The position numbers and the translations under genes are program-made. This document shows positions 1-64,000 of a stretch of DNA of 64,000 nucleotides, piece after piece. The DNA lies in the sequence record OP079919.1, one strand, 5' to 3'. The number at the start of each line of letters is the position of its first letter. The stretch's first letter is position 1. Under the pieces are notes generated by a model that saw nothing but the letters and a program-made list of their open reading frames with translations, made no database searches and was not told the origin of the DNA.

Positions 1-66
1 TCACCGTACCGTTTGGGGAATTCGGATTTAAACACGAATTGGTCCAATCGATTAAATAACGTTGAG

Positions 67-88
67 AGGGGAGATTAAGTTCTCCCCT
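67..88 (+). terminator. Stem-loop upstream of rnhA
   Basis: AGGGGAGA/TCTCCCCT 8-bp stem followed by ATTT. Confidence 0.55.
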
Positions 89-111
89 ATTTAACCAACG
101 AGGATAAGATT

Positions 112-633
112 TTGGATCAAATTACTATTTACACCGATGGTAGTTGTCTTGAAAATAGTTCTGCCGGAGGACCGGGTGGGTGGGCGTACATTATCGTCGG
201 TAAGGATGAAAAATATTCGATAGAACAAAACAAAGGTTATTTTAAAACCACAAATAACCGAATGGAAATGATGGCGTGTTTAGAAGCGTTATTGGAGTTC
301 GATTACCCGAAAAGAATTATCATTCATACCGATAGCCAATATCTCATCGACGGGATGACTAAATGGATCTACGGTTGGAGAAAAAGGAATTGGGTGACGG
401 GTTACGGGGAAGCGGTTAAAAATAAAGACCTTTGGCAGGCGTTGATTGACGCAAGCAAATTTCATAAGGTCACCTACGTGAAAGTTAAAGCGCACAACGG
501 CGATAAGTATAATGAACGTTGCGATGTTCTCGCTAAAGAAGCAGCGAGAAACCCAGAGCTTGATGACGTAGGATTTGTTCCCGTACACAACCCACCCAAA
601 ATTAAATATCCTTATTACTTTAGGAAAAGATAA
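112..633 (+). CDS. rnhA: Ribonuclease HI
   Basis: IYTDGSC, GGWA, TTNNRMEM, IHTDSQY, VKNKDLW, KVKAHNG, NERCDVLA motifs; TTG start with GAGGA SD. Confidence 0.95.
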   Translation: MDQITIYTDGSCLENSSAGGPGGWAYIIVGKDEKYSIEQNKGYFKTTNNRMEMMACLEALLEFDYPKRIIIHTDSQYLIDGMTKWIYGWRKRNWVTGYGEAVKNKDLWQALIDASKFHKVTYVKVKAHNGDKYNERCDVLAKEAARNPELDDVGFVPVHNPPKIKYPYYFRKR

Positions 634-635
634 TC

Positions 636-1976
636 ATGGTTTCAATTGATGATGTGCAGAAAAAACTCACCGCTTATTTTGACGACCGTTTAATCGGACA
701 ACCTGAATTAGTAGAGGGTATCGTAACCAATATCAAACTACGAGAAATCTACCATAACAATTTAGCCTTTGCTAAAGAAACTGGGATTTATATCCCCCCT
801 TTAAATATGCTGGTTAGGGGGAAATCCGGTAACGGTAAAAGTCATTCAATTAACTTTATCTGCCGATCTTTGGGATTACCTTTCGTCAGCGTCAACGCCA
901 CGGATTTTACTTCTTCCGGTTATGTTGGGGCTTCGCTGTCAGATATTCCTAAAATGCTGATCGATGAAGCAGAAAGGATTCTTAAAGAAAACGATCAAAA
1001 TAAAGTAGGGTTCGACACATCCACTCCAGCACGGGATGATAAGGATATTGAGGAAGCCGACAATCGTTTTAAAGCGATAGAAAAAGAGTTGGTCGATTTG
1101 GGTATCGGAGTTGATAAATTAGGACCTAAGAGACCCGCCTTTGCCCACTCCATACGTTTGTATGAAAAGGCAAACGCCCACAAAATCAGAGTTTGTTTCC
1201 GTAACAAAATGCCTAAGAAACTTTATGCTGAATTGACGGAAGGAAAAGACTTTACCGGGAAAGAGAAGACGAAGATTAATAGTTTGTTAAATAAACTTTG
1301 TTTACCTCATAAGCCCTACGTCTTTAAATTCGACACAAGTTTCATCGATAAATTCAAGTTAGGGAAAACAAGGGATTCCGACCCTGAGGCTAAAGAGTAT
1401 GCCCAAAATAAGGGCATCGTCATGATCGATGAGATCGATAAAATCCTTATGGGTAAGAACGGACAATACAACGTTGGTACTCATGGGATCATTAGGGAGA
1501 TTTTAGCGTATCTGTCCGGATCGAACATTATGTGCGGAGGGGATATGTTTGATACGTCAAACATCATCTTTATCTGTGCTGGTGCTTTTGACATGGTTGA
1601 CTTTAAAGATATCCCCACCGAACTCTTAGGTCGGCTCCCTACACGTTTAACTGTTAAGGACCCTACTGAAGATAGCCTTTACCGGATGCTGACTTCCCAG
1701 GTAGTCGATCCGTGGGGTATGGTAAAACTCATTCTTCGTAACAAAGGATGTGAGAATTTTATCATTAGTGATGAAATTTCTAGGTATATCGCCAAACGTG
1801 TTATTGAGGACGAAAAGATCAAACCCATTGGGGTCAGACGTTTAATGGCCGTGATTAGCGAAATAGCTAAAATCTATTATCTCATGGACGAGATAGATAA
1901 AGAGATAACTTTATCAGAGTTCGTAGCGGATAAAGCACTTAAAACGATTAGAGACGGTTTATTAGAATCGGTTTAA
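636..1976 (+). CDS. hslU: HslU-like AAA+ ATPase/unfoldase
   Basis: LIGQ, Walker A GKSGNGKS, pore loop GYVG, I-domain-like insertion, Walker B IDEIDKI, DTSNIIFICAGAF, ELLGRLP. Confidence 0.8.
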   Translation: MVSIDDVQKKLTAYFDDRLIGQPELVEGIVTNIKLREIYHNNLAFAKETGIYIPPLNMLVRGKSGNGKSHSINFICRSLGLPFVSVNATDFTSSGYVGASLSDIPKMLIDEAERILKENDQNKVGFDTSTPARDDKDIEEADNRFKAIEKELVDLGIGVDKLGPKRPAFAHSIRLYEKANAHKIRVCFRNKMPKKLYAELTEGKDFTGKEKTKINSLLNKLCLPHKPYVFKFDTSFIDKFKLGKTRDSDPEAKEYAQNKGIVMIDEIDKILMGKNGQYNVGTHGIIREILAYLSGSNIMCGGDMFDTSNIIFICAGAFDMVDFKDIPTELLGRLPTRLTVKDPTEDSLYRMLTSQVVDPWGMVKLILRNKGCENFIISDEISRYIAKRVIEDEKIKPIGVRRLMAVISEIAKIYYLMDEIDKEITLSEFVADKALKTIRDGLLESV

Positions 1977-1978
1977 AC

Positions 1979-2010
1979 TTATATCCTGGGCGGATCCGCC
2001 CAGGATATAA
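1979..2010. terminator. Perfect 32-bp palindrome after hslU
   Basis: TTATATCCTGGGCGGA-TCCGCCCAGGATATAA. Confidence 0.75.
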
Positions 2011-2039
2011 TCTGTTAATTTAACTTTTGGAAACTCATC

Positions 2040-2534
2040 ATGCTTTTAGACGAATGGGTCGGTGTTTTTAACTCGCTATCCTCGGATTTGAAAGGAAGGG
2101 ATGTAGAGGGTTACATTTACTTGTTTGGAGATATCATTAACGGTTTGTTGTGGACGGGATTAGTAGGATGGTGGATATGGTTGGTGAAGGGACGTAAGAA
2201 AAACAAACGAAGAGAAGAGAATGATTATAAGTTAGCGGAATTAATTGAGTCATTCCTTGTCTTTGAAGGCATTACGCCGGATAAGTATTCCATCCCCAAG
2301 TTCCTAATAAAGAATGAGAAAGAACTCCTTATCGCACTAGACTACTTTTTAAGGAAGGACCCATTACTACGTAAGAAGCTGAGATTCAAGCGATTAGAAG
2401 TTAAATTATCGGAGGATAAGATCAAAATAAGATTTAAGTCTATCTTTAGAGCTGGCGTATACGGCGTATCGGCCGATTCCTCAAGGTTACTAATCTTCTT
2501 AGGCCTGTTACTGGAGAAAAATAAAAATGGTTGA
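2040..2534 (+). CDS. Hypothetical membrane-anchored protein
   Basis: One hydrophobic Trp-rich segment followed by a basic stretch. Confidence 0.65.
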   Translation: MLLDEWVGVFNSLSSDLKGRDVEGYIYLFGDIINGLLWTGLVGWWIWLVKGRKKNKRREENDYKLAELIESFLVFEGITPDKYSIPKFLIKNEKELLIALDYFLRKDPLLRKKLRFKRLEVKLSEDKIKIRFKSIFRAGVYGVSADSSRLLIFLGLLLEKNKNG

Positions 2535-2612
2535 ATTATCGTTACCTTCTATCGCATTTTAGGTGGACTCATCTAAGTTCTATTTCTAAGGCATACACTC
2601 ATTAGGTAAATT

Positions 2613-2849
2613 ATGAAACTCGAAGATTATCAGCATCACGTTTCCATTCTTCAACACGAAGATGGAAAAGAACTCCCTTATTTCAAACAAAAGACTTACT
2701 GTAGTGACAAACCTGAACCTTGGATGTTCCAGGGAGCTGGACATGCCATACTGGCGATTTCTAATCAAAGCTATACACAACCATGTCCTGAGTGTATGAA
2801 AGCTATACAGGGCGTTATAGATGGTTATTTGAAGGAAAACCAATCATGA
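2613..2849 (+). CDS. Small hypothetical protein, possible Zn-binding
   Basis: C...H...CPEC pattern. Confidence 0.65.
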   Translation: MKLEDYQHHVSILQHEDGKELPYFKQKTYCSDKPEPWMFQGAGHAILAISNQSYTQPCPECMKAIQGVIDGYLKENQS

Positions 2850-2938
2850 GTAAAGCTTACTATAACGGTGTCAATCCTAATTTGATTTTCGCGCCGCGCG
2901 TCATTTATTTGTTTTGATTTAGTTACGGAGTAAGTATA

Positions 2939-3817
2939 ATGAAAAAATTTAGGGCGGTCATCTCAGCTTCTCAGAGTAAAGAAAAATTAGAGCACAACGA
3001 AGATACTTGTTTGGTTGACTTAGGCGGAGTATCCGATCAACTTTTTAGTGAACGGTCTTTAGAGGCTTCTTTAGAGGCTTTAATTGAGAAAGGAGAGGTG
3101 GGGGAAATTATTACAGACCCCGTTTATTTCGATAACGAAGAATGTTTAAATAAACCCACTATCAGTTTCGAAACACTCTTTGCTTTCTTCACTGGAGGAT
3201 GGCAGTACGAACGCAAGGAAGGGTTTTATCACATTAGCGCCAAAATAAGATTCTTAAAGGAATATGAATCGCACTCTGAACTGGAGTTTATCCCCAGGGT
3301 GGTTTGTGACACGACTGGAAGACCAAAAATCGTTGCGTTTGATCTTAAACCAGGGGAATCTAAAATCGATCCATCAATTATTTCGGAGTGCAAAAATAAT
3401 TCCGCCGGATATGCTTTTGGCCGGACCGAGGTGAAGTCAGATTATTCAGTTATATTTATCTTGGGGTATTTCTGTAAAAAACGATGGAGTCGGGATGAGC
3501 TTATTAATGCGATGCGCTACCTTTGCGATAAAAAATCCGTTGGTGAGTTTGGCCGCCCTCCTACTGGAAGATCGAAAGAAAGATGGAGAAAAATTGATTT
3601 AGCTCTATCACTAGGATCCATTAAGGAGTTTCACATCGAAGATTATAGCGACGATGCGTTCGTTATTAAAGCGAAAATCGATTTTAATTTCCCTGTCGGG
3701 AAAGTCCCATGTTTTATTCGTCGGACACAATTCGTCTTCGCTCCTCGTGTCTCAGTATCGTCAGATTTCTATAAATATAATAGAACTCTTATTTGTTTCG
3801 ATCTCGTTCAGGTATAA
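2939..3817 (+). CDS. Tandem-duplicated, degenerate prohead-protease-like protein
   Basis: Internal repeat (VGEII/VGEFG, ISAKIRF/IKAKIDF, FIPRV/FAPRV, IVAFDL/LICFDL) resembling the gp21/gp175 protease fold without catalytic residues. Confidence 0.5.
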   Translation: MKKFRAVISASQSKEKLEHNEDTCLVDLGGVSDQLFSERSLEASLEALIEKGEVGEIITDPVYFDNEECLNKPTISFETLFAFFTGGWQYERKEGFYHISAKIRFLKEYESHSELEFIPRVVCDTTGRPKIVAFDLKPGESKIDPSIISECKNNSAGYAFGRTEVKSDYSVIFILGYFCKKRWSRDELINAMRYLCDKKSVGEFGRPPTGRSKERWRKIDLALSLGSIKEFHIEDYSDDAFVIKAKIDFNFPVGKVPCFIRRTQFVFAPRVSVSSDFYKYNRTLICFDLVQV

Positions 3818-3917
3818 CCTATGGCCAAGCATAAGCTTTCTGATTTCTTTGATATCGCTGCGCTGTTCCTTTGCGTGACAATAGTTTTGATCGTTTTCTT
3901 TTACGCTATTATTAAAT

Positions 3918-4268
3918 ATGGATAAAATTACTATGTTTGACCTTATTAAACTTCTCGAGATCTTCCTGGGATTCTTTATTTGTATCTTACTGATCGTTCT
4001 GCTCGTCATAACGACACGTAAGAATAAACGCCCCCAACTCCCTCCTACGCATGAAACCCTTCGGTACATCATCTCTGGCGCCCTACAGACGGGAGTTTAT
4101 AATACTCCCGATCTTTATGTCGAGCTCGCCTTAAAGCTCTCTAAGGACTACGGAGAGCTCTTAAACGTTAAAATAGAGTACGACCATTTATCGTCGTCTA
4201 GCCATAAAACGTTTTATATAAAGGATTATACACTTAAACGAGTTTACCCGCTAACCTTTAACGCATAA
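3918..4268 (+). CDS. Hypothetical membrane-anchored protein
   Basis: N-terminal TM helix followed by a basic stretch. Confidence 0.7.
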   Translation: MDKITMFDLIKLLEIFLGFFICILLIVLLVITTRKNKRPQLPPTHETLRYIISGALQTGVYNTPDLYVELALKLSKDYGELLNVKIEYDHLSSSSHKTFYIKDYTLKRVYPLTFNA

Positions 4269-4278
4269 AACGTTGATC

Positions 4279-4310
4279 TACTCCCTCTCCCTATTACGGG
4301 AGAGGGAGTA
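4279..4310. terminator. TACTCC-family hairpin
   Basis: 13-bp stem, TATTAC loop. Confidence 0.75.
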
Positions 4311-4369
4311 CTCTTATGAATTTATTTTTAGTTAATTAATGTTAAACCTAGGATATTATAGTATAATTA

Positions 4370-4620
4370 GCTCTAGCGCTATATATTAGGCCGAAGGCCT
4401 AAAGGGTTAGGGTAAGTCAATTCGTTCGTTTCAGCATCAATCAAGGTATTCGCTACGCTCATACTTTCTTATGCTTACACTCACCCATGCAACCTGGAGA
4501 GAAACCCCGACTGAACAAAGTTGTTTATTCCTTCTCAGGGGAATAAACAGTTCGTCGGCTAAAGACATAGGATGTTTTATGATCAGTAAAGAAATACGAT
4601 AATCTAAACTTATTAGTTCA
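4370..4620 (+). ncRNA. Candidate structured non-coding RNA or long leader
   Basis: Unusually long non-coding gap after TATAAT (4362-4367); hairpins at 4386-4402 and 4507-4558. Confidence 0.3.
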
Positions 4621-4644
4621 AACACTGTAATCTAGGAGATAACC

Positions 4645-4761
4645 ATGAATATCATAATGCCATTAAAGCTACTCGGAGGGTTACTTATCCTGGGAGTGGG
4701 TTTTGGATTACTGGTTTATCTCATTGTTAAACTCTCCGTTAAAATGGCGTATAAAAAATGA
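4645..4761 (+). CDS. 38-aa membrane peptide (not in ORF track)
   Basis: AGGAG SD, MNIIMPLKLLGGLLILGVGFGLLVYLIVKLSVKMAYKK, ATGA overlap with next gene. Confidence 0.7.
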   Translation: MNIIMPLKLLGGLLILGVGFGLLVYLIVKLSVKMAYKK

Positions 4762-5225
4762 GTGAAGAAGAGCTGTCATTAGGTTATATTTCGGTTAAAG
4801 TCATTCCCACTCAGGAAGGGATTCTTAAAGATAAGGTGTTGGATGCAGGCTGTCTTCCGTTAGATGAAGGGTCGTACCACGCTACGCTTATTTTTGATAT
4901 TCATCAGGATGGCGTCATTCCCAACGTACCTATGATTCCTGAAAAGATCTTCGAGGGAAAGGTTATCGGAATCAAGGAACTCGGAGAGCGTAAAGGAGAT
5001 ATTATCTCAGCCGTTGTACTCGAACTGGATTCTCCTGAACTGGCAGAAGAACACGATCGGTTAATACAATGTGGGTATGGTCATTCCTATCCGGATTACA
5101 TCCCCCATATTTCGCTCGCTTACAAGGTCACAGAAGAGCAAATGGAAGATCTCAAACGACAGTGTGAGTCGCTTATTGGTAAAACGTTCTACTTATCCGG
5201 AGAAAGCATCGACTGGATAGATTAA
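4758..5225 (+). CDS. acb1: Acb1-like 2H phosphoesterase (anti-CBASS, T4 gp57B family)
   Basis: Two HxT/S motifs (YHATL, PHISL); VVLELDS..L...H...G..H.Y.DYIPHISLAY and C-terminal DW match T4 Acb1 as recalled. Confidence 0.75.
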   Translation: MSEEELSLGYISVKVIPTQEGILKDKVLDAGCLPLDEGSYHATLIFDIHQDGVIPNVPMIPEKIFEGKVIGIKELGERKGDIISAVVLELDSPELAEEHDRLIQCGYGHSYPDYIPHISLAYKVTEEQMEDLKRQCESLIGKTFYLSGESIDWID

Positions 5226-5238
5226 GAGGTAAAGGGGT

Positions 5239-5667
5239 ATGCCTGATAAACTTACTGTATCACTTTTTAAGCTTATAAAAAACCACACTGGGTTAACGTT
5301 AAAGGAAGGCGAATTCTCTTTAACGGGAGAAAGACCCTTTTGGTTCAGAATACCTCCTTTTCCCCTTAACCCTAGTTCAAGAGAGAGATTGAGAGATCTC
5401 TTTCAAGATAACTTTGATGTGACTGTAGTTGATTATGTTGACGATTACCAGATCATATTCAGCCAAATTGAACCAACAACTTCTCGTCGTATAAAACGCG
5501 TCAGGAACATCCTAGATGTGTTAGAAAGAGAGTACGGTAGAAACTGTCTCAGACCAGAAACCGGTAGAATCTTGAGCGGATATTACTCTACCCATAAAGA
5601 CAGAATAGAACAGGAAGAACTTGCTTATAATAAAAAGATTTTAAATGAAGCGTTACGAAGACGTTAA
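5239..5667 (+). CDS. Hypothetical protein
   Basis: ORF with SD, in operon. Confidence 0.7.
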   Translation: MPDKLTVSLFKLIKNHTGLTLKEGEFSLTGERPFWFRIPPFPLNPSSRERLRDLFQDNFDVTVVDYVDDYQIIFSQIEPTTSRRIKRVRNILDVLEREYGRNCLRPETGRILSGYYSTHKDRIEQEELAYNKKILNEALRRR

Positions 5668-5708
5668 TCTTATGCAATATTTTTAATCTTAAAACGTGGG
5701 GTGGGTAA

Positions 5709-6029
5709 ATGACGTACAATGAAGTCGAGAAATATCTGGAAATGGGAGAGGCCGTCTCTAGGCGTAGTTGGAAAGCGAACGAAGCGGTTTATTTAGAGCC
5801 GACGACGTTACTTAATCCAGCGCACTATCCTGAGTGTTTAAAAGCCGCAGGTATTAACTCCCTTTTGAGAGTCGATCGACATTTAGTGCGTGTTACCGCG
5901 AGTAACACTGTTGAGCGTTTTATTCCCAACTTTGTAGAAAGAAACGAAAACGATTGGTACGTTAAAAGTTATACCTTCGAACAAAATAAAGCATTACCAG
6001 AACATAATCAAGCACAAGAAGTCGCATAA
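5709..6029 (+). CDS. Divergent DUF2829 (Tad2-like) protein
   Basis: YNEVEKYLEMGEAVSRRSW...TASNTVERFIP...NDW follows the DUF2829 pattern. Confidence 0.55.
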   Translation: MTYNEVEKYLEMGEAVSRRSWKANEAVYLEPTTLLNPAHYPECLKAAGINSLLRVDRHLVRVTASNTVERFIPNFVERNENDWYVKSYTFEQNKALPEHNQAQEVA

Positions 6030-6034
6030 TAACA

Positions 6035-6045
6035 CCCCCCCCCCC
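6035..6045. repeat. C11 homopolymer
   Basis: Direct count; intergenic, in AT-rich DNA. Confidence 0.9.
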
Positions 6046-6059
6046 TACACTTAGATTTT

Positions 6060-6089
6060 AACCAGGAGAGGCGTAAGCCTCTCCTGGTT
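6060..6089 (+). terminator. Intrinsic terminator
   Basis: 13-bp stem, GTAA tetraloop, T-rich tail. Confidence 0.8.
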
Positions 6090-6163
6090 TATTTTACATG
6101 TATTCTTTTTTGGATCGATATTATTTATGTGTAAACCTCAATAACTTTTTAGGAATCAACATC

Positions 6164-6379
6164 ATGAACGGTCTTTTTGGAACAGGTTGTTTGCTGTTAG
6201 GTGCTGCAGTGTATTTCTTCCTGAAGTACCTGGAACTGCGTAAAGATTTTAAAGAGAATAAGATTAAAGACAAGGGTCGGGCGTCTGGGTATAAAAATGC
6301 CTATTTCTCTTTAACCATTTGTGTTTTGGGTCTGGGTGTCTTTTTAATGGTTAATGGGACTCTGTTGGAGATCAGATAA
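6164..6379 (+). CDS. Small two-TM membrane protein
   Basis: Start moved from 6098 to the ATG after TTTAGGA; two hydrophobic helices. Confidence 0.65.
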   Translation: MNGLFGTGCLLLGAAVYFFLKYLELRKDFKENKIKDKGRASGYKNAYFSLTICVLGLGVFLMVNGTLLEIR

Positions 6380-6846
6380 TGGATATCGTTATGCTGACCG
6401 ACGCAGAAACAGTTTTGGATGTCGTCGATGCAGAGGAATACTATCTTCCTACGGGAATTATGCGGCATTGGATACAGATGGCTATCCGAAGAGGGCCTGG
6501 GCATTGTAGGGCGTTTTGGTTTGAAGGCGGGATCTTTGTTTTGACCAAAATACCCTTAACAGGTAATAATACATGGAACGCTTCGATTTGGATTTCTGAA
6601 GATTACAGGCGAAAGGGACTGGCCAAGCGAATAACAGTTTTGGCTTTGGATATGTTCAGACTGGCTAACGCGACTCTACGTTTCCATCCTTGGGATCAGC
6701 GTAGCGTTGCATTCTTTTCTAATTTGGTTAACGAGGGATTGTTGACCGGGAAGAATTTTGGGGATATTGGGTCCAGACGTCTTTTATCGTCTGAACTCCT
6801 TAAAGATCCGGAAACCTTTACATCCCAGCGCGTTGAGCTGGTTTAA
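6379..6846 (+). CDS. GNAT-like acetyltransferase
   Basis: IWISEDYRRKGLAKRI acetyl-CoA motif A; downstream N...F. Confidence 0.6.
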   Translation: MDIVMLTDAETVLDVVDAEEYYLPTGIMRHWIQMAIRRGPGHCRAFWFEGGIFVLTKIPLTGNNTWNASIWISEDYRRKGLAKRITVLALDMFRLANATLRFHPWDQRSVAFFSNLVNEGLLTGKNFGDIGSRRLLSSELLKDPETFTSQRVELV

Positions 6847-6870
6847 TCTTTCATAGTAAGAGGTAATAAA

Positions 6871-7251
6871 ATGGACCGTAACGAATTAGCGATTATTCTC
6901 ATCGATCAACTTAACAAATTCCTTTACCCTAAACTTGAGAAAACCAATATGACGAAATTTTGTCTATTGGGAACGCTGAGCCTTGAGGTCGTCACCGGTC
7001 AGTTTTATGATCATAAAACATGCGTGGGGTCGGAGGATATCCTTGCATTGCTCAAAGAGCACGGGATTAACGACGATGGATTCTTAAGCGTAGAAAAACG
7101 ACTATCGGCCTTTGGCGATATTCTGACTTCCTATTCTTATAGAGTTCTAGGGGATCGTTATGGTGATGCTTTTGTTACCGTGAATTTCAATTTGAATTTA
7201 ACTAATCTTAACATGCTTGAGTTCGCTAATGAACTCGCGCGCTACGAATAA
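6871..7251 (+). CDS. Hypothetical protein
   Basis: ORF with GAGG SD. Confidence 0.7.
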   Translation: MDRNELAIILIDQLNKFLYPKLEKTNMTKFCLLGTLSLEVVTGQFYDHKTCVGSEDILALLKEHGINDDGFLSVEKRLSAFGDILTSYSYRVLGDRYGDAFVTVNFNLNLTNLNMLEFANELARYE

Positions 7252-7296
7252 ATCATAATCCCGTCAATTTATTTTATACTTTTAGGAAACACCATC

Positions 7297-8052
7297 ATGA
7301 ACATCAATCAACTGCCAGAGAATCATCACGTCATTTCTTCTATGGTCAATCCGTTTGACCCTAACGAAGAATTGTTCTTCGTTACCCATCCTCGTGTAAA
7401 TACTTACCTGGATCTTGATGTTTGGTTCTGCGATATGGGTACTGGAGACATGAGGGTAATCGAGTCTTACAGTAAAGTATCCGACGTTCGGCTGCTTGGT
7501 TATATGGAAGGGCACGTTGCTAACAATCCGGATCAATTTCTTTACCCCACAGTTATTACCCCTCTTAGCCTGCGAGAGACTGAGATGGTCGTAGATGGCG
7601 TTCTCGGCGCTTTCAATCCTTCACCTCTTGAAAGAGCTAACGCCAGTAAATCTCTTCATCACCCTTCGCCAGAGGAAATATCCGATGGGGCATTTAAGGA
7701 GTACGAAGCGAGGAAAGCGGCTTTGAAAGAACTGCTGGAAAGCGGAGGTGAGATTAAACCAATTCCGAAAACGGTTTACTACACTAAAGAGTTTTCTGAT
7801 GCTTTAGAGGGCGTCCGCGCTGAACAGAGAGAGGCGACTGACCAACAAAGTTCCAAAATCCCCACTGAGTCTAGCGTAACCGTGACTGACCTTGGTGACG
7901 GATTTTCACGGATAGAAAAAGTAATCGGGGGAAGAACCTTGGTAAGTTACGATGAAAAGGCTCACATTCCTTTTCCAAGAAAGCGTAAGCCCAAGAAACC
8001 CAACCATAATCTTAACGCGATCATGGGTTTGTTAGCGAGGGCCAAGAAGTGA
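7297..8052 (+). CDS. Hypothetical protein with basic C-terminus
   Basis: TTTAGGA...ATCATG start; RKRKPKKP tail. Confidence 0.75.
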   Translation: MNINQLPENHHVISSMVNPFDPNEELFFVTHPRVNTYLDLDVWFCDMGTGDMRVIESYSKVSDVRLLGYMEGHVANNPDQFLYPTVITPLSLRETEMVVDGVLGAFNPSPLERANASKSLHHPSPEEISDGAFKEYEARKAALKELLESGGEIKPIPKTVYYTKEFSDALEGVRAEQREATDQQSSKIPTESSVTVTDLGDGFSRIEKVIGGRTLVSYDEKAHIPFPRKRKPKKPNHNLNAIMGLLARAKK

Positions 8053-8423
8053 CAGAAACGTATCAGAGTTGGGCCGCTGAGTTTAAAAAATCCGTCAGCG
8101 AGCTCAAAGAAGTCGAATCGGCCGGCTACGGCAAATATCGTTTAGGGGTGCAGGATCCGCCAGGAAAGCCCTACGTTCTGGTGGAAGTAAAAACTTCCGA
8201 TTGCGCGTACACACCCAACTATTCGTTGGATCTTGTGAAAACGATTAAGATTCCAAAACCTAAAGGGTTGCGGTTATCGGTAGAACGTCGTATTCGGTTA
8301 GTGGGATATCTTTTAGAAATCGGCGTGTTTGATTTACTCACTCAGGCCGAATGGGGGATGATCTTTAATGTCTCTCGTGGATCCATTTGGCATTATAAGA
8401 AACAGAACGAGGAATTGCTATGA
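8049..8423 (+). CDS. Hypothetical protein, possible C-terminal HTH
   Basis: LTQAEWGMIFNVSRGSIWHY; GTG start overlapping previous stop. Confidence 0.55.
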   Translation: MTETYQSWAAEFKKSVSELKEVESAGYGKYRLGVQDPPGKPYVLVEVKTSDCAYTPNYSLDLVKTIKIPKPKGLRLSVERRIRLVGYLLEIGVFDLLTQAEWGMIFNVSRGSIWHYKKQNEELL

Positions 8424-8734
8424 AGATTTATGCTGTAGTTAGCAAGGAAACCGATAATGTGATCGCTAAGTTTCTCGATCACGGGACGGAGAAAATCAAG
8501 TTCAATGGGATCAAATTGGGTATCCTGGATCAACAGGTTCAGCCTGATGAAAGAGAGTTGCTGAAAGTTGTAGAGGTTTATCTTTCGTCGTCAAAAGGAA
8601 AGATGGATCAGACGAAACAACTCGATCCAGACACGTTTATTGTTGAGACGCTCAGTTATTATGAGGAGGTCGATTTTGTCTATCTATCTCGTAACCCTGA
8701 GCATGACATCGCTCTGTGCACACCAAAGGAATAA
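8420..8734 (+). CDS. Hypothetical protein
   Basis: ATGA coupling. Confidence 0.7.
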   Translation: MKIYAVVSKETDNVIAKFLDHGTEKIKFNGIKLGILDQQVQPDERELLKVVEVYLSSSKGKMDQTKQLDPDTFIVETLSYYEEVDFVYLSRNPEHDIALCTPKE

Positions 8735-8736
8735 CG

Positions 8737-9102
8737 ATGCCCGAGATTGTAACCGCTTTTAGTGCTTGGGAATCGAAGTTCGTTTCCAGTTTAAATGAAA
8801 TGGAAAATTTTCTGAAGACTCCACCCGAACACACCAAAATCGAATCGACGATCAAAGGGACTAAACACGGTGTTTGGATTACGTTACTTTATTTCAAAGA
8901 CCGGGACGTTGTTCTAGGGAGAAGTTTCTCTATCACCAAGTGCCCTATCTACGTTGCGAATAACGTCGTGAGAACCAAACTGATTCGTCATATCGCCGAC
9001 CGTGGATTAGAGTCAATTGTTTCGATGACTCGGTGGGGTGGTATCTTAGGAATGAGTTCCGCCACCACCATTCGATGTTTTAAAGAAACTAAAGCACAAT
9101 AA
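8737..9102 (+). CDS. Hypothetical protein, possible C-terminal HTH; likely paralog of 8049
   Basis: AAGGA SD before ATG 8737; SMTRWGGILGMSSATTIRCF. Confidence 0.55.
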   Translation: MPEIVTAFSAWESKFVSSLNEMENFLKTPPEHTKIESTIKGTKHGVWITLLYFKDRDVVLGRSFSITKCPIYVANNVVRTKLIRHIADRGLESIVSMTRWGGILGMSSATTIRCFKETKAQ

Positions 9103-9133
9103 CCTTTCAATACCTTTATTTAGGAAAAATATC

Positions 9134-9661
9134 ATGGCCAAACATTTTGCAGAAGATTTTAAATTAATGTTAGATCTTCACCAGCGCGTACCAGTTGAAG
9201 TACTCAGGGCCTCAGACCAGGTTAAAGCCGCAGTTAAGGTTATCGTAGACACTGTGTCTAAAATCAACGAAGCTCACCCTAGCAAACTCTTACAATCAGG
9301 GTTTGTTATCACGGGATCTCATATTGCAAAAAATACTGATTTTGTTATTGAGCAAACCGAACTTAAGTTGGCATTATCAGAAATAGTGAGTTCTTCTTGT
9401 TACCGTGTAAAGATTGATCTGGTGAACACGAAAAATGACCGTCCTTCCTCGGCGGACCACCACATCTTATCCGAAGCTATTTTACTAGCTTTGGATATTT
9501 ATGCGGTCTCCCCCTCTGGGGTTAGAGTGAATGATAAACCTAAACCCAGCCTGTGTTTAGCAAATCATTTACAAGAAAGTTTTAAAATGTATTCTTGCGA
9601 AGCTTTCGTTAATATCAACCCCTACGCGATAGACATCCTCTTCCCTATCGTTTCATTATAA
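9134..9661 (+). CDS. Hypothetical protein
   Basis: TTTAGGA...ATCATG start. Confidence 0.75.
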   Translation: MAKHFAEDFKLMLDLHQRVPVEVLRASDQVKAAVKVIVDTVSKINEAHPSKLLQSGFVITGSHIAKNTDFVIEQTELKLALSEIVSSSCYRVKIDLVNTKNDRPSSADHHILSEAILLALDIYAVSPSGVRVNDKPKPSLCLANHLQESFKMYSCEAFVNINPYAIDILFPIVSL

Positions 9662-9692
9662 TCAAAAATCTCCGTACCCTACCTAAATAAGG

Positions 9693-10046
9693 ATGAAGAA
9701 AATGAGTACATTTCTGTTAGTTGTATCCGGCTGGTTCGCTCTGTCTATTATCTGTGTCGCTGGCTACTCCTTCGTAAGAGAGGGGTGGAAAAAAGAAGAT
9801 CTCTCTTGGTCGGAGTTTATTAAACAAAGCACGATCTGCGCTAACGTCATTAAAGACAAAGCGGCGCATAAACCTCACGATGTGACTCTGGGGGATTTCT
9901 TAAGCTCCGAAGAAGTTAAACCCTGGTTAAAAGGTTTTGACTACGACGTTGAAGAGAAAACCGATTCTTACGTTATTACGTTGAGAACCCCGGCGCACGC
10001 AAGAGATTTCCTGTTACCACGACAGTTGTTTCCTAATGCCGCATAA
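9693..10046 (+). CDS. Membrane-anchored or secreted hypothetical protein
   Basis: N-terminal hydrophobic helix. Confidence 0.7.
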   Translation: MKKMSTFLLVVSGWFALSIICVAGYSFVREGWKKEDLSWSEFIKQSTICANVIKDKAAHKPHDVTLGDFLSSEEVKPWLKGFDYDVEEKTDSYVITLRTPAHARDFLLPRQLFPNAA

Positions 10047-10049
10047 AAC

Positions 10050-10083
10050 AGTATAGTCCATCCCCTAGGGGATGGACTATACT
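10050..10083. terminator. Perfect 34-bp palindrome before the TSP array
   Basis: AGTATAGTCCATCCCCT-AGGGGATGGACTATACT; long T-tract downstream. Confidence 0.75.
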
Positions 10084-10112
10084 CAACATTTCATTTTTTT
10101 TTTCACTAACGA

Positions 10113-10120
10113 ATTTTATG
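10113..10120 (+). promoter_or_regulatory. Candidate late promoter motif ATTTTATG before TSP1
   Basis: Same octamer precedes TSP3, TSP6 and TSP9; TATG is the phiKZ late consensus. Confidence 0.4.
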
Positions 10121-10195
10121 CTTTGAAAACCGAGTATGTGGGACGCCGCATAAACGTAATCATACATGTATGCTTATTGGTGAATAGAGGACGCT

Positions 10196-12076
10196 ATGAC
10201 CACACCAACTCAACTACCGATACCCAGTAGCAATTTGCTGGATTCGAGATTTAACTTTGAGAAGTTAGACCAGATAGTAAACTCAGATGCCGATTTCTAT
10301 TTGGACCGTTTTGGCAAACAACGTCTTACCGTTTTGGGCGCCACCAATCAGCTCATCCAAAGCCTGAAAGATCAAACTGGTGCCAACAATGTAACCTACG
10401 TCAAATCCAAGGTGGATAAAGTACTGTCATCGATAGGGTATTCCCTTGACGTCATTCCAATGAATATCTTTGACAAGGCTTATTTGTGTTCGGGAACTGA
10501 CAACCCAGATCCTAATACTTGGATCTGGACCGCCGCCCTGCAGGGCGTTTTATCGGATATCGCTTCTTATAAGCTTTTTACCCTCAACGGAAATGACTAT
10601 TATACAACTTTCTCCCTACGAATACCTGGAGGGGTTTATCAGATCGACGATCTGGTTAGTTTGGGTAAGGTAGCAGGGACTGGAGGAGGAGCATCCTTTA
10701 GGACCAACATCGTTATCAACGGAGATGGAAAAAGCAGTTCGGTTCTTCGTCTTATAGGTGATGATAAACAATTGTTTAAATTCACAGAAAGCCGTTTAGT
10801 CATGAGGGATATAGGGCTTCAAACTAACGGGGCTCGTAACATAGGGATGGAATTAGGCGATCAAAATAATTGGGTCCCGATGGCCCACTCCCATCTTGAC
10901 AATGTTTCGATTACCGGATTTTGTCGCGGATTGCTAATAAGCCATTGCTTTGACAGCACGTTCGATTCTTTATTCATATCCGAGATAGCCGATACGGGTA
11001 ATGCGGTTATACCCGCTACCGGTATTGAAATTGCGCAGTTTTTAGGAAAAGATTCCTCTAACAATCCAGATAACTCTAACCAACTGACGTTTATTAACTG
11101 TGTAGTTGAGACGGCTAGGACCGATAACGCTATTTTGTTTTACGTCAACGGAATTAGTAAAAGTTATCCCCACCACGCCATCAACTTCTTAGGTGGGCAC
11201 CTGGAAACCCATAGACGGAACACGGTCTGTTATAAATTTAACAACATGGCCCTGTCAACCTTCACAGGAGTGACATTCAGTCAGAACGGCACTGATTCTA
11301 CTAACCCTGTAAACGTTGGGGTAATAACTGACTCCTGGAATATTATCTTTAATGGCGGAAGAACAGTAACCAATAATGCTAAAAACACTTACGATGATAC
11401 TTGGGATAAATTGATAACCGTAGCGGGATCTAGCATGGGGATCACGTACATGAATCATCATTTTATTACCCCATACCAGACGTATTCTTCGTATAACCGT
11501 AATGCCAACACCGTGTTCAATTTTACCGGGGCGACCGCGGGAATAAACGCCATCGATGCCGATCGCTGTAGATTGAACGACTTCACGTTCAAGCCGTTCA
11601 CCAAATCTATAGAAATAACCAGAATGGATTTGATTACTCAGCGTTTCAGGATATCCGTAAACACTTCTGGTAGTCTGGTTTTCGCGTACTCTAATGATGT
11701 TACTGGCGCCGCCGCTATGACGGATTTGGTAACCATCACCAATACAGGGAATGCGACTTTTCTTGGGTCCGTTACGGCAACTAACGTAACCGGGACGTCC
11801 GATGAGAGGTTAAAAACAGAAATAGGAGAAGTTGATCAAGTTTTAATTGATGTTGTTAAAAGTCTACGGCCTAAGAAGTATCGACTGAAAAACGACCCCC
11901 AAAACAAAATTAGAGTGGGATTCATCGCCCAAGACCTAATAGAACTTATGGATAAAGCTGGATTGGATTTCAAGAAATACAGTATTATCGCAGAGTTTAA
12001 TATTCCTGGGGATGATTCAGAAAACACGTATTATTCCTTGGACTATGATGAAATAATGTTGTTAAGATCCTTGTAG
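10196..12076 (+). CDS. Tailspike/depolymerase TSP1 with C-terminal peptidase S74 intramolecular chaperone
   Basis: Shared anchor (PTQ..IPSS..D.RFN.EKLDQIVNSD...DRFG..RLT), beta-helix-like core, TSDERLKTEI...GFIAQDL. Confidence 0.85.
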   Translation: MTTPTQLPIPSSNLLDSRFNFEKLDQIVNSDADFYLDRFGKQRLTVLGATNQLIQSLKDQTGANNVTYVKSKVDKVLSSIGYSLDVIPMNIFDKAYLCSGTDNPDPNTWIWTAALQGVLSDIASYKLFTLNGNDYYTTFSLRIPGGVYQIDDLVSLGKVAGTGGGASFRTNIVINGDGKSSSVLRLIGDDKQLFKFTESRLVMRDIGLQTNGARNIGMELGDQNNWVPMAHSHLDNVSITGFCRGLLISHCFDSTFDSLFISEIADTGNAVIPATGIEIAQFLGKDSSNNPDNSNQLTFINCVVETARTDNAILFYVNGISKSYPHHAINFLGGHLETHRRNTVCYKFNNMALSTFTGVTFSQNGTDSTNPVNVGVITDSWNIIFNGGRTVTNNAKNTYDDTWDKLITVAGSSMGITYMNHHFITPYQTYSSYNRNANTVFNFTGATAGINAIDADRCRLNDFTFKPFTKSIEITRMDLITQRFRISVNTSGSLVFAYSNDVTGAAAMTDLVTITNTGNATFLGSVTATNVTGTSDERLKTEIGEVDQVLIDVVKSLRPKKYRLKNDPQNKIRVGFIAQDLIELMDKAGLDFKKYSIIAEFNIPGDDSENTYYSLDYDEIMLLRSL

Positions 12077-12082
12077 TTTGGG

Positions 12083-12153
12083 AAATTGGGGGCGTATTTT
12101 TAACTAACGTACCATAACGTCCCCCCCCCACTCCAATTTAGTCAAACAAAGGG
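12083..12153 (+). promoter_or_regulatory. Conserved intergenic stem element, copy 1 (TSP1-TSP2)
   Basis: AATTGGGG...TTTTTAACNAACNTACCAT...CCAATT-AGTCAAANAAAGGG; contains C9. Confidence 0.6.
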
Positions 12154-12157
12154 TGTT

Positions 12158-14299
12158 ATGATGACGACTCCAACTAAGAACGACATTCCAAGCAATAATT
12201 TGTTGGATGCTCGTTTTAACTTTGAAAAGCTCGATCAGATTGTTAATAGCGACGCGAACTATTACCTTGATCGATTTGGTAAACAACGACTCACTTCGGC
12301 CGGATTGGAAGATTTAGCCAGACGATTATCTGAAGATTATGAATCCACCCTATCTAATCAGGATGGGTATAAGAAAATGGGGATGGTGTCTGATTTTACT
12401 ACTCTCAGAACTATCGCCCCAACAATGGAAGGTCAACGCATTCTGCTCAGGTCGGTTGACGCTGGTTCGAATAATGGATCGGGAGAGTTTATAGGACATT
12501 TAGGGAGCAATGGGGTTGACGACGGGGTTAATGTCGCGGTGGGATCCAACTTCTATTGGGAGAGGCTTTCGACTGATTTTGTTAAATCTTCTTCTATAGG
12601 TGATTACACTCGGATTAACTCCTTTATTTCAGCCGGAAATAAGAAGATCACTGTCGATGCCGATCTCAGCGGGTGGCTTAACGTCAAAAGTAACACCACG
12701 ATAACTTTTAACCCATTGTGTCGGCTGATACCTGATACCGATGACAAAGTCGGCATAAGTATTAGAGGAGCCGCCCCAACCTCCTATGTTAATCTAGCTA
12801 CTGATGCATTAGGGATAGATGGCTCAATTACCACCACTAATGACGTTTTTAACATTGGTGATTGGCTGGAAATTAGATCCAACAAGGTTCTTCCCGGCGC
12901 GAATTTTTATCAGGTTAAGCAATCTGTTTTACGCAAAGTGCTTCGTAAAACACAAAATGGAAATGGAACTTGGACATACCGTCTCCACAGTAGTTTAGGT
13001 TATAACTTTAACGTCAGCGACGGTGCTTCCGCTGGGGTTGCGACAGTATTGGAAAATATTGTTATCGATGGGGCTAACTTAAATAAAGACAATTTCACCA
13101 ATATCTTCACCATAGGGATAAACTGTTATTACGTTTATAACCTCACTATAAAAAATATCAACCTATTCGGAACAAAAGTAAAGGATTCTGCCTCAGACAC
13201 TCCAGGAAGATCCGGAATAAAACTGTATAATTGCGTTAACGTTAGAATCGATAATGTGAACGCCTCTTATATAGGGTGGTATGGTGTAGAGGTTATGGGA
13301 TGCAGTGAAAACGTAGATGTAAATCGTTTATACGGTGTGGATTGTCGACATACCGTTTCCATGAACTGGATCGAATCTGGCGACCTTTATGGTGGGCCTA
13401 TGTGGGTTTCGGTAAGGAACTCAGCAAGTCACGCTGCAAGATTAAGTGGGTTTGACACTCATGATCTAGGAAAGGGGATCGCATTTATTAATTGCCAGAG
13501 TTTCGATTCTGGTGATGATGGATTCCAAGTAAGGGCGATGGACACCGTTCTAATCGATTGCCATGCTGAAGGATCGACACTTGATGGCTTCGGCGGCGCT
13601 ACTGGCGCAAAGAACAGCAAATTAGTAAACTGTTCTTTCAACTACAACGTCAGATACGGAATTAATTTAGGTTATGAAGGCGGTATTGTTATCGACTGTG
13701 ACGTCGATAATAACGGTTACATGGGGATTTGTACCATCGGCGGACTCATTCAAGGAGGGTCGGTCACCAATAATTATCCGGCTGCTATCGATATAGGCGC
13801 CGGATTTAATGCCGCCCAAACCGATCTCAAAATCGATGGTGTTAGAATGCCCTCTTCGACCGCCCAGACAAAAATTTTGAGTTTTGCTGGTGACGCGGTA
13901 GCCGCTAACAACAAACCTGAGTTGGTTAGAATGGAAAATTGTTACGTTCCTGGTTACGGAAGAGATTGGGTCAGACTGGTATCGTTCACCGTCCAACCTT
14001 TACCCCCGGTGCTTAATAATAATCTACTTACTTCCAGCTTAACCTCCCCTGGAAAAATAAGCGGGCAAGTCCAATTATCTGCAGGGACAGCCACGGTGAC
14101 AACCACAGAGGTTTTCTCACAACTTGGTAGCGGTGCAAATGTTTTAAAATACTCATCGCAGATTAAGTTGAAACCTATCGCTCGTTCTGCCAATATAGGC
14201 GCTCATTATGTTTCAGCAATCAACAACGGGACGTCCTTTGTAATCAATTCAACCAATTCCTCGGATGGCTCGACCATTTATTGGGAAATAACACTTTAA
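12158..14299 (+). CDS. Tailspike/depolymerase TSP2 (pectate-lyase-like beta-helix)
   Basis: Shared anchor, TSP1/Gp66-type domain (EGQRILL..GSGEFIG..DDG..YWER), parallel beta-helix repeats. Confidence 0.85.
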   Translation: MMTTPTKNDIPSNNLLDARFNFEKLDQIVNSDANYYLDRFGKQRLTSAGLEDLARRLSEDYESTLSNQDGYKKMGMVSDFTTLRTIAPTMEGQRILLRSVDAGSNNGSGEFIGHLGSNGVDDGVNVAVGSNFYWERLSTDFVKSSSIGDYTRINSFISAGNKKITVDADLSGWLNVKSNTTITFNPLCRLIPDTDDKVGISIRGAAPTSYVNLATDALGIDGSITTTNDVFNIGDWLEIRSNKVLPGANFYQVKQSVLRKVLRKTQNGNGTWTYRLHSSLGYNFNVSDGASAGVATVLENIVIDGANLNKDNFTNIFTIGINCYYVYNLTIKNINLFGTKVKDSASDTPGRSGIKLYNCVNVRIDNVNASYIGWYGVEVMGCSENVDVNRLYGVDCRHTVSMNWIESGDLYGGPMWVSVRNSASHAARLSGFDTHDLGKGIAFINCQSFDSGDDGFQVRAMDTVLIDCHAEGSTLDGFGGATGAKNSKLVNCSFNYNVRYGINLGYEGGIVIDCDVDNNGYMGICTIGGLIQGGSVTNNYPAAIDIGAGFNAAQTDLKIDGVRMPSSTAQTKILSFAGDAVAANNKPELVRMENCYVPGYGRDWVRLVSFTVQPLPPVLNNNLLTSSLTSPGKISGQVQLSAGTATVTTTEVFSQLGSGANVLKYSSQIKLKPIARSANIGAHYVSAINNGTSFVINSTNSSDGSTIYWEITL

Positions 14300-14356
14300 C
14301 CTTTGCTGGATGGTGATTGGTCGACGCCGGTCTAAAACTAATTTGTTAGGGTCATT

Positions 14357-14392
14357 TAAAATCCAACCGGTCTTAAGACCGGTTGGATTTTA
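14357..14392. terminator. Perfect 36-bp palindrome between TSP2 and TSP3
   Basis: TAAAATCCAACCGGTCTT-AAGACCGGTTGGATTTTA. Confidence 0.75.
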
Positions 14393-14394
14393 TG
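14387..14394 (+). promoter_or_regulatory. Candidate late promoter motif before TSP3
   Basis: ATTTTATGCT. Confidence 0.4.
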
Positions 14395-14433
14395 CTTACC
14401 GATATTTCAACCTTCCTGACCCGAGGAATAGCA

Positions 14434-16665
14434 ATGACTTTACCAACGCAAAAACCTATTCCGAGTTCATCCATAACTGATCAATTATTTAATGCCGAAA
14501 AGATAGATCAGGTTGTTAACTCGGATGAACTAGAATATTCCGATCGTTTCGGAAAGAAACGATTCACCTTTTCAGGATTATACAACGTTGTACAGAATTG
14601 GATCAGCAGTTTGGGGTCAAGTTCCGGGGCGTCAGCTGTAGGTCTTAGCCAGGGCGGTACGGTTCAGGCCGGTCTCTACAACGTTGTTAATGTCGAACAA
14701 TTCGCTTATCTCAATACTTCAGATGATGATTGGGGTCCGGCTTTTAGAGGGGCCAGGGATAAAGCAATCGAGATATCTGCTCCGGTCGTTACTTTTAAAG
14801 GTCAGTACAAAATAAAAGTAAGCTCCGGTCCGACCACTCACACCCTGCCTTTCGACGACGGAACTTACGATACAAGAAGAACTGGCGAAGTTTTACTTTC
14901 TCCAGAAACCTTGAATACAATGCCTGTAGGATTGGAATGGCCTTCCGGACTCTCCCTTAAATCAGACGGGATCGGAAATAACTCAATTACTTTCGATTGG
15001 GATAATGCCACTGTTGGGCTGTCTCAGGGGATTGGTATCTGCATCAGGGTCAGAAACTGGGACGGAACTTATCTTGCTAAGGCCGGGTCAGTTAATCGCA
15101 TGAATAGCGATATAGCCAATGTGGAGTTTGATGGGTTTAGCGTAAATAATGCCTTTATCGGAATACTGGCCGACGGTATCGTGGGATCAGTCAGTTGGGG
15201 CAGTCTCCAGTTTAAGAAATGTTTCTTACCTATGACTTGGCAGGGCGCCGACAGATGCACGATTAAGAAACTGAGATTTACAGATTGTCCTACCGGATTC
15301 TCGGTAGGTGGATGGTGGCTGACCCGTAACGACATATCAGGATCCAATACCGGATTGGGGGTCCCGCCTTACATTGCAGGAACCGACGTGTACTGCATCG
15401 GATGGATGGACTTCGTTAAAATTGAATCTCTGGAGTACTCTAATAGTACTTCGTTTGACAATTCCCCGTTGTTTGCCGCGGTAGATACTTTCTTCGACAC
15501 CTATTTCTACAAAAGCGCGAACAGCGCTAGAACTGCTAGTGGTGGTCGATGCACTAATACAGGCCCTAACCTAACTAGCGCGAGTACGTTAGCGGCAGAT
15601 TCTCCGTTCTTAGGTATCGCCGGGCGCGCTCACTCACAAATGGGGCGTTACCACCGAAATCACATCTTGAATGAAATTATTTCTCTCAAGACGTGGGGAT
15701 GTTTCAGGGCATCAGTCCTTACCACTGCTAATGGAAACTCGGAGCTCAACGTCCCGGGGTGCATAGTGGGTACCGCGTACATCGAACAGGCCTGTAAGGT
15801 CACGGTTGGCGGTGACGCCACGGTGGGGGGAAGTAATGACTTCGTTACATCAGGTAAAGATGTTTGGAAAGGGACAAAAACTTATTCTAAGTATTATGCT
15901 GGTGAAGGATCCGTAATCGTTAAAGATGGATGGTCTGTTAATAGTTTGGGGTTGTTCCCGTCAGCGCGGACTGTTGCAAGAAATGATAATGGGTATAATA
16001 ACAGACTAAGAAGAACAATTGTCGACGATGGCACAGGGAAACCGGTCATACTCGAACAGCTTTCTGAAACGGTCTATGCGACCCCTCCTCAGAAATTTAT
16101 TCCTAACGCCGTGGGTTCAGTAGACGACAAATATTACTGGGTTCAACTAGAAAAGAACGTCTCTTCAAAGGCTACTATTTATTCTGGTGTTCCAACGACG
16201 GCGGCGCAAACACCTATAACCTCTCCGGCCATTAAAGTAATAATGGAACGTTTAGGTAACAGAGTTAAATTAAAAATTAATTTGGATGCGTCAAATTACG
16301 CAGCCGGCGGCAGTAATCCGGTGGTAATCGGATTTACTGGGGTCTATAAACCTATTCTTACTGCAAGTCCCGATTACGCCCTTGGGGCGTACGGTCCGGT
16401 GAGACCCATAATGGTCAGCACCAAAACATTTACAGTTACCGATTCTACTTCAGTGAGTCGGACGTTTAGGATCGAGCCGGTCGCGCATCAAGCTGGGGTA
16501 TTCACTGATGGCGGCGGGGTTAATAATTACTACTTTGTTTTGCTCACCCAGCATCATACTTCTGACACTAATAGACTGTTGTGGTCGGATTTCACCGGTT
16601 CGTTATGTCAGATAGAAATAGAATATGATACGAATGACGCTATCACTTCATCCAGCGTATTTTAA
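14434..16665 (+). CDS. Tailspike/depolymerase TSP3
   Basis: Start moved from 14383 to the ATG after GAGGA; shared anchor, DDWGPAF entry, beta-rich body. Confidence 0.8.
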   Translation: MTLPTQKPIPSSSITDQLFNAEKIDQVVNSDELEYSDRFGKKRFTFSGLYNVVQNWISSLGSSSGASAVGLSQGGTVQAGLYNVVNVEQFAYLNTSDDDWGPAFRGARDKAIEISAPVVTFKGQYKIKVSSGPTTHTLPFDDGTYDTRRTGEVLLSPETLNTMPVGLEWPSGLSLKSDGIGNNSITFDWDNATVGLSQGIGICIRVRNWDGTYLAKAGSVNRMNSDIANVEFDGFSVNNAFIGILADGIVGSVSWGSLQFKKCFLPMTWQGADRCTIKKLRFTDCPTGFSVGGWWLTRNDISGSNTGLGVPPYIAGTDVYCIGWMDFVKIESLEYSNSTSFDNSPLFAAVDTFFDTYFYKSANSARTASGGRCTNTGPNLTSASTLAADSPFLGIAGRAHSQMGRYHRNHILNEIISLKTWGCFRASVLTTANGNSELNVPGCIVGTAYIEQACKVTVGGDATVGGSNDFVTSGKDVWKGTKTYSKYYAGEGSVIVKDGWSVNSLGLFPSARTVARNDNGYNNRLRRTIVDDGTGKPVILEQLSETVYATPPQKFIPNAVGSVDDKYYWVQLEKNVSSKATIYSGVPTTAAQTPITSPAIKVIMERLGNRVKLKINLDASNYAAGGSNPVVIGFTGVYKPILTASPDYALGAYGPVRPIMVSTKTFTVTDSTSVSRTFRIEPVAHQAGVFTDGGGVNNYYFVLLTQHHTSDTNRLLWSDFTGSLCQIEIEYDTNDAITSSSVF

Positions 16666-16680
16666 CATTTAAGGTGTGAT

Positions 16681-18441
16681 ATGACGCTCCCAACTCAAAA
16701 CGCTGTTCCTAGTTCAGCTAAGAACGACCAGCTCTTTAATGCTGAAAAAATAGATCAGGTCGTCAATAGTGACGACCTCCAGTACACAGATCGCTTCGGT
16801 AAGAAGCGATTTACTTTCTCTGGTTTATACAACATAATCCAAACATGGGTTGCGAGTTTAAGTGATACCACCGGAGCAGGATCGGTCGGGATCGCGCAAG
16901 GGGGGTACATCCAGCAATCTCTTTTGGAAGTGACACCGATGATGCAAGGTGCCGTAGGAGACGGCGTCGCTGATGACTCACAGGCGTTGATCAAAACATT
17001 TACTACTGCTAAAACACTTGGATTGCGGGTTAAAATAGATCGCGCTTATCTTTGCTCCTCAGCGCTTGCCGTTTCTGGACCGCTATACTTAGAAGGAATC
17101 AACCCGGAAACAGGAAAAATTATTTTTACAAATAAAGATGACTTCGGTCTTTACATTACTCAGATCAAATCCACAGACTTCATAACCATAAAAAATATCA
17201 GCATTACGGCCGGAGCTAAAATCGTTAATCCAAAGGGCCTCCTAACCATCGACGGAAGCTCTCAATTAACAACTGATCAGTCGGCAGGCAAATACCTCTT
17301 AGCAGATAGGACAATCCGCCGCGGGCTGTTGGATAATGTTAATCTCGATTGCCTTAGTGGGAACTACGCGGTTAACTACCTTAACATTATTTCATGGATG
17401 AATTATTCCGTTAGAAACATATTGATAAGAGGGTCAAGGGACAACCTGTCGGCGCTCACTAATGGAATACTTTTAAACGGCGATGGTTTCCCCGTCGACA
17501 TCCACATGACCGACCTTTTGATGTATAACCTAGGTCGGGCTATTAACTCCGTGGATTACGTGGAAGGACTCCACATTTCAGAGTTTGAATTTGTAAACGT
17601 TTTAAGGGGGATTAGCGCCGATTACGACTCAAATTATTCCAAACTCAGCTCATCGGTATGCGGATGTTACGGACCTATGATTCACACGGGTCATGTAAAC
17701 CTGGGAACGATGACTGGCGCTGACTCATGCATTTACATTAAAAATACTGTCACTCCTCGTATCAAAGATCTTTTGCTTTTCAATAGCGCCGGCGCTGCCG
17801 TCACAAACAGTTACGGGGTTTACGTTTACGGATCAACCAGCGGTGGGGAAATATCCAGCGTTTATGTTGCGGGTGGTGGTGCCGCCAACACGAAGACCAA
17901 TAATTATTCAATTAGAGTATATGGCGCCAATGGATTAAACATCAAGGACTGTACCGGAAGCTATGCGGGAGCCGTAGTGTATCTTGAAGGGGTTTCCACT
18001 AACTGTGTCATATCAGGAAATAGTGGTATCAGCACCACTAACGTCGTTTATATTTTCAGTGCCAATAACGCCAACAATAAAATAACTTCTGATAACTCGG
18101 GAATAGGAATCACGGATAAGGTGGTCGGCGGAGATCCTAGCGGGTCTTATGTGGAACCTCTAATCTGGCAGAGGAAGTACACACTGAATTTAGCCGCGGC
18201 CAAAGATGCCGGGACGTCTTTCACTTTTAACGTCCCGATTCCCGGGGGAAATTTTGGTGTTGCTCCAGATGCCGCTTTCGCGACATTACCCTCCAATCTT
18301 ATCGGACAATTTTCATATAACCCTTCGGCCAGTTCAGCAACAAGTCTGAATGTAACCATTTATTTTATCTCGGCCGCAGCCATAGGGAGTTACGATATTT
18401 TAATTTCGGCAGCTGGTTTTGGCGTAAGCAGAACGCAATAA
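16681..18441 (+). CDS. Tailspike/depolymerase TSP4
   Basis: Shared anchor, GAVGDGVADDSQAL pectate-lyase-3-type start. Confidence 0.85.
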   Translation: MTLPTQNAVPSSAKNDQLFNAEKIDQVVNSDDLQYTDRFGKKRFTFSGLYNIIQTWVASLSDTTGAGSVGIAQGGYIQQSLLEVTPMMQGAVGDGVADDSQALIKTFTTAKTLGLRVKIDRAYLCSSALAVSGPLYLEGINPETGKIIFTNKDDFGLYITQIKSTDFITIKNISITAGAKIVNPKGLLTIDGSSQLTTDQSAGKYLLADRTIRRGLLDNVNLDCLSGNYAVNYLNIISWMNYSVRNILIRGSRDNLSALTNGILLNGDGFPVDIHMTDLLMYNLGRAINSVDYVEGLHISEFEFVNVLRGISADYDSNYSKLSSSVCGCYGPMIHTGHVNLGTMTGADSCIYIKNTVTPRIKDLLLFNSAGAAVTNSYGVYVYGSTSGGEISSVYVAGGGAANTKTNNYSIRVYGANGLNIKDCTGSYAGAVVYLEGVSTNCVISGNSGISTTNVVYIFSANNANNKITSDNSGIGITDKVVGGDPSGSYVEPLIWQRKYTLNLAAAKDAGTSFTFNVPIPGGNFGVAPDAAFATLPSNLIGQFSYNPSASSATSLNVTIYFISAAAIGSYDILISAAGFGVSRTQ

Positions 18442-18554
18442 TCTTTTAGTATTTAATAGATTGAGGGCGTGTAATCGATAATAACTGAGGGATGATGATT
18501 AAATTTATATTACGTCGACTTCATCCCAGATTGATCGTCATTTAGGAGTTTTCA

Positions 18555-20696
18555 ATGACACAGCCAACTCAGAATCCTATTCCCAGTGGGAATATACTGG
18601 ATCAGATTTTTAACGCAGAAAAGATAGATGAAGTTGTCAACAGTGGCAGCGAGCAATATACGGATAGGCTGGGAGTTAAAAGATTCACTATAGCCGGACT
18701 CACTGCTTTAGTCAGAAATTTGATCAATTCGATATCGGGGAATACTGGCGGAGGGAACGTAGGATTAGCTAATGATGAAATGCTTCAGTCTTATTTGGAT
18801 AAGTACGAAAATGCGTCATGCTCGATCTTCAAGTTCCTTTCCCCAGAAGAAGCTAGAAATGCGAATTTAAAACTTCTCGTCAATATAGACCAGGCAGTTG
18901 CCTCCGCAGCCGATGCTGGCGTGAGTTCCATTAAACTCCCACCCGGACACTTTGAGTTTAATACCACCACAATGCTTTATAATGTTTGTATTGTGGGTAG
19001 TAATGAATCAGAAGCCCCAGATCTTCAACTCGAAGCGACAGATGGCTCTTCAGGGAAGTTATCACTGAATACCAAAGGTACCGTATTGCACCTTACTGGT
19101 AATTCCGCAGCAAATGGCATCACCTTTAATACGAATACCCCGTCGTCTTCTGTAGTTGGGGTAAGCCGTTGTTCTGTTTATTATCCCGATCAAGACTGGG
19201 CCAACTGGTCAGTGGGAGGGACAGATATAGATGGCGTGACTTATTATCAGCCGACGGTGTACCCGGCGGCGTTTATAATAAACGGTGGAATGCGGGCTTT
19301 CTTCGATAAAGTCTTTTTTATCAACGCATATCAATGGATAGAAATAAGAGACACCCAAATACCGATGATCGGTAAGATAGCGGGAACCCTCATCAATCGT
19401 GGTGTTCAGATCACACGTATGGGAGCGGGAGGATACACGGATACGGTTAACTCCTATCCTTTCTGGACATGGGCTTGTGGGTTTAGGGGTAACTCCATGC
19501 GAGCCAACCTGTACCAAACCTTTAAGGGAATTTGTTATGAGGTAGGTAACGATGACGGAACGACGCGAACTGTAGAACAGATGCTGATTAATCGTCTTAA
19601 CGTTATCGGGTGTGCGGACGGACTCATTTGTGGTGGAAAGGGCGTGACGCTCAATAGCGCTAAATTCGATAACTGTATGCGAGCCATCACGGTTAACAGT
19701 TTGGATAATTCTGCTTACCACAGTTTCAGCAATGTCTGGGCGTCGTGTTATTACAATAACAATTATGTGTTTAAACAGAGAACTGATGGGAGCGTTTACG
19801 TTTTCTCTACGAATAGTTCGACCCCTGTAAATATTAATAATTTTAATGTTGTAAGATCCGACGGTATAGGGATAAACATGCCGTATGCCTCTGGGTCAAA
19901 CATCAGTAATGTGGTCATTCAACAATTGGGTTGGAAAGGGTTTGTTTTGGGTTCTGCCGGAAGAAGCACAGACGTGTTGAATGTTAACACGTGTAATGTG
20001 AACTTTTATACCGGGGATTCGGCTTTAACCCAGATAGGTTATGAGATTGGCGATTTTGTAAGATGCTCGATTAAAGGACTGCAGTACAAAGGTGGGAGTA
20101 ACGTAACGCCTTACGTCATGACAGGGACATTGAATCCGTACGAATCCGGCAAAGAAATAGATTTAAGTTCTCTCGACGGCCCGCTTTATAAAGGGGTAAG
20201 CCAGTCTATCGTTTCTGTTATTCGTGGGAGAATACGCCGTCTTGTGGGGGTAACAGCAAGTTCTACAGACAGTGTTCTCGTGACATCGTTATCGGGGACT
20301 AATACCGGCGGTACAGCTTTAAACTGCGGCGTGGGTGTAAGAAACACGGTATCAACCGGAAATGGCCATGGGGTGTTAGTACTTTATTCGTCTAAGGCGG
20401 GAGAGCTCGTTGAGACAGCAGAAGTTTTTAACGACGGAGCCGTTTTAGGGGTCAGGCCGCGATCAACAACTGCCGTGCTAGGAGATACGAGTAACCCTTG
20501 GAATTCGGCGGATATAAAAACCATCAGGGCGACCTCGTCGATTACACTTAACGGCAATCCAGTTGGGGTTAAAGTTAGTGTGCCGGCGTCAGCTACCGCC
20601 ACTGGAGTGGTAGGTCAGTGGGCGGCCGATACGACCTATATCTATATTTGTGTGGCCACCAATACTTGGGTGAGGGCCAGTTTAGCAACCTGGTAA
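18555..20696 (+). CDS. Tailspike/depolymerase TSP5
   Basis: Shared anchor, IKLPPGHF, beta-helix, tail-fibre-type end GQWAAD..YIYICVATNTW.R. Confidence 0.85.
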   Translation: MTQPTQNPIPSGNILDQIFNAEKIDEVVNSGSEQYTDRLGVKRFTIAGLTALVRNLINSISGNTGGGNVGLANDEMLQSYLDKYENASCSIFKFLSPEEARNANLKLLVNIDQAVASAADAGVSSIKLPPGHFEFNTTTMLYNVCIVGSNESEAPDLQLEATDGSSGKLSLNTKGTVLHLTGNSAANGITFNTNTPSSSVVGVSRCSVYYPDQDWANWSVGGTDIDGVTYYQPTVYPAAFIINGGMRAFFDKVFFINAYQWIEIRDTQIPMIGKIAGTLINRGVQITRMGAGGYTDTVNSYPFWTWACGFRGNSMRANLYQTFKGICYEVGNDDGTTRTVEQMLINRLNVIGCADGLICGGKGVTLNSAKFDNCMRAITVNSLDNSAYHSFSNVWASCYYNNNYVFKQRTDGSVYVFSTNSSTPVNINNFNVVRSDGIGINMPYASGSNISNVVIQQLGWKGFVLGSAGRSTDVLNVNTCNVNFYTGDSALTQIGYEIGDFVRCSIKGLQYKGGSNVTPYVMTGTLNPYESGKEIDLSSLDGPLYKGVSQSIVSVIRGRIRRLVGVTASSTDSVLVTSLSGTNTGGTALNCGVGVRNTVSTGNGHGVLVLYSSKAGELVETAEVFNDGAVLGVRPRSTTAVLGDTSNPWNSADIKTIRATSSITLNGNPVGVKVSVPASATATGVVGQWAADTTYIYICVATNTWVRASLATW

Positions 20697-20700
20697 TAAT

Positions 20701-20738
20701 TATTACTCCTTCTCCGGTTAACCGGAGAAGGAGTAATA
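20701..20738. terminator. Perfect 38-bp TACTCC-family palindrome between TSP5 and TSP6
   Basis: TATTACTCCTTCTCCGGTT-AACCGGAGAAGGAGTAATA. Confidence 0.75.
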
Positions 20739-20748
20739 GATACGTCCG

Positions 20749-20756
20749 ATTTTATG
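20749..20756 (+). promoter_or_regulatory. Candidate late promoter motif before TSP6
   Basis: ATTTTATGCT. Confidence 0.4.
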
Positions 20757-20821
20757 CTGATCTAAATTCAGTAGACTTGCGCAAGTCTTTTATACTACAT
20801 TCTTTTTAAAGGAGTAACCTC

Positions 20822-22711
20822 GTGGCTACAACTCCAACTACGGGTGATATCCCCAGCAATGCTGCGGTGGACCTTAAGTTTAACTCGGAACAATTCGACC
20901 GAGTAATGAATTCTGACGATCTGACTTATACGGATCGTTTTGGTAAAAAACGTATTACAATGAAAGGGGTTCAGGAACTCGCTAATGGCTTCCAGGATAC
21001 TTTCACTAATCTGTTGGGTTCTCCCGACGGGTTCAAATTAATCGGCGGGGTTAAATCTTTTGATACCCTGAGATCGACACCAGTGAGAACCGAAGGCCAA
21101 CGTATTTTCCTCAAATCCTATTATGAAAACGGAGTTACTGGGAGTGGGATTTTTATTGGGCGCATCGGAACAAAATTAGATGACGGTGGGACAGTAGCTC
21201 AGGGAATTGGATATTACTGGGAACGTATTCCTTGGTCGAGTCTTACTGCGGAAGACTTCGGAGCAAAAGGTGACGGCGTTACTGATGATAGCTCGGCCAT
21301 ACTAGCTGCCGTGGCTTTTTCCTCAAGCACCGGAACATCGATGGGTCTTTTATCTGGCAAAACCTATGTCTTTAAAGGATCTGTTGGATTATCGATCGAC
21401 CTGGGTAAATTTTCTTTCGGTTGTTTTAACGGGAGAAGTAAACTTGATTTTTCTGCTTTCACCGGATCCAACGCAATAAATGTATTTAGTTCCCCGGGCT
21501 ACCCTACCTCCATGTACAGAAACACAACTAACAGACTGATAGGTTTGGAGGTTTACGGTGGGTTAGTTGCTGGCGTAAACGGCTTGCTGCTGGGGCACGA
21601 CGATTATTCCTACAATGGTCAAAGTGTGATAGAACACTGCGCCTTTGTCAGGTTCGATAATGTGATTCTTTGCGGCAAGAACACATGGCGAACTAAGTTT
21701 ATTTGTTGTACAGTCTCCACCGGAATAACCTCGGTCTTTAATGCGCCTGCGGGATTAGAGAATTCAGGAGAATCGGTGACGTTCTCCGGATCGCAAATTA
21801 GCGATTCAAACGGAGCCCCTATTATTGTTAACTGTGCTAGTTTTTCCCTGGGGCTTGTCGGGGGGACTTCAGTACTAAATACACGCATCCTCATTAACGC
21901 CCAAGGCGCGACGGTACTGATGGATGACATGGGTAACGAAGAAAACCCGGGTCAGCAGGGCTTTTATGTTTACGCTGATGTTAAAGGCGCGGGAGCCCGA
22001 CTAATTATCACCAGTTCTACGATAGTTTGCAATAACCCATCAGCTCAAACTAAATCTTTGTTTAATGTCGATCAAAACGCATACATCATCCTTAACAATG
22101 TAAAAATGCAAGGTAATGGTTATAAATTCGAAGTAGATCCGACAGGCGACCAGGTTGGGAAATGGATTAGCGGGAAAGGTAAAGTCTTGGTATCTGGGGT
22201 TACGGGCGATCCGTTATCAGGGGCAGGAAATATCCCAATCCACGAATCGTTGTCACCGATCAGGAACTGGAACTTTGATTCGGGAGATCTGAGCGATTGG
22301 ACCATCAATAATTCAGGATCCGCATCCCAAACCGGAGTGGTCGGTACGGCGTATAAAAAAGTAGGGGATTACGGCCTTCGTCTTACTTCAGTGGCCGGCC
22401 TTAATGTTTTTGCTACCTCTTCTTTCCCTGTGAGACCTGGCGGGTATTATAAAACAAGTTTCTGGGCCAAAGTAGTTACCGCCAACTCAGGTGCGACTAG
22501 TGCCGGCAACCTCACCCTGTCGTTCAAAACAGCTTCCGGAGTACAAATAATCTCACAAACCGCCAATCTTCCTTCCGCGGTCACTGATTGGGCTGTTTAT
22601 GGCGCATTCATTTGTGGGGACGTCCCTGTAGGGGCTGTCACTGCTGAGATAAGTCTGAGAGCGTCTTCCGGAGCTGTGGTTGATTTCGACGCGGTTCTTT
22701 TTAATTTTTAA
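20822..22711 (+). CDS. Tailspike/depolymerase TSP6 with C-terminal CBM-like domain
   Basis: GTG start after AAGGAG; anchor, Gp66-type domain, FGAKGDGVTDDSSAI, C-terminal NWNFDSG..W jelly-roll pattern. Confidence 0.85.
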   Translation: MATTPTTGDIPSNAAVDLKFNSEQFDRVMNSDDLTYTDRFGKKRITMKGVQELANGFQDTFTNLLGSPDGFKLIGGVKSFDTLRSTPVRTEGQRIFLKSYYENGVTGSGIFIGRIGTKLDDGGTVAQGIGYYWERIPWSSLTAEDFGAKGDGVTDDSSAILAAVAFSSSTGTSMGLLSGKTYVFKGSVGLSIDLGKFSFGCFNGRSKLDFSAFTGSNAINVFSSPGYPTSMYRNTTNRLIGLEVYGGLVAGVNGLLLGHDDYSYNGQSVIEHCAFVRFDNVILCGKNTWRTKFICCTVSTGITSVFNAPAGLENSGESVTFSGSQISDSNGAPIIVNCASFSLGLVGGTSVLNTRILINAQGATVLMDDMGNEENPGQQGFYVYADVKGAGARLIITSSTIVCNNPSAQTKSLFNVDQNAYIILNNVKMQGNGYKFEVDPTGDQVGKWISGKGKVLVSGVTGDPLSGAGNIPIHESLSPIRNWNFDSGDLSDWTINNSGSASQTGVVGTAYKKVGDYGLRLTSVAGLNVFATSSFPVRPGGYYKTSFWAKVVTANSGATSAGNLTLSFKTASGVQIISQTANLPSAVTDWAVYGAFICGDVPVGAVTAEISLRASSGAVVDFDAVLFNF

Positions 22712-22719
22712 TGGTGAGC

Positions 22720-22749
22720 TAGGGGAGGGGGCGCCCTCCTCCCTTATTT
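22720..22749 (+). terminator. GC-rich hairpin between TSP6 and TSP7
   Basis: AGGGGAGG...CCTCC(T)CCCCT followed by TATTT. Confidence 0.6.
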
Positions 22750-22764
22750 ATGAGGTTTCTAAAA

Positions 22765-24480
22765 ATGACCACGCCTACCAATAATGACATTCCGAGCAGT
22801 TCGGTACAAGATAGGTTGTATAACGCCGAGAAATTTGATGAATTCATGAATTCATCGAACACTAATTTCACTGATCGCAAAGGAGTTTCACGATGGACAC
22901 TAAGCGGAATCAGAACTGTTATAAGTAACTGGATGACGAGTCTGAGTAGCAATGCAGGCGGAAACACCATAAAGGTCGATAATGCGCTACTACCAGACTT
23001 GGACTATGCGCCGAGCATTTTTAGATTTATGACCGACGCAGATATCGATTCGATGAAGAACACTCTGGGTAGCGAAGTTCCTGTCGATTACGCCTTACAA
23101 GCAGTTATCGATGCCGGTTATAAGTCAGTCAGATTCCCCCACAACGTTAAGGGCATCTATATTCTTTCTGGGTTGGTAACACTCCCTTCAGCCTTCACAA
23201 TCTTTGGAACGTGTTCCAAACCATATAGTAGTATTACCGACTCTTCCTTCTTAAATAAAGGGGTGACTTTACGTAAAGCCGTCGGGGCGGATTATCTGTT
23301 CGGAGCCGGTTCGGTATTCAGAATTTATGGGTGTAATCTAGATGGAAGAGACAACCTTCGCCCTCTAATCAACCAGACCAATCAAATACGCGGCGGAATA
23401 TTAGAAGATTGCGGGATCTACCGTTTTCTTTATGGAGTCGGGAGTTATGGTTACACCTCTATTGTTGTTAAACGATCATCCATTTGTTCAAATAACATAG
23501 GAATAAGGAACCTTATCGACAGCCGTATTATGGACGTTACCCTCAATGCCAATAAAGGTAACGGGGTCGATAACCAGGTCGGGGCCAATAATAATATTTT
23601 TGAAAACGTCAGGAATGAATGGAATGAAGGGATAGGGTATTATTTTTATGGGTCGGTGGGGAACATCATTACTGGTGAACTTATTGATAGATCTGGTTCG
23701 GCCAATGTTGTCGTCCTGGCCGGTGGATCCGCATTGATTTCAGGGGTTATCTCCCAACGACCCGCTCGTACGTTGAGTGAGGACTCAAGTTATAACACTC
23801 ATTTCTATGTGGCCGGAAGTAAATCAAAACTTTGTTTATCCGGTGTAACTACGGCAACGGGCATTGACGACGGGGGTACCGGAACTTTAACGCCACAAAG
23901 GACAATCGTGATAGGCGGGACGAATACCGACGTGACCGTTCTTTCTAGCGGGTGCGATTTATCGGGAAGTATTCTCTCGCCGTTAAGATTCGACGTTACT
24001 CCAGCTACGGTAGGATTTAGAAACAATATTGGCGTTGACGACTGGGTTAACACCGGGCAATATCAGTTCATCAAAGGAAGAGCGTCGATCGGTAGTCAGA
24101 AAAATGCGGTGATCTTGGCCAGTGGTGTGGGGAGTACCGCGACGTTAGTTTTTGATAACACAGGGTTCGTCGACCCCACTTCTAATTTCCCCGATATACC
24201 TAAGAAACGAAAAATTATCATAGAAAGCATGACTTCGGTATCGGCTTCCAGAACTGTAGGTTTTTATGAAGTTTCGTTATTGACCAGGCGTTTCTCTAGC
24301 ACTGCCGGTTTTGATGTCTTACAGGAAACATCTTATCCTGCTGGAGCGTGGGCGCGGACTACCGCAACTGGTGTTTCTATAAACATTGCCCTCTCAGCGG
24401 ACGCCAAACAGATAACAGTTACGCTAACCAACGTAGATGGCGTCGGAAGATTTATAGATGCTGCTCTTAAGTGGGATTAA
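22765..24480 (+). CDS. Tailspike/depolymerase TSP7
   Basis: ATG after GAGG; variant anchor (DRLYNAEKFDEFMNS..TDRKG.SRWTL), beta-helix with NNN.F.NVRNEWN. Confidence 0.85.
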   Translation: MTTPTNNDIPSSSVQDRLYNAEKFDEFMNSSNTNFTDRKGVSRWTLSGIRTVISNWMTSLSSNAGGNTIKVDNALLPDLDYAPSIFRFMTDADIDSMKNTLGSEVPVDYALQAVIDAGYKSVRFPHNVKGIYILSGLVTLPSAFTIFGTCSKPYSSITDSSFLNKGVTLRKAVGADYLFGAGSVFRIYGCNLDGRDNLRPLINQTNQIRGGILEDCGIYRFLYGVGSYGYTSIVVKRSSICSNNIGIRNLIDSRIMDVTLNANKGNGVDNQVGANNNIFENVRNEWNEGIGYYFYGSVGNIITGELIDRSGSANVVVLAGGSALISGVISQRPARTLSEDSSYNTHFYVAGSKSKLCLSGVTTATGIDDGGTGTLTPQRTIVIGGTNTDVTVLSSGCDLSGSILSPLRFDVTPATVGFRNNIGVDDWVNTGQYQFIKGRASIGSQKNAVILASGVGSTATLVFDNTGFVDPTSNFPDIPKKRKIIIESMTSVSASRTVGFYEVSLLTRRFSSTAGFDVLQETSYPAGAWARTTATGVSINIALSADAKQITVTLTNVDGVGRFIDAALKWD

Positions 24481-24505
24481 GTAGCTAAATTCCTTATTAG
24501 TAGTG

Positions 24506-24573
24506 GAATTGGGGTGTTTTTAACCAACTTACCATTGTCTTTTGCCTCCACCCCAATTCAGTCAAATAAAGGG
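24506..24573 (+). promoter_or_regulatory. Conserved intergenic stem element, copy 2 (TSP7-TSP8)
   Basis: 11-bp stem GAATTGGGGTG/CACCCCAATTC; same loop and 3' motifs as copy 1. Confidence 0.6.
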
Positions 24574-24577
24574 TTCA

Positions 24578-26311
24578 ATGATGACCGCACCGACTAATAA
24601 CAATGTACCGAGTAGCTCGGTTCAAGACAGATTGTACAATGCTGAAAAATTCGATGAATTTATGAATTCGGATAATCCCAATTATACCGATCGTAAGGGG
24701 AACTCCCGCTGGACTCTGAATGGGATAAGAATAGCCATATCCAATTGGATGACGTCATTGGGTACGTCAGTCGGGTCAGCCTATATTGGTAAAGGAAACG
24801 ATACTGTATCCAATCTTTTAGAGGCCTCCATCACTGAATATCTCACCGCTGAAGATCAAAATACACTCAGAAGTTCGTTGGGGGCGGAAGTCAATGTAGA
24901 TTATGCTTTAAAGGCAGCGATCGACGCAGGTATTCTCCGATTAAGATTCCCTAGGATGATAGGGATTTATGTTCTGGGCGCCGACCCTGTTACCCTTCCA
25001 ATAGGCTTTTCTATGGTCGGGGATAGAACCAGGTTATATACAGCGCCTTCCGATTCTACCTTTCTTAACAAGGGTACTGTGCTAAGATTAAGTTCCGGAG
25101 CCTCTTCGCTGTTCTTGTTAACTCAAAAGCATCAGTTTAGCGGAATTAATTTCGATGGCCGTGATAAAACGGTTAACTTAATGAAAGGAGCGGACCAAAC
25201 TCAATTCTGTAGGTTCTATAATTGCGGAATCCATCGATGGTTAAACGGATTGGGCGGATCTTCTTCAGGCGGATATACGGCTACACTTTCAGTATCTTTT
25301 TGTGATATTTCTGGAAATTATCGGGGCGTGCGTAATCTTATCGATTCCAAAATATCGGATAGTACCATTAACGCCAATGACACCAATGGGGTCGAACTTA
25401 ACGTAGGCGCCAATAACAACGTCTTTATTAATGTCAGAAACGAATGGAACAATGGCGTTAACTACTACGGGTATGGGGGTAAGCGCAACATCGTCGTCGG
25501 GGAGCTATGCGATCGAGCCGGACTCAACGGAATTGTTGCTGCGGGAGGCGCCCAGTGGTCCCTCGAAGGAGTGAATGTGCAGCGTTCGGGCAGGCTCGCC
25601 ACCCAGGGATCTGTCGACGACGCCCATTTCTATGTGACTGGTGAAGGATCATCTATCATAATGAGCGGAGTTTACACAACTCAAGGCTCTGACGATACAG
25701 GGGGTGGGAGAGTCTCCCCGTCGTACACTCTGGCTGGTGGAGGAAATTCATCTGACACGAAAACATTCTCGGCCGTGAACAGCGTCTTGAGCGGATTTGG
25801 GGTTTCAGCGATAAGACCTGGGTCCTCCACTTTCTCTAATATGAGCGTTGTGGGTTGTAACGGCTTTTACGATAGAATATCCGGAAACACAATAAATTTC
25901 TACGAAGGAAACTTCTCTTTGGGGAAAAGGGCTTCGTCGTTGAGTTTAAGTGGAACGGGTTCTACGGCACAGATCACATTCCCTACAACAGACTCGTTTC
26001 CGCAATACAGGGTGGGTTTTACCAGACAGTTGCATATAACAGCTAGGAACAACATCAATACGGGATCGGTCGCTTATTACAACGTCCCGCTATTCTTTTA
26101 TAGAGAACAATCGACCGCCGTTGTGCGAGCGAATACAAGTAAAGAAGAAACAATGGTGACCCTCAGCGGAGGAACTTGGGGTTTAACCGCGGCGTCCCCG
26201 ACCGGGGTCGCTATTGACCTGGCGGTTTCTTCTGATGGCCTGACGTTAACCGTAACGCTGACAGCCATCGATAACTCATCAAGAATCATTGATGTGGAAC
26301 TGAGGGCTTAA
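24578..26311 (+). CDS. Tailspike/depolymerase TSP8 (paralog of TSP7)
   Basis: Start moved to ATG after AAAGGG; same anchor subtype and core motifs as TSP7. Confidence 0.85.
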   Translation: MMTAPTNNNVPSSSVQDRLYNAEKFDEFMNSDNPNYTDRKGNSRWTLNGIRIAISNWMTSLGTSVGSAYIGKGNDTVSNLLEASITEYLTAEDQNTLRSSLGAEVNVDYALKAAIDAGILRLRFPRMIGIYVLGADPVTLPIGFSMVGDRTRLYTAPSDSTFLNKGTVLRLSSGASSLFLLTQKHQFSGINFDGRDKTVNLMKGADQTQFCRFYNCGIHRWLNGLGGSSSGGYTATLSVSFCDISGNYRGVRNLIDSKISDSTINANDTNGVELNVGANNNVFINVRNEWNNGVNYYGYGGKRNIVVGELCDRAGLNGIVAAGGAQWSLEGVNVQRSGRLATQGSVDDAHFYVTGEGSSIIMSGVYTTQGSDDTGGGRVSPSYTLAGGGNSSDTKTFSAVNSVLSGFGVSAIRPGSSTFSNMSVVGCNGFYDRISGNTINFYEGNFSLGKRASSLSLSGTGSTAQITFPTTDSFPQYRVGFTRQLHITARNNINTGSVAYYNVPLFFYREQSTAVVRANTSKEETMVTLSGGTWGLTAASPTGVAIDLAVSSDGLTLTVTLTAIDNSSRIIDVELRA

Positions 26312-26378
26312 GGTTATTTCCTACGAAGTGTTAATGCTATGAAGGTAAGGAGTTAACCCACACACAGCAGGTACTTAT

Positions 26379-27152
26379 ATGCATAATCGTAGTGTTAAGC
26401 GTGCTAACCGCGACGCTCGTCGCGAAGCAAGACGTCAAGATAAGTCCCAAAGTAGCCAACTGAAACTGGTGGACAGCAATTTCAGTGAAGTAAATCTACC
26501 TCTTGCAAAAGCTGATCGGAGTAAGATTGAGCCGAAAAACCCAATGCAGCAAAAATATTGGGATGGGTTACATGCCCACGATGTTGTCATCGGTATAGGG
26601 GAAGCGGGTAGCGGTAAAACGTTCCTCCCAACTTGTTATGCCGCGGAACGTCTGATGGCTAAAGACGTGGAAAAGATCATCGTTACACGGCCAGTTTTAC
26701 AGGCCGATGAAGATCTGGGTTTTCTCCCCGGGGATGTTAATGAGAAATTCGCACCTTACTTCCGACCGGTCTACGATATCTTACTGAAACGCCTGGGTGG
26801 TGGAATGCTCAACTATTGCATGAAGCCTGGCGTGGAGAAAGTTGAAGTCGCCCCCTTTGCTTTTATGAGAGGTCGTACTTTTTCTGACTCAGTAGTGATT
26901 CTTGACGAAGCGCAAAACGTTACAGTCATGCAGATGAAAATGTTCATCACTCGTATGGGTGAGAACACTACGGTAATCATCAACGGCGACCTTACCCAGT
27001 GCGATCTTCCTAAAGGAGTTAAATCCGGTCTGGAAGATCTGCTGGAACGCATCGAACGAGATCCTGAAAATGGATTCCCGGTTTATCGTTTCAACGCCGC
27101 TGATAGTGTGCGGTCAGATATTTGCTCCAAAGCCCTGAAGCTTTACAAATAA
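26379..27152 (+). CDS. phoH: PhoH-like ATPase
   Basis: GEAGSGKT, IIVTRPV, LGFLPGD..EK, FMRGRTF, DEAQN, GD.TQ.D. Confidence 0.95.
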   Translation: MHNRSVKRANRDARREARRQDKSQSSQLKLVDSNFSEVNLPLAKADRSKIEPKNPMQQKYWDGLHAHDVVIGIGEAGSGKTFLPTCYAAERLMAKDVEKIIVTRPVLQADEDLGFLPGDVNEKFAPYFRPVYDILLKRLGGGMLNYCMKPGVEKVEVAPFAFMRGRTFSDSVVILDEAQNVTVMQMKMFITRMGENTTVIINGDLTQCDLPKGVKSGLEDLLERIERDPENGFPVYRFNAADSVRSDICSKALKLYK

Positions 27153-27157
27153 GTCCT

Positions 27158-27194
27158 AATAACTCCTATTCCCTTATCGGGAATAGGAGTTATT
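27158..27194. terminator. TACTCC-family hairpin after phoH
   Basis: 16-bp stem, TTATC loop. Confidence 0.8.
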
Positions 27195-27242
27195 TTAAAC
27201 GCGCCACGGCCATTTATGAACTTTTCATAAGAGACTGTAATC

Positions 27243-27710
27243 ATGAACCTCATGTACGATAATTACTACGGAAAAGAAATAATTGGATTGGGTTTAGAGG
27301 GAGAAGTCATCACAATGTTAAATTTGGCGATGACTGACATTAATCACTTCGCTAAGAAAAGTATCGCTAAAGACATCAACCCCTATCCGTTCAATCTGGA
27401 AGATTTTAAACACAACCGTTTAAACGAACACTACTTCCTCGTTTTTGATGGGAAGAAAATAGCGTCGATTCTATCCGTCGTTTACGCTTTAGAGCATCAT
27501 CTCAAAATAGCTAAAATCTTTAACGTTTATACGTTACCGGAGTATCGCCATAAAGGGCTTGCTAAACGCAACCTAATCGCCGCTATCGTGTCGGCAAGAT
27601 CAAATGGGTACATTGTGCAGTTAAACGTTTACAGGTCTAATAAAGCCGCTCAGAGGCTTTACAAGAGCCTTAAATTTAAACCCGTCGAATACACTATGCA
27701 GCTCGGTTAA
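27243..27710 (+). CDS. GNAT acetyltransferase
   Basis: VYTLPEYRHKGLA and V..SNKAAQRLYKSL.F. Confidence 0.85.
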   Translation: MNLMYDNYYGKEIIGLGLEGEVITMLNLAMTDINHFAKKSIAKDINPYPFNLEDFKHNRLNEHYFLVFDGKKIASILSVVYALEHHLKIAKIFNVYTLPEYRHKGLAKRNLIAAIVSARSNGYIVQLNVYRSNKAAQRLYKSLKFKPVEYTMQLG

Positions 27711-27810
27711 TTTTAACGACCATAATGTTTTATTGGTAATAAACGAGAATACGTTGTTTTAAACATCGGTTTGAAATAACACGTTCTCATTTTAAACTGT
27801 AAAATAAAAG

Positions 27811-28608
27811 GTGAATGGAATGAAAGTGACTAAAGAAGAATTGATTGAACGCTTTAATCTAGTAATAGAAAAAGAAGATATTAATTTCAGTGATGGGAGT
27901 GATTCGCTTAAACTGGTCTTAGACAACCCTAAGATGACCTCTCAGGCGTTCGAGAATATAGTGGGGTGGTTAACAGAGATCCTATTCGTTGGGAGCAACC
28001 TGATACATATTAGCGAAGAAACATCATTAACTGGCGTGATTTTCTTAAACGATTTAACAAGCTACTCCAAAAAACTTCATTTAAATAACTCCCGGGTTCA
28101 TCGCACCAATATTTCAAATTTGGCTCAGTGCACCATTGCCGACTCCAAACTCCAAGATGTTTCGATTACGTCGAACGGGGAATTTGGGGAAGGAATTACT
28201 ATTAAATACAGTGATCTTATCGGCTGCGATTTGGTCAATGACTTTATTGATCACAGTTATATCATCAACAGAGATTTGACCGGAAGAACGACTTTGAGGA
28301 ATTGCCGAGTTGCGCACTCCAGACTTTTCTTTGGACTGCAAACGATAACGAATAAAAGATTCTCGTCCGTTATTATCGACGCCCCTCAATTTAGCGGCGA
28401 TTATTTCTCCATCGGATTAAATGGAGAAAGCACCGTAGGGTATATCAATGGAACCGAAAAAGTCATCGTAGCGGGTGAGAAGAGATATAACCTGGGGAGT
28501 TGGGAAGAACAATTTGTTAAGAAAGAACAAAATTTATTCATTAAAATGATGAATCAAAAGAAATTAGAAATGATGAATATGTTCTTCGATAGTTTGGCGT
28601 TTAAATAA
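27811..28608 (+). CDS. Hypothetical protein with short beta-repeat character
   Basis: Long ORF; start may be ATG 27820. Confidence 0.65.
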   Translation: MNGMKVTKEELIERFNLVIEKEDINFSDGSDSLKLVLDNPKMTSQAFENIVGWLTEILFVGSNLIHISEETSLTGVIFLNDLTSYSKKLHLNNSRVHRTNISNLAQCTIADSKLQDVSITSNGEFGEGITIKYSDLIGCDLVNDFIDHSYIINRDLTGRTTLRNCRVAHSRLFFGLQTITNKRFSSVIIDAPQFSGDYFSIGLNGESTVGYINGTEKVIVAGEKRYNLGSWEEQFVKKEQNLFIKMMNQKKLEMMNMFFDSLAFK

Positions 28609-28614
28609 TAAAGT

Positions 28615-28650
28615 TTTACTCTACCTCGCGATATCGCGAGGTAGAGTAAA
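28615..28650. terminator. Perfect 36-bp palindrome, bidirectional terminator between convergent genes
   Basis: TTTACTCTACCTCGCGAT-ATCGCGAGGTAGAGTAAA. Confidence 0.8.
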
Positions 28651-28654
28651 TTGT

Positions 28655-31225
28655 TTAACTTACATAAATGGAAGTTAACGATAACTGAGAGAATATCCCT
28701 GAAATGTACGCCTGAACGCCTCGTGTCCCTACGGTGTAGCGATCAATAAAACTATTCATTTGGGTCGAACTAGTTCCTGAATAGTCAGTCCCTGAAACCG
28801 ACACGGAGGTTGTTCCCGATAGAGTATTGACTGAACTGGTAATATTAGTGGCGATGGATCTCGCCAAAATACCACTTCCGGGATAGTCAATTTTAAAAAC
28901 ATCAAAAAAGGTATTACCGGATTGCAAATGGGTGGCCTGCAGACAATTTCCTTTGGCCACATACAAAGCGCCGGACCAACTGCTATTATTTACTCCGGTA
29001 TTCCAGATCATCAGAGAAGAAATTGGTGTACCTGAGTTATTATAATAGGAGCAGTCACTTAACCGGAACCATTGGGCTAAATTCAAATTAGATGATGTGA
29101 CCGAACTTAACGAGTAGTCGCCGGAAAAACTTACCCCTGACGCTTTCAGTCTGTGAAGGAACGCCGAATCGGCGGTCGTTAAAGGCAAATTAGTCCCTGA
29201 TTTGACACTCCCTCCCCTCATGTTAATTTCTACACGTTGATTGGCTTCCTGGGTGCCGTCGTTGGTAATGAACCTTGATAACTCACAGTCGTTGAAATTA
29301 TAGGACCCCCTTTGTGAGATTCTCACTAGGGTGGGGGTGCCGTTGTAATTGGGGTTGTGTAATCTCCTAGCGTCGAGCCTGATATTGTGTTGAAATCCGT
29401 AAGATGGACGTTTGATAATTAAATTATCCACCCCTACGTTGTTCATACTGACTTTCATGTCGATAGGTTCGAACATAGTGTCGGTCGATGCAGAAGTATT
29501 GCTTGCCCTGGGCTTCGTGTTGGTGAAATCAATTTTTAACGTCCCGCCGGCGGCGTAGGTAACGTTGTCAAATCGAATATTCATAGGAGGAGTAACCGTT
29601 CCGTCGCGGTTTATCCAATAAATATTTTGAAGGCAACTAGAAGCTTCCGGAGTCTCAATAGTCAAGCCATCAATATCTATTTTATTAAATAGCTCACCGG
29701 CCATCTGAGACCCAGTAGGTAAAGAAGTGTAATTATCGGCGGCTCCCTGTACAATGGACCCTTCTCCATTGGACGCTAAACTGTAATATTTCCAAAATCC
29801 TCTGACCCTGACGTTACGCATAATCAGCGTCCCATCGGTGATTCCTCCGGAAGTAGTCCTGGCCTGCACAAGTGAAGGGAAAAGAAATTTTCCGTAGTAA
29901 GGGTCTCCGGATCCTCTCCCCAGTTCGTATACTGTGTCAAGTATCTCGAGAGTTGAGTTTTTAGTACCTAAGAAAACAGCAGCTCCGTCACCAATCTTGC
30001 AGTTTACAAGTTTGTAATATCCGATGCTTGGGTTATGGCTATCGAAGTTGTTGGCCGAGCAATTATCAAAAATGGTATCGGCTATCCAACCGGCCGCGGA
30101 TATCGACCCCCATCCGTAGCCAAACGCGTTTACGTTTCTTACGTATAACTTCGCCCCCCACCCATGGTGGAGTGTGTAAGATGCATAAGTGGTCGTTTGA
30201 TCCGAGGAAGAAAAGGAAGCGGTTGGGTGAGCGTCGTAGATGAAATCCACGTAGGTGTTGTAGTAATACTGAATGTCGATAACGTGACGTGATCCTATTT
30301 CCGTAATCGGTTTATTGAGTATTCTCCCCTCTTTTATGATCAAGTTGGACACATAAAAGAACTGGAAGAATATAGGTCTAGGCCCATAACGATAGTCGAC
30401 GTCCGGCATAATAAATTCACTGAAACCAGCCTGGATAGGTAGCGCCGATATGCTAGTAATCGACGTCCCGTTGTAAGGGAAGACGTTATCCATTTTGCCG
30501 TTAGCACTTATCCTGGTTACGTGAGCGAGTTTCTGAGTTTTTGCGCCAGCTTGGGTTTGTGTGCTATTATAAACATATAGGTCGTCTGAAAAATTCATAA
30601 TGACCATGCTGTCGTTTAAAGTCGTGTCCGATCCCAACGAATCTAAACAACCGTTTCCGCTTAAGAAGTCTGTGGAGGCATTAGTATTTAACTTAGTTAC
30701 CACGGAAGATCCGGAGGCATGGTTAACTAATCCGCTCGATTGAGAGATCCAGAAAGTCCCGGTAAAATCAGCCGCCGGAATAATTTTCATTCCCCCTAAA
30801 TCGGTCTTCTTATTATCGATGATCCAGTTAAACTTGGCGTTACCGGAAATCAAGTACTCACCAGATTTTTGTTTTATAGGAATGCCCGTCAATGTCGACA
30901 ATTGAATAAGGGCTAAAAGTTTGTCGGTGACGTCAACATCCCCCGTGTTCTCTATACCAAACATGTCACAGGAAAGAAATGTTTGAAGGTTAGAGACTTT
31001 ACCTCCATAAGGAAGATTTATAATTGACGACCCGTCCCCTCCGGTTAAAACATTCAGGGTTTCCTGGACGGCCGCCGCTACCCCCTTAGCGGTCAATCTC
31101 TGGTTACCAAAACGATCAGTATAGGTATTCTCATCGGAATTAATGATCTCATCTAACTTTTCGGCATTAAATCTAACATCTATAGCGGTGCTACTGGGTA
31201 TACCATTTTGTGTTGGAGTCGTCAT
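28655..31225 (-). CDS. Tailspike/depolymerase TSP9 (inverted, solitary)
   Basis: Anchor MTTPTQNGIPSS..D.RFNAEKLDEIINSD..YTDRFG.QRLT; beta-rich 856 aa; GGAGGGAG SD. Confidence 0.85.
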   Translation of the reverse strand: MTTPTQNGIPSSTAIDVRFNAEKLDEIINSDENTYTDRFGNQRLTAKGVAAAVQETLNVLTGGDGSSIINLPYGGKVSNLQTFLSCDMFGIENTGDVDVTDKLLALIQLSTLTGIPIKQKSGEYLISGNAKFNWIIDNKKTDLGGMKIIPAADFTGTFWISQSSGLVNHASGSSVVTKLNTNASTDFLSGNGCLDSLGSDTTLNDSMVIMNFSDDLYVYNSTQTQAGAKTQKLAHVTRISANGKMDNVFPYNGTSITSISALPIQAGFSEFIMPDVDYRYGPRPIFFQFFYVSNLIIKEGRILNKPITEIGSRHVIDIQYYYNTYVDFIYDAHPTASFSSSDQTTTYASYTLHHGWGAKLYVRNVNAFGYGWGSISAAGWIADTIFDNCSANNFDSHNPSIGYYKLVNCKIGDGAAVFLGTKNSTLEILDTVYELGRGSGDPYYGKFLFPSLVQARTTSGGITDGTLIMRNVRVRGFWKYYSLASNGEGSIVQGAADNYTSLPTGSQMAGELFNKIDIDGLTIETPEASSCLQNIYWINRDGTVTPPMNIRFDNVTYAAGGTLKIDFTNTKPRASNTSASTDTMFEPIDMKVSMNNVGVDNLIIKRPSYGFQHNIRLDARRLHNPNYNGTPTLVRISQRGSYNFNDCELSRFITNDGTQEANQRVEINMRGGSVKSGTNLPLTTADSAFLHRLKASGVSFSGDYSLSSVTSSNLNLAQWFRLSDCSYYNNSGTPISSLMIWNTGVNNSSWSGALYVAKGNCLQATHLQSGNTFFDVFKIDYPGSGILARSIATNITSSVNTLSGTTSVSVSGTDYSGTSSTQMNSFIDRYTVGTRGVQAYISGIFSQLSLTSIYVS

Positions 31226-31293
31226 CTCTCCCTCCGACTATAAAAATTAACGGCCACACATATTACTATGCATGACTCCTAATGAACTTGGGT

Positions 31294-31301
31294 CATAAAA
31301 T
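31294..31301 (-). promoter_or_regulatory. Candidate late promoter motif before TSP9
   Basis: CATAAAAT on plus strand = ATTTTATG on minus strand. Confidence 0.4.
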
Positions 31302-31338
31302 TCAACATGATATTAATCTACATTATTGAGGTTTTATT

Positions 31339-31614
31339 ATGAAATTTACTTCTGCTGTTGCAAAACTCAAACCCGGTTACGGGATTCAGTGCACCGATTG
31401 GAATGGTGCTAATCAATTTGTTTTTGATGCCTCTTTGACCATGTCTCTCGTTGAAGCACGCAAACAGGGATTCCCGGGCCCGGTTAAACTGAAGCCGGTT
31501 TACGTGTTGCATAACGCTAAAGGTGAGCTGCAACCTGGTTGGGTGCCGTCCCAGGGCGATCTTCGCAACGAGAACTGGATCGTTGTCAAAATCAAAGACG
31601 CGTTGGCGAAATGA
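31339..31614 (+). CDS. DUF2829 / Tad2-like protein
   Basis: F..AV..LK.G......WNG..QFV...WVPSQGDL..ENW matches the SPO1 Tad2/DUF2829 pattern as recalled. Confidence 0.75.
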   Translation: MKFTSAVAKLKPGYGIQCTDWNGANQFVFDASLTMSLVEARKQGFPGPVKLKPVYVLHNAKGELQPGWVPSQGDLRNENWIVVKIKDALAK

Positions 31615-31937
31615 ACTACCATCTCTTCTTCGTCGTAGGATTGACGGTTTGTTTGATCGTTTTTAGTGTCTTTGACGATTACTACACGAAAAGAGCGATT
31701 GGGCTTAAAGGTTACGTTCCTTTCTGGGTCGTCGCCGTAATTCCAGGAAAATCCAAACTTAGTCTTAAACTGATTAAGTTTAAGATGACGTGTTATGTTT
31801 TAGTTTGGATTGCGTGGCTGGTCATTTTATCATCTCCGTTACCTTTTCTTGTTGCGTTGATGATGACGATCTTGGGATTGCTCAGTTGCATCATGTTAGG
31901 ATCGTTGCTTCACAACATCGCTCAATCTAAAAAATAA
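31611..31937 (+). CDS. Multi-pass membrane protein
   Basis: ATGA-coupled start at 31611; 3-4 hydrophobic helices. Confidence 0.7.
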   Translation: MNYHLFFVVGLTVCLIVFSVFDDYYTKRAIGLKGYVPFWVVAVIPGKSKLSLKLIKFKMTCYVLVWIAWLVILSSPLPFLVALMMTILGLLSCIMLGSLLHNIAQSKK

Positions 31938-31940
31938 ATC

Positions 31941-31971
31941 TAAGTAGGAGAGGTTTCCCCTCTCCTACTTA
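31941..31971. terminator. TACTCC-family hairpin with arms swapped
   Basis: TAAGTAGGAGAGG/CCTCTCCTACTTA, 5-nt loop. Confidence 0.7.
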
Positions 31972-31988
31972 ATAAAGGATAATCTTTT

Positions 31989-32912
31989 ATGCCCATCATT
32001 ATCGTTCCAGTTAGCGGTGGGGTGGAATCCACTGCTTTACTCCATAAAGCCTTACAAGGTGACAACGAAGTTCATCCTGTATACGTTGCTGTCAACGGCG
32101 ATCCCAGATCATCAGTATTTGATTTAACCGCAGCCGAACATATAGTGAATTGGTTTGAAGAACATAAAGGTGGTTACGTCGGGAGATTAAGACCCTTAAC
32201 GTATATGATCAATCCGGTTTTCTTTCATCTCCATAACAACAACAAAATAGAAAACACTCCGGCCAATTATGGAGTGACCCAACAATTTCAATTGGTTTAC
32301 AACATTAGTCTTCTTCGATCTAAATTTTGGGATTGTAATCCAGGTGTCTGGATTGGTTGGTTAAAGGAGGATGGCAATGAATTTTCTTTTAACGAATACG
32401 ATTTCTCGGCAGAGGAGTATAAGGAACTCTTAAAATTACCCGTGACGCTAGGGACGTTATCTAATATAGATAGAACGTGTAAGCCTTTTAGACCCCCCTT
32501 CTGGGAAATGACTAAATCCGATGTTTATCTAAGCCTGCCTGAAGAGCTTAAAACTTTAGTCGTTCCTAACGGTTCCGAGTATTATAACGGAGACGGTGAC
32601 TTGGTCAGAACGCCTTGGAAAGCTAAAAGGAAAGAATGGATCAATGCGAATATACCTATTAAAGACAGTTATGTGTTTTCAGCAGCTCAGATCTCCCGCA
32701 TAGGGCGATACGCCGGAAAGAAACTCTTGGGGAAAGATTTCAATCTCTCTCCTAATTACGACGCTTTAATCGAATTAGTTTATCGAGACTCTCGATGGCA
32801 CCCACTCCCCTTTACCAATAAAGACTTCTACACCATTTGTAGTGCGAATAACTTAAAAGCCATCGTCAGGGAAGCCCAACACAACATCCCTGCTATCAAA
32901 CTAATCGGTTAG
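31989..32912 (+). CDS. QueC-like PP-loop (adenine nucleotide alpha-hydrolase) protein
   Basis: IIVPVSGGVESTALL...EVHPVYV; later PF..MTKSDV; no CxxCxxC. Confidence 0.6.
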   Translation: MPIIIVPVSGGVESTALLHKALQGDNEVHPVYVAVNGDPRSSVFDLTAAEHIVNWFEEHKGGYVGRLRPLTYMINPVFFHLHNNNKIENTPANYGVTQQFQLVYNISLLRSKFWDCNPGVWIGWLKEDGNEFSFNEYDFSAEEYKELLKLPVTLGTLSNIDRTCKPFRPPFWEMTKSDVYLSLPEELKTLVVPNGSEYYNGDGDLVRTPWKAKRKEWINANIPIKDSYVFSAAQISRIGRYAGKKLLGKDFNLSPNYDALIELVYRDSRWHPLPFTNKDFYTICSANNLKAIVREAQHNIPAIKLIG

Positions 32913-32962
32913 TTGGATAGTTCATCTATTTTTAGTTCTACATTATCTTTTCGGAGTAATCA

Positions 32963-33151
32963 ATGAAATGTAATCACGATTTTGAAAAACCCACCTATGA
33001 ATTCTTAAAGAAGGAGTTGGGGTTCTTTCATTGTTTTAAACGAACGTGTAAACTATGCGGCCATGTTCACCAACAAGAAGTGAAACGTAAATCAGATGCA
33101 CCTCTCTGGGCTAAAGAAGCAGAAGAGGTATTTCACTATCACAAATTTTAG
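32963..33151 (+). CDS. Small Zn-finger-like protein
   Basis: CxH...CxxC. Confidence 0.6.
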   Translation: MKCNHDFEKPTYEFLKKELGFFHCFKRTCKLCGHVHQQEVKRKSDAPLWAKEAEEVFHYHKF

Positions 33152-33163
33152 GAGTTAACACCC

Positions 33164-33730
33164 ATGGGTTTCTTTGTTTCTGAAAATGGTCTAAAGGCAA
33201 AGGGTTTAAGGACCCCTAATTGCTCTTGGATTAAAAATGCGAATGATCGATTCTATTCAATCGATAATGGTTGGGAGCGGTATATGAAAGCTTCTACAGA
33301 AGAGATCATTAATGGGGTAAAACGCATTAACCTCAGCTCACCTGATTTTGGTATTAACGATATTTTGATTAGTTTAATCGTTAGATTCAATACCGATATT
33401 CGTTTGAGCAAAATCTTCAGGGAGGTTAACAATAACGACGTCCCTTCTTTGTTTAACGATAACGACTACGTTAAACGCTTTACCCAACGTCCTTACGTAG
33501 AAAACGGGTTATTGAAATATAACAGTTGGACGGTGGGGGTGGGACGTCTGCCAAAAATTCAGTCTTTTGATTGGAGAGTGCATGGATCTGAGGGATTTAA
33601 CGTCATAACTGTTGCCGCCCCAAAACCTAAACTAAAGGTCTGGTTTACAAGAAGCGATAAACCGGGTTACGTTAATTTTGTCGTTAAAGATCAGCCGGGA
33701 CTTAACGAATGGGAGAAAGTTTATGGGTAA
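33164..33730 (+). CDS. Hypothetical protein
   Basis: AGGAG SD. Confidence 0.75.
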   Translation: MGFFVSENGLKAKGLRTPNCSWIKNANDRFYSIDNGWERYMKASTEEIINGVKRINLSSPDFGINDILISLIVRFNTDIRLSKIFREVNNNDVPSLFNDNDYVKRFTQRPYVENGLLKYNSWTVGVGRLPKIQSFDWRVHGSEGFNVITVAAPKPKLKVWFTRSDKPGYVNFVVKDQPGLNEWEKVYG

Positions 33731-33941
33731 AGCGGATCGAATTAAAGTTAAACGGGCCGCGAAGTCATTGGCCTCGATGAAAGACGAGATGGCACGGGCG
33801 TTAGACAGGTCGTTTTTAGCCGCAATCGAAGCGTTAAAATCGGTTACGGTCCCACCCCAACCGGCTTTGGTGAAAAGGCCAGAAGTAGAGGTCCTGGAAG
33901 AGGATACGATAGTTGAGGAACGCGGTAATGACAAAACGTAA
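33723..33941 (+). CDS. Hypothetical protein
   Basis: Start moved to the ATG after GGGAG. Confidence 0.6.
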   Translation: MGKADRIKVKRAAKSLASMKDEMARALDRSFLAAIEALKSVTVPPQPALVKRPEVEVLEEDTIVEERGNDKT

Positions 33942-34233
33942 GTTACTCTCTGGTCAAGGCATGACACGATCTGAAAAGAAGATTTTCAGATATTTCGAGG
34001 GTCGCGTCTTAAAGGGCCGGCGTAAGTATATTGAAATTACTCGTGATGGAATTTTATCTCGGAAATATGACCGGTCTTTTATGCCCGAGTCGGCATTCGT
34101 CAAGATGTTGGAAAAATCCTTCGGTCACACCTTCGAAGGAAAAATAAACGAACGCTGGTCTGCGAGTTTAGCCAACTATTCTTCTCTCAACAAAAAGGTT
34201 GCTTTTCGCGGACATTTAAGAGATTCTATTTAA
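33928..34233 (+). CDS. Basic hypothetical protein
   Basis: GAGGA SD before ATG 33928. Confidence 0.65.
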   Translation: MTKRKLLSGQGMTRSEKKIFRYFEGRVLKGRRKYIEITRDGILSRKYDRSFMPESAFVKMLEKSFGHTFEGKINERWSASLANYSSLNKKVAFRGHLRDSI

Positions 34234-34259
34234 ACCTAATTACCTACGAGAAATAAAAA

Positions 34260-34763
34260 ATGAGTAAACGAGGATTATCATCCAGCCCCTATAGGAGTAG
34301 GCTCGAAAAGAAAATGCTGGATAAGAGGAGAGCCGGCCTTTTGACGGGACCTAAACTGAGAGGCCGGAAAGCCATTCAGCAGAGGATTCAAATAGATTCG
34401 TTCCTGGAAAATATCATCTCTGATGCCGAATCATGGGCGGAACGACAAAAGATGGAAGAGTGGTTAAAAAATCCGCTTTATCCCTATTGGCGTAAGGATC
34501 CCTTTGAAATAAGGAATTCGGGGATTGTTCCTCCCCCTGCGTTTTCCGGTAAAGACCACCGGATGCTTTCCGAAACACTTAAAAATCTTGTGTTGGCTAA
34601 AACTATTCCTGGTGTTTCTGTAGAGGCGCTGAATGGATCAGCCAATCGCCAGGAAAGTATTCACGAAACATTCTCTTTTTACACCCACAAAAATATTGAC
34701 CTTAGAGATTATCGCAAGGTTCATGGCCGTCCTTTAACTACTAACGGATTCCAACATGGCTAA
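34260..34763 (+). CDS. Basic hypothetical protein
   Basis: Arg/Lys-rich N-terminus. Confidence 0.7.
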   Translation: MSKRGLSSSPYRSRLEKKMLDKRRAGLLTGPKLRGRKAIQQRIQIDSFLENIISDAESWAERQKMEEWLKNPLYPYWRKDPFEIRNSGIVPPPAFSGKDHRMLSETLKNLVLAKTIPGVSVEALNGSANRQESIHETFSFYTHKNIDLRDYRKVHGRPLTTNGFQHG

Positions 34764-35304
34764 AAGTATCTGGAAACCGGGTGTTAAGATCACCCGTAAA
34801 GAAAAGAAAGCACTTCGTCGTTTAATGCCTCATCCTAATAAAGGTCGCAGACACTACCAGTGGCGGGTAGAAAACTTACGCATTAGCCACATCATGAAAA
34901 ACGTATTGAATGATGACGGTACACTGAATATCGTTCAGGTTGCTAAACGCTCGGTTCGCGTTTCGGCCAAACTCACGATGAAGAGAGAATTCGCGATATC
35001 GCGTGTCCAGGGTAAAGTAAAGGGTCCGATCTTTACAGAAGTCGATAACGCCGGTCAAAATCAAGGAGAGGTCATCGAGAGACTGAGAGCCGGATACCAA
35101 TTCACCGTGACCTCCCCAGAATTAGCGAAAACGATTAGGGAACTCCCCGCTGATATCGATCCGGTCCAATTCAAAGAAACCTGCGATAAGGTTATCGAAC
35201 AATATCTCAGTGATAACATTAAGAACGGAACCGTTAATCCAGAAATAAAAGGAGTACATCTTCGTGGCCAAGCCAGTTACCTATCGTCAGTTCCTAAAGA
35301 ATAA
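34756..35304 (+). CDS. Basic hypothetical protein
   Basis: Overlapping start; Arg/Lys-rich N-terminus. Confidence 0.7.
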   Translation: MAKSIWKPGVKITRKEKKALRRLMPHPNKGRRHYQWRVENLRISHIMKNVLNDDGTLNIVQVAKRSVRVSAKLTMKREFAISRVQGKVKGPIFTEVDNAGQNQGEVIERLRAGYQFTVTSPELAKTIRELPADIDPVQFKETCDKVIEQYLSDNIKNGTVNPEIKGVHLRGQASYLSSVPKE

Positions 35305-35518
35305 CGGCATTCCCAAGGATAAGAAAGAACCTCTTATTCCTACTACGGCGGTATTGCTACCGAAACCTGAGGTTCCTAAAGGGCTTAATTCTAGTCTGCG
35401 CAGTACTGATGGAACGGGAATAGATACCTTCGGTAATTTAGATGGGAGGTCCGGAAAGATCGAAATACTCAACGCTAAGTATGCTCATGGAGAATGGTTT
35501 ACTTGGCCTAACAAATAG
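35264..35518 (+). CDS. Hypothetical protein
   Basis: GTG start after AGGAG; fills the gap between genes. Confidence 0.6.
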   Translation: MAKPVTYRQFLKNNGIPKDKKEPLIPTTAVLLPKPEVPKGLNSSLRSTDGTGIDTFGNLDGRSGKIEILNAKYAHGEWFTWPNK

Positions 35519-35536
35519 AAAGGGTGGGACGACGTA

Positions 35537-36909
<1,373 letters not shown>

Positions 36910-36910
36910 A

Positions 36911-37354
36911 ATGGGGTTCAATATTAGAATCGCAAACGCAACGGTCGTTCAAACGGAAAACGGATATTTGTCGTTCAAAGTTCCCAGGATCGACCGAGAC
37001 GATGACGTCCCGTTTTCTTTAGGGATATGGGGATCCAATGAGATAATACCGACTTATGGATTCTGGCAAGATTTTTGTGTCGATTTAGGTATAGCCGATC
37101 TCTTTTATTACGAGCTAGAATCTAAAGGGTTGGGTTGCCACCAATATCCTGGCGTGTTGGCGATAACCGAGGAAGTGATCACTAAGCTTAAAACAGCACT
37201 GGAAGATTATCAGAAACGCTACCCGGATATTGAGATCAAAGACGAGCTAACTACTGATCTCACCAGAACGTATCTCCACGGTTTACGCTGGCTTATTTAC
37301 TGGAGCGAACGAGCTTTTAAAAGCGGTCCTCTTCCTGGAATCAGTTTGTCTTAA
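36911..37354 (+). CDS. Hypothetical protein
   Basis: ORF in operon. Confidence 0.75.
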   Translation: MGFNIRIANATVVQTENGYLSFKVPRIDRDDDVPFSLGIWGSNEIIPTYGFWQDFCVDLGIADLFYYELESKGLGCHQYPGVLAITEEVITKLKTALEDYQKRYPDIEIKDELTTDLTRTYLHGLRWLIYWSERAFKSGPLPGISLS

Positions 37355-37367
37355 AAGGCAGGTAACT

Positions 37368-37928
37368 ATGAAACAGAAATTTCATCAAGGCGATTTGGTT
37401 TTTATAAAAGAAGACCTCGGTCCATACATGTCCCATTTCGAAAGTGGGTGTCGGGCTATCGTTCAATACAGTTACAATGATCGTTACGGCGACAAAGATA
37501 AATCAAAAGAGTTTAAAAATGAGTCTGACATCAGCTATTCTCTTTGGTTGGAAGGGAGGGGAAGCGTTGCTTGGTATCAACAGGACCAACTCATTCTCAT
37601 TGAGGCGGGGAGAGGCGATCTCTTAGAACGGTGGGAAAAGGAAGAGGAAGAGAAAAAGGTTAGGGAATCCGATCTGGATTACATCTTTTCCATTAAAGAT
37701 CCGAATCAACTGGGTTATTACAGTCTGCAGGCCTTGGCTGACGTTATGGAACTGGGCTCGCTTTGGGGTTCAAGAGGAGAGGGTGTAGATTTGGTCCGTA
37801 ATCAACACTGCATGCGTATTCTCTTTAGCCGATTCGTGTCGTGTGAAAACCCCAAGGAAGAATTCTTAAAATCAGTGGCTGAATTTAAAGAGAAAGTCCG
37901 GTCCGGTCAAATCGACACACAGATTTAA
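37368..37928 (+). CDS. Hypothetical phage protein with SH3/KOW-like N-terminus
   Basis: KF..GDLV.I...YS....YG...YSL...AWY. Confidence 0.65.
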   Translation: MKQKFHQGDLVFIKEDLGPYMSHFESGCRAIVQYSYNDRYGDKDKSKEFKNESDISYSLWLEGRGSVAWYQQDQLILIEAGRGDLLERWEKEEEEKKVRESDLDYIFSIKDPNQLGYYSLQALADVMELGSLWGSRGEGVDLVRNQHCMRILFSRFVSCENPKEEFLKSVAEFKEKVRSGQIDTQI

Positions 37929-37983
37929 TCAGGTCTTTAATATCTCGTCGTAACGCTCAATAATTTTTAGGGGTATCGACATC

Positions 37984-38391
37984 ATGAAGAAAGATATTGA
38001 AAAACCAAACAGCTTCCATATTACCGAGTGCTCTTTATCATCCGCCAGTTCCCTTTCTTTTAACAAAGAAGGGTTTCTGGAGAATTATACCGGGTTTAAC
38101 GAGCACATTGTTTATACCTCTGATATTGTCGGGGGATATTTAGAAAGAGAAAATGACGAATTAGGCGAAAGCTTATTCGAAGTTCTTTTTGACAGATCCC
38201 GTAGTCCATCCATCGTCTACATTACCGTTCTTAAAAAGAACACGGACGTTCTAGAACTTAACGTGACAATAAAAGATGTGAAAGACTGTTCCGCTTTAAT
38301 AGAAGCGTACGATAAAGTGATCTTGGCTTTTGATGAAACGAGAGAACATTCCCTCGCTAAAGCCTTTGACCTCGCGCTACAATACTGCTAA
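37984..38391 (+). CDS. Hypothetical protein, tandem paralog A
   Basis: IEKP..F.I....LS..SSLSF.KEGFL...ALQYC shared with next gene. Confidence 0.8.
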   Translation: MKKDIEKPNSFHITECSLSSASSLSFNKEGFLENYTGFNEHIVYTSDIVGGYLERENDELGESLFEVLFDRSRSPSIVYITVLKKNTDVLELNVTIKDVKDCSALIEAYDKVILAFDETREHSLAKAFDLALQYC

Positions 38392-38415
38392 TTTAATTTA
38401 TCTTTAGGAAAAATC

Positions 38416-38850
38416 ATGGAAAATCAAATCGAAAAACCGGATTGCTTTTATATTGCTAAAGGTCATTTGTCCGGATGCAGTTCTTTGTCTTTCGACAAAG
38501 AGGGGTTCTTAAGTAATAATGAAGTCGACGAATCGCTGATTGAAAACCTGGTCGGCGGTTATCTTGAAATAGAAGATCACGAAGACGGACTTAGTTATTT
38601 TGAAGCATTGGTGACCGTCTCGGAAGAACGAATTGGAAGTGGATTTAAAACCCATACGGTGAAACGCCACACACTCCATATCGAAGCCGTCAATGACGAA
38701 TCCGACACCCTGAAATTCACCATCGACAACGTTGATACGAAAGACTTCGACGCGCTAATCGAACGTTACAACGGTGTGATCTCCGCCTTTGATGAGAATC
38801 GTCAACATTCCTTGTACTCGGCCTTTGCAACGGCTTTACAATACTGCTAA
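38416..38850 (+). CDS. Hypothetical protein, tandem paralog B
   Basis: Same N- and C-terminal motifs as 37984. Confidence 0.8.
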   Translation: MENQIEKPDCFYIAKGHLSGCSSLSFDKEGFLSNNEVDESLIENLVGGYLEIEDHEDGLSYFEALVTVSEERIGSGFKTHTVKRHTLHIEAVNDESDTLKFTIDNVDTKDFDALIERYNGVISAFDENRQHSLYSAFATALQYC

Positions 38851-38874
38851 TCAACACCACTTTTAGGAAAAATC

Positions 38875-39402
38875 ATGTCTGACATCAAACGTATTGCTGA
38901 CTTAATGTACCAATCGGTTATTCAGAATAACCCAGGGATTCTAAAAGCCGGATTGGTTGTCATTGCGACAGACCAAGAAAAAATGGTGAAGTCGGATGTT
39001 CGTTTCATTCCGGTCTCAGCCGCTGTTGGGCCAAATCCGGTCCATGAAAGAATAGAAGCGATTATTAAGGAGGGCGGGTTTTACCTTCACCACCTCGATA
39101 ACGTCTGGGTTGTCACCAATTTCGAAGGGCGGGCACAGGCGGCGTTGTTATACGCGCAACATTGCTTCCAACAATATGCCGTGCGTCTACCACCTGACAG
39201 CGGGTATCGTGGTTATGAAATCAATCCTGGTGTCAGAGTCGAGATCGTTGGGTTCTCCGATCCAACCGCCGAGCCTGAAGAGGCATTCTCGCTTTATGAA
39301 TCATTATGTGCTGAATGCAACCCCTCCCTTGTCAACATAAACGGCGAAGTCCATCTGAAGTCAGACGCTCGTTATCGTAACAGTCACGAGGGCGGTTACT
39401 AA
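38875..39402 (+). CDS. Hypothetical protein
   Basis: TTTAGGA...ATCATG start. Confidence 0.75.
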   Translation: MSDIKRIADLMYQSVIQNNPGILKAGLVVIATDQEKMVKSDVRFIPVSAAVGPNPVHERIEAIIKEGGFYLHHLDNVWVVTNFEGRAQAALLYAQHCFQQYAVRLPPDSGYRGYEINPGVRVEIVGFSDPTAEPEEAFSLYESLCAECNPSLVNINGEVHLKSDARYRNSHEGGY

Positions 39403-39429
39403 TAGTCTAAGTAACACAAGGAATAAAAA

Positions 39430-39795
39430 ATGATAGTGAGACTTGTGGTTAACCAACATTGTCGTCTAGGTTGGTGGTTTGAAAGAGAATATTTCTCCTA
39501 CAATAACCGCGATCTGAGAGACCTCGCCCCTAAGAATAGTGAAACTTATTATTCTGGTGGGGAGCACGGCGTTAATCTCTTCACAGAGAAAGGCGATGAA
39601 ATCAGGGCGTGGTTAGAACTCGTCAAAGAAACTTATCCGATTATTGAAGAAGAGATCGGTCTGGTTCTTAAAGAGATCGGAAACAGTAAAGGGGGATTTT
39701 ACGATGTGCGTAAAATCCTGCGAGATCGCAAACCTTCTTTACTTTGGCAGTGGTCTCCAATGAACAAAGATTTCTTGCCTCCTTCCGTTTTTTGA
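39430..39795 (+). CDS. Hypothetical protein
   Basis: AAGGA SD. Confidence 0.7.
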   Translation: MIVRLVVNQHCRLGWWFEREYFSYNNRDLRDLAPKNSETYYSGGEHGVNLFTEKGDEIRAWLELVKETYPIIEEEIGLVLKEIGNSKGGFYDVRKILRDRKPSLLWQWSPMNKDFLPPSVF

Positions 39796-39880
39796 TCTAG
39801 AGCAATGCCCAGACAAGGATGTCGTCAACACAGCTTAGTGCTGTTTCGAGTCAACTAATTAAACTCAACGAGGAATAAAC

Positions 39881-40756
39881 ATGTTAAGAAATATTCACGA
39901 ATGCATCCGCGCTATCGATATTCATTCTGGTGTAGTGATGTCACTCAGACTCAACGCAGATGATCGAGTAGAACGTCTCACTGCGTCGATCATGATCTCA
40001 GATAGATACGATAACCGGTTCTTAATCTTACCAGATGAAATTAGAACATTCACACAAACCATCCGTGAGTTTGTGCACGGAATTATACCAGGATTTAATC
40101 CTAACGCACCTAAACTTCAATATGTCGTAGTAGAAAACCTGAAAGAAAAACGGGTTAACATTTCTTTTAAAGGAACGACGATAAAAGTGGGCGGGGATAG
40201 AGACCCAAGGATCAATCTTACCGAGATTCTTGAAACGATATCACTCTGGCACCCTTTCATTATTCAGTGGCCAATTTACGGGGTGGTTGACTACGCCGAA
40301 TTGAATAAACTAAACAGAATGCTGTTGCTTCATCGAGACTCCGGCAACTTCCTTAAAGTTCTAACTCGACAAGGAAATATGTCCAATCCGTTGACGACCA
40401 TTACCGTAAGAGATGGTCGGGGATCTCACAAGGAGCTGGTGATTTCTAACAGAACCCAATTCTCGATGATTATTTCTGGTACTGCCGGTAAAGACATCTT
40501 GGAGTTGATTATCGAAACGCTCCAATCTAAACCAATGTTAGGTGATCGGAAAGGTCACATCAAAGAGCTGGCAGGGAAGTACGTTTTTGTCTGCTCCTTG
40601 ATAAAAGCCCCTCGTAAAGAAAACTTTGATCGACACCAGCTCACGATTATGAGTGAGGTCGGACCTTATCCTCAAGCTATCCGTTTAAATTTTGAAACAG
40701 ATGAAGAAAGAAATGAAATTATTTCGGGACTGGAACACGCTTTAACAATCGTTTAA
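39881..40756 (+). CDS. Hypothetical protein
   Basis: GAGGA SD; 291 aa; followed by terminator. Confidence 0.8.
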   Translation: MLRNIHECIRAIDIHSGVVMSLRLNADDRVERLTASIMISDRYDNRFLILPDEIRTFTQTIREFVHGIIPGFNPNAPKLQYVVVENLKEKRVNISFKGTTIKVGGDRDPRINLTEILETISLWHPFIIQWPIYGVVDYAELNKLNRMLLLHRDSGNFLKVLTRQGNMSNPLTTITVRDGRGSHKELVISNRTQFSMIISGTAGKDILELIIETLQSKPMLGDRKGHIKELAGKYVFVCSLIKAPRKENFDRHQLTIMSEVGPYPQAIRLNFETDEERNEIISGLEHALTIV

Positions 40757-40757
40757 C

Positions 40758-40794
40758 TTATACTCCTACTCCCTTATCGGGAGTAGGAGTATAA
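40758..40794. terminator. TACTCC-family hairpin
   Basis: 16-bp stem, TTATC loop. Confidence 0.8.
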
Positions 40795-40888
40795 ACCTTA
40801 TTATTTTTTACTTGTATTTATTTATAGATCTTTATTATCAAAGCGTAAACTAAAACAACCGTTAACTTTATATGGTTGGTTTTTCCTA

Positions 40889-40919
40889 ACCGAGGAAATG
40901 GAAGTCCTCGGTCTTTTTT
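40889..40919 (+). terminator. Intrinsic terminator in the leader of 40952
   Basis: ACCGAGGA/TCCTCGGT followed by C-T6. Confidence 0.6.
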
Positions 40920-40951
40920 AATACGGAATACAAATTTAGGAAATCAAGATC

Positions 40952-41368
40952 ATGAAAAATATCTTTATCGCCCTCTCTCTGTTCGTTTTCTCTTTCTCCG
41001 CACTAGCTGAAGATTTTGTCTGTAAGACAGAAGCCTATGTCGCCGATCCGAAAGGAACCGATCCGGCAGTAATAACTCACGGCGTTTACAGTTTTGATTA
41101 TAATCGCGCTACCGACGTTTTAACCAAAATCGATGGTAAGAAAGATGACTTCGCAGTCCCTACCTTTGCGGTAGGTAAGGACGACAAAGGCATCACCGTC
41201 CGCGTGGGGTATAAAGGCAAAATGGTATATTGGTTTGGGTTTAACGGCCGGGCTATCGATTCCGTCATTCTGGCGGAACATAAAACCATGATAACCCGAG
41301 ATTCTTTTAAAGGGGATACCATGGCGAAAACTGTTTATTTGAAAATGTACAGCGACTGTTCTTATTAA
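40952..41368 (+). CDS. Secreted protein
   Basis: Sec signal peptide ending in ALA; Cys pair. Confidence 0.75.
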   Translation: MKNIFIALSLFVFSFSALAEDFVCKTEAYVADPKGTDPAVITHGVYSFDYNRATDVLTKIDGKKDDFAVPTFAVGKDDKGITVRVGYKGKMVYWFGFNGRAIDSVILAEHKTMITRDSFKGDTMAKTVYLKMYSDCSY

Positions 41369-41377
41369 GGGACGACG

Positions 41378-42073
41378 ATGAAAAGAAATGTGTTCGTCGA
41401 AATGCTCGACAACGGAGTGAGGATAAGAGCGCTTTCGGAAGATGCTAAATCCACACTGATCGACCACACGTTCACCACTCAATCGTTGTTGACTTCCGAA
41501 CAGTTTCGGCGCCTAGTGGACATCGCAGAAGAGAATTGGGAGATCGAAAGTCAGTTTAGAAGATCTGTCCAGCTGTGTGTCCACTGGGGTGTGGTTACCA
41601 AGGAAATCGTAGACGGGTTAACTGAATACATCGGCGATCGTAAAGTTGCTGAACTGGGTTGCGGGCACGGTTATCTTCTTTCTTGTTTAAAAGAAAAAGG
41701 AGTCGATATCCGAGGATACGACCTGGGGATCGAATCAGGAGAGGCCGAAGAATGGTTGGGGTCTAAACTCGTAACTGATAAAAAGCACCATTTGTTTGCT
41801 TCTTATACTTCGGGCAATTATAACGAACTCTCGTTCGATTATTACGATATCATTCTCATGGTCTGGCCTCGTAATGCCGATCAAGCATTACTCAAAATGA
41901 AGCCTAGACAGACGCTCATTCTTATCGGGGAATTGGACGGCTGCACCGGAGGTCCTCTTCAAGAGAGGATTTTGAATGAGCGTTTTGAAGTCATAGAAGA
42001 AAATTTCTTAGGGAAGCATTATATCCGCTGGGATGGACTCCACGACAAGATTAACATTTATCGTAAAAACTGA
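41378..42073 (+). CDS. Class I SAM-dependent methyltransferase-like protein
   Basis: KVAELGCGHGYL, GYDLG, IILMVWP, IGELDGCTG. Confidence 0.75.
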   Translation: MKRNVFVEMLDNGVRIRALSEDAKSTLIDHTFTTQSLLTSEQFRRLVDIAEENWEIESQFRRSVQLCVHWGVVTKEIVDGLTEYIGDRKVAELGCGHGYLLSCLKEKGVDIRGYDLGIESGEAEEWLGSKLVTDKKHHLFASYTSGNYNELSFDYYDIILMVWPRNADQALLKMKPRQTLILIGELDGCTGGPLQERILNERFEVIEENFLGKHYIRWDGLHDKINIYRKN

Positions 42074-42100
42074 CATCAACTTTATTTAGGGAAACGTATC

Positions 42101-42556
42101 ATGTCATTACTGAAAAACATCGTTATTAAATCTTCTTCTATTTCCGCCATCTGTGGGATTCCGACTTATAAGGATAAACCTTGCGCTTACACCAACGTGG
42201 GGTTCAATCGCAAACTTTACGGTACGGGCGTGGACTACGTCCTCGATAATTCGGATGGGATCCTCAAACAAACTAATCTGGATGAAACCAGTTCTGATCA
42301 GCCGACTAAGCTTAACGGTGTTTTCGTTATTAAACACATGACCGGGTTGGTTGACGGCAATTCCTGCGTAATCGGGGTTAAGGACGACGTCATCCTTTGC
42401 GTGGCGGACAACAAAGGACTTATCTGGACCCACCCCACCTGTTCCACAATGAGTATTCAGGATGAGTGTCTCAAAGAGGTGATGACTCCCGACGGATTCG
42501 AGCAGTATAAGTTGGGTCGTAAACGTCGCTTCTCTGACGATCTGGCTTTCTTTTAA
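42101..42556 (+). CDS. Hypothetical protein
   Basis: TTTAGGGA...ATCATG start. Confidence 0.75.
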   Translation: MSLLKNIVIKSSSISAICGIPTYKDKPCAYTNVGFNRKLYGTGVDYVLDNSDGILKQTNLDETSSDQPTKLNGVFVIKHMTGLVDGNSCVIGVKDDVILCVADNKGLIWTHPTCSTMSIQDECLKEVMTPDGFEQYKLGRKRRFSDDLAFF

Positions 42557-42568
42557 AGGAAACGAAAA

Positions 42569-42883
42569 ATGCACTCGCAGCTCACAACCATTATTGACAC
42601 GGTGGAAAGGGTCAAAAACGATCGGTTTAATCCCGAGACCTTCATCACCAGTCGAAAAGTAAGCACCAACGATATGGTGTTTTCTTACAGTTATCTTTTG
42701 GGTAATCTTTACATCAAAGGTGCGTTCGACGACGGCGAATTCGAAATCTTCAAAGATCACGCTACCTGGCAGGTTTGGATCTGGGGTGAAAAGAAACCGG
42801 ATCGCTGTCAGTTCTCCTGTCCTGAACACGGGTACGATAAAGTAAAACACTTTATCGAAACCACTTTCCCAGAAACGAAATAA
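42569..42883 (+). CDS. Hypothetical protein
   Basis: AAGGA SD. Confidence 0.7.
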   Translation: MHSQLTTIIDTVERVKNDRFNPETFITSRKVSTNDMVFSYSYLLGNLYIKGAFDDGEFEIFKDHATWQVWIWGEKKPDRCQFSCPEHGYDKVKHFIETTFPETK

Positions 42884-42925
42884 CGTGGTTGGGGAGAAAC
42901 CTCCCCAGCTAATTAAGAGGCCGAT

Positions 42926-43402
42926 ATGGATACCATTTCAGTATTAACTCATCAAATTGTCGTCGTTCAAATGGATGAGGAAACACTCACTTTGAAAGAT
43001 CTTCGTCATGACGGCACGCTGGTCTTCAAGCACTTTGATGATAATTCCCCCCGAGCGACGTTGAATGATCTGAAAAGGTTATTTGAGGCGGGAGACCTCC
43101 TCCTGAGAATCAAAGGACATAATGAGATAGGTGTTTCAGAAGGGTTTGATTTTACTGGCTACGTCGAATTACACAACGTAGTCCTCACCGACCCAATTCT
43201 GGAAAACACGGATCTTCTTGACGTCAGCCTCCCTAACAACACTTTCTTATCGGTGCGCTTTGCTTCTCTAGAACGTGTCTCCACTGATGTCAAGTCAAAG
43301 AAAATCTTTTTGGCTTATGGGCTATATGCCGGGACTGATTTAACGACAGCTGGTGACATCAATCTCGTTAATGGTCAGCGGTGTAACTTGGATAGAATTT
43401 AA
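42926..43402 (+). CDS. Hypothetical protein
   Basis: GAGG SD. Confidence 0.7.
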   Translation: MDTISVLTHQIVVVQMDEETLTLKDLRHDGTLVFKHFDDNSPRATLNDLKRLFEAGDLLLRIKGHNEIGVSEGFDFTGYVELHNVVLTDPILENTDLLDVSLPNNTFLSVRFASLERVSTDVKSKKIFLAYGLYAGTDLTTAGDINLVNGQRCNLDRI

Positions 43403-43411
43403 GAGGTAGCC

Positions 43412-43804
43412 ATGATTACTGTCGATTTAACAATGGGTTGCGTGACTCGTCTGGGTCTAATCATCAACAGAATCCAAAATTATCCGCGTCATAAGGCCCT
43501 CAAAGATTTAGCTCCGCTATTTATCTTTGATGAAACCAATTGGTTTTACCCGCGTTGCGAAATAAAGTGGAATAACCCGGAAACCTTAATCACCTGGCTG
43601 GGGTTGGTGGCTGATGAATTTCCCGAAGTCGGTGAAGAAGTCGAATTGATCGTTCGTGCAATCGAGGGTAAAACGTCCGGTCGGGTCAGTGTTTTTGATT
43701 TACTCAATACCCCCACTCACCAACACCTTCTCCTGGTTTGGGATATCCATGAGAAAAAGACAACGGTTAAACATCCAGGCGGTGACCATCCCTTCTTTAA
43801 ATAA
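43412..43804 (+). CDS. Hypothetical protein
   Basis: GAGGT SD. Confidence 0.7.
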   Translation: MITVDLTMGCVTRLGLIINRIQNYPRHKALKDLAPLFIFDETNWFYPRCEIKWNNPETLITWLGLVADEFPEVGEEVELIVRAIEGKTSGRVSVFDLLNTPTHQHLLLVWDIHEKKTTVKHPGGDHPFFK

Positions 43805-43830
43805 TCCGTTTTTCTTTAGGAATTAACATC

Positions 43831-44208
43831 ATGTCTAAGTTATCATCTTCAGCGGTAAATGATTTATTTTGTGAGTGTTTGGCTGGATCAGAAGAAGATC
43901 CCGACGTAAAGGTCGTAGTGGGTATCGTAGGGGTCTTTATCTTCGATCCCGCTAAACTTATTGAAAACAAAGAAAGTATCGTTTCTTTTCTCATGGAGCT
44001 TCCTGAGAAATTTCAGGAAGAGAAAGGAGGCGGGTGGAGTTTCCTCGAAGCTTGTATGGATAAAGAGGGAAACCACTGGGCAGAACATCCAACCATCGAA
44101 CGGCTAATGGGTCTGGGAATCGCCATAGATAAAGTAGAATACGTTCTACCGCGCGAAATGTGGTCCGTCCTCCCAGGCGGAATGCCGTATTTTGTTATTA
44201 AGAAATAA
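43831..44208 (+). CDS. Conserved phage hypothetical protein
   Basis: ELPE.F....GGGWSFL.AC.D..G..W...LPGGMPY motif recalled from other phages. Confidence 0.75.
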   Translation: MSKLSSSAVNDLFCECLAGSEEDPDVKVVVGIVGVFIFDPAKLIENKESIVSFLMELPEKFQEEKGGGWSFLEACMDKEGNHWAEHPTIERLMGLGIAIDKVEYVLPREMWSVLPGGMPYFVIKK

Positions 44209-44237
44209 CCAAACCTAACTTTTGAAAGGAACATCCA

Positions 44238-44696
44238 ATGAAAAGCATCGTTTTAGTTTTACTCTCTTTCTTTTCCGCTTCCGTATTTGCTGGCGCAATG
44301 GGAATGGTCGATCCTCTGGACGTTGTAGGCGATCGTTGCGCTCCAGGCGATATCGTCTTTTACGGTCAAACTGAAAAAGGACATAAAGAAGTTCTCGTCT
44401 GCCGTTGGGACAATGACGTCTTTTACTCCTACGGTAAGATCGGTCAGAAACCCGAGCTGTATCTTAAAGTCAATGTTCGCGATGTAAGGGCTCAGGTTGA
44501 AGACACCGACAACACCAGCGGCGAACAAGTCATCATCAAAAATGGTAACACGCTTTATTACGTTGGCGCGAAATCTTACTTCAACGAAGCTAAAGATGTG
44601 GGTTGGGTTAACGTTACCGATACCAATGGTAAAAAGATCGTTAACATTCCACTGGTAGGCAGCGGAACCATAAGCGACATTCGTAATCAATTTTAA
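44238..44696 (+). CDS. Secreted protein
   Basis: Signal peptide ending in VFA; Cys pair; Y.YGK.G.KPEL. Confidence 0.75.
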   Translation: MKSIVLVLLSFFSASVFAGAMGMVDPLDVVGDRCAPGDIVFYGQTEKGHKEVLVCRWDNDVFYSYGKIGQKPELYLKVNVRDVRAQVEDTDNTSGEQVIIKNGNTLYYVGAKSYFNEAKDVGWVNVTDTNGKKIVNIPLVGSGTISDIRNQF

Positions 44697-44710
44697 CTGG
44701 GTGGGTTAAG

Positions 44711-45058
44711 ATGACTTATAAAGAGCTCAACGAACTACTCTCTACCAAAACACCGACCGAACAGTTTGTTTGGTTGGAAGCGGAAGTGAAACGTCTCGGT
44801 CTCGAGATCACTGATAAGCGCCACGCTGATTGGATTACTGAAGGAAAGCAAGATCCTTTCGGAGGACGGTATGATGACGATGACCGCGCGCATCAATCTC
44901 AACATACCGACTATGATGTAGGGAACGCCGTTTACCTGGCGGATCGGCACGACCTCAGTCTCATCGCTCAACAAACCGAAGCTAAAGAACGCATCCGCTG
45001 GCTATCCCGGCAGTTGTATAAACATCGATTAATCCAGGCTATCCTTTTAGCCGAATAA
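44711..45058 (+). CDS. Conserved phage hypothetical protein
   Basis: DP.G..Y...TD..AK.RIRWLSR motif. Confidence 0.7.
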   Translation: MTYKELNELLSTKTPTEQFVWLEAEVKRLGLEITDKRHADWITEGKQDPFGGRYDDDDRAHQSQHTDYDVGNAVYLADRHDLSLIAQQTEAKERIRWLSRQLYKHRLIQAILLAE

Positions 45059-45071
45059 CAAAGGTATCACC

Positions 45072-45425
45072 GTGAAAAACATTTTAGGTCTCATCATCCT
45101 GTTCTTCCTGGCAACAACCCCGGCACGAGCCCACTTGTTTGGACCGGTGGACCAAGTCAACATCCGTGGTTACGAAACGACTCTGATCAACATGCGGTTA
45201 AAATCGGATCGTAACGACTACTACGCGTTTAGCGTCGGAGACGTCACTAAGGTGGACAGTAAGGGGAATCCGGTTAAGATGTACGTGATGGCTGGCATGG
45301 AAGCCATTTTCCCAATGACCATTAGTAATAAGTACATTAAAAACGACCACATCAAGATCTGTTCCTGGCCTCTTGATGCCCACTCGCAATTCACCGGAAA
45401 GGTATGCTTCGATGTTCGCGTATAA
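45072..45425 (+). CDS. Secreted protein, module gene 1 (chaperone/Ig-like?)
   Basis: GTG start; signal peptide ending in ARA-H; YY and ICS...C motifs. Confidence 0.65.
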   Translation: MKNILGLIILFFLATTPARAHLFGPVDQVNIRGYETTLINMRLKSDRNDYYAFSVGDVTKVDSKGNPVKMYVMAGMEAIFPMTISNKYIKNDHIKICSWPLDAHSQFTGKVCFDVRV

Positions 45426-45807
45426 AACACTCATCATCCTCATTGCAGCGTTTTTCACTAACCTGGCGTTAGCTGACGCGCCCTACATGACTAACAACAC
45501 CGCCTCGTCTTCTGAACGAGTACAGGTCGGTGATGTAAGTTGCGATTCTTCTAAACCACAGTCAACTATTAATATAGGAGCTTACGGTAATAACGGCAAT
45601 CGTTACAGTTACGAAGATTCTGATAAAGGCGGGTTCGTATCCATCTCCATCCCTATCGGGGAATCTGCCGTAAAGACGGATTGCTCGCGCCTCTATGACT
45701 TAGGCGTGAAGATGAAAGAAGTTGAATTAAAACAGCGTGAAATGGCTGTTGCTGCTGCCGAAGAAAACCTTCGGCTCCAACAGCAGCGAGCTTTAGATTT
45801 CAAATAA
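45412..45807 (+). CDS. Secreted protein with C-terminal coiled coil, module gene 2
   Basis: Start moved to the ATG after GGAAAGGT; signal peptide; GDVSC...ISIPI...DCSRLY; heptad tail. Confidence 0.7.
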   Translation: MFAYKTLIILIAAFFTNLALADAPYMTNNTASSSERVQVGDVSCDSSKPQSTINIGAYGNNGNRYSYEDSDKGGFVSISIPIGESAVKTDCSRLYDLGVKMKEVELKQREMAVAAAEENLRLQQQRALDFK

Positions 45808-45852
45808 CCAACCTTAACGTTATACCAACCAACCCAACAGGAAAATTCCTAA

Positions 45853-46344
45853 ATGAAAAAGATCATGATCGCTATTGCTCTTCTGTCTACCACAGCATTC
45901 GCCAACGCCGCTTCTGAGCAGGTATGGAACGCGTCTCTCACCAACAGCCAAATCACCTGCGGCATCGACTACACCGGCGGCACCCCGGTTGAAGGCGGTA
46001 TTCTTACTGCTAACGAAAGCGGGACGAATACGTCCAAAGCCATTTCCTTCACCCTGATCGCGAACACGCAAAACGTCAACTGGCAGATCACCGAAGCCAA
46101 ACTGGTTCAAAACACCGGCCGGTTTGATTTCAGCGATAACCTACTGAGCGTAAACGATAAAACCAAAACGTCGGTTTACATCAACGATCAGGAATACGCG
46201 TGGCCTGACGCCGCTCAAGCTAAAGCGTTGGCGAGCAATTCTCGCGTGATCAAACTGGCGCCGAAAATCAATCTGGAACAGTCGGTCTTCCCGGTCGGGA
46301 CAACCCGCATCCAAGGCAAGATTGTGATCAACTGCATTCAGTAA
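45853..46344 (+). CDS. Secreted pilin/fimbrial-subunit-like protein, module gene 3
   Basis: Signal peptide ending in ANA; N- and C-terminal Cys; terminal beta-strand FPVGTTRIQGKIVINC. Confidence 0.6.
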   Translation: MKKIMIAIALLSTTAFANAASEQVWNASLTNSQITCGIDYTGGTPVEGGILTANESGTNTSKAISFTLIANTQNVNWQITEAKLVQNTGRFDFSDNLLSVNDKTKTSVYINDQEYAWPDAAQAKALASNSRVIKLAPKINLEQSVFPVGTTRIQGKIVINCIQ

Positions 46345-46363
46345 TCGTCATCTACACATCTTC

Positions 46364-46392
46364 AATAGGGGGAGATACTCCCCCTATTTTTT
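46364..46392 (+). terminator. Terminator after the secreted module
   Basis: 11-bp stem followed by T-tract. Confidence 0.8.
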
Positions 46393-46413
46393 ACACCCCT
46401 CACTTTTAGGAAA

Positions 46414-46818
46414 ATGCAAATGTCTACTATCTCTCAAAACTCAACTACTGATATGAACGGCAAAGTGACTTTTAATAAAGGCGCTTTCCCGCAGCTGATG
46501 ACCCCAACTTTCATGATCTTCATCTGGGCCTATCAGCCGGTTATGAACGCCATCCAGGGCTGGAACCCGGCCATCGGTTTCATCTTCGCCTTTGTCGTCT
46601 TCCTGATCTGGTTTTGTCATGACCGCGCATTCTTGGCTTCACAAGGTGCGTTCGTCCCTCACTGGCTTTGGTTCCTTTTCGTTCCGGTGTATATCTATAA
46701 ACGCCAGAAACGTAACGGTAATAGCCGTTGGTGGGTCGTCTTCTGGCTGATCAGCGTAATAATGGGGTTGGTGGTTTCCGCCGCCACTATGGCAGTATTC
46801 CATCCCCAGGGTTACTGA
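46414..46818 (+). CDS. Membrane protein
   Basis: Several TM helices; LFVPVYIYKR motif. Confidence 0.75.
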   Translation: MQMSTISQNSTTDMNGKVTFNKGAFPQLMTPTFMIFIWAYQPVMNAIQGWNPAIGFIFAFVVFLIWFCHDRAFLASQGAFVPHWLWFLFVPVYIYKRQKRNGNSRWWVVFWLISVIMGLVVSAATMAVFHPQGY

Positions 46819-46823
46819 TTTCA

Positions 46824-46851
46824 TTTGTGAGGCGGAATTCCGCCTCACAAA
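46824..46851. terminator. Perfect 28-bp palindrome
   Basis: TTTGTGAGGCGGAA-TTCCGCCTCACAAA. Confidence 0.7.
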
Positions 46852-46893
46852 AACTCTCTTTTATTTTTTATTTATTTCTTAGGAATAAACATC

Positions 46894-47538
46894 ATGGCAA
46901 CTCCACGTAAAAAGAAACCCGCAACAAAAAACCGCATGACTTTCGAACAAAAACGTCTGTCTGAAATCATTAAGAAAGTCTATCACGAGCTCTATTTTGT
47001 CGGGGCGTCTTTTTATAAACCGACGGCGGTCAACGCCAACAAGCTCTTCTTAGGAGCTCAGGGTAAAGAAGTTCATACCGCGCGGCGAATTCTATTAGAT
47101 CATTTGATCAGCCTTAAGACGAACTGGCCTTTATGGGTTGGGTGTTTCTTCAATACCCCTAATGGAATCTCTGTGGCTACCGCAGACTCTTTATGGGAAG
47201 CAGAGACGATGTTATCCTTCGGGGGACAGTTCAATAAAAGAATAGAGACTGTGGTAGATGGCATCATCGAAGCTGAAAATGACCCCGACTGCACTCGGGA
47301 AACATTGATAGGCTACGGATATTTCTTTAGCCACTGCGACATCTACAACATGTCCGGGACAGACGAACGTTTAGTAAAACTGATGCTCCCCTATATGGAC
47401 AAGCATTTGGCTAAAGAAGTTAAACCAGAAGACGTCGTCGTTAGCACAGACCTTTTGATCGAATCAATAGTCAAGCGTGGTGGGGTCGCTAAAGATGGCA
47501 AAATCGAAGAATACATCGAGGTGTCGGAGGAGTGGTGA
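46894..47538 (+). CDS. Hypothetical protein
   Basis: TTAGGA...ATCATG start; basic N-terminus. Confidence 0.75.
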   Translation: MATPRKKKPATKNRMTFEQKRLSEIIKKVYHELYFVGASFYKPTAVNANKLFLGAQGKEVHTARRILLDHLISLKTNWPLWVGCFFNTPNGISVATADSLWEAETMLSFGGQFNKRIETVVDGIIEAENDPDCTRETLIGYGYFFSHCDIYNMSGTDERLVKLMLPYMDKHLAKEVKPEDVVVSTDLLIESIVKRGGVAKDGKIEEYIEVSEEW

Positions 47539-48086
47539 AACGATTATACCTGTTACTCATTTTGCTCGGATTAAGTTTTAGTAGTTTGGCCAGAGTCGAT
47601 ATCGTCCTGGTCTGTAATAAAGTTGGAGAGACCAAAGGAACTGGGGTTGTTAAACCGACTCTTTACAACACCGACATCAATTATTTTATAATTTCCAAAA
47701 ATAAAATATCGTTACTTAATGGGCGTTACGGCGGGGTTCTTATGGAACTGCCTTTTTTCCTTTATCATGATAAAGGAAAAATAGAGGGTAGTGGGACTGC
47801 TGGGTACGATAAGATCGATCTCGGTTTTACTAACGGCGACCTCGTCATAAACCTCACTAGGTTCACGAAATTCATAGCGACCCCGGATAACAAAGAGAAC
47901 AAAGTAGATAAAACGATTGAGTTCTCAGAGTGCTATATTTTGGATAGGATTATCACGCCTGAAGCAGAGGATGCAGTTCCTTTCTCTAAAAGCGATAATA
48001 GTGACACCAAAAGCAGAAGAGGTCCTGGTCCAGGTCCGGCTAATCCAGGTAGTCACCCCAACGGTCCTCCGGGACCACCCCGTTAA
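47532..48086 (+). CDS. Secreted protein with Pro/Gly-rich tail
   Basis: Signal peptide; ends GPGPGPANPGSHPNGPPGPPR. Confidence 0.7.
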   Translation: MVKRLYLLLILLGLSFSSLARVDIVLVCNKVGETKGTGVVKPTLYNTDINYFIISKNKISLLNGRYGGVLMELPFFLYHDKGKIEGSGTAGYDKIDLGFTNGDLVINLTRFTKFIATPDNKENKVDKTIEFSECYILDRIITPEAEDAVPFSKSDNSDTKSRRGPGPGPANPGSHPNGPPGPPR

Positions 48087-48104
48087 TTACTCAAAGGAAA
48101 TATC

Positions 48105-48722
48105 GTGGAAAAAACTATTTTTGACAAGATCGTCGACTGGTCTACTGAACGTAATATCATCACCGCGGGGAAGCCTTCCGGCCAAGTCCTTAAAGTCATG
48201 GAAGAAATGGGGGAGATTGCTGGCGGCGTTGCACGCAACAAACTCGATTTGATCAAAGATGCGGTGGGTGACGTATTGGTCATCATGACTAACGTTGCGA
48301 AGATGTACGGGGTTGAGCCGTCTTCTGTTATTACCTTTGACGAAGAAGAACGAGGAGGGCATTTTGAATGGAGCGCTGGTACGATTGGGTTGATCGCGGA
48401 CATGTACGCCTTTTGGGGGGAAGCTTTTAGCCTTGTAGAAGATTACGACGTCGAGCGTAAATTTACCGACCTAGAAGCCGTCTATTATCCGGTGCTCAAC
48501 ATCCTTTATGAAATCTCCCGCCGTTATAACTTTACGTTGCAAGAAGCTGTCGAAGCGTCTTACGACGAGATTAAAGATCGTAAGGGGGTTTTCTATAATG
48601 ACGTCTTTGTTAAAGAAGCCGACTTCACTCCAGCTTGGGCGGTTGAGACGTTAGCGGATAAAGGTCTGTCGATGTCGGCTCGCGGATATCTCTCCCATTG
48701 GTTGGCGAGACAAGCCGGTTAG
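48105..48722 (+). CDS. MazG-like nucleotide pyrophosphohydrolase
   Basis: Q.LKVMEEMGE...DAVGDV and Y.EIKDRKG...D.FVKE. Confidence 0.85.
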   Translation: MEKTIFDKIVDWSTERNIITAGKPSGQVLKVMEEMGEIAGGVARNKLDLIKDAVGDVLVIMTNVAKMYGVEPSSVITFDEEERGGHFEWSAGTIGLIADMYAFWGEAFSLVEDYDVERKFTDLEAVYYPVLNILYEISRRYNFTLQEAVEASYDEIKDRKGVFYNDVFVKEADFTPAWAVETLADKGLSMSARGYLSHWLARQAG

Positions 48723-48768
48723 TAATCTTTGTGGGTGGGGTTTCCCACCCCCTATTTAGGAGAAAATT

Positions 48769-49044
48769 ATGGCTCAGGCGCCATCCATAGTTTATTATGC
48801 TGCACGCACCACACCGACGGGAATTCTTTTGGTTGGTCAGGATCCTGACACCAAAGAGGTTCGTAAGTTCGATGTACCTAAAGATAAGCTGAACGCCAAA
48901 TTAGGCGAGAAGTTTCGTTTGAGTTTCGGGGAGTTTCTCAGGGAAGATGAACCCGACCCGATTATCTTCAGGGTTCATGATCTGAGTAAACCCAAAAAGA
49001 AACTCAATCCAAATAAGAAACATGCTAAAAGGAAAAGAAAATGA
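48769..49044 (+). CDS. Hypothetical protein with basic tail
   Basis: AGGAG SD. Confidence 0.7.
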   Translation: MAQAPSIVYYAARTTPTGILLVGQDPDTKEVRKFDVPKDKLNAKLGEKFRLSFGEFLREDEPDPIIFRVHDLSKPKKKLNPNKKHAKRKRK

Positions 49045-49250
49045 TCACGGAGATAGTAACTATCGTACTATGTTACTTCGCCGGAGGGTGGTTTTTACAT
49101 TTACTCTGGTGGCGTAATCAGAGAGCTCCAAAAGAAGGCTACGTCAAAACGTTATTCAAAGCCTGGCTTAGTCCTATATGGCATCTGTTTATTCTTATCG
49201 GCCATGCGTTCAAACGGGTAAGTGAATTCTTTTTGGAAATCTTTAAGTAG
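49041..49250 (+). CDS. Small membrane protein
   Basis: ATGA coupling; hydrophobic segments. Confidence 0.65.
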   Translation: MITEIVTIVLCYFAGGWFLHLLWWRNQRAPKEGYVKTLFKAWLSPIWHLFILIGHAFKRVSEFFLEIFK

Positions 49251-49252
49251 TC

Positions 49253-49477
49253 ATGTTAGAATTTAAAATTAAATGTGTCAGAGGAAGACGGATGTATAAA
49301 CTGTTTTCCTTTTTAAGGGAAGTTCTTTACGGGAGAGGAGTGATTTCTTCTACAGTGATTGACTGGGAGTTGGGAGAAATCACTTTGAGTATCTTTGCGC
49401 CGGGAGAAGAAGAAACACTGACAGAAGAAATAAAACAGTATTGCGAACAACACAGCTCATTGACTTTTCTATCCTAG
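49253..49477 (+). CDS. Hypothetical protein
   Basis: ORF in operon. Confidence 0.6.
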   Translation: MLEFKIKCVRGRRMYKLFSFLREVLYGRGVISSTVIDWELGEITLSIFAPGEEETLTEEIKQYCEQHSSLTFLS

Positions 49478-49501
49478 TCTATCTTTTTAGGAATTAACAT
49501 C

Positions 49502-49750
49502 ATGATGAATAGGTTGAGGTTAAGACTAAAGAAAAACCTTTCTAAGACCTATCGACAATCCATTAGGTTTGAATCAGATTACCGTTATAGGGTTATCGAC
49601 CTCGGCAATCATTTTCGTATTGAGAAAAGGATCTCTGGATATTGGATATTTGCGCACTGGATGCGTTTACCGGTTATCTTTAACACCTACGACAGGGCTA
49701 AGAACAAGATCATTATTCTCGGTATTCATCACACGTTTAAACTCGGTTAA
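49502..49750 (+). CDS. Hypothetical protein
   Basis: TTTAGGA...ATCATG start. Confidence 0.7.
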   Translation: MMNRLRLRLKKNLSKTYRQSIRFESDYRYRVIDLGNHFRIEKRISGYWIFAHWMRLPVIFNTYDRAKNKIIILGIHHTFKLG

Positions 49751-49780
49751 TCGATTTATTACTAATTAAGGAAACAAAAA

Positions 49781-50203
49781 ATGTACTTATGGTTATTTCG
49801 CATTTTAATGGTGATCGCTGTTGCACTCAATCTTTACGGGACGTCGGTTGGTAGCGAACAAATCGTTTCGTTCGCTGACTGGCTATTTTTACTCTTCACG
49901 TCATTCACGATAGGTTGTTTTATCGCTTTGTGTTTAGTTTACGCCACCCTGTTCGCATCGGGCCAAAAGGTCAAAGATATGGCTAAGAATATCTTAGCTA
50001 AAAATGAAGAACGTAAGAAAAAATCATGGTACGGTCTCAGGGTATGTGTCGGTCGTATCTGGCTATTTGGTTTCATGGCGTTTATGGCTTACTCAGGTTC
50101 ACCTATTTTGGCTACGCTCAGCATCGTCTTCGTATTGATGTCATATGGGCTAAGTTCTTTGATCACGACAAAGGCAAAAGACGTTGTCGCTAAGGAGATT
50201 TAA
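49781..50203 (+). CDS. Four-TM membrane protein
   Basis: Hydrophobic helices. Confidence 0.75.
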   Translation: MYLWLFRILMVIAVALNLYGTSVGSEQIVSFADWLFLLFTSFTIGCFIALCLVYATLFASGQKVKDMAKNILAKNEERKKKSWYGLRVCVGRIWLFGFMAFMAYSGSPILATLSIVFVLMSYGLSSLITTKAKDVVAKEI

Positions 50204-50451
50204 TGGAGAATATCTCTTTCGGCGATTACCGAAGATCATTAGGGCTAACCAGGACCAATCCTAAGACCGATAAAGAATTCGCCGTTCCGGATCACGCAGA
50301 GCGTGTTTATGAGATACCCACGGAGATTGATGTTATCGAGGGCGGGGTAAAGCTTGAGTACATTAGCGGAAAGGGTCACGTGTACGCGACATATTGCTGG
50401 ATCGGCGATATGGGTTGGTGGCGCTGGGAAAGCAGAAATAAACCAAATTAA
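50203..50451 (+). CDS. Hypothetical protein
   Basis: AAGGAG SD; coupled start. Confidence 0.7.
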   Translation: MENISFGDYRRSLGLTRTNPKTDKEFAVPDHAERVYEIPTEIDVIEGGVKLEYISGKGHVYATYCWIGDMGWWRWESRNKPN

Positions 50452-50465
50452 CTTTAGGGAATATC

Positions 50466-50918
50466 ATGGCTAACGAATTCAACATTAACGGTAAAAGTAT
50501 CAATGTGCCTTCAGGCGCGTCCATCAGTTTCTCCAATGGCGAACTGTTAATTAACGGCAAACCTCCTTCAGAGATTGAGCCTGGTCAGAACATCACAGTT
50601 AATATCATTGTGCAGGGTTCTGCTACGAAAATCGATATCGGATCAGGGACCGTTACTGTCAATGGATCGGCCGGGGAAATAAAAACAGCATCCGGCGATG
50701 TTAACGTGCAAGGTAATTGTGAAGGTCAGATAACCACCGCATCGGGTGATGTGGATGTTGGCCAAGAAGCAAGAAACGGAATAAAAACTGCTTCTGGTAA
50801 CGTGACGGCAAAGACTATAAAGGGGAACGTTGAAACTTCTTCCGGAGATATTCAAGCTGATCAGATCGTCGGTAATGTTAAAACGACTTTCGGTACGATA
50901 AAACCCCCTCATGGATAA
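50466..50918 (+). CDS. DUF4097/putative-adhesin-type beta-repeat protein
   Basis: Repeats TASGDV, TASGDV, TASGNV, TSSGDI, TTFGTI. Confidence 0.75.
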   Translation: MANEFNINGKSINVPSGASISFSNGELLINGKPPSEIEPGQNITVNIIVQGSATKIDIGSGTVTVNGSAGEIKTASGDVNVQGNCEGQITTASGDVDVGQEARNGIKTASGNVTAKTIKGNVETSSGDIQADQIVGNVKTTFGTIKPPHG

Positions 50919-50923
50919 ACAAT

Positions 50924-50959
50924 ATATACTCCTACGGCTTAATCGCCGTAGGAGTATAT
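50924..50959. terminator. TACTCC-family hairpin
   Basis: 15-bp stem, TTAATC loop. Confidence 0.8.
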
Positions 50960-51011
50960 TTAAACGGTTATTTTTAGTTATTGAACTTCTCTTCCCTTTT
51001 AAGGATTATCT

Positions 51012-51875
51012 ATGAATTTTCAATCTTTGAAGAAACTCGTCGGCCCGATTGAGTTATCTTGCATATCCTTCTGTTTGTTATTTATGATATTTAATCTACC
51101 GGCGGCTCAGGAGTCGTGGTTAGTCTCCGCAGTATGTTATTTGGCTTTATTGTTCTCTGCCAGTTGGTTATTCAAAGCGGCAGGTTGTGTTCTGTGTTAT
51201 AAAACGGAAGGCGGGTATGATGACGAACACGATCTGGAACATGCAGAGAACGTATTGCGCAGTGAGCTTAGCTCTAAGGAATGGTCTATATTAACCGCGT
51301 GGCGAGTTCTAGTCGGGTTAGTTGTTCTGCTGGGACTGGGAACGTGGTACGGGGTGGGTTATTTCACTATGCTCTTTGCATCGCTGGGATTGGGTTTGCT
51401 TGTCAAAACCTATTACGAAGATTGGAAGAAAAACAACCAACCGGCATTAGAGAATGCCCGTAAAGAATTCATCTTAGCCATTCAAGATGAAGGAGCTATT
51501 CTCAGCGGGGCTGTTTTTATTAAAGGTCGGGGATCCTTCATTCTTAAGAAAGGATATAACGCGGCCGAATTCGACGCCATGCTAGATTGGTTAGATTTTG
51601 ATTACGACCAAGAAGCATTAGAAGATGGATTCATGATGATCCAGGGCTTCTTCGAACTCCAAGGCAACTATCAAATTCAGCGTTATTGGGATGGGGAAGT
51701 TGGAGAATGCTGGGTGGTATTTAAGTACCATGATTTAAGTACCATAACCGATCCGTTAACTTTATCGGCTGCGTTATTAACCGATAATGAATTCGTAGAA
51801 GAATTCGAGGATTACCTCAAGAAACATCCAGAAGAGATAGGATTAGAAAATGAAACCGATCGAACCGGGTTGTAA
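51012..51875 (+). CDS. Membrane protein fused to a soluble phage domain
   Basis: Four N-terminal TMs; C-terminal L.KGY...F...LDFDYD motif. Confidence 0.7.
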   Translation: MNFQSLKKLVGPIELSCISFCLLFMIFNLPAAQESWLVSAVCYLALLFSASWLFKAAGCVLCYKTEGGYDDEHDLEHAENVLRSELSSKEWSILTAWRVLVGLVVLLGLGTWYGVGYFTMLFASLGLGLLVKTYYEDWKKNNQPALENARKEFILAIQDEGAILSGAVFIKGRGSFILKKGYNAAEFDAMLDWLDFDYDQEALEDGFMMIQGFFELQGNYQIQRYWDGEVGECWVVFKYHDLSTITDPLTLSAALLTDNEFVEEFEDYLKKHPEEIGLENETDRTGL

Positions 51876-52290
51876 ATGTGTTATTGTGGCCGACAAATAT
51901 ACTCCTGAAAATGTCGGTAAGGTCGTTACGGTCATACATCGTTACGGTCAGGGAAGTTTCTTCTTATTTAAATACCCCGACGGAATTACCGCGGGCGGAT
52001 CGATCGACTCTCCCGCTTGGAGTGTTGTCGAGCAAATTGATATGAGACTCATACCGCACGGGTCCTCGCCTCTGGTGGTACGTCGCATCGTCGATCTTTG
52101 TGGATCCAATGGGAAAATAAATGGGTTGGTAGGGGAACACAGGCTTATGCGTATAGACGGAGGTGACTTCGACGATAATCCTTATCGGGAGAAGAAACCT
52201 GTCTCGGAAGTACTGGATTCTTTACAAGCTCATTGGATCAATTCACCAGAAGTATGGGATGAACATCAAAGGAGAGCTCAACATGGATGA
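51850..52290 (+). CDS. Conserved phage hypothetical protein
   Basis: IEPGC.C.I...N.GKVV.V...W.V...LMRID. Confidence 0.7.
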   Translation: MKPIEPGCKCVIVADKYTPENVGKVVTVIHRYGQGSFFLFKYPDGITAGGSIDSPAWSVVEQIDMRLIPHGSSPLVVRRIVDLCGSNGKINGLVGEHRLMRIDGGDFDDNPYREKKPVSEVLDSLQAHWINSPEVWDEHQRRAQHG

Positions 52291-52549
52291 TCTGATGAAT
52301 TATCTTTGGGTCTTCCTAGCAATGCTGGGGGCGAAGATTATTTTTGCTATTTACAAAGATAGCAAAGAAATGGGATATAATCCCATTCCCAAAGTAGAAT
52401 GGCGCGGAGGGGCGTTCCCAGCAGGCCCGGTAGTTTATTTTCTTTTCGGGTGCGCGATAGGGAATTACCAAAACATTTATTTATGTTTGGCCGCTCTAGC
52501 GTTAATTATAGTCATTCTCAAATGCGATTTCTTTGTAAGGGAAGAGTAA
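52283..52549 (+). CDS. Small membrane protein
   Basis: Start moved to the ATG after AGGAG; three hydrophobic segments. Confidence 0.65.
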   Translation: MDDLMNYLWVFLAMLGAKIIFAIYKDSKEMGYNPIPKVEWRGGAFPAGPVVYFLFGCAIGNYQNIYLCLAALALIIVILKCDFFVREE

Positions 52550-52619
52550 TCTGAATAGACCTAGTAATAACTGGGTCTATATTACTCCTATACCACACTA
52601 AGATTTAGGAATTAAAATC

Positions 52620-53207
52620 ATGATGAATCAATTAAAGGATTGGATCGATTACTCTTCTTACTGGAATACGTATAACCGCGTTCTTCTTCGTAAAGGAGGG
52701 ATGTACACCGAACAGATCGAACTGGAGCTCACCCCAATTAACGACGAGTGGGACGAAGTTAAACTCTGTAAAATCCGTAAGCATCGTACGAGCATGGGAC
52801 CGGGGGATAAAATTAGTCATCATCTCCATCCTGACATCTTTGCATTGATGGAAGAGAAGCTAGGATATCATTTAGCTCATTTCATCTTTCACTACGATAT
52901 CTACACTAAGCTAACCAATTACGATGCAAGAAGATACTGGTACTTGCTAGATCGTTATGTCTTTAATGGCGGCGGCGGAATACCGCTGGTGTTGATAGAT
53001 CCAAACTTTGATTTGCTGAGAGAGGATTGGGCTAAAGGGACTTCCTCGGCTTACGCCGACGCTAAACAACGCATTATGGATAGATTGAACATAGGGTTGG
53101 ACCAGGTAAACAATCTGAGTTTTTTCGGGGATTTAAGACGCTTGGACATTCACGATCACACACCATTTAGAGTGGGCGTGGCAACTTGGGTGGGGGATAA
53201 ACGATGA
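52620..53207 (+). CDS. Hypothetical protein
   Basis: TTTAGGA...ATCATG start. Confidence 0.75.
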   Translation: MMNQLKDWIDYSSYWNTYNRVLLRKGGMYTEQIELELTPINDEWDEVKLCKIRKHRTSMGPGDKISHHLHPDIFALMEEKLGYHLAHFIFHYDIYTKLTNYDARRYWYLLDRYVFNGGGGIPLVLIDPNFDLLREDWAKGTSSAYADAKQRIMDRLNIGLDQVNNLSFFGDLRRLDIHDHTPFRVGVATWVGDKR

Positions 53208-53623
53208 AACTCATTCATGGTAGAACTAGGTCGGTTATCCTCATAGGGAAATACGCCATAAAGCTCCCCTATTTGAAATCCTGGCCGTATTTCGTTAGGG
53301 GGCTATTGGATAACATGTTCGAGAAAAGCTATAACCGATTCCCTAGTGAGTCATTAGCCCCTTTATTATTTTCTCTTCCTGGGGGTTTCTTAAACGTATA
53401 CCCGCGTTGTAGTGTAATAACTGATCCCAAAGACCCGCAACTCTGGAAACTATTCAAAAATCTTTACGAAGAGGATAACGAGTACATTTTAAATATCATA
53501 GAAGTCGCCGAGCCTTCCAACTTCGGTTATTATCAAGGTCGAATAGTAGCGATTGACTATGGTCATGGTCAACAGTACTTTTTGAACAAACGTATCGTCG
53601 AAGATGAATTGGAGTTATTTTGA
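53204..53623 (+). CDS. Minimal protein-kinase-like protein
   Basis: YAIKLP, AEPSNFG and IDYG in kinase order. Confidence 0.45.
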   Translation: MKLIHGRTRSVILIGKYAIKLPYLKSWPYFVRGLLDNMFEKSYNRFPSESLAPLLFSLPGGFLNVYPRCSVITDPKDPQLWKLFKNLYEEDNEYILNIIEVAEPSNFGYYQGRIVAIDYGHGQQYFLNKRIVEDELELF

Positions 53624-53673
53624 ATCTTTATTTAGTCAAGCATGGTTTGGGCGGCTAAACCATAAGGAACGGT

Positions 53674-53919
53674 ATGAGAGATAATTTGGTAATATTGGGT
53701 AAGGGGTTCTATTTAGTAAGAACCCAGGCCGGTTTCAGAAAAGCGATTAAACATAGATTCTCTAATTCTCCGGATATCGCTGAAGAACGACCGTCCAATT
53801 ATCCACGTTCGTACCCGGCCATTGTGTCCATATCGACAGAATACAGGGGGTATTGGTATCCTAGTGTAAACTGGATCCCTTTAAACGACTTACTTGGTCA
53901 GATAAAGGAAAGTGAATGA
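53674..53919 (+). CDS. Hypothetical protein
   Basis: AAGGA SD. Confidence 0.65.
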   Translation: MRDNLVILGKGFYLVRTQAGFRKAIKHRFSNSPDIAEERPSNYPRSYPAIVSISTEYRGYWYPSVNWIPLNDLLGQIKESE

Positions 53920-54185
53920 AATCGGAAATCATCGTTACCAGAACGTTCGCTCAGTTAAAAGAACTTCGGATAATGATCAGCCGTAAATTGGTTAAGTCGG
54001 CTTCTTTGGTTGAAACCACAGAGGGGTGGTCGGTAGAGTTCAAAACTGAATACGGAGATAGAGTATTCTCTTCGTCAAAGAATGCGTACTATCCAAAGAC
54101 CTTTAAAGGTTTTGCAGCACCCATCAAAATGTTGAGAAAGATGGGATTTGACGAAGTAAAGATGGTATTTCTAAAGGCCAAATGA
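53916..54185 (+). CDS. Hypothetical protein
   Basis: ATGA coupling. Confidence 0.65.
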   Translation: MKSEIIVTRTFAQLKELRIMISRKLVKSASLVETTEGWSVEFKTEYGDRVFSSSKNAYYPKTFKGFAAPIKMLRKMGFDEVKMVFLKAK

Positions 54186-54206
54186 TATTAATTTAGGGGA
54201 AATCAA

Positions 54207-54518
54207 ATGAAATTATTTCTGGTCCGTTCGCCCGATAATGCGGGGGAATATGAAAGATGGCGAGAGCTGGTTGTTGTTGCTAGAGATGAAAAGGAAGCAA
54301 AAGACATAACGTTCCCGCATCCCGATTTCGTTTCTGGGACTTCAGTATTTGGACAGGTTCCTACCGGTGATAACCATGGTTCGCTATCAGGGCTTCCTTA
54401 TGGAGAAAAAGGCCGTGGGTATTGGTACCCTAACCGTGATAACCTCCAGGTTATCTGTTTGGGGGAAACGTCTCTTACAGAACCTGGAGCTATATCAGGG
54501 TTTTTCTACCACGCGTAA
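54207..54518 (+). CDS. Hypothetical protein, paralog of 61445
   Basis: MKLFLV...VVVA.D...A...HP. Confidence 0.7.
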   Translation: MKLFLVRSPDNAGEYERWRELVVVARDEKEAKDITFPHPDFVSGTSVFGQVPTGDNHGSLSGLPYGEKGRGYWYPNRDNLQVICLGETSLTEPGAISGFFYHA

Positions 54519-54541
54519 TAAACATCTTTAGGGGAAATATC

Positions 54542-54763
54542 GTGAGACCAATACTTTTAGTCGAAAGAGATCTTACGCCAATCAAAAATGCGGGGGTTGA
54601 GATCGTCATGCCCAAGTTTAGAGTGGTTGGGATTGAGGAGTTAGGCGTCGTCCGATTGGATTCTCCTCAGGGGAAGAAAACGGATATGGATGAGATGTTT
54701 ATCCCGGTCTCTCTAGACATAAATGGGATTTGTGCTTCTTTTGTGATGGCTTTGGGAAATTGA
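54542..54763 (+). CDS. Hypothetical protein, tandem family member 1
   Basis: LVERDLTP. Confidence 0.65.
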   Translation: MRPILLVERDLTPIKNAGVEIVMPKFRVVGIEELGVVRLDSPQGKKTDMDEMFIPVSLDINGICASFVMALGN

Positions 54764-54799
54764 TACAACATGTCTGATGCCGTGATTTGAGGTGGTCTC

Positions 54800-55132
54800 A
54801 TGAAAATAATGGTTTTAGTTGAAAAAGATCTTACCCCGAATGAAATTATGGAATCCAATATTCCGGGACTAAGATTTGAGATAGTAGGGCCAAATCGATT
54901 AGGCGACAGTCTATTTGATTTCCCCCAGAGAAAAGCTCTGGGTGGGGATAAGGATGTCGTTTTGGTATCTCAGGAAATACCCGAGATTATAACAACCAGA
55001 CTTTTCTTTATTGAATGTGGTGAATTTGCTAAGATAATAGGACGCACCCCATTTCGCCTAATAGAGGCGAAAATAAAGAAATACATCGTCGATAACTTAC
55101 ATCGCGCCATTTTAATTACCGAGGGTCAATGA
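54800..55132 (+). CDS. Hypothetical protein, tandem family member 2
   Basis: LVEKDLTP, LVSQE, ECG. Confidence 0.7.
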   Translation: MKIMVLVEKDLTPNEIMESNIPGLRFEIVGPNRLGDSLFDFPQRKALGGDKDVVLVSQEIPEIITTRLFFIECGEFAKIIGRTPFRLIEAKIKKYIVDNLHRAILITEGQ

Positions 55133-55133
55133 A

Positions 55134-55460
55134 ATGAAAGTAACGATTCAAGTACTCGAAGACAGAGAAGTCGATATCATCGAGGCTCTAGAAAAGTGTT
55201 TGTTCATCCCCCATTTCTATTTCGTACATCGGGGGCGCGATAAACGAGAATTCTTAGGGGAGGACGACGATTCCATTTTGATCATCTCACAGGAGTTGGT
55301 TGATTGTTGTCCTGAACTGGTCGTATTGGAATGCGGGGATTTGGAAAAACTGTGTTTCTCCCAACGACGCGCCAAAACCGAAAAAGAGGTTATTATCGAA
55401 TACCTCAAAGCCAATCGAGAAAAGATTATCAAAGTCACTGACTTGCCGGGGTACTATTAA
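55134..55460 (+). CDS. Hypothetical protein, tandem family member 3
   Basis: IISQE, LECG, I.EYL. Confidence 0.7.
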   Translation: MKVTIQVLEDREVDIIEALEKCLFIPHFYFVHRGRDKREFLGEDDDSILIISQELVDCCPELVVLECGDLEKLCFSQRRAKTEKEVIIEYLKANREKIIKVTDLPGYY

Positions 55461-55993
55461 TGACCGCTCGTTATTTTGCCGGTGATTTCCATTTAGGAGA
55501 CCCCTCTATTATCAAATACCGTAAGCAGTTTAAAACGGTAAAGGAGCACGATGAATTTATCGCTGATACGATTTTGGTTAAACCTCGTGATCACGACATA
55601 CTAACGATCGTGGGTGACGGATTCATTAAACCAGAATCGTTGTTCATTCTGAAGAAGTTCCCGTATAAGAAACATCTTATCCCAGGGAATCACTGTATGG
55701 AGAAAGGCGTTAAAGTTACTGATCTCGCTGCTTTCTTCGACGTTGTTACCGGATCGTTTAAATGGAAGAGTGGGTTCTTCGTATCCCATGAACCTCAACA
55801 TCCTGATCATCTCCGAGGTCGCATCAATATTCATGCTCATTTGCATGATAAAGTGATTGAAGACGAACGTTATATCGGGGTGTCGTTAGAACAAACCGGT
55901 TATCGTTTAATCCATCACGATGAGATCTTATCTGGTTCTTATCGTACTTATCGAGCGCCAAGATTAGAAGATCATCTTCACGTAGGAAAATAA
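55460..55993 (+). CDS. Calcineurin-like metallophosphoesterase
   Basis: GDFHLG, VGD, PGNH, SHEP, NIHAHLH. Confidence 0.9.
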   Translation: MTARYFAGDFHLGDPSIIKYRKQFKTVKEHDEFIADTILVKPRDHDILTIVGDGFIKPESLFILKKFPYKKHLIPGNHCMEKGVKVTDLAAFFDVVTGSFKWKSGFFVSHEPQHPDHLRGRINIHAHLHDKVIEDERYIGVSLEQTGYRLIHHDEILSGSYRTYRAPRLEDHLHVGK

Positions 55994-55995
55994 TT

Positions 55996-56256
55996 ATGGA
56001 TCTAGATAACGATATTGTTAGTAAAGAGCATCCCAAACCGATGAGTATAAGCACAGTGTATGGTGATGAGAAAGAAATAGCCTCTCGTGTGTGCGTCATC
56101 GACGCCTGCGTTAATTTCAGCAGGGCTATTGAAGAAGCATGGTTGAAATTACAAAAACCAGAAAAGGTAACAAAAGTCGATTTGAGCTTCGTTATGGAAG
56201 ATGGAAATACATGTGACATAACCGTGGTTAAAAAGATAGAAGATGAAGTATTGTAA
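55996..56256 (+). CDS. Hypothetical protein
   Basis: ORF in operon. Confidence 0.65.
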   Translation: MDLDNDIVSKEHPKPMSISTVYGDEKEIASRVCVIDACVNFSRAIEEAWLKLQKPEKVTKVDLSFVMEDGNTCDITVVKKIEDEVL

Positions 56257-56332
56257 ATCTTTACGAAGCTAAGCGAGATAAAGAACTTAAGGCAACGTTG
56301 AAGAAAATTGTTCCCATTAGTAAGGTGTAAAG

Positions 56333-56677
56333 ATGAATCCATTTAACATTTATTTTTCTGCTTCTCCCCTGGGGTCCGCTATAGGGTTAGCGATCTTGCT
56401 AGTCCTTGGGTGGTTTTTTATTTACCGCAGCCCTACGGTGATTAACCAAGTTATCGGTAAACAGAAACGCGTCTACGTTGTTTTGTTCGTCCTGGTATTT
56501 TTTATCGGGAGTTGTTTTAATATAGGTACTCGGCAAGCTGAGCTTAATCGTTCTCAGTTCGACACCCAGATGAACACTGAGATCATCAAGAAATCACCTA
56601 CCTCCACGGAAGTCTTCGATGCCCGTGGTAACTTTAATCAAGCGTTAGATAAAGCAAAAAAGGAAAATGAACAATGA
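56333..56677 (+). CDS. Two-TM membrane protein coupled to the SPFH gene
   Basis: Two TMs; ATGA overlap with 56674. Confidence 0.75.
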   Translation: MNPFNIYFSASPLGSAIGLAILLVLGWFFIYRSPTVINQVIGKQKRVYVVLFVLVFFIGSCFNIGTRQAELNRSQFDTQMNTEIIKKSPTSTEVFDARGNFNQALDKAKKENEQ

Positions 56678-57540
56678 AGAAACTTTTCTCAATTGTGGGA
56701 TTAGTGATGATTGCAACTTTACTCTCTGGATGCGGTCAGATTGTAGAACCTGGTTTTAAAGCCAAGTTCCTTTCTTCCAGCGGTTACAGTAACGAGATCA
56801 AGGAGCCGGGTAAATATCAAGTTTGGTGGGGCGAGAAGTTGATTAAACTTGATACCTCGACCAAAGCGATATCCATTCCTCTCACTGTTAAGATGGCGGA
56901 TGAAATGGATTTATCCTTTAGCGTTAACTTCCGTACCCGAGTCGGGGGTAACGATAAAGTCCTGAACGCCATGTTTAACGACATTCGACCTCAGGATACC
57001 GATAAGGGTCTGATCATCTCCTTAGATCAGGTATTCTCGGTTTACGGTAATGACGTAGTGAGTAACGTTGCTCGTTCCGTAGTGGGGAAATACAAAGTCA
57101 GTGAGGTCTCTAAAAACTACGACACGATCAACGAGCAACTTCAGGCTAAGTTAATCGAAGCGATGAAGAACAACCCGCTGGAAGTGTCCAACGTGACCGT
57201 CGCTAACATTACCTGGCCTAAAGTCATTACTGACGCCATCGAAAAGCAACAAGAACGTGAACTGGCAATCAAGACAGAAGAAAACCAGCAAGCGATAGAA
57301 ATGGTTAAACGCACTAACCAGCTCAAACTCGCCGAAGCTGACCGAGAGATCGAACTCACTCGAGCGAGAACCCTGCGAGATCAGAATGCCATTACCGCCG
57401 ATGGCTTAAGCGATAAACTCATCGCTTATAAAGCGTTAGAGGTTCAACAATCCATGACAGATAACAAGTCGGCGGTGTTTGTCCCTTATGAAGCGTTCAA
57501 TGCACCCGGATTGTCCAACCGCATCTTTAGTGCCAAATAA
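56674..57540 (+). CDS. SPFH/Band 7 domain lipoprotein
   Basis: Lipobox LLSGC; V.PG...EPG.Y; V.R.VVG; I..P..I..AIE..Q coiled coil. Confidence 0.85.
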   Translation: MKKLFSIVGLVMIATLLSGCGQIVEPGFKAKFLSSSGYSNEIKEPGKYQVWWGEKLIKLDTSTKAISIPLTVKMADEMDLSFSVNFRTRVGGNDKVLNAMFNDIRPQDTDKGLIISLDQVFSVYGNDVVSNVARSVVGKYKVSEVSKNYDTINEQLQAKLIEAMKNNPLEVSNVTVANITWPKVITDAIEKQQERELAIKTEENQQAIEMVKRTNQLKLAEADREIELTRARTLRDQNAITADGLSDKLIAYKALEVQQSMTDNKSAVFVPYEAFNAPGLSNRIFSAK

Positions 57541-57549
57541 TTAACAATT

Positions 57550-57577
57550 AATCTGGTTGGGCTCATCCAACCAGATT
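57550..57577 (+). terminator. Hairpin after the SPFH gene
   Basis: AATCTGGTTGG/CCAACCAGATT. Confidence 0.7.
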
Positions 57578-57603
57578 ACCTTTACTTTAGGAAAAAAAAT
57601 ATC

Positions 57604-58167
57604 ATGATCAATTGCTTGAGTGCCAATGAGTCAGAATTGTTTAAAAAGCAATGGAACGAATACGTAGAGGAAGGGCTTCCCGGACTCGATGAAAGAATGA
57701 AGGGCCCGATGCTGATCCTGAACGCAATACCTGGGGTAACGACCCGATTTTGTTGTTCCGGTCATACCTTTGAAGAAAGGCTATCATCTCACCCGACCAA
57801 AGTTTATTCTCGAGTACAGAAAAGGAATTTCATTTTTGTTGTTGAGGTGGCGCACCCAACCATTTTTTCAGTATTTGATAAGTTCTTTAAATCTTTAGAT
57901 GAGGACGAGTTTATTTTCTGCCGACCTTCTCTAGAGACCACTCTGCTTAAGAAAAACTTTGGTGGTCGTGAAGTATATCCGGTTTGGGTATTCGAAATGA
58001 ACTGGGTTTACGAACTTACCGAGGAGGAAAAAACAAAAGGGAGAGACGAGGTTCAAAAAGAACTGTGGGAGAGACTCCTCAGAGAACTTTTCCTTATTAC
58101 CTCCCCTGAAATTCGCAACGAATATTATTCCAGGTCGGTTTTTACTCATCCCCATCAACCTAGCTAA
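57604..58167 (+). CDS. Conserved phage hypothetical protein
   Basis: LN.IPGV.TRFCC.GH motif. Confidence 0.7.
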   Translation: MINCLSANESELFKKQWNEYVEEGLPGLDERMKGPMLILNAIPGVTTRFCCSGHTFEERLSSHPTKVYSRVQKRNFIFVVEVAHPTIFSVFDKFFKSLDEDEFIFCRPSLETTLLKKNFGGREVYPVWVFEMNWVYELTEEEKTKGRDEVQKELWERLLRELFLITSPEIRNEYYSRSVFTHPHQPS

Positions 58168-58181
58168 CTAGGGACTTTATC

Positions 58182-59291
58182 ATGTTTGATATCGGCATCG
58201 TCGTTGGTAAATTCGCCCCGCTCACTCAGGGTCATATCAACCTTATCACCCAAGCCTCCCTCCAGGCTAAGAAAGTTATCGTTGTGTTAAGTCACGACAG
58301 TCGCTGGTTAGCGCAACAATGTCCTCGTGATCAGAAGGCGTTGACGTTCACCAACCGTCTTCGTTGGTTACAGCAGCATTACGCCGATTCTGACCATATT
58401 GATATTAAATATATCATCGAAGATGACATCCCGGAATTCCCCAACGGATGGAGCGCTTACTGTAACCTCCTCAGGAAGATCTACACTGAGGAACAGCACA
58501 AGAAATATAAAGGAATCGGATCAGTCGACAACACTCGTCGGATTGCTCAGACCGTAGCCATTTTCAGTAGCGAAATCGATTACGATAAAGGCTACGAGGA
58601 GCATCTTCCTGAAGTCAGTCACGTCGTCGTTGACGCGCATCGTACGGCGGTTCCAATTAGCGCGACTAAAATTCGTGAGAATCTTTACGCCAACTGGGAA
58701 TACCTCCCTTCTATTGTTCGTAAGGACTACACCAAACGGATTGTCATCCTCGGTCAGGAATCTTGCGGTAAAAGTGTCATGGTCAAGAATCTGGCTAAGA
58801 TGTTTAATACGTCCTGGGTAGAGGAGTACGGTCGGACGTATTGTGAAACAGAGCTCTGTGGTTCAGAATCGACACTCCGTAGCGATGATTATCCTATTAT
58901 CGCTTATCGCCATAAGGAGCTGGAAATCCAGGCCATGCGCTCAGCCAATCGTATCTGCATCGTGGATACGAACGCGTTCATTACTGAATACTACCATCGG
59001 TTGTATGAAGGAAAACCTAACCGGATCGTTTCCGCAATTGCTGCTGAGGAAAACTACGATTTAGTTATCGTACTCAAGCCTACAGTGCCGTGGGTCGACG
59101 ACGGCCTTCGTAGTAATCCCGAAAGACAACGCACGACTGAACTATTTAATCTCATGTGTCTGGAGTTCCCTAATCAGCTCCCGGGAGGAAGAACGTTCTA
59201 TATTTCTTCCCCTGATTACAAAGTTAGGTTCGATCAGGCTTACGAGATTATCAAAACCTTTACCCAGCGTGTTAACTCAGGTGAATTTTAA
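58182..59291 (+). CDS. nadR: NadR-type NMN adenylyltransferase / ribosylnicotinamide kinase (no HTH)
   Basis: GKFAPLTQGH, ISATKIR, GQESCGKS, EYGRTY, DTNA, WVDDGLR. Confidence 0.92.
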   Translation: MFDIGIVVGKFAPLTQGHINLITQASLQAKKVIVVLSHDSRWLAQQCPRDQKALTFTNRLRWLQQHYADSDHIDIKYIIEDDIPEFPNGWSAYCNLLRKIYTEEQHKKYKGIGSVDNTRRIAQTVAIFSSEIDYDKGYEEHLPEVSHVVVDAHRTAVPISATKIRENLYANWEYLPSIVRKDYTKRIVILGQESCGKSVMVKNLAKMFNTSWVEEYGRTYCETELCGSESTLRSDDYPIIAYRHKELEIQAMRSANRICIVDTNAFITEYYHRLYEGKPNRIVSAIAAEENYDLVIVLKPTVPWVDDGLRSNPERQRTTELFNLMCLEFPNQLPGGRTFYISSPDYKVRFDQAYEIIKTFTQRVNSGEF

Positions 59292-59987
59292 ATGAAAGAA
59301 CTTTTTAGCGTAATCTATACTGATTTCCAGAGCGGATGGAGTCGTAAGGAATGGCTGTGGTTAGTCGTAGCCGTCTCGGCTGTTGTAGTTGGGAGTATCT
59401 CCGCTTCGCCACTGGAATTCTGGGCGGGTATATTCAACGTCGTCTGCGTTATTCTTGTTGCTAAAGGTCGACTCTCCAATTACTATTGGGGACTATTAGG
59501 GGTGGTTCTCTACGCGATCGTTTCCTACAAGCAACAACTCTACGGCAACATGGCGCTTAACGTCATTTACTTTGGATTCCAATTCTGGGGTATTTACGAA
59601 TGGCGTAAAACATTGCTGAATAAGACTGATGCTGGCGTTGACGTATCCGTTAAAAGACTGTCACTTCTCCAGTTCCTTCAGATGACGTTCGTTGTTTTGG
59701 CGGGGACCTTTGCAGTCAGTTTGTTCCTTCGTCATATCGGGGATAGCTCACCTGTATTAGATGCGTTTACGATGGTAGCGAGCTTAATCGCTATGGGCTT
59801 GATGGTTAAACAGTATTCCGAACAATGGTTACTCTGGATACTGGTCGATATCGCTTCTATTTACATGTGGGTCATTCCTGCTTTAGACCAACCTGGTTCT
59901 TGGTCCATGGTAGCGATGTGGACGGTCATCACCGGTAACGCGCTGTACGGCGCTTACATGTGGTTTATTGTTAAGATAAATAAATAA
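59292..59987 (+). CDS. pnuC: Nicotinamide riboside transporter PnuC
   Basis: Multi-TM; L.AKGR..NY..G, DAFT...S..AM.LM..QY.EQW..WI.VD; directly after nadR. Confidence 0.92.
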   Translation: MKELFSVIYTDFQSGWSRKEWLWLVVAVSAVVVGSISASPLEFWAGIFNVVCVILVAKGRLSNYYWGLLGVVLYAIVSYKQQLYGNMALNVIYFGFQFWGIYEWRKTLLNKTDAGVDVSVKRLSLLQFLQMTFVVLAGTFAVSLFLRHIGDSSPVLDAFTMVASLIAMGLMVKQYSEQWLLWILVDIASIYMWVIPALDQPGSWSMVAMWTVITGNALYGAYMWFIVKINK

Positions 59988-60012
59988 TTCCGATAATAGA
60001 GGATAAAATATC

Positions 60013-60714
60013 ATGCGTGAGAACTATGACATTAATGCCACTTCAGACGACGTCTTCTTTAATCACTCTAAATCATTTAAGCTGGTGAGCAAAGCGATTA
60101 AGAAGATCAGTTCAGCAAAATGGGAGGGGGTTTTTAGTGACCCTACCCAGAATGCTGCCCGTGGGTATGATGAAGGCCGGTTCGATAACATCCTCCGCGC
60201 AATGTATTCTGAAGATTTGGCGAGGGCCTTGGACTTTGCTATTCATCGCAACGAGATTGCCCGAATAGATATCGCCATCATGATGATGAAACCTGAAACC
60301 AAAATCGATTACCATTTTAGGCACGATATCCCCTATCGTCAATGGGGATATCTTAGTTTCCGATCTGATTTAACAATTGCCAGCGCGGATCAGCTCGACA
60401 GCAATCCCTTTTTCTTCACTACGCTCTTGCGGGAGCTCAAAAGAGCGGGGATTTACGATTACAACGTAAACGCGATCAGCGAGCTTTATCAACTTGTACA
60501 TCTGGCCTCTATCGCGCTGTCGTACACTGGTTTGAGTGGATTGGGGGAATCGGATTCCTACCAGAACGCAATCGGTGTCGCCATGCAGGTAATTCGTCGT
60601 TGGGGCGCGGGAGAGAGTTCTGAAGTTATGAGTGATCTTGATCGAGCCACTCAGATTTGGTCGCCTTCGGAATCGGACTATGTTAAGTTTTACGAAGAAT
60701 TGGTCATCGGATAA
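60013..60714 (+). CDS. Hypothetical protein
   Basis: GAGGA SD. Confidence 0.75.
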   Translation: MRENYDINATSDDVFFNHSKSFKLVSKAIKKISSAKWEGVFSDPTQNAARGYDEGRFDNILRAMYSEDLARALDFAIHRNEIARIDIAIMMMKPETKIDYHFRHDIPYRQWGYLSFRSDLTIASADQLDSNPFFFTTLLRELKRAGIYDYNVNAISELYQLVHLASIALSYTGLSGLGESDSYQNAIGVAMQVIRRWGAGESSEVMSDLDRATQIWSPSESDYVKFYEELVIG

Positions 60715-60813
60715 CGAAGCGTAATTAAATTTAATAGTATGGTCAGTCGACCTAGGTGAGAGTGATCTTGTAGGTTACTCTCATTCCTTTCGTAAATATC
60801 GGAGAAATAAAAA

Positions 60814-61329
60814 ATGGCTAAAGAAAACGTTGTTCGTATTCCACTGTATAATTTAGGTAATCTTTCTTGTGTAGGGTATCGAGAAGGGTGTGGGTATAAC
60901 GTTAAGGTTTATTGGGGTGATTATCTGCTGGCCTCTAAACCTAATCTCACCCAAGCACTCGACTTCGCTTATATCGGAGTTCGACTCTTCTCCCCGATTC
61001 ATAGTGAATGGTTAACCAACGATCTGCGCTTAACTATTTGTGAATCTTTGATAAAAGCCCGTTTATTAATTGATGGCAATCATAGCGTAGAGCGTTCTTC
61101 TGTTCTTTCAGAGGGATTCCTTAAACATTGGAAAACAGGTGAGTCTGGAGTAGACTATTATCTGGAAGTACGTCTTGCTAGAGACCCGGGTAAAATAGAA
61201 GACGACATCGTTCAAGTCACCTTAAAGTATGACAACGACGGGTGCAGCTTCACTCATAGCTTCAAGAAATACGCTTCCGTTTTCAACTATAAAGAACATT
61301 TAGGCCTTTTCAAACAAGTTACCCGCTGA
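60814..61329 (+). CDS. Hypothetical protein
   Basis: GGAG SD; followed by terminator. Confidence 0.75.
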   Translation: MAKENVVRIPLYNLGNLSCVGYREGCGYNVKVYWGDYLLASKPNLTQALDFAYIGVRLFSPIHSEWLTNDLRLTICESLIKARLLIDGNHSVERSSVLSEGFLKHWKTGESGVDYYLEVRLARDPGKIEDDIVQVTLKYDNDGCSFTHSFKKYASVFNYKEHLGLFKQVTR

Positions 61330-61336
61330 GTCATTC

Positions 61337-61369
61337 TAACTCCTACTCCCGATAAGGGAGTAGGAGTTA
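61337..61369. terminator. TACTCC-family hairpin, inverted copy
   Basis: 14-bp stem, GATAA loop (reverse complement of TTATC). Confidence 0.8.
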
Positions 61370-61444
61370 TTACACATGTAAATAAAAACAGACCTTTATT
61401 ATCTCTATGTGGAATAAACCATAATCTTTTTAGGAGCATGTAAC

Positions 61445-61747
61445 GTGAACATCTATTTAGTTAAACCAATGGAATTTACTGGCGACGAAGATATCAACGG
61501 TATGGTCGTTGTAGCACCTGACACCAACACCGCCTTGCTGACCCACCCTCATATCGACGCAGACGGCAATACCTTCGAATGGGAAGTCGAAACCAATTCT
61601 GAAGCTGGTAACTGGGTGGATGATGAGGGCCGAACTGACATCTTCCACGGCTGCGCTTGGCCGGCTCCTGATCGTTTACACTGTGTTCTGTTGGGCGTAG
61701 CCGCCGACGGGATGGAAGAAGGTATCGTGTTGGTCGATCGTGATTAA
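61445..61747 (+). CDS. Hypothetical protein, paralog of 54207
   Basis: GTG start; MNIYLV...VVVAPD...HP. Confidence 0.7.
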   Translation: MNIYLVKPMEFTGDEDINGMVVVAPDTNTALLTHPHIDADGNTFEWEVETNSEAGNWVDDEGRTDIFHGCAWPAPDRLHCVLLGVAADGMEEGIVLVDRD

Positions 61748-61757
61748 GGGGTAACGC

Positions 61758-62276
61758 ATGAAAGTCGTTAGATTTGGGAACCTGACCGTTAATAAAGATA
61801 ACAAGCTGGAGATAACACAGTTTAATTTTTCCAGTGAGTCCAACGGCGAACCCGTCACACCGGCTGGTATGGTGAAAGCTATTGTCAAATGGCTAAACAG
61901 TCATGTCGGGAACACCGATGGGATGTTCAATCCCATCAAAGACTTAAACGGAGTCCCGCTTATCGCAGGAGTAAATATCCCAATTGATCAATCCAAGTTG
62001 GTTATGCCTAAAAGTGTGGCTTTAGCCGAACTGGATCCTCCTGTTTTTAGCACCAACGAATATACGTTCCTGGAAGTAGAGGAACGCGTTTATCAGCTCA
62101 TAGCGATGCAAATAGGTATAACGCTCACTACCGAAATGGGTGTCATTCCTGGCTCGGTTGAACTGATTGATGTGGATGACTCTCGTCCACATCCCGACAA
62201 TGTCGTAGGTTACTGCCTGACATTAGAAAATCCACCGCGGTATTTCTTGAAAGTTAAGAATAAAGGAGTTCGGTAA
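61758..62276 (+). CDS. Hypothetical protein
   Basis: AAGGGG SD. Confidence 0.7.
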   Translation: MKVVRFGNLTVNKDNKLEITQFNFSSESNGEPVTPAGMVKAIVKWLNSHVGNTDGMFNPIKDLNGVPLIAGVNIPIDQSKLVMPKSVALAELDPPVFSTNEYTFLEVEERVYQLIAMQIGITLTTEMGVIPGSVELIDVDDSRPHPDNVVGYCLTLENPPRYFLKVKNKGVR

Positions 62277-63061
62277 TGTTAGAGACCCAGCTTAAAGATC
62301 GCCTGACCATCCTGAATACTTTCGAATGGTTTACCTACTTCTGGAATAAATTCGAGGAAGGCATGTATGATGTAAGGCGAACCATGCATAGCGCGTCGGT
62401 TGCGATTAATAACGGCGATTGTGCGGTAGCCGCCTTGGCAGTAGGTTCTGTTTTGAATCGTCGACTGGATGTTAACGTTGGAATGGCTCGCAACACTCTT
62501 CACGCCTGGGTCACTATCGGTAGCGATATCTTCGATACCGAATACCCCACAGGACACGATATATCAAGTTTTAAATCTAAATGGGGCGATCGTATCAGTG
62601 AGGTGGTTTTAACACCTGAGACCCTCGTAGAAGAGTTTATGCCGTGCGATCTGGTAGGCGCTTATCTCGTAAAAGAATTCTGCGGGATAATGTGTGAACC
62701 GCATCCTAAAGAAATCGATTTTCTCCTGAATAATCCTACCGAATACGAATCACGGGAGGGTGTTCACAAAATCGAAAAGGCTATTGCGTTCGCAGTAGAG
62801 GAAACTCTGAAAGCTCGCCGGGTAGTAACCACCATCAAACACGAGTCTTACTTCACTGCTAAAGAAGCCACGATGGATCATGAACTCAAAGATCACGTCA
62901 GGGATATCTATTCCGGTATTCTGATCTGCGTACTGGTGGATAAGAACGATTACAAAGTGATCGGAGAGTCTTATCGCAAAGGACCAGAAACAGAACGCAC
63001 ACTCCTGGCGAGATCAAGAGCCAAGTTTATCGCTCTGGATAAACTTAAAGACGTAGCGTGA
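62276..63061 (+). CDS. Fusion of a papain/transglutaminase-like Cys-His-Asp domain and an N4 gp49/Sf6 gp66-like domain
   Basis: INNGDC...HAW...IFD in the N-part; E.YFTA...ICVL...VIGES in the C-part. Confidence 0.55.
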   Translation: MLETQLKDRLTILNTFEWFTYFWNKFEEGMYDVRRTMHSASVAINNGDCAVAALAVGSVLNRRLDVNVGMARNTLHAWVTIGSDIFDTEYPTGHDISSFKSKWGDRISEVVLTPETLVEEFMPCDLVGAYLVKEFCGIMCEPHPKEIDFLLNNPTEYESREGVHKIEKAIAFAVEETLKARRVVTTIKHESYFTAKEATMDHELKDHVRDIYSGILICVLVDKNDYKVIGESYRKGPETERTLLARSRAKFIALDKLKDVA

Positions 63062-63086
63062 TCATTCAATTTTAGGAAATAAAATC

Positions 63087-64000
63087 ATGAACGAAGAAAA
63101 TAAAATCGCGATCGTTTCTCATGGGGAGGTTGTTGAGTTTGATCCTAACAACGCTGAGCATCGAAAGATTCTTGAGTCGGCAAATAGGAAACTTATAACG
63201 AACGAACTCTACCAGCGGGATTTAAAACGCTTTAAAGATCTGGTTTTGTTTTATCAAAGTGCGGTTAGCAAAGAAACCATCGATGATAAAATTGAGGAGT
63301 TCTTAAGGGCTACCGGGATAAGGTTGGACTATTCCGATCTGGCCATTTTTAACTACGGGTACCCGGACATAGATGGATACTTCGGTACTCTCTATAACCG
63401 CGCAATGGGGATTGAACCTCCTTCTGTGTCAGCTGATGAAAATCCGATTGTTGGACTGAAGGAGAAGAGCTTGGACCCTCAACATTCATCAACCAACACT
63501 GGCGGTGGGTTATTATACGGCATTCTGCTCCGTAAATTTAACCGTTTTATGCAGAACGTAACAGCCGACCTTTTATTATTAGTGGACGTAAAATCGTTAA
63601 CGGCACAATGCCGGATTGAGACAAACATCCTCAGAAAAATAGAGGGGTTTAATAAAGAAACAAATCTGGAACTGGATCGCGTCGGTATAGGTCGGTCAAT
63701 CGATGAAAATACGCAACCCGAGTATTTTAATGTTCTTTTCGCAGACCTAATTAAACGATCAGAAGAATTCAGAATACAGACGATCCCTCTTTCTGAGAAA
63801 ATTCGGTTTTATCAATCAGACTGTGGTGAAATCAGGATTGGCGGAATTGACAAATCTTCAGCGGATATACCGCTGGTGCTGGTTACCGATAAAGAAGGAC
63901 GGGTTCGTTGCCGTCAGGTCGGGGAACTATTGCGTGGCGACAAACCATTCCCATGTTTTATCTGTAACGGCTCGCCGGATAAAAAGGAATCAAGAAATGA
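63087..64000 (+). CDS. Hypothetical protein, truncated by window end (not in ORF track)
   Basis: TTTAGGA...ATCATG start; frame open for 304 codons to the edge. Confidence 0.75.
   Translation, partial: MNEENKIAIVSHGEVVEFDPNNAEHRKILESANRKLITNELYQRDLKRFKDLVLFYQSAVSKETIDDKIEEFLRATGIRLDYSDLAIFNYGYPDIDGYFGTLYNRAMGIEPPSVSADENPIVGLKEKSLDPQHSSTNTGGGLLYGILLRKFNRFMQNVTADLLLLVDVKSLTAQCRIETNILRKIEGFNKETNLELDRVGIGRSIDENTQPEYFNVLFADLIKRSEEFRIQTIPLSEKIRFYQSDCGEIRIGGIDKSSADIPLVLVTDKEGRVRCRQVGELLRGDKPFPCFICNGSPDKKESRN

Follow-up and report, generated by a model that had tools for sequence, protein, structure and literature searches.

The protein encoded by KPN8_148, an open reading frame of the Klebsiella jumbo phage KPN8 that is annotated as hypothetical, combines two domains: one is specific to jumbo phages and has a conserved Cys-His-Asp set, the other is a divergent version of the alarm-nucleotide sponge Acb4. 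It may well, therefore, provide two tools for counter-defence. We put forward tentatively, at somewhat less than even chances, that it is a bifunctional counter-defence protein which arose by fusion of two modules that are also found separately. Within the window, i.e. the whole stretch of 64,000 nucleotides of record OP079919.1 that was analysed, the gene occupies positions 62276..63061 of the + strand (261 aa plus stop), as the initial annotation had it, and the reading frame is 100% identical to OP079919 124276-125061.

The C-terminal ~80 residues (residues 183-261; 62822..63058, + strand) are a real but divergent homologue of the N4 gp49/Sf6 gp66/Acb4 family PF13876. This had been proposed from the motifs IKHESYFTA (187-195), ICVL (217-220), VIGES (228-232) and AR..A (245-249), all of which are present, and the membership of Acb4 in PF13876 is confirmed by the literature. 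The PF13876 profile scores the full-length protein at 14.0 bits and the C-terminal piece alone at 16.6 bits (E 0.012; HMM positions 5-45 of 82), both below the gathering score of 27 bits, a score that SPO1 Acb4 itself exceeds with only 35.5 bits; the homology is borne out by BLASTP and hhalign. PF13876 is the only Pfam match of this piece, and phrog_322, the gp66 phrog, its only PHROG match (E 0.0011). Since the C-terminal piece by itself retrieved no candidates from a word-index search, the homology was shown by targeted comparison: BLASTP aligns the domain with Sf6 gp66 (33% identity over 83 aa, E 3e-7) and, in the β2-β3-α4 core, with SPO1 Acb4 (34% over 41 aa, E 3e-5), and hhalign matches it to members of PF13876 over 73 columns with a probability of 95.3% and a score of 47.7, as compared with 11.0 ± 2.4 (maximum 20.3) for a null of 300 column shuffles. 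Consistently, a Foldseek search of the PDB with the model of the C-terminal domain, which was guided by the PF13876 alignment, returns chains of 9E4W (Acb4) as the top 13 matches (probability 1.00, TM 0.54-0.63), the next fold following only at E 0.1. This guided model (pLDDT 76.8) exhibits the dsRBD-like α-β-β-β-α topology of 9E4W; an unguided run produced the same β2-β3-α4 unit at pLDDT 55-69, with values of 31-69 for the domain overall.

The ligand pocket of Acb4 is remodelled in this domain. The pocket segment (residues 232-252; 62969..63031, + strand; SYRKGPETERTLLARSRAKFI), equivalent to the β3-α4 loop and helix α4 of Acb4, is invariant among orthologues and carries a net charge of +4, in contrast to -2 in SPO1 Acb4. 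In the adenine pocket, Glu240 and Arg241 stand in for the Phe and Asn/Asp that are conserved across the SPO1, Sf6 and N4 homologues (F62/N63 in SPO1), the position of K81 is taken by D259, and the chain stops short of helix α5, which contributes to the pocket in Acb4. When the SPO1 ligand contacts K36, F48, E49, V56, Y57, F62, N63, I66, T70 and K81 were compared, only F48 (Y226, by which the guanine-stacking aromatic is retained) and I66 (L244) were found to be conservatively exchanged, so that the contact set as a whole is not conserved. Because the conserved residues of the adenine pocket are replaced, binding of cGAMP must not be assumed, and because the pocket is both remodelled and more basic, the ligand is perhaps one other than 3'3'-cGAMP. 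Judged from the sequence, the remodelling and the missing helix may have changed ligand binding or abolished it; the conserved and basic character of the pocket suggests that this variant of Acb4 takes another ligand. If binding was lost altogether, the domain would be a mere scaffold, retained purely to multimerise the N-terminal enzyme. The loss of the adenine-pocket residues and of α5, the Asp in place of K81 and the preservation of the core motifs that define the fold (YFTA, CVLV, N-x-[FY]-x-V-x-G-E-S) are all in keeping with such a role, but an invariant and more basic pocket segment suits a phosphate-rich ligand better than it suits decay, and the C-terminal domain alone evolves with a dN/dS of 0.10-0.16, although a scaffold would likewise stay conserved. 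We consider a pure scaffold rather unlikely and favour an Acb4-like domain that would still bind a nucleotide.

The N-terminal domain (residues ~10-178; 62303..62809, + strand), a putative thiol enzyme, belongs to phrog_6870, a rare and uncharacterised family of jumbo phages of Erwinia, Serratia, Klebsiella, Pseudomonas, Salmonella and Aeromonas. The profile match is full-length (E 4.9e-27; residues 12-176 on profile positions 10-170 of 174), 22 remote relatives align to this part of the protein alone, and the AF2 model of the domain has block-mean pLDDT values of 89-98 for most of residues 11-180, with 69-78 at 91-110. Elsewhere, across ~20 other clusters, the domain mostly forms a standalone protein of ~160-195 aa. 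Such standalone proteins (OBP_078, Ea357_116, pEaSNUABM37_00122 and A0A4Y5TPT3 of Serratia phage Moabite) are true homologues (E down to 2e-19), share the same conserved residues, and superimpose in BFVD with TM 0.78-0.87; they differ from KPN8_148 in being devoid of the Acb4-like extension. A few clusters bear other extensions, and those of the longer relatives P0009, P0018, P0022 and P0026 are not PF13876-like and fall into PHROGs of unknown function. A Rosetta-stone search for a PF13876-like gene within ±3 kb of standalone genes (in OBP, pEa_SNUABM_37, Ea35-70 and two metagenomic contigs) found none; OBP_083, the best candidate for such a neighbour, was rejected (E 0.08).

Within this domain, the motifs INNGDC (44-49), HAW (76-78) and IFD (85-87) had been taken to indicate a papain/transglutaminase triad, and the family alignments lend substance to that assignment. 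The proposed nucleophile Cys49 (codon 62420..62422), His76 (62501..62503) and Asp87 (62534..62536, all + strand) do not vary in alignment A1 and are retained by 24/25 sequences of alignment A2 at 20-35% identity, the sole exception, P0026, being the weakest match and possibly misaligned. According to DSSP of the model, Cys49 opens helix 49-63, His76 directly precedes strand 77-81, and Asp87 directly follows strand 84-86, which pairs with strand 77-81 in one hairpin; these elements are modelled with block-mean pLDDT 90-98. The putative nucleophile is thus placed where a helix starts, and His and Asp on β-strands next to each other. Both the order and the spacing of the triad (C-27-H-11-D) agree with transglutaminase-like/papain-fold enzymes of PF13471, as do three motifs: G-D-C-G-x-A-A where the helix begins, N-H-x-W in a strand, and [YF]-D-T where the following strand ends. 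The lasso-peptide B2 proteases and PNGase have Cys-His and His-Asp pairs that are similarly spaced. The domain differs from these folds by large helical decorations and by an additional invariant motif with Asp125 and Gly128, MPCDxxGA; Asp125 (codon 62648..62650, + strand) is preserved in 25/25 relatives.

One may ask whether this domain is a hydrolase at all, or whether Cys, His and the two Asp residues bind a metal or ligand, or are structural, in a jumbo-phage housekeeping protein unrelated to defence. The PDB holds no significant structural match of papain/transglutaminase fold: for the full-length model Foldseek returned a best E of only 0.27 with TM ~0.1 and no thiol enzyme among credible matches, so that the transglutaminase fold stays putative, and a search of the PDB sequences with the N-domain family profile retrieved nothing relevant. 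Likewise, all family-level profile matches are sub-threshold, with Transglut_core3 (PF13471) reaching 16.9-17.7 bits (cutoff 26) in a weak match over residues 32-89, and the family is found in many jumbo phages, several of which are related to nucleus-forming phages. However, papain and transglutaminase are marked by just this arrangement, Cys, His and Asp in that order, the first at the start of a helix and the other two on adjacent strands, and the recurring weak Pfam matches of the 25 relatives (Transglut_core3 in 2/25, YunG in 3/25 and Phage_YunG-like in 2/25) are solely to families of the transglutaminase/papain kind. Moreover, fusion to a domain of a sponge family argues for a defence-related role. 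A non-hydrolytic housekeeping function appears rather improbable to us, and a thiol enzyme is the preferred reading.

The fusion itself is well documented. An intact reading frame of 260-261 aa is present in seven GenBank/RefSeq records representing six phages, and also in three full-length metagenomic clusters; hence it is not a sequencing artefact, and its occurrence in six independently sequenced phages rules out a frameshift or an assembly error as its source. The combination of phrog_6870-type and PF13876-type domains is confined to Miamivirus-like phages. Since both halves score below threshold, it is invisible to architecture searches of Pfam and InterPro. A dN/dS of 0.07-0.16 across both halves indicates that both are under purifying selection. 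The domain junction (residues 179-182; 62810..62821, + strand) lies inside the long helix 160-183 of the model, and the segment that comes next, residues 189-212, has pLDDT <50 in the unguided run.

How the two halves relate to each other is suggested by precedent. We envisage that they would act side by side, neither controlling the other, as in the Acb4-Tad2 and Acb4-Sequestin proteins. The C-terminal domain would oligomerise as Acb4 does, i.e. into a tetramer, and sequester a nucleotide alarm signal of the host, possibly one other than 3'3'-cGAMP, while the N-terminal domain would be a papain/transglutaminase-like thiol enzyme (a protease, isopeptidase or deamidase) directed at a separate target, probably a protein; fusion to an oligomerising module would then render this enzyme multivalent. 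The initial annotation had instead envisaged the enzyme as regulated or targeted by its nucleotide-binding partner, that is, an Acb4-like domain which senses the alarm nucleotide and thereupon allosterically activates or directs the thiol enzyme. A module of nucleotide-binding type is indeed covalently fused to an enzyme-like one, selection acts on both, and the pocket segment is strictly conserved in orthologues yet unlike that of the sponge members, as a new role would predict. This proposal found no support, however: the N-terminal domain is mostly standalone and without a PF13876 neighbour, no confident packing between the domains is predicted, the inter-domain segment being modelled as disordered (pLDDT 31-41), every characterised Acb4 fusion consists of independent modules, and the literature searched yields no precedent. 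We thus regard a ligand-gated enzyme as highly unlikely. It is very improbable that an Acb4-derived domain was turned into a sensor through which an immune nucleotide assembles or allosterically activates the Cys-His-Asp enzyme only upon host alarm; such a protein would be the first signal-gated counter-defence enzyme (protease or deamidase) on the side of the virus.

KPN8_148 lies among small accessory genes that form a long array, with an annotated NadR-like/PnuC-like NAD-salvage pair ~2.3 kb upstream, a setting that favours the counter-defence reading. Its Shine-Dalgarno sequence AAGGAG (62263..62268, + strand), recognized from the sequence, is followed by the ATG 7 nt further on, and a ribosome binding site is annotated at the matching position in phage Miami. 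The ATG shares one base with the stop codon of the upstream gene (TAATG), an overlap from which KPN8_148 is predicted to be translationally coupled to that gene. The neighbours KPN8_144-147, 149, 151 and 152 match no Pfam family, their PHROG matches are all of unknown function, and known defence or anti-defence genes were not identified among them, which speaks against the counter-defence reading. A scan for promoters and terminators gave no signal exceeding the shuffled expectation, PADLOC and NCBIfam searches of KPN8_148 returned no match, and its phmmer comparison with PDB sequences gave noise only (E ≥ 1.4).

Acb4-family sponges are a major means by which phages silence cyclic-nucleotide immunity. 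If guilt by association holds, phrog_6870 is a candidate for a new class of counter-defence enzymes. The phages that carry KPN8_148-type genes have Klebsiella pneumoniae as their host and are under consideration for therapy, and knowledge of their counter-defence would therefore aid the prediction of host range. A search of the literature for phage anti-defence proteins of transglutaminase-like or cysteine-protease type found no papers.

Comparison with characterised systems places the C-terminal domain within a family of known sponges. SPO1 Acb4 (gp1.3; PDB 9E4W) is the founding member of PF13876, 8/8 tested homologues act as sponges, and the N4 homologue binds c-di-AMP; in KPN8_148, unlike in SPO1 Acb4, the Acb4-like part sits behind a domain of 178 aa. 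The closest sequence relatives are the clade of Sf6 gp66 and the enterobacterial 'Gp49 family protein', together with the N4 homologue (EPNV4_gp48), and the motifs YFTA, CVLV, N-x-[FY]-x-V-x-G-E-S and P-E...A-R..A are common to all of them, whereas KPN8_148 lacks the ~16-residue β1-β2 insert, the ENF[DN]xEIG motif and the C-terminal helix of that clade. Acb4 frequently has other anti-defence modules attached to it, and these work independently. In Acb4-Tad2 of Pasteurella phage Pm86 and in the PF21825/Sequestin-Acb4 protein of Pseudomonas phage YH6 each half blocks a defence signal on its own, and it was the logic of such sponge fusions that already revealed one new anti-defence family, Sequestin; fusions of Acb4 with anti-defence modules were also observed here (P0131 and P0144). 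The known sponge partners PF11195 and PF21825 gave no match in KPN8_148, the partner being phrog_6870. KPN8_148 thus resembles the published proteins in that an Acb4-family domain is covalently linked to a second module within one phage protein, and it differs in that Acb4 is linked to an enzyme-like domain instead of another sponge: the partner in Acb4-Tad2 and Acb4-Sequestin is a small oligomeric sponge, whereas in KPN8_148 it is a catalytic-looking Cys-His-Asp domain of 170 aa.

KPN8_148 (62276..63061, + strand; 261 aa, annotated 'hypothetical protein') joins an N-terminal domain (N-domain, residues ~10-178) with conserved residues that look like a thiol-enzyme active site to a C-terminal domain (C-domain, residues ~183-261) homologous to PF13876, the family of the nucleotide sponge Acb4. 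The motifs quoted in the initial annotation are each found in this ORF, so that its observation is confirmed; the interpretation is supported in part. Seven phage records, from six distinct phages, and three full-length clusters of metagenomic proteins (83-95% identity) all preserve the ORF at a length of 260-261 aa; hence, the fusion is real, and its origin from a frameshift artefact is rejected. Codon comparison with Miami, phiKp_32 and VB_ZK_P1 (Nei-Gojobori dN/dS 0.07-0.13 for the N-domain, 0.10-0.16 for the C-domain) indicates that both domains are kept by selection.

The ATG of the gene is preceded, at 7 nt, by an AAGGAG ribosome-binding site and overlaps the preceding stop codon by one base (TAATG); the gene sits among more than 80 co-directional, mostly small and unannotated genes. 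Directly 3' of KPN8_145 is a stem-loop (AACTCCTACTCCC GATA GGGAGTAGGAGTT; 61338-61368, +) whose 13-bp stem is perfectly paired and whose loop has 4 nt, and KPN8_148 may thus be the third gene of a unit starting at 61445; a terminator scan missed this stem-loop, and the Miami record has a terminator annotated at the equivalent site. The KPN8_145-to-KPN8_148 block is conserved and the PnuC and KPN8_144 region upstream (~59300-60700; present in KPN8 and Miami) is swapped for other genes, among them an annotated HigA-family antitoxin, in phiKp_32 (L010:40-330) and VB_ZK_P1 (L011:39-329), which places a mosaic boundary directly 5' of the block. About 2.3 kb 5' of KPN8_148, adjoining NadR-like and PnuC-like nicotinamide mononucleotide transporter genes (58182-59291 and 59292-59987, +; record annotation) form an NAD+ salvage pair that could counter NAD+-depleting defences. 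The gene 3' of KPN8_148, KPN8_149 (63088-64000 onward; L001:6812-8524), matches no family in Pfam or PHROG, varies in length between closely related phages (KPN8, 570 aa; phiKp_32, 566; Miami and VB_ZK_P1, 514-515), and contains the point at which nucleotide similarity between KPN8 and Miami ends. KPN8 itself (OP079919, 256.6 kb; record positions 123400-126000 are 100% identical to window positions 61400-64000) has Miami (genus Miamivirus), YC1, phiKp_32, Raoultella phage VB_ZK_P1 and 'Stenotrophomonas' phage BUCTxx100 as near relatives (88-97% nucleotide identity), and, according to one paper, Miami is distantly related to the nucleus-forming Erwinia phage RAY. Stenotrophomonas is an odd host for BUCTxx100 (OR529409.1; 97-99% identity to Klebsiella Miami-like phages over the KPN8_148 region), and the host assignment of the record may be wrong.

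The N-domain represents a genuine, rare and jumbo-phage-specific family. It matches phrog_6870 (function unknown; E 4.9e-27, residues 12-176), and HMMER, run exhaustively against 1.84 billion cluster representatives, yielded only 23 clusters, in all of which, except that of KPN8_148 and P0023 (a low-complexity match), the alignment is confined to the N-domain. Most clusters with the domain are standalone proteins of 160-195 aa; in annotated genomes, too, the relatives are jumbo-phage proteins that stand alone and are labelled hypothetical (OBP_078, Ea357_116, pEaSNUABM37_00122, and others from jumbo phages of Serratia, Salmonella, Pectobacterium and Aeromonas). The metagenomic protein P0018 (391 aa) carries a full copy at 222-386, preceded at 141-193 by a second, incomplete one (profile positions 73-127); a phrog_6965-like region lies N-terminal to both.

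In a first alignment of the family (20-35% identity), N45, G47, C49, A53, H76, D87, G93, D125 and G128 are invariant; in a second one of 25 sequences, with the three weakest matches swapped in, the putative triad Cys49-His76-Asp87 is kept in 24/25, and N45, G93, D125 and G128 in 25/25. In the AlphaFold2 model of the domain, which is confident (block-mean pLDDT 89-98 over most of 11-180; 69-78 at 91-110), Cys49 opens helix 49-63, His76 directly precedes strand 77-81, and Asp87 directly follows strand 84-86, the second arm of the His76 hairpin. The motif G-D-C-G-x-A-A ... N-H-x-W ... [YF]-D-T, its C-H-D order and its spacings of 27 and 11 residues fit the established transglutaminase/papain signature. 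Conservation and layout agree with the papain/transglutaminase triad suggested in the initial annotation; in database searches, (i) Transglut_core3 aligns with residues 32-89 below the Pfam threshold (17.7 bits, E 0.0035), as do YunG, Phage_YunG-like and one RickCE catalytic domain with other family members, (ii) Foldseek matched no solved structure in the PDB (best E 0.27) and, in a viral structure library, only uncharacterised jumbo-phage relatives (TM 0.78-0.87), and (iii) NCBIfam, PADLOC and PDB sequence searches returned nothing. We infer both the fold and a thiol-enzyme activity from the conserved residues; a non-enzymatic or housekeeping role, which would sit well with these sparse matches and poorly with the conserved triad, appears unlikely.

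For the C-domain, PF13876 is the only Pfam match, as had been proposed, but stays below threshold (E 0.012; 16.6 bits versus 27). The literature places Acb4 in PF13876, and SPO1 Acb4 (gp1.3) scores only 35.5 bits against 120.8 bits for Sf6 gp66, a strong member, so that the family is very divergent. Phrog_322, which Sf6 gp66 matches at 8e-62, is the only PHROG match (E 0.0011). Homology is established by direct comparison with Sf6 gp66 (33% identity, 83 residues, E 3e-7) and SPO1 Acb4 (34%, 41 residues, E 3e-5), and by hhalign between the C-domains of four orthologues and a set made up of the gp66 clade and Acb4 (probability 95.3%, score 47.7, 73 columns; 300 column shuffles gave 11.0 +/- 2.4, maximum 20.3). 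A model guided by the family alignment (pLDDT 76.8; alpha-beta-(alpha)-beta-beta-alpha) has as its best 13 Foldseek matches in the PDB only chains of 9E4W, SPO1 Acb4 with bound 3'3'-cGAMP (probability 1.00, TM 0.54-0.63), followed by RAD52 (E 0.1); an unguided full-length run reproduced beta2, beta3 and the final helix at pLDDT 55-69. The family HMM matched no second ORF in the 64-kb window or in 44 kb of KPN8.

According to the literature, Acb4 (a dsRBD-like protomer of 96 aa) is a tetramer, between whose protomers lie four pockets; 3'3'-cGAMP was bound by 8/8 homologues tested, and the N4 homologue binds c-di-AMP (~111 nM). Mapping the SPO1 Acb4 contact residues onto KPN8_148 shows the guanine-stacking aromatic retained (F48 to Y226), I66 conservatively replaced (L244), and E49 (K227), V56/Y57 (R234/K235), F62/N63 (E240/R241), T70 (R248) and K81 (D259) changed. 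Since F62 with a following N/D is common to SPO1 Acb4, the Sf6 gp66 clade (14/14) and the N4 homologue, E240/R241 is a real departure. KPN8_148 also ends ~13 residues earlier than Acb4 and thus lacks helix alpha5, which contributes to the Acb4 pocket. The pocket segment SYRKGPETERTLLARSRAKFI has a net charge of +4 (Acb4 -2; gp66 0) and is invariant in all orthologue clusters. This points to an Acb4 variant whose altered pocket is probably still under selection rather than decaying; that the domain is only a scaffold, to which the substitutions might be taken to point and the invariance not, seems rather improbable.

We tentatively favor, at somewhat less than an even chance, a bifunctional counter-defence protein in which the Acb4-like module would oligomerise and sequester a nucleotide, and the N-domain would act independently as a thiol enzyme. 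The initial annotation proposed that the sponge domain might regulate or target the enzyme; such sensing is unsupported and improbable, since N-domains in other phages act as autonomous units, the segment between the two domains is modelled as disordered, and known Acb4 fusions are modular. As to the favored bifunctional protein, one may speculate that the N-domain is an isopeptidase or protease directed against a protein step of signalling defence, e.g., the ubiquitin-like conjugation of CD-NTases in type II CBASS; KPN8_148 would then be a double anti-CBASS tool. The fusion provides phrog_6870 with a testable putative function.

The PF13876 extension of the N-domain is confined to the Miamivirus-like cluster; other extended relatives carry unrelated extensions of unknown function, and no PF13876-like gene lies close to the standalone N-domain genes of OBP, pEa_SNUABM_37, Ea35-70 and two metagenomic contigs. 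In N4 (RefSeq; L007:5633-6001 and L007:6004-6483), the Acb4 homologue is tagged EPNV4_gp48 (92 bits to the family HMM) and gp49 is a Tad2-like (PF11195) protein; two sponge genes are thus adjacent, and the Pfam name 'N4 Gp49' is at odds with current locus tags. Two Sf6-gp66-like proteins, P0131 (PF11195 Tad2-like plus PF13876) and P0144 (PF21825 Sequestin plus PF13876), carry an extra sponge domain, consistent with the published fusion analysis. The suggestion of a possibly new architecture appears to hold for the partner: no enzyme-like domain joined to an Acb4-family domain turned up in the searchable literature, and, as neither half reaches threshold here, Pfam architecture queries would also pass over such a fusion. 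PF13876 fusions as such, however, are already known: the Acb4 paper mentions homologues with 'additional extensions', and a Sorek-lab preprint reports that Acb4-Tad2 and Acb4-PF21825 (Sequestin) fusions are frequent, that being 'fused to a sponge' was the criterion that led to Sequestin, and that an Acb4-Tad2 fusion stops CBASS and Thoeris alike.
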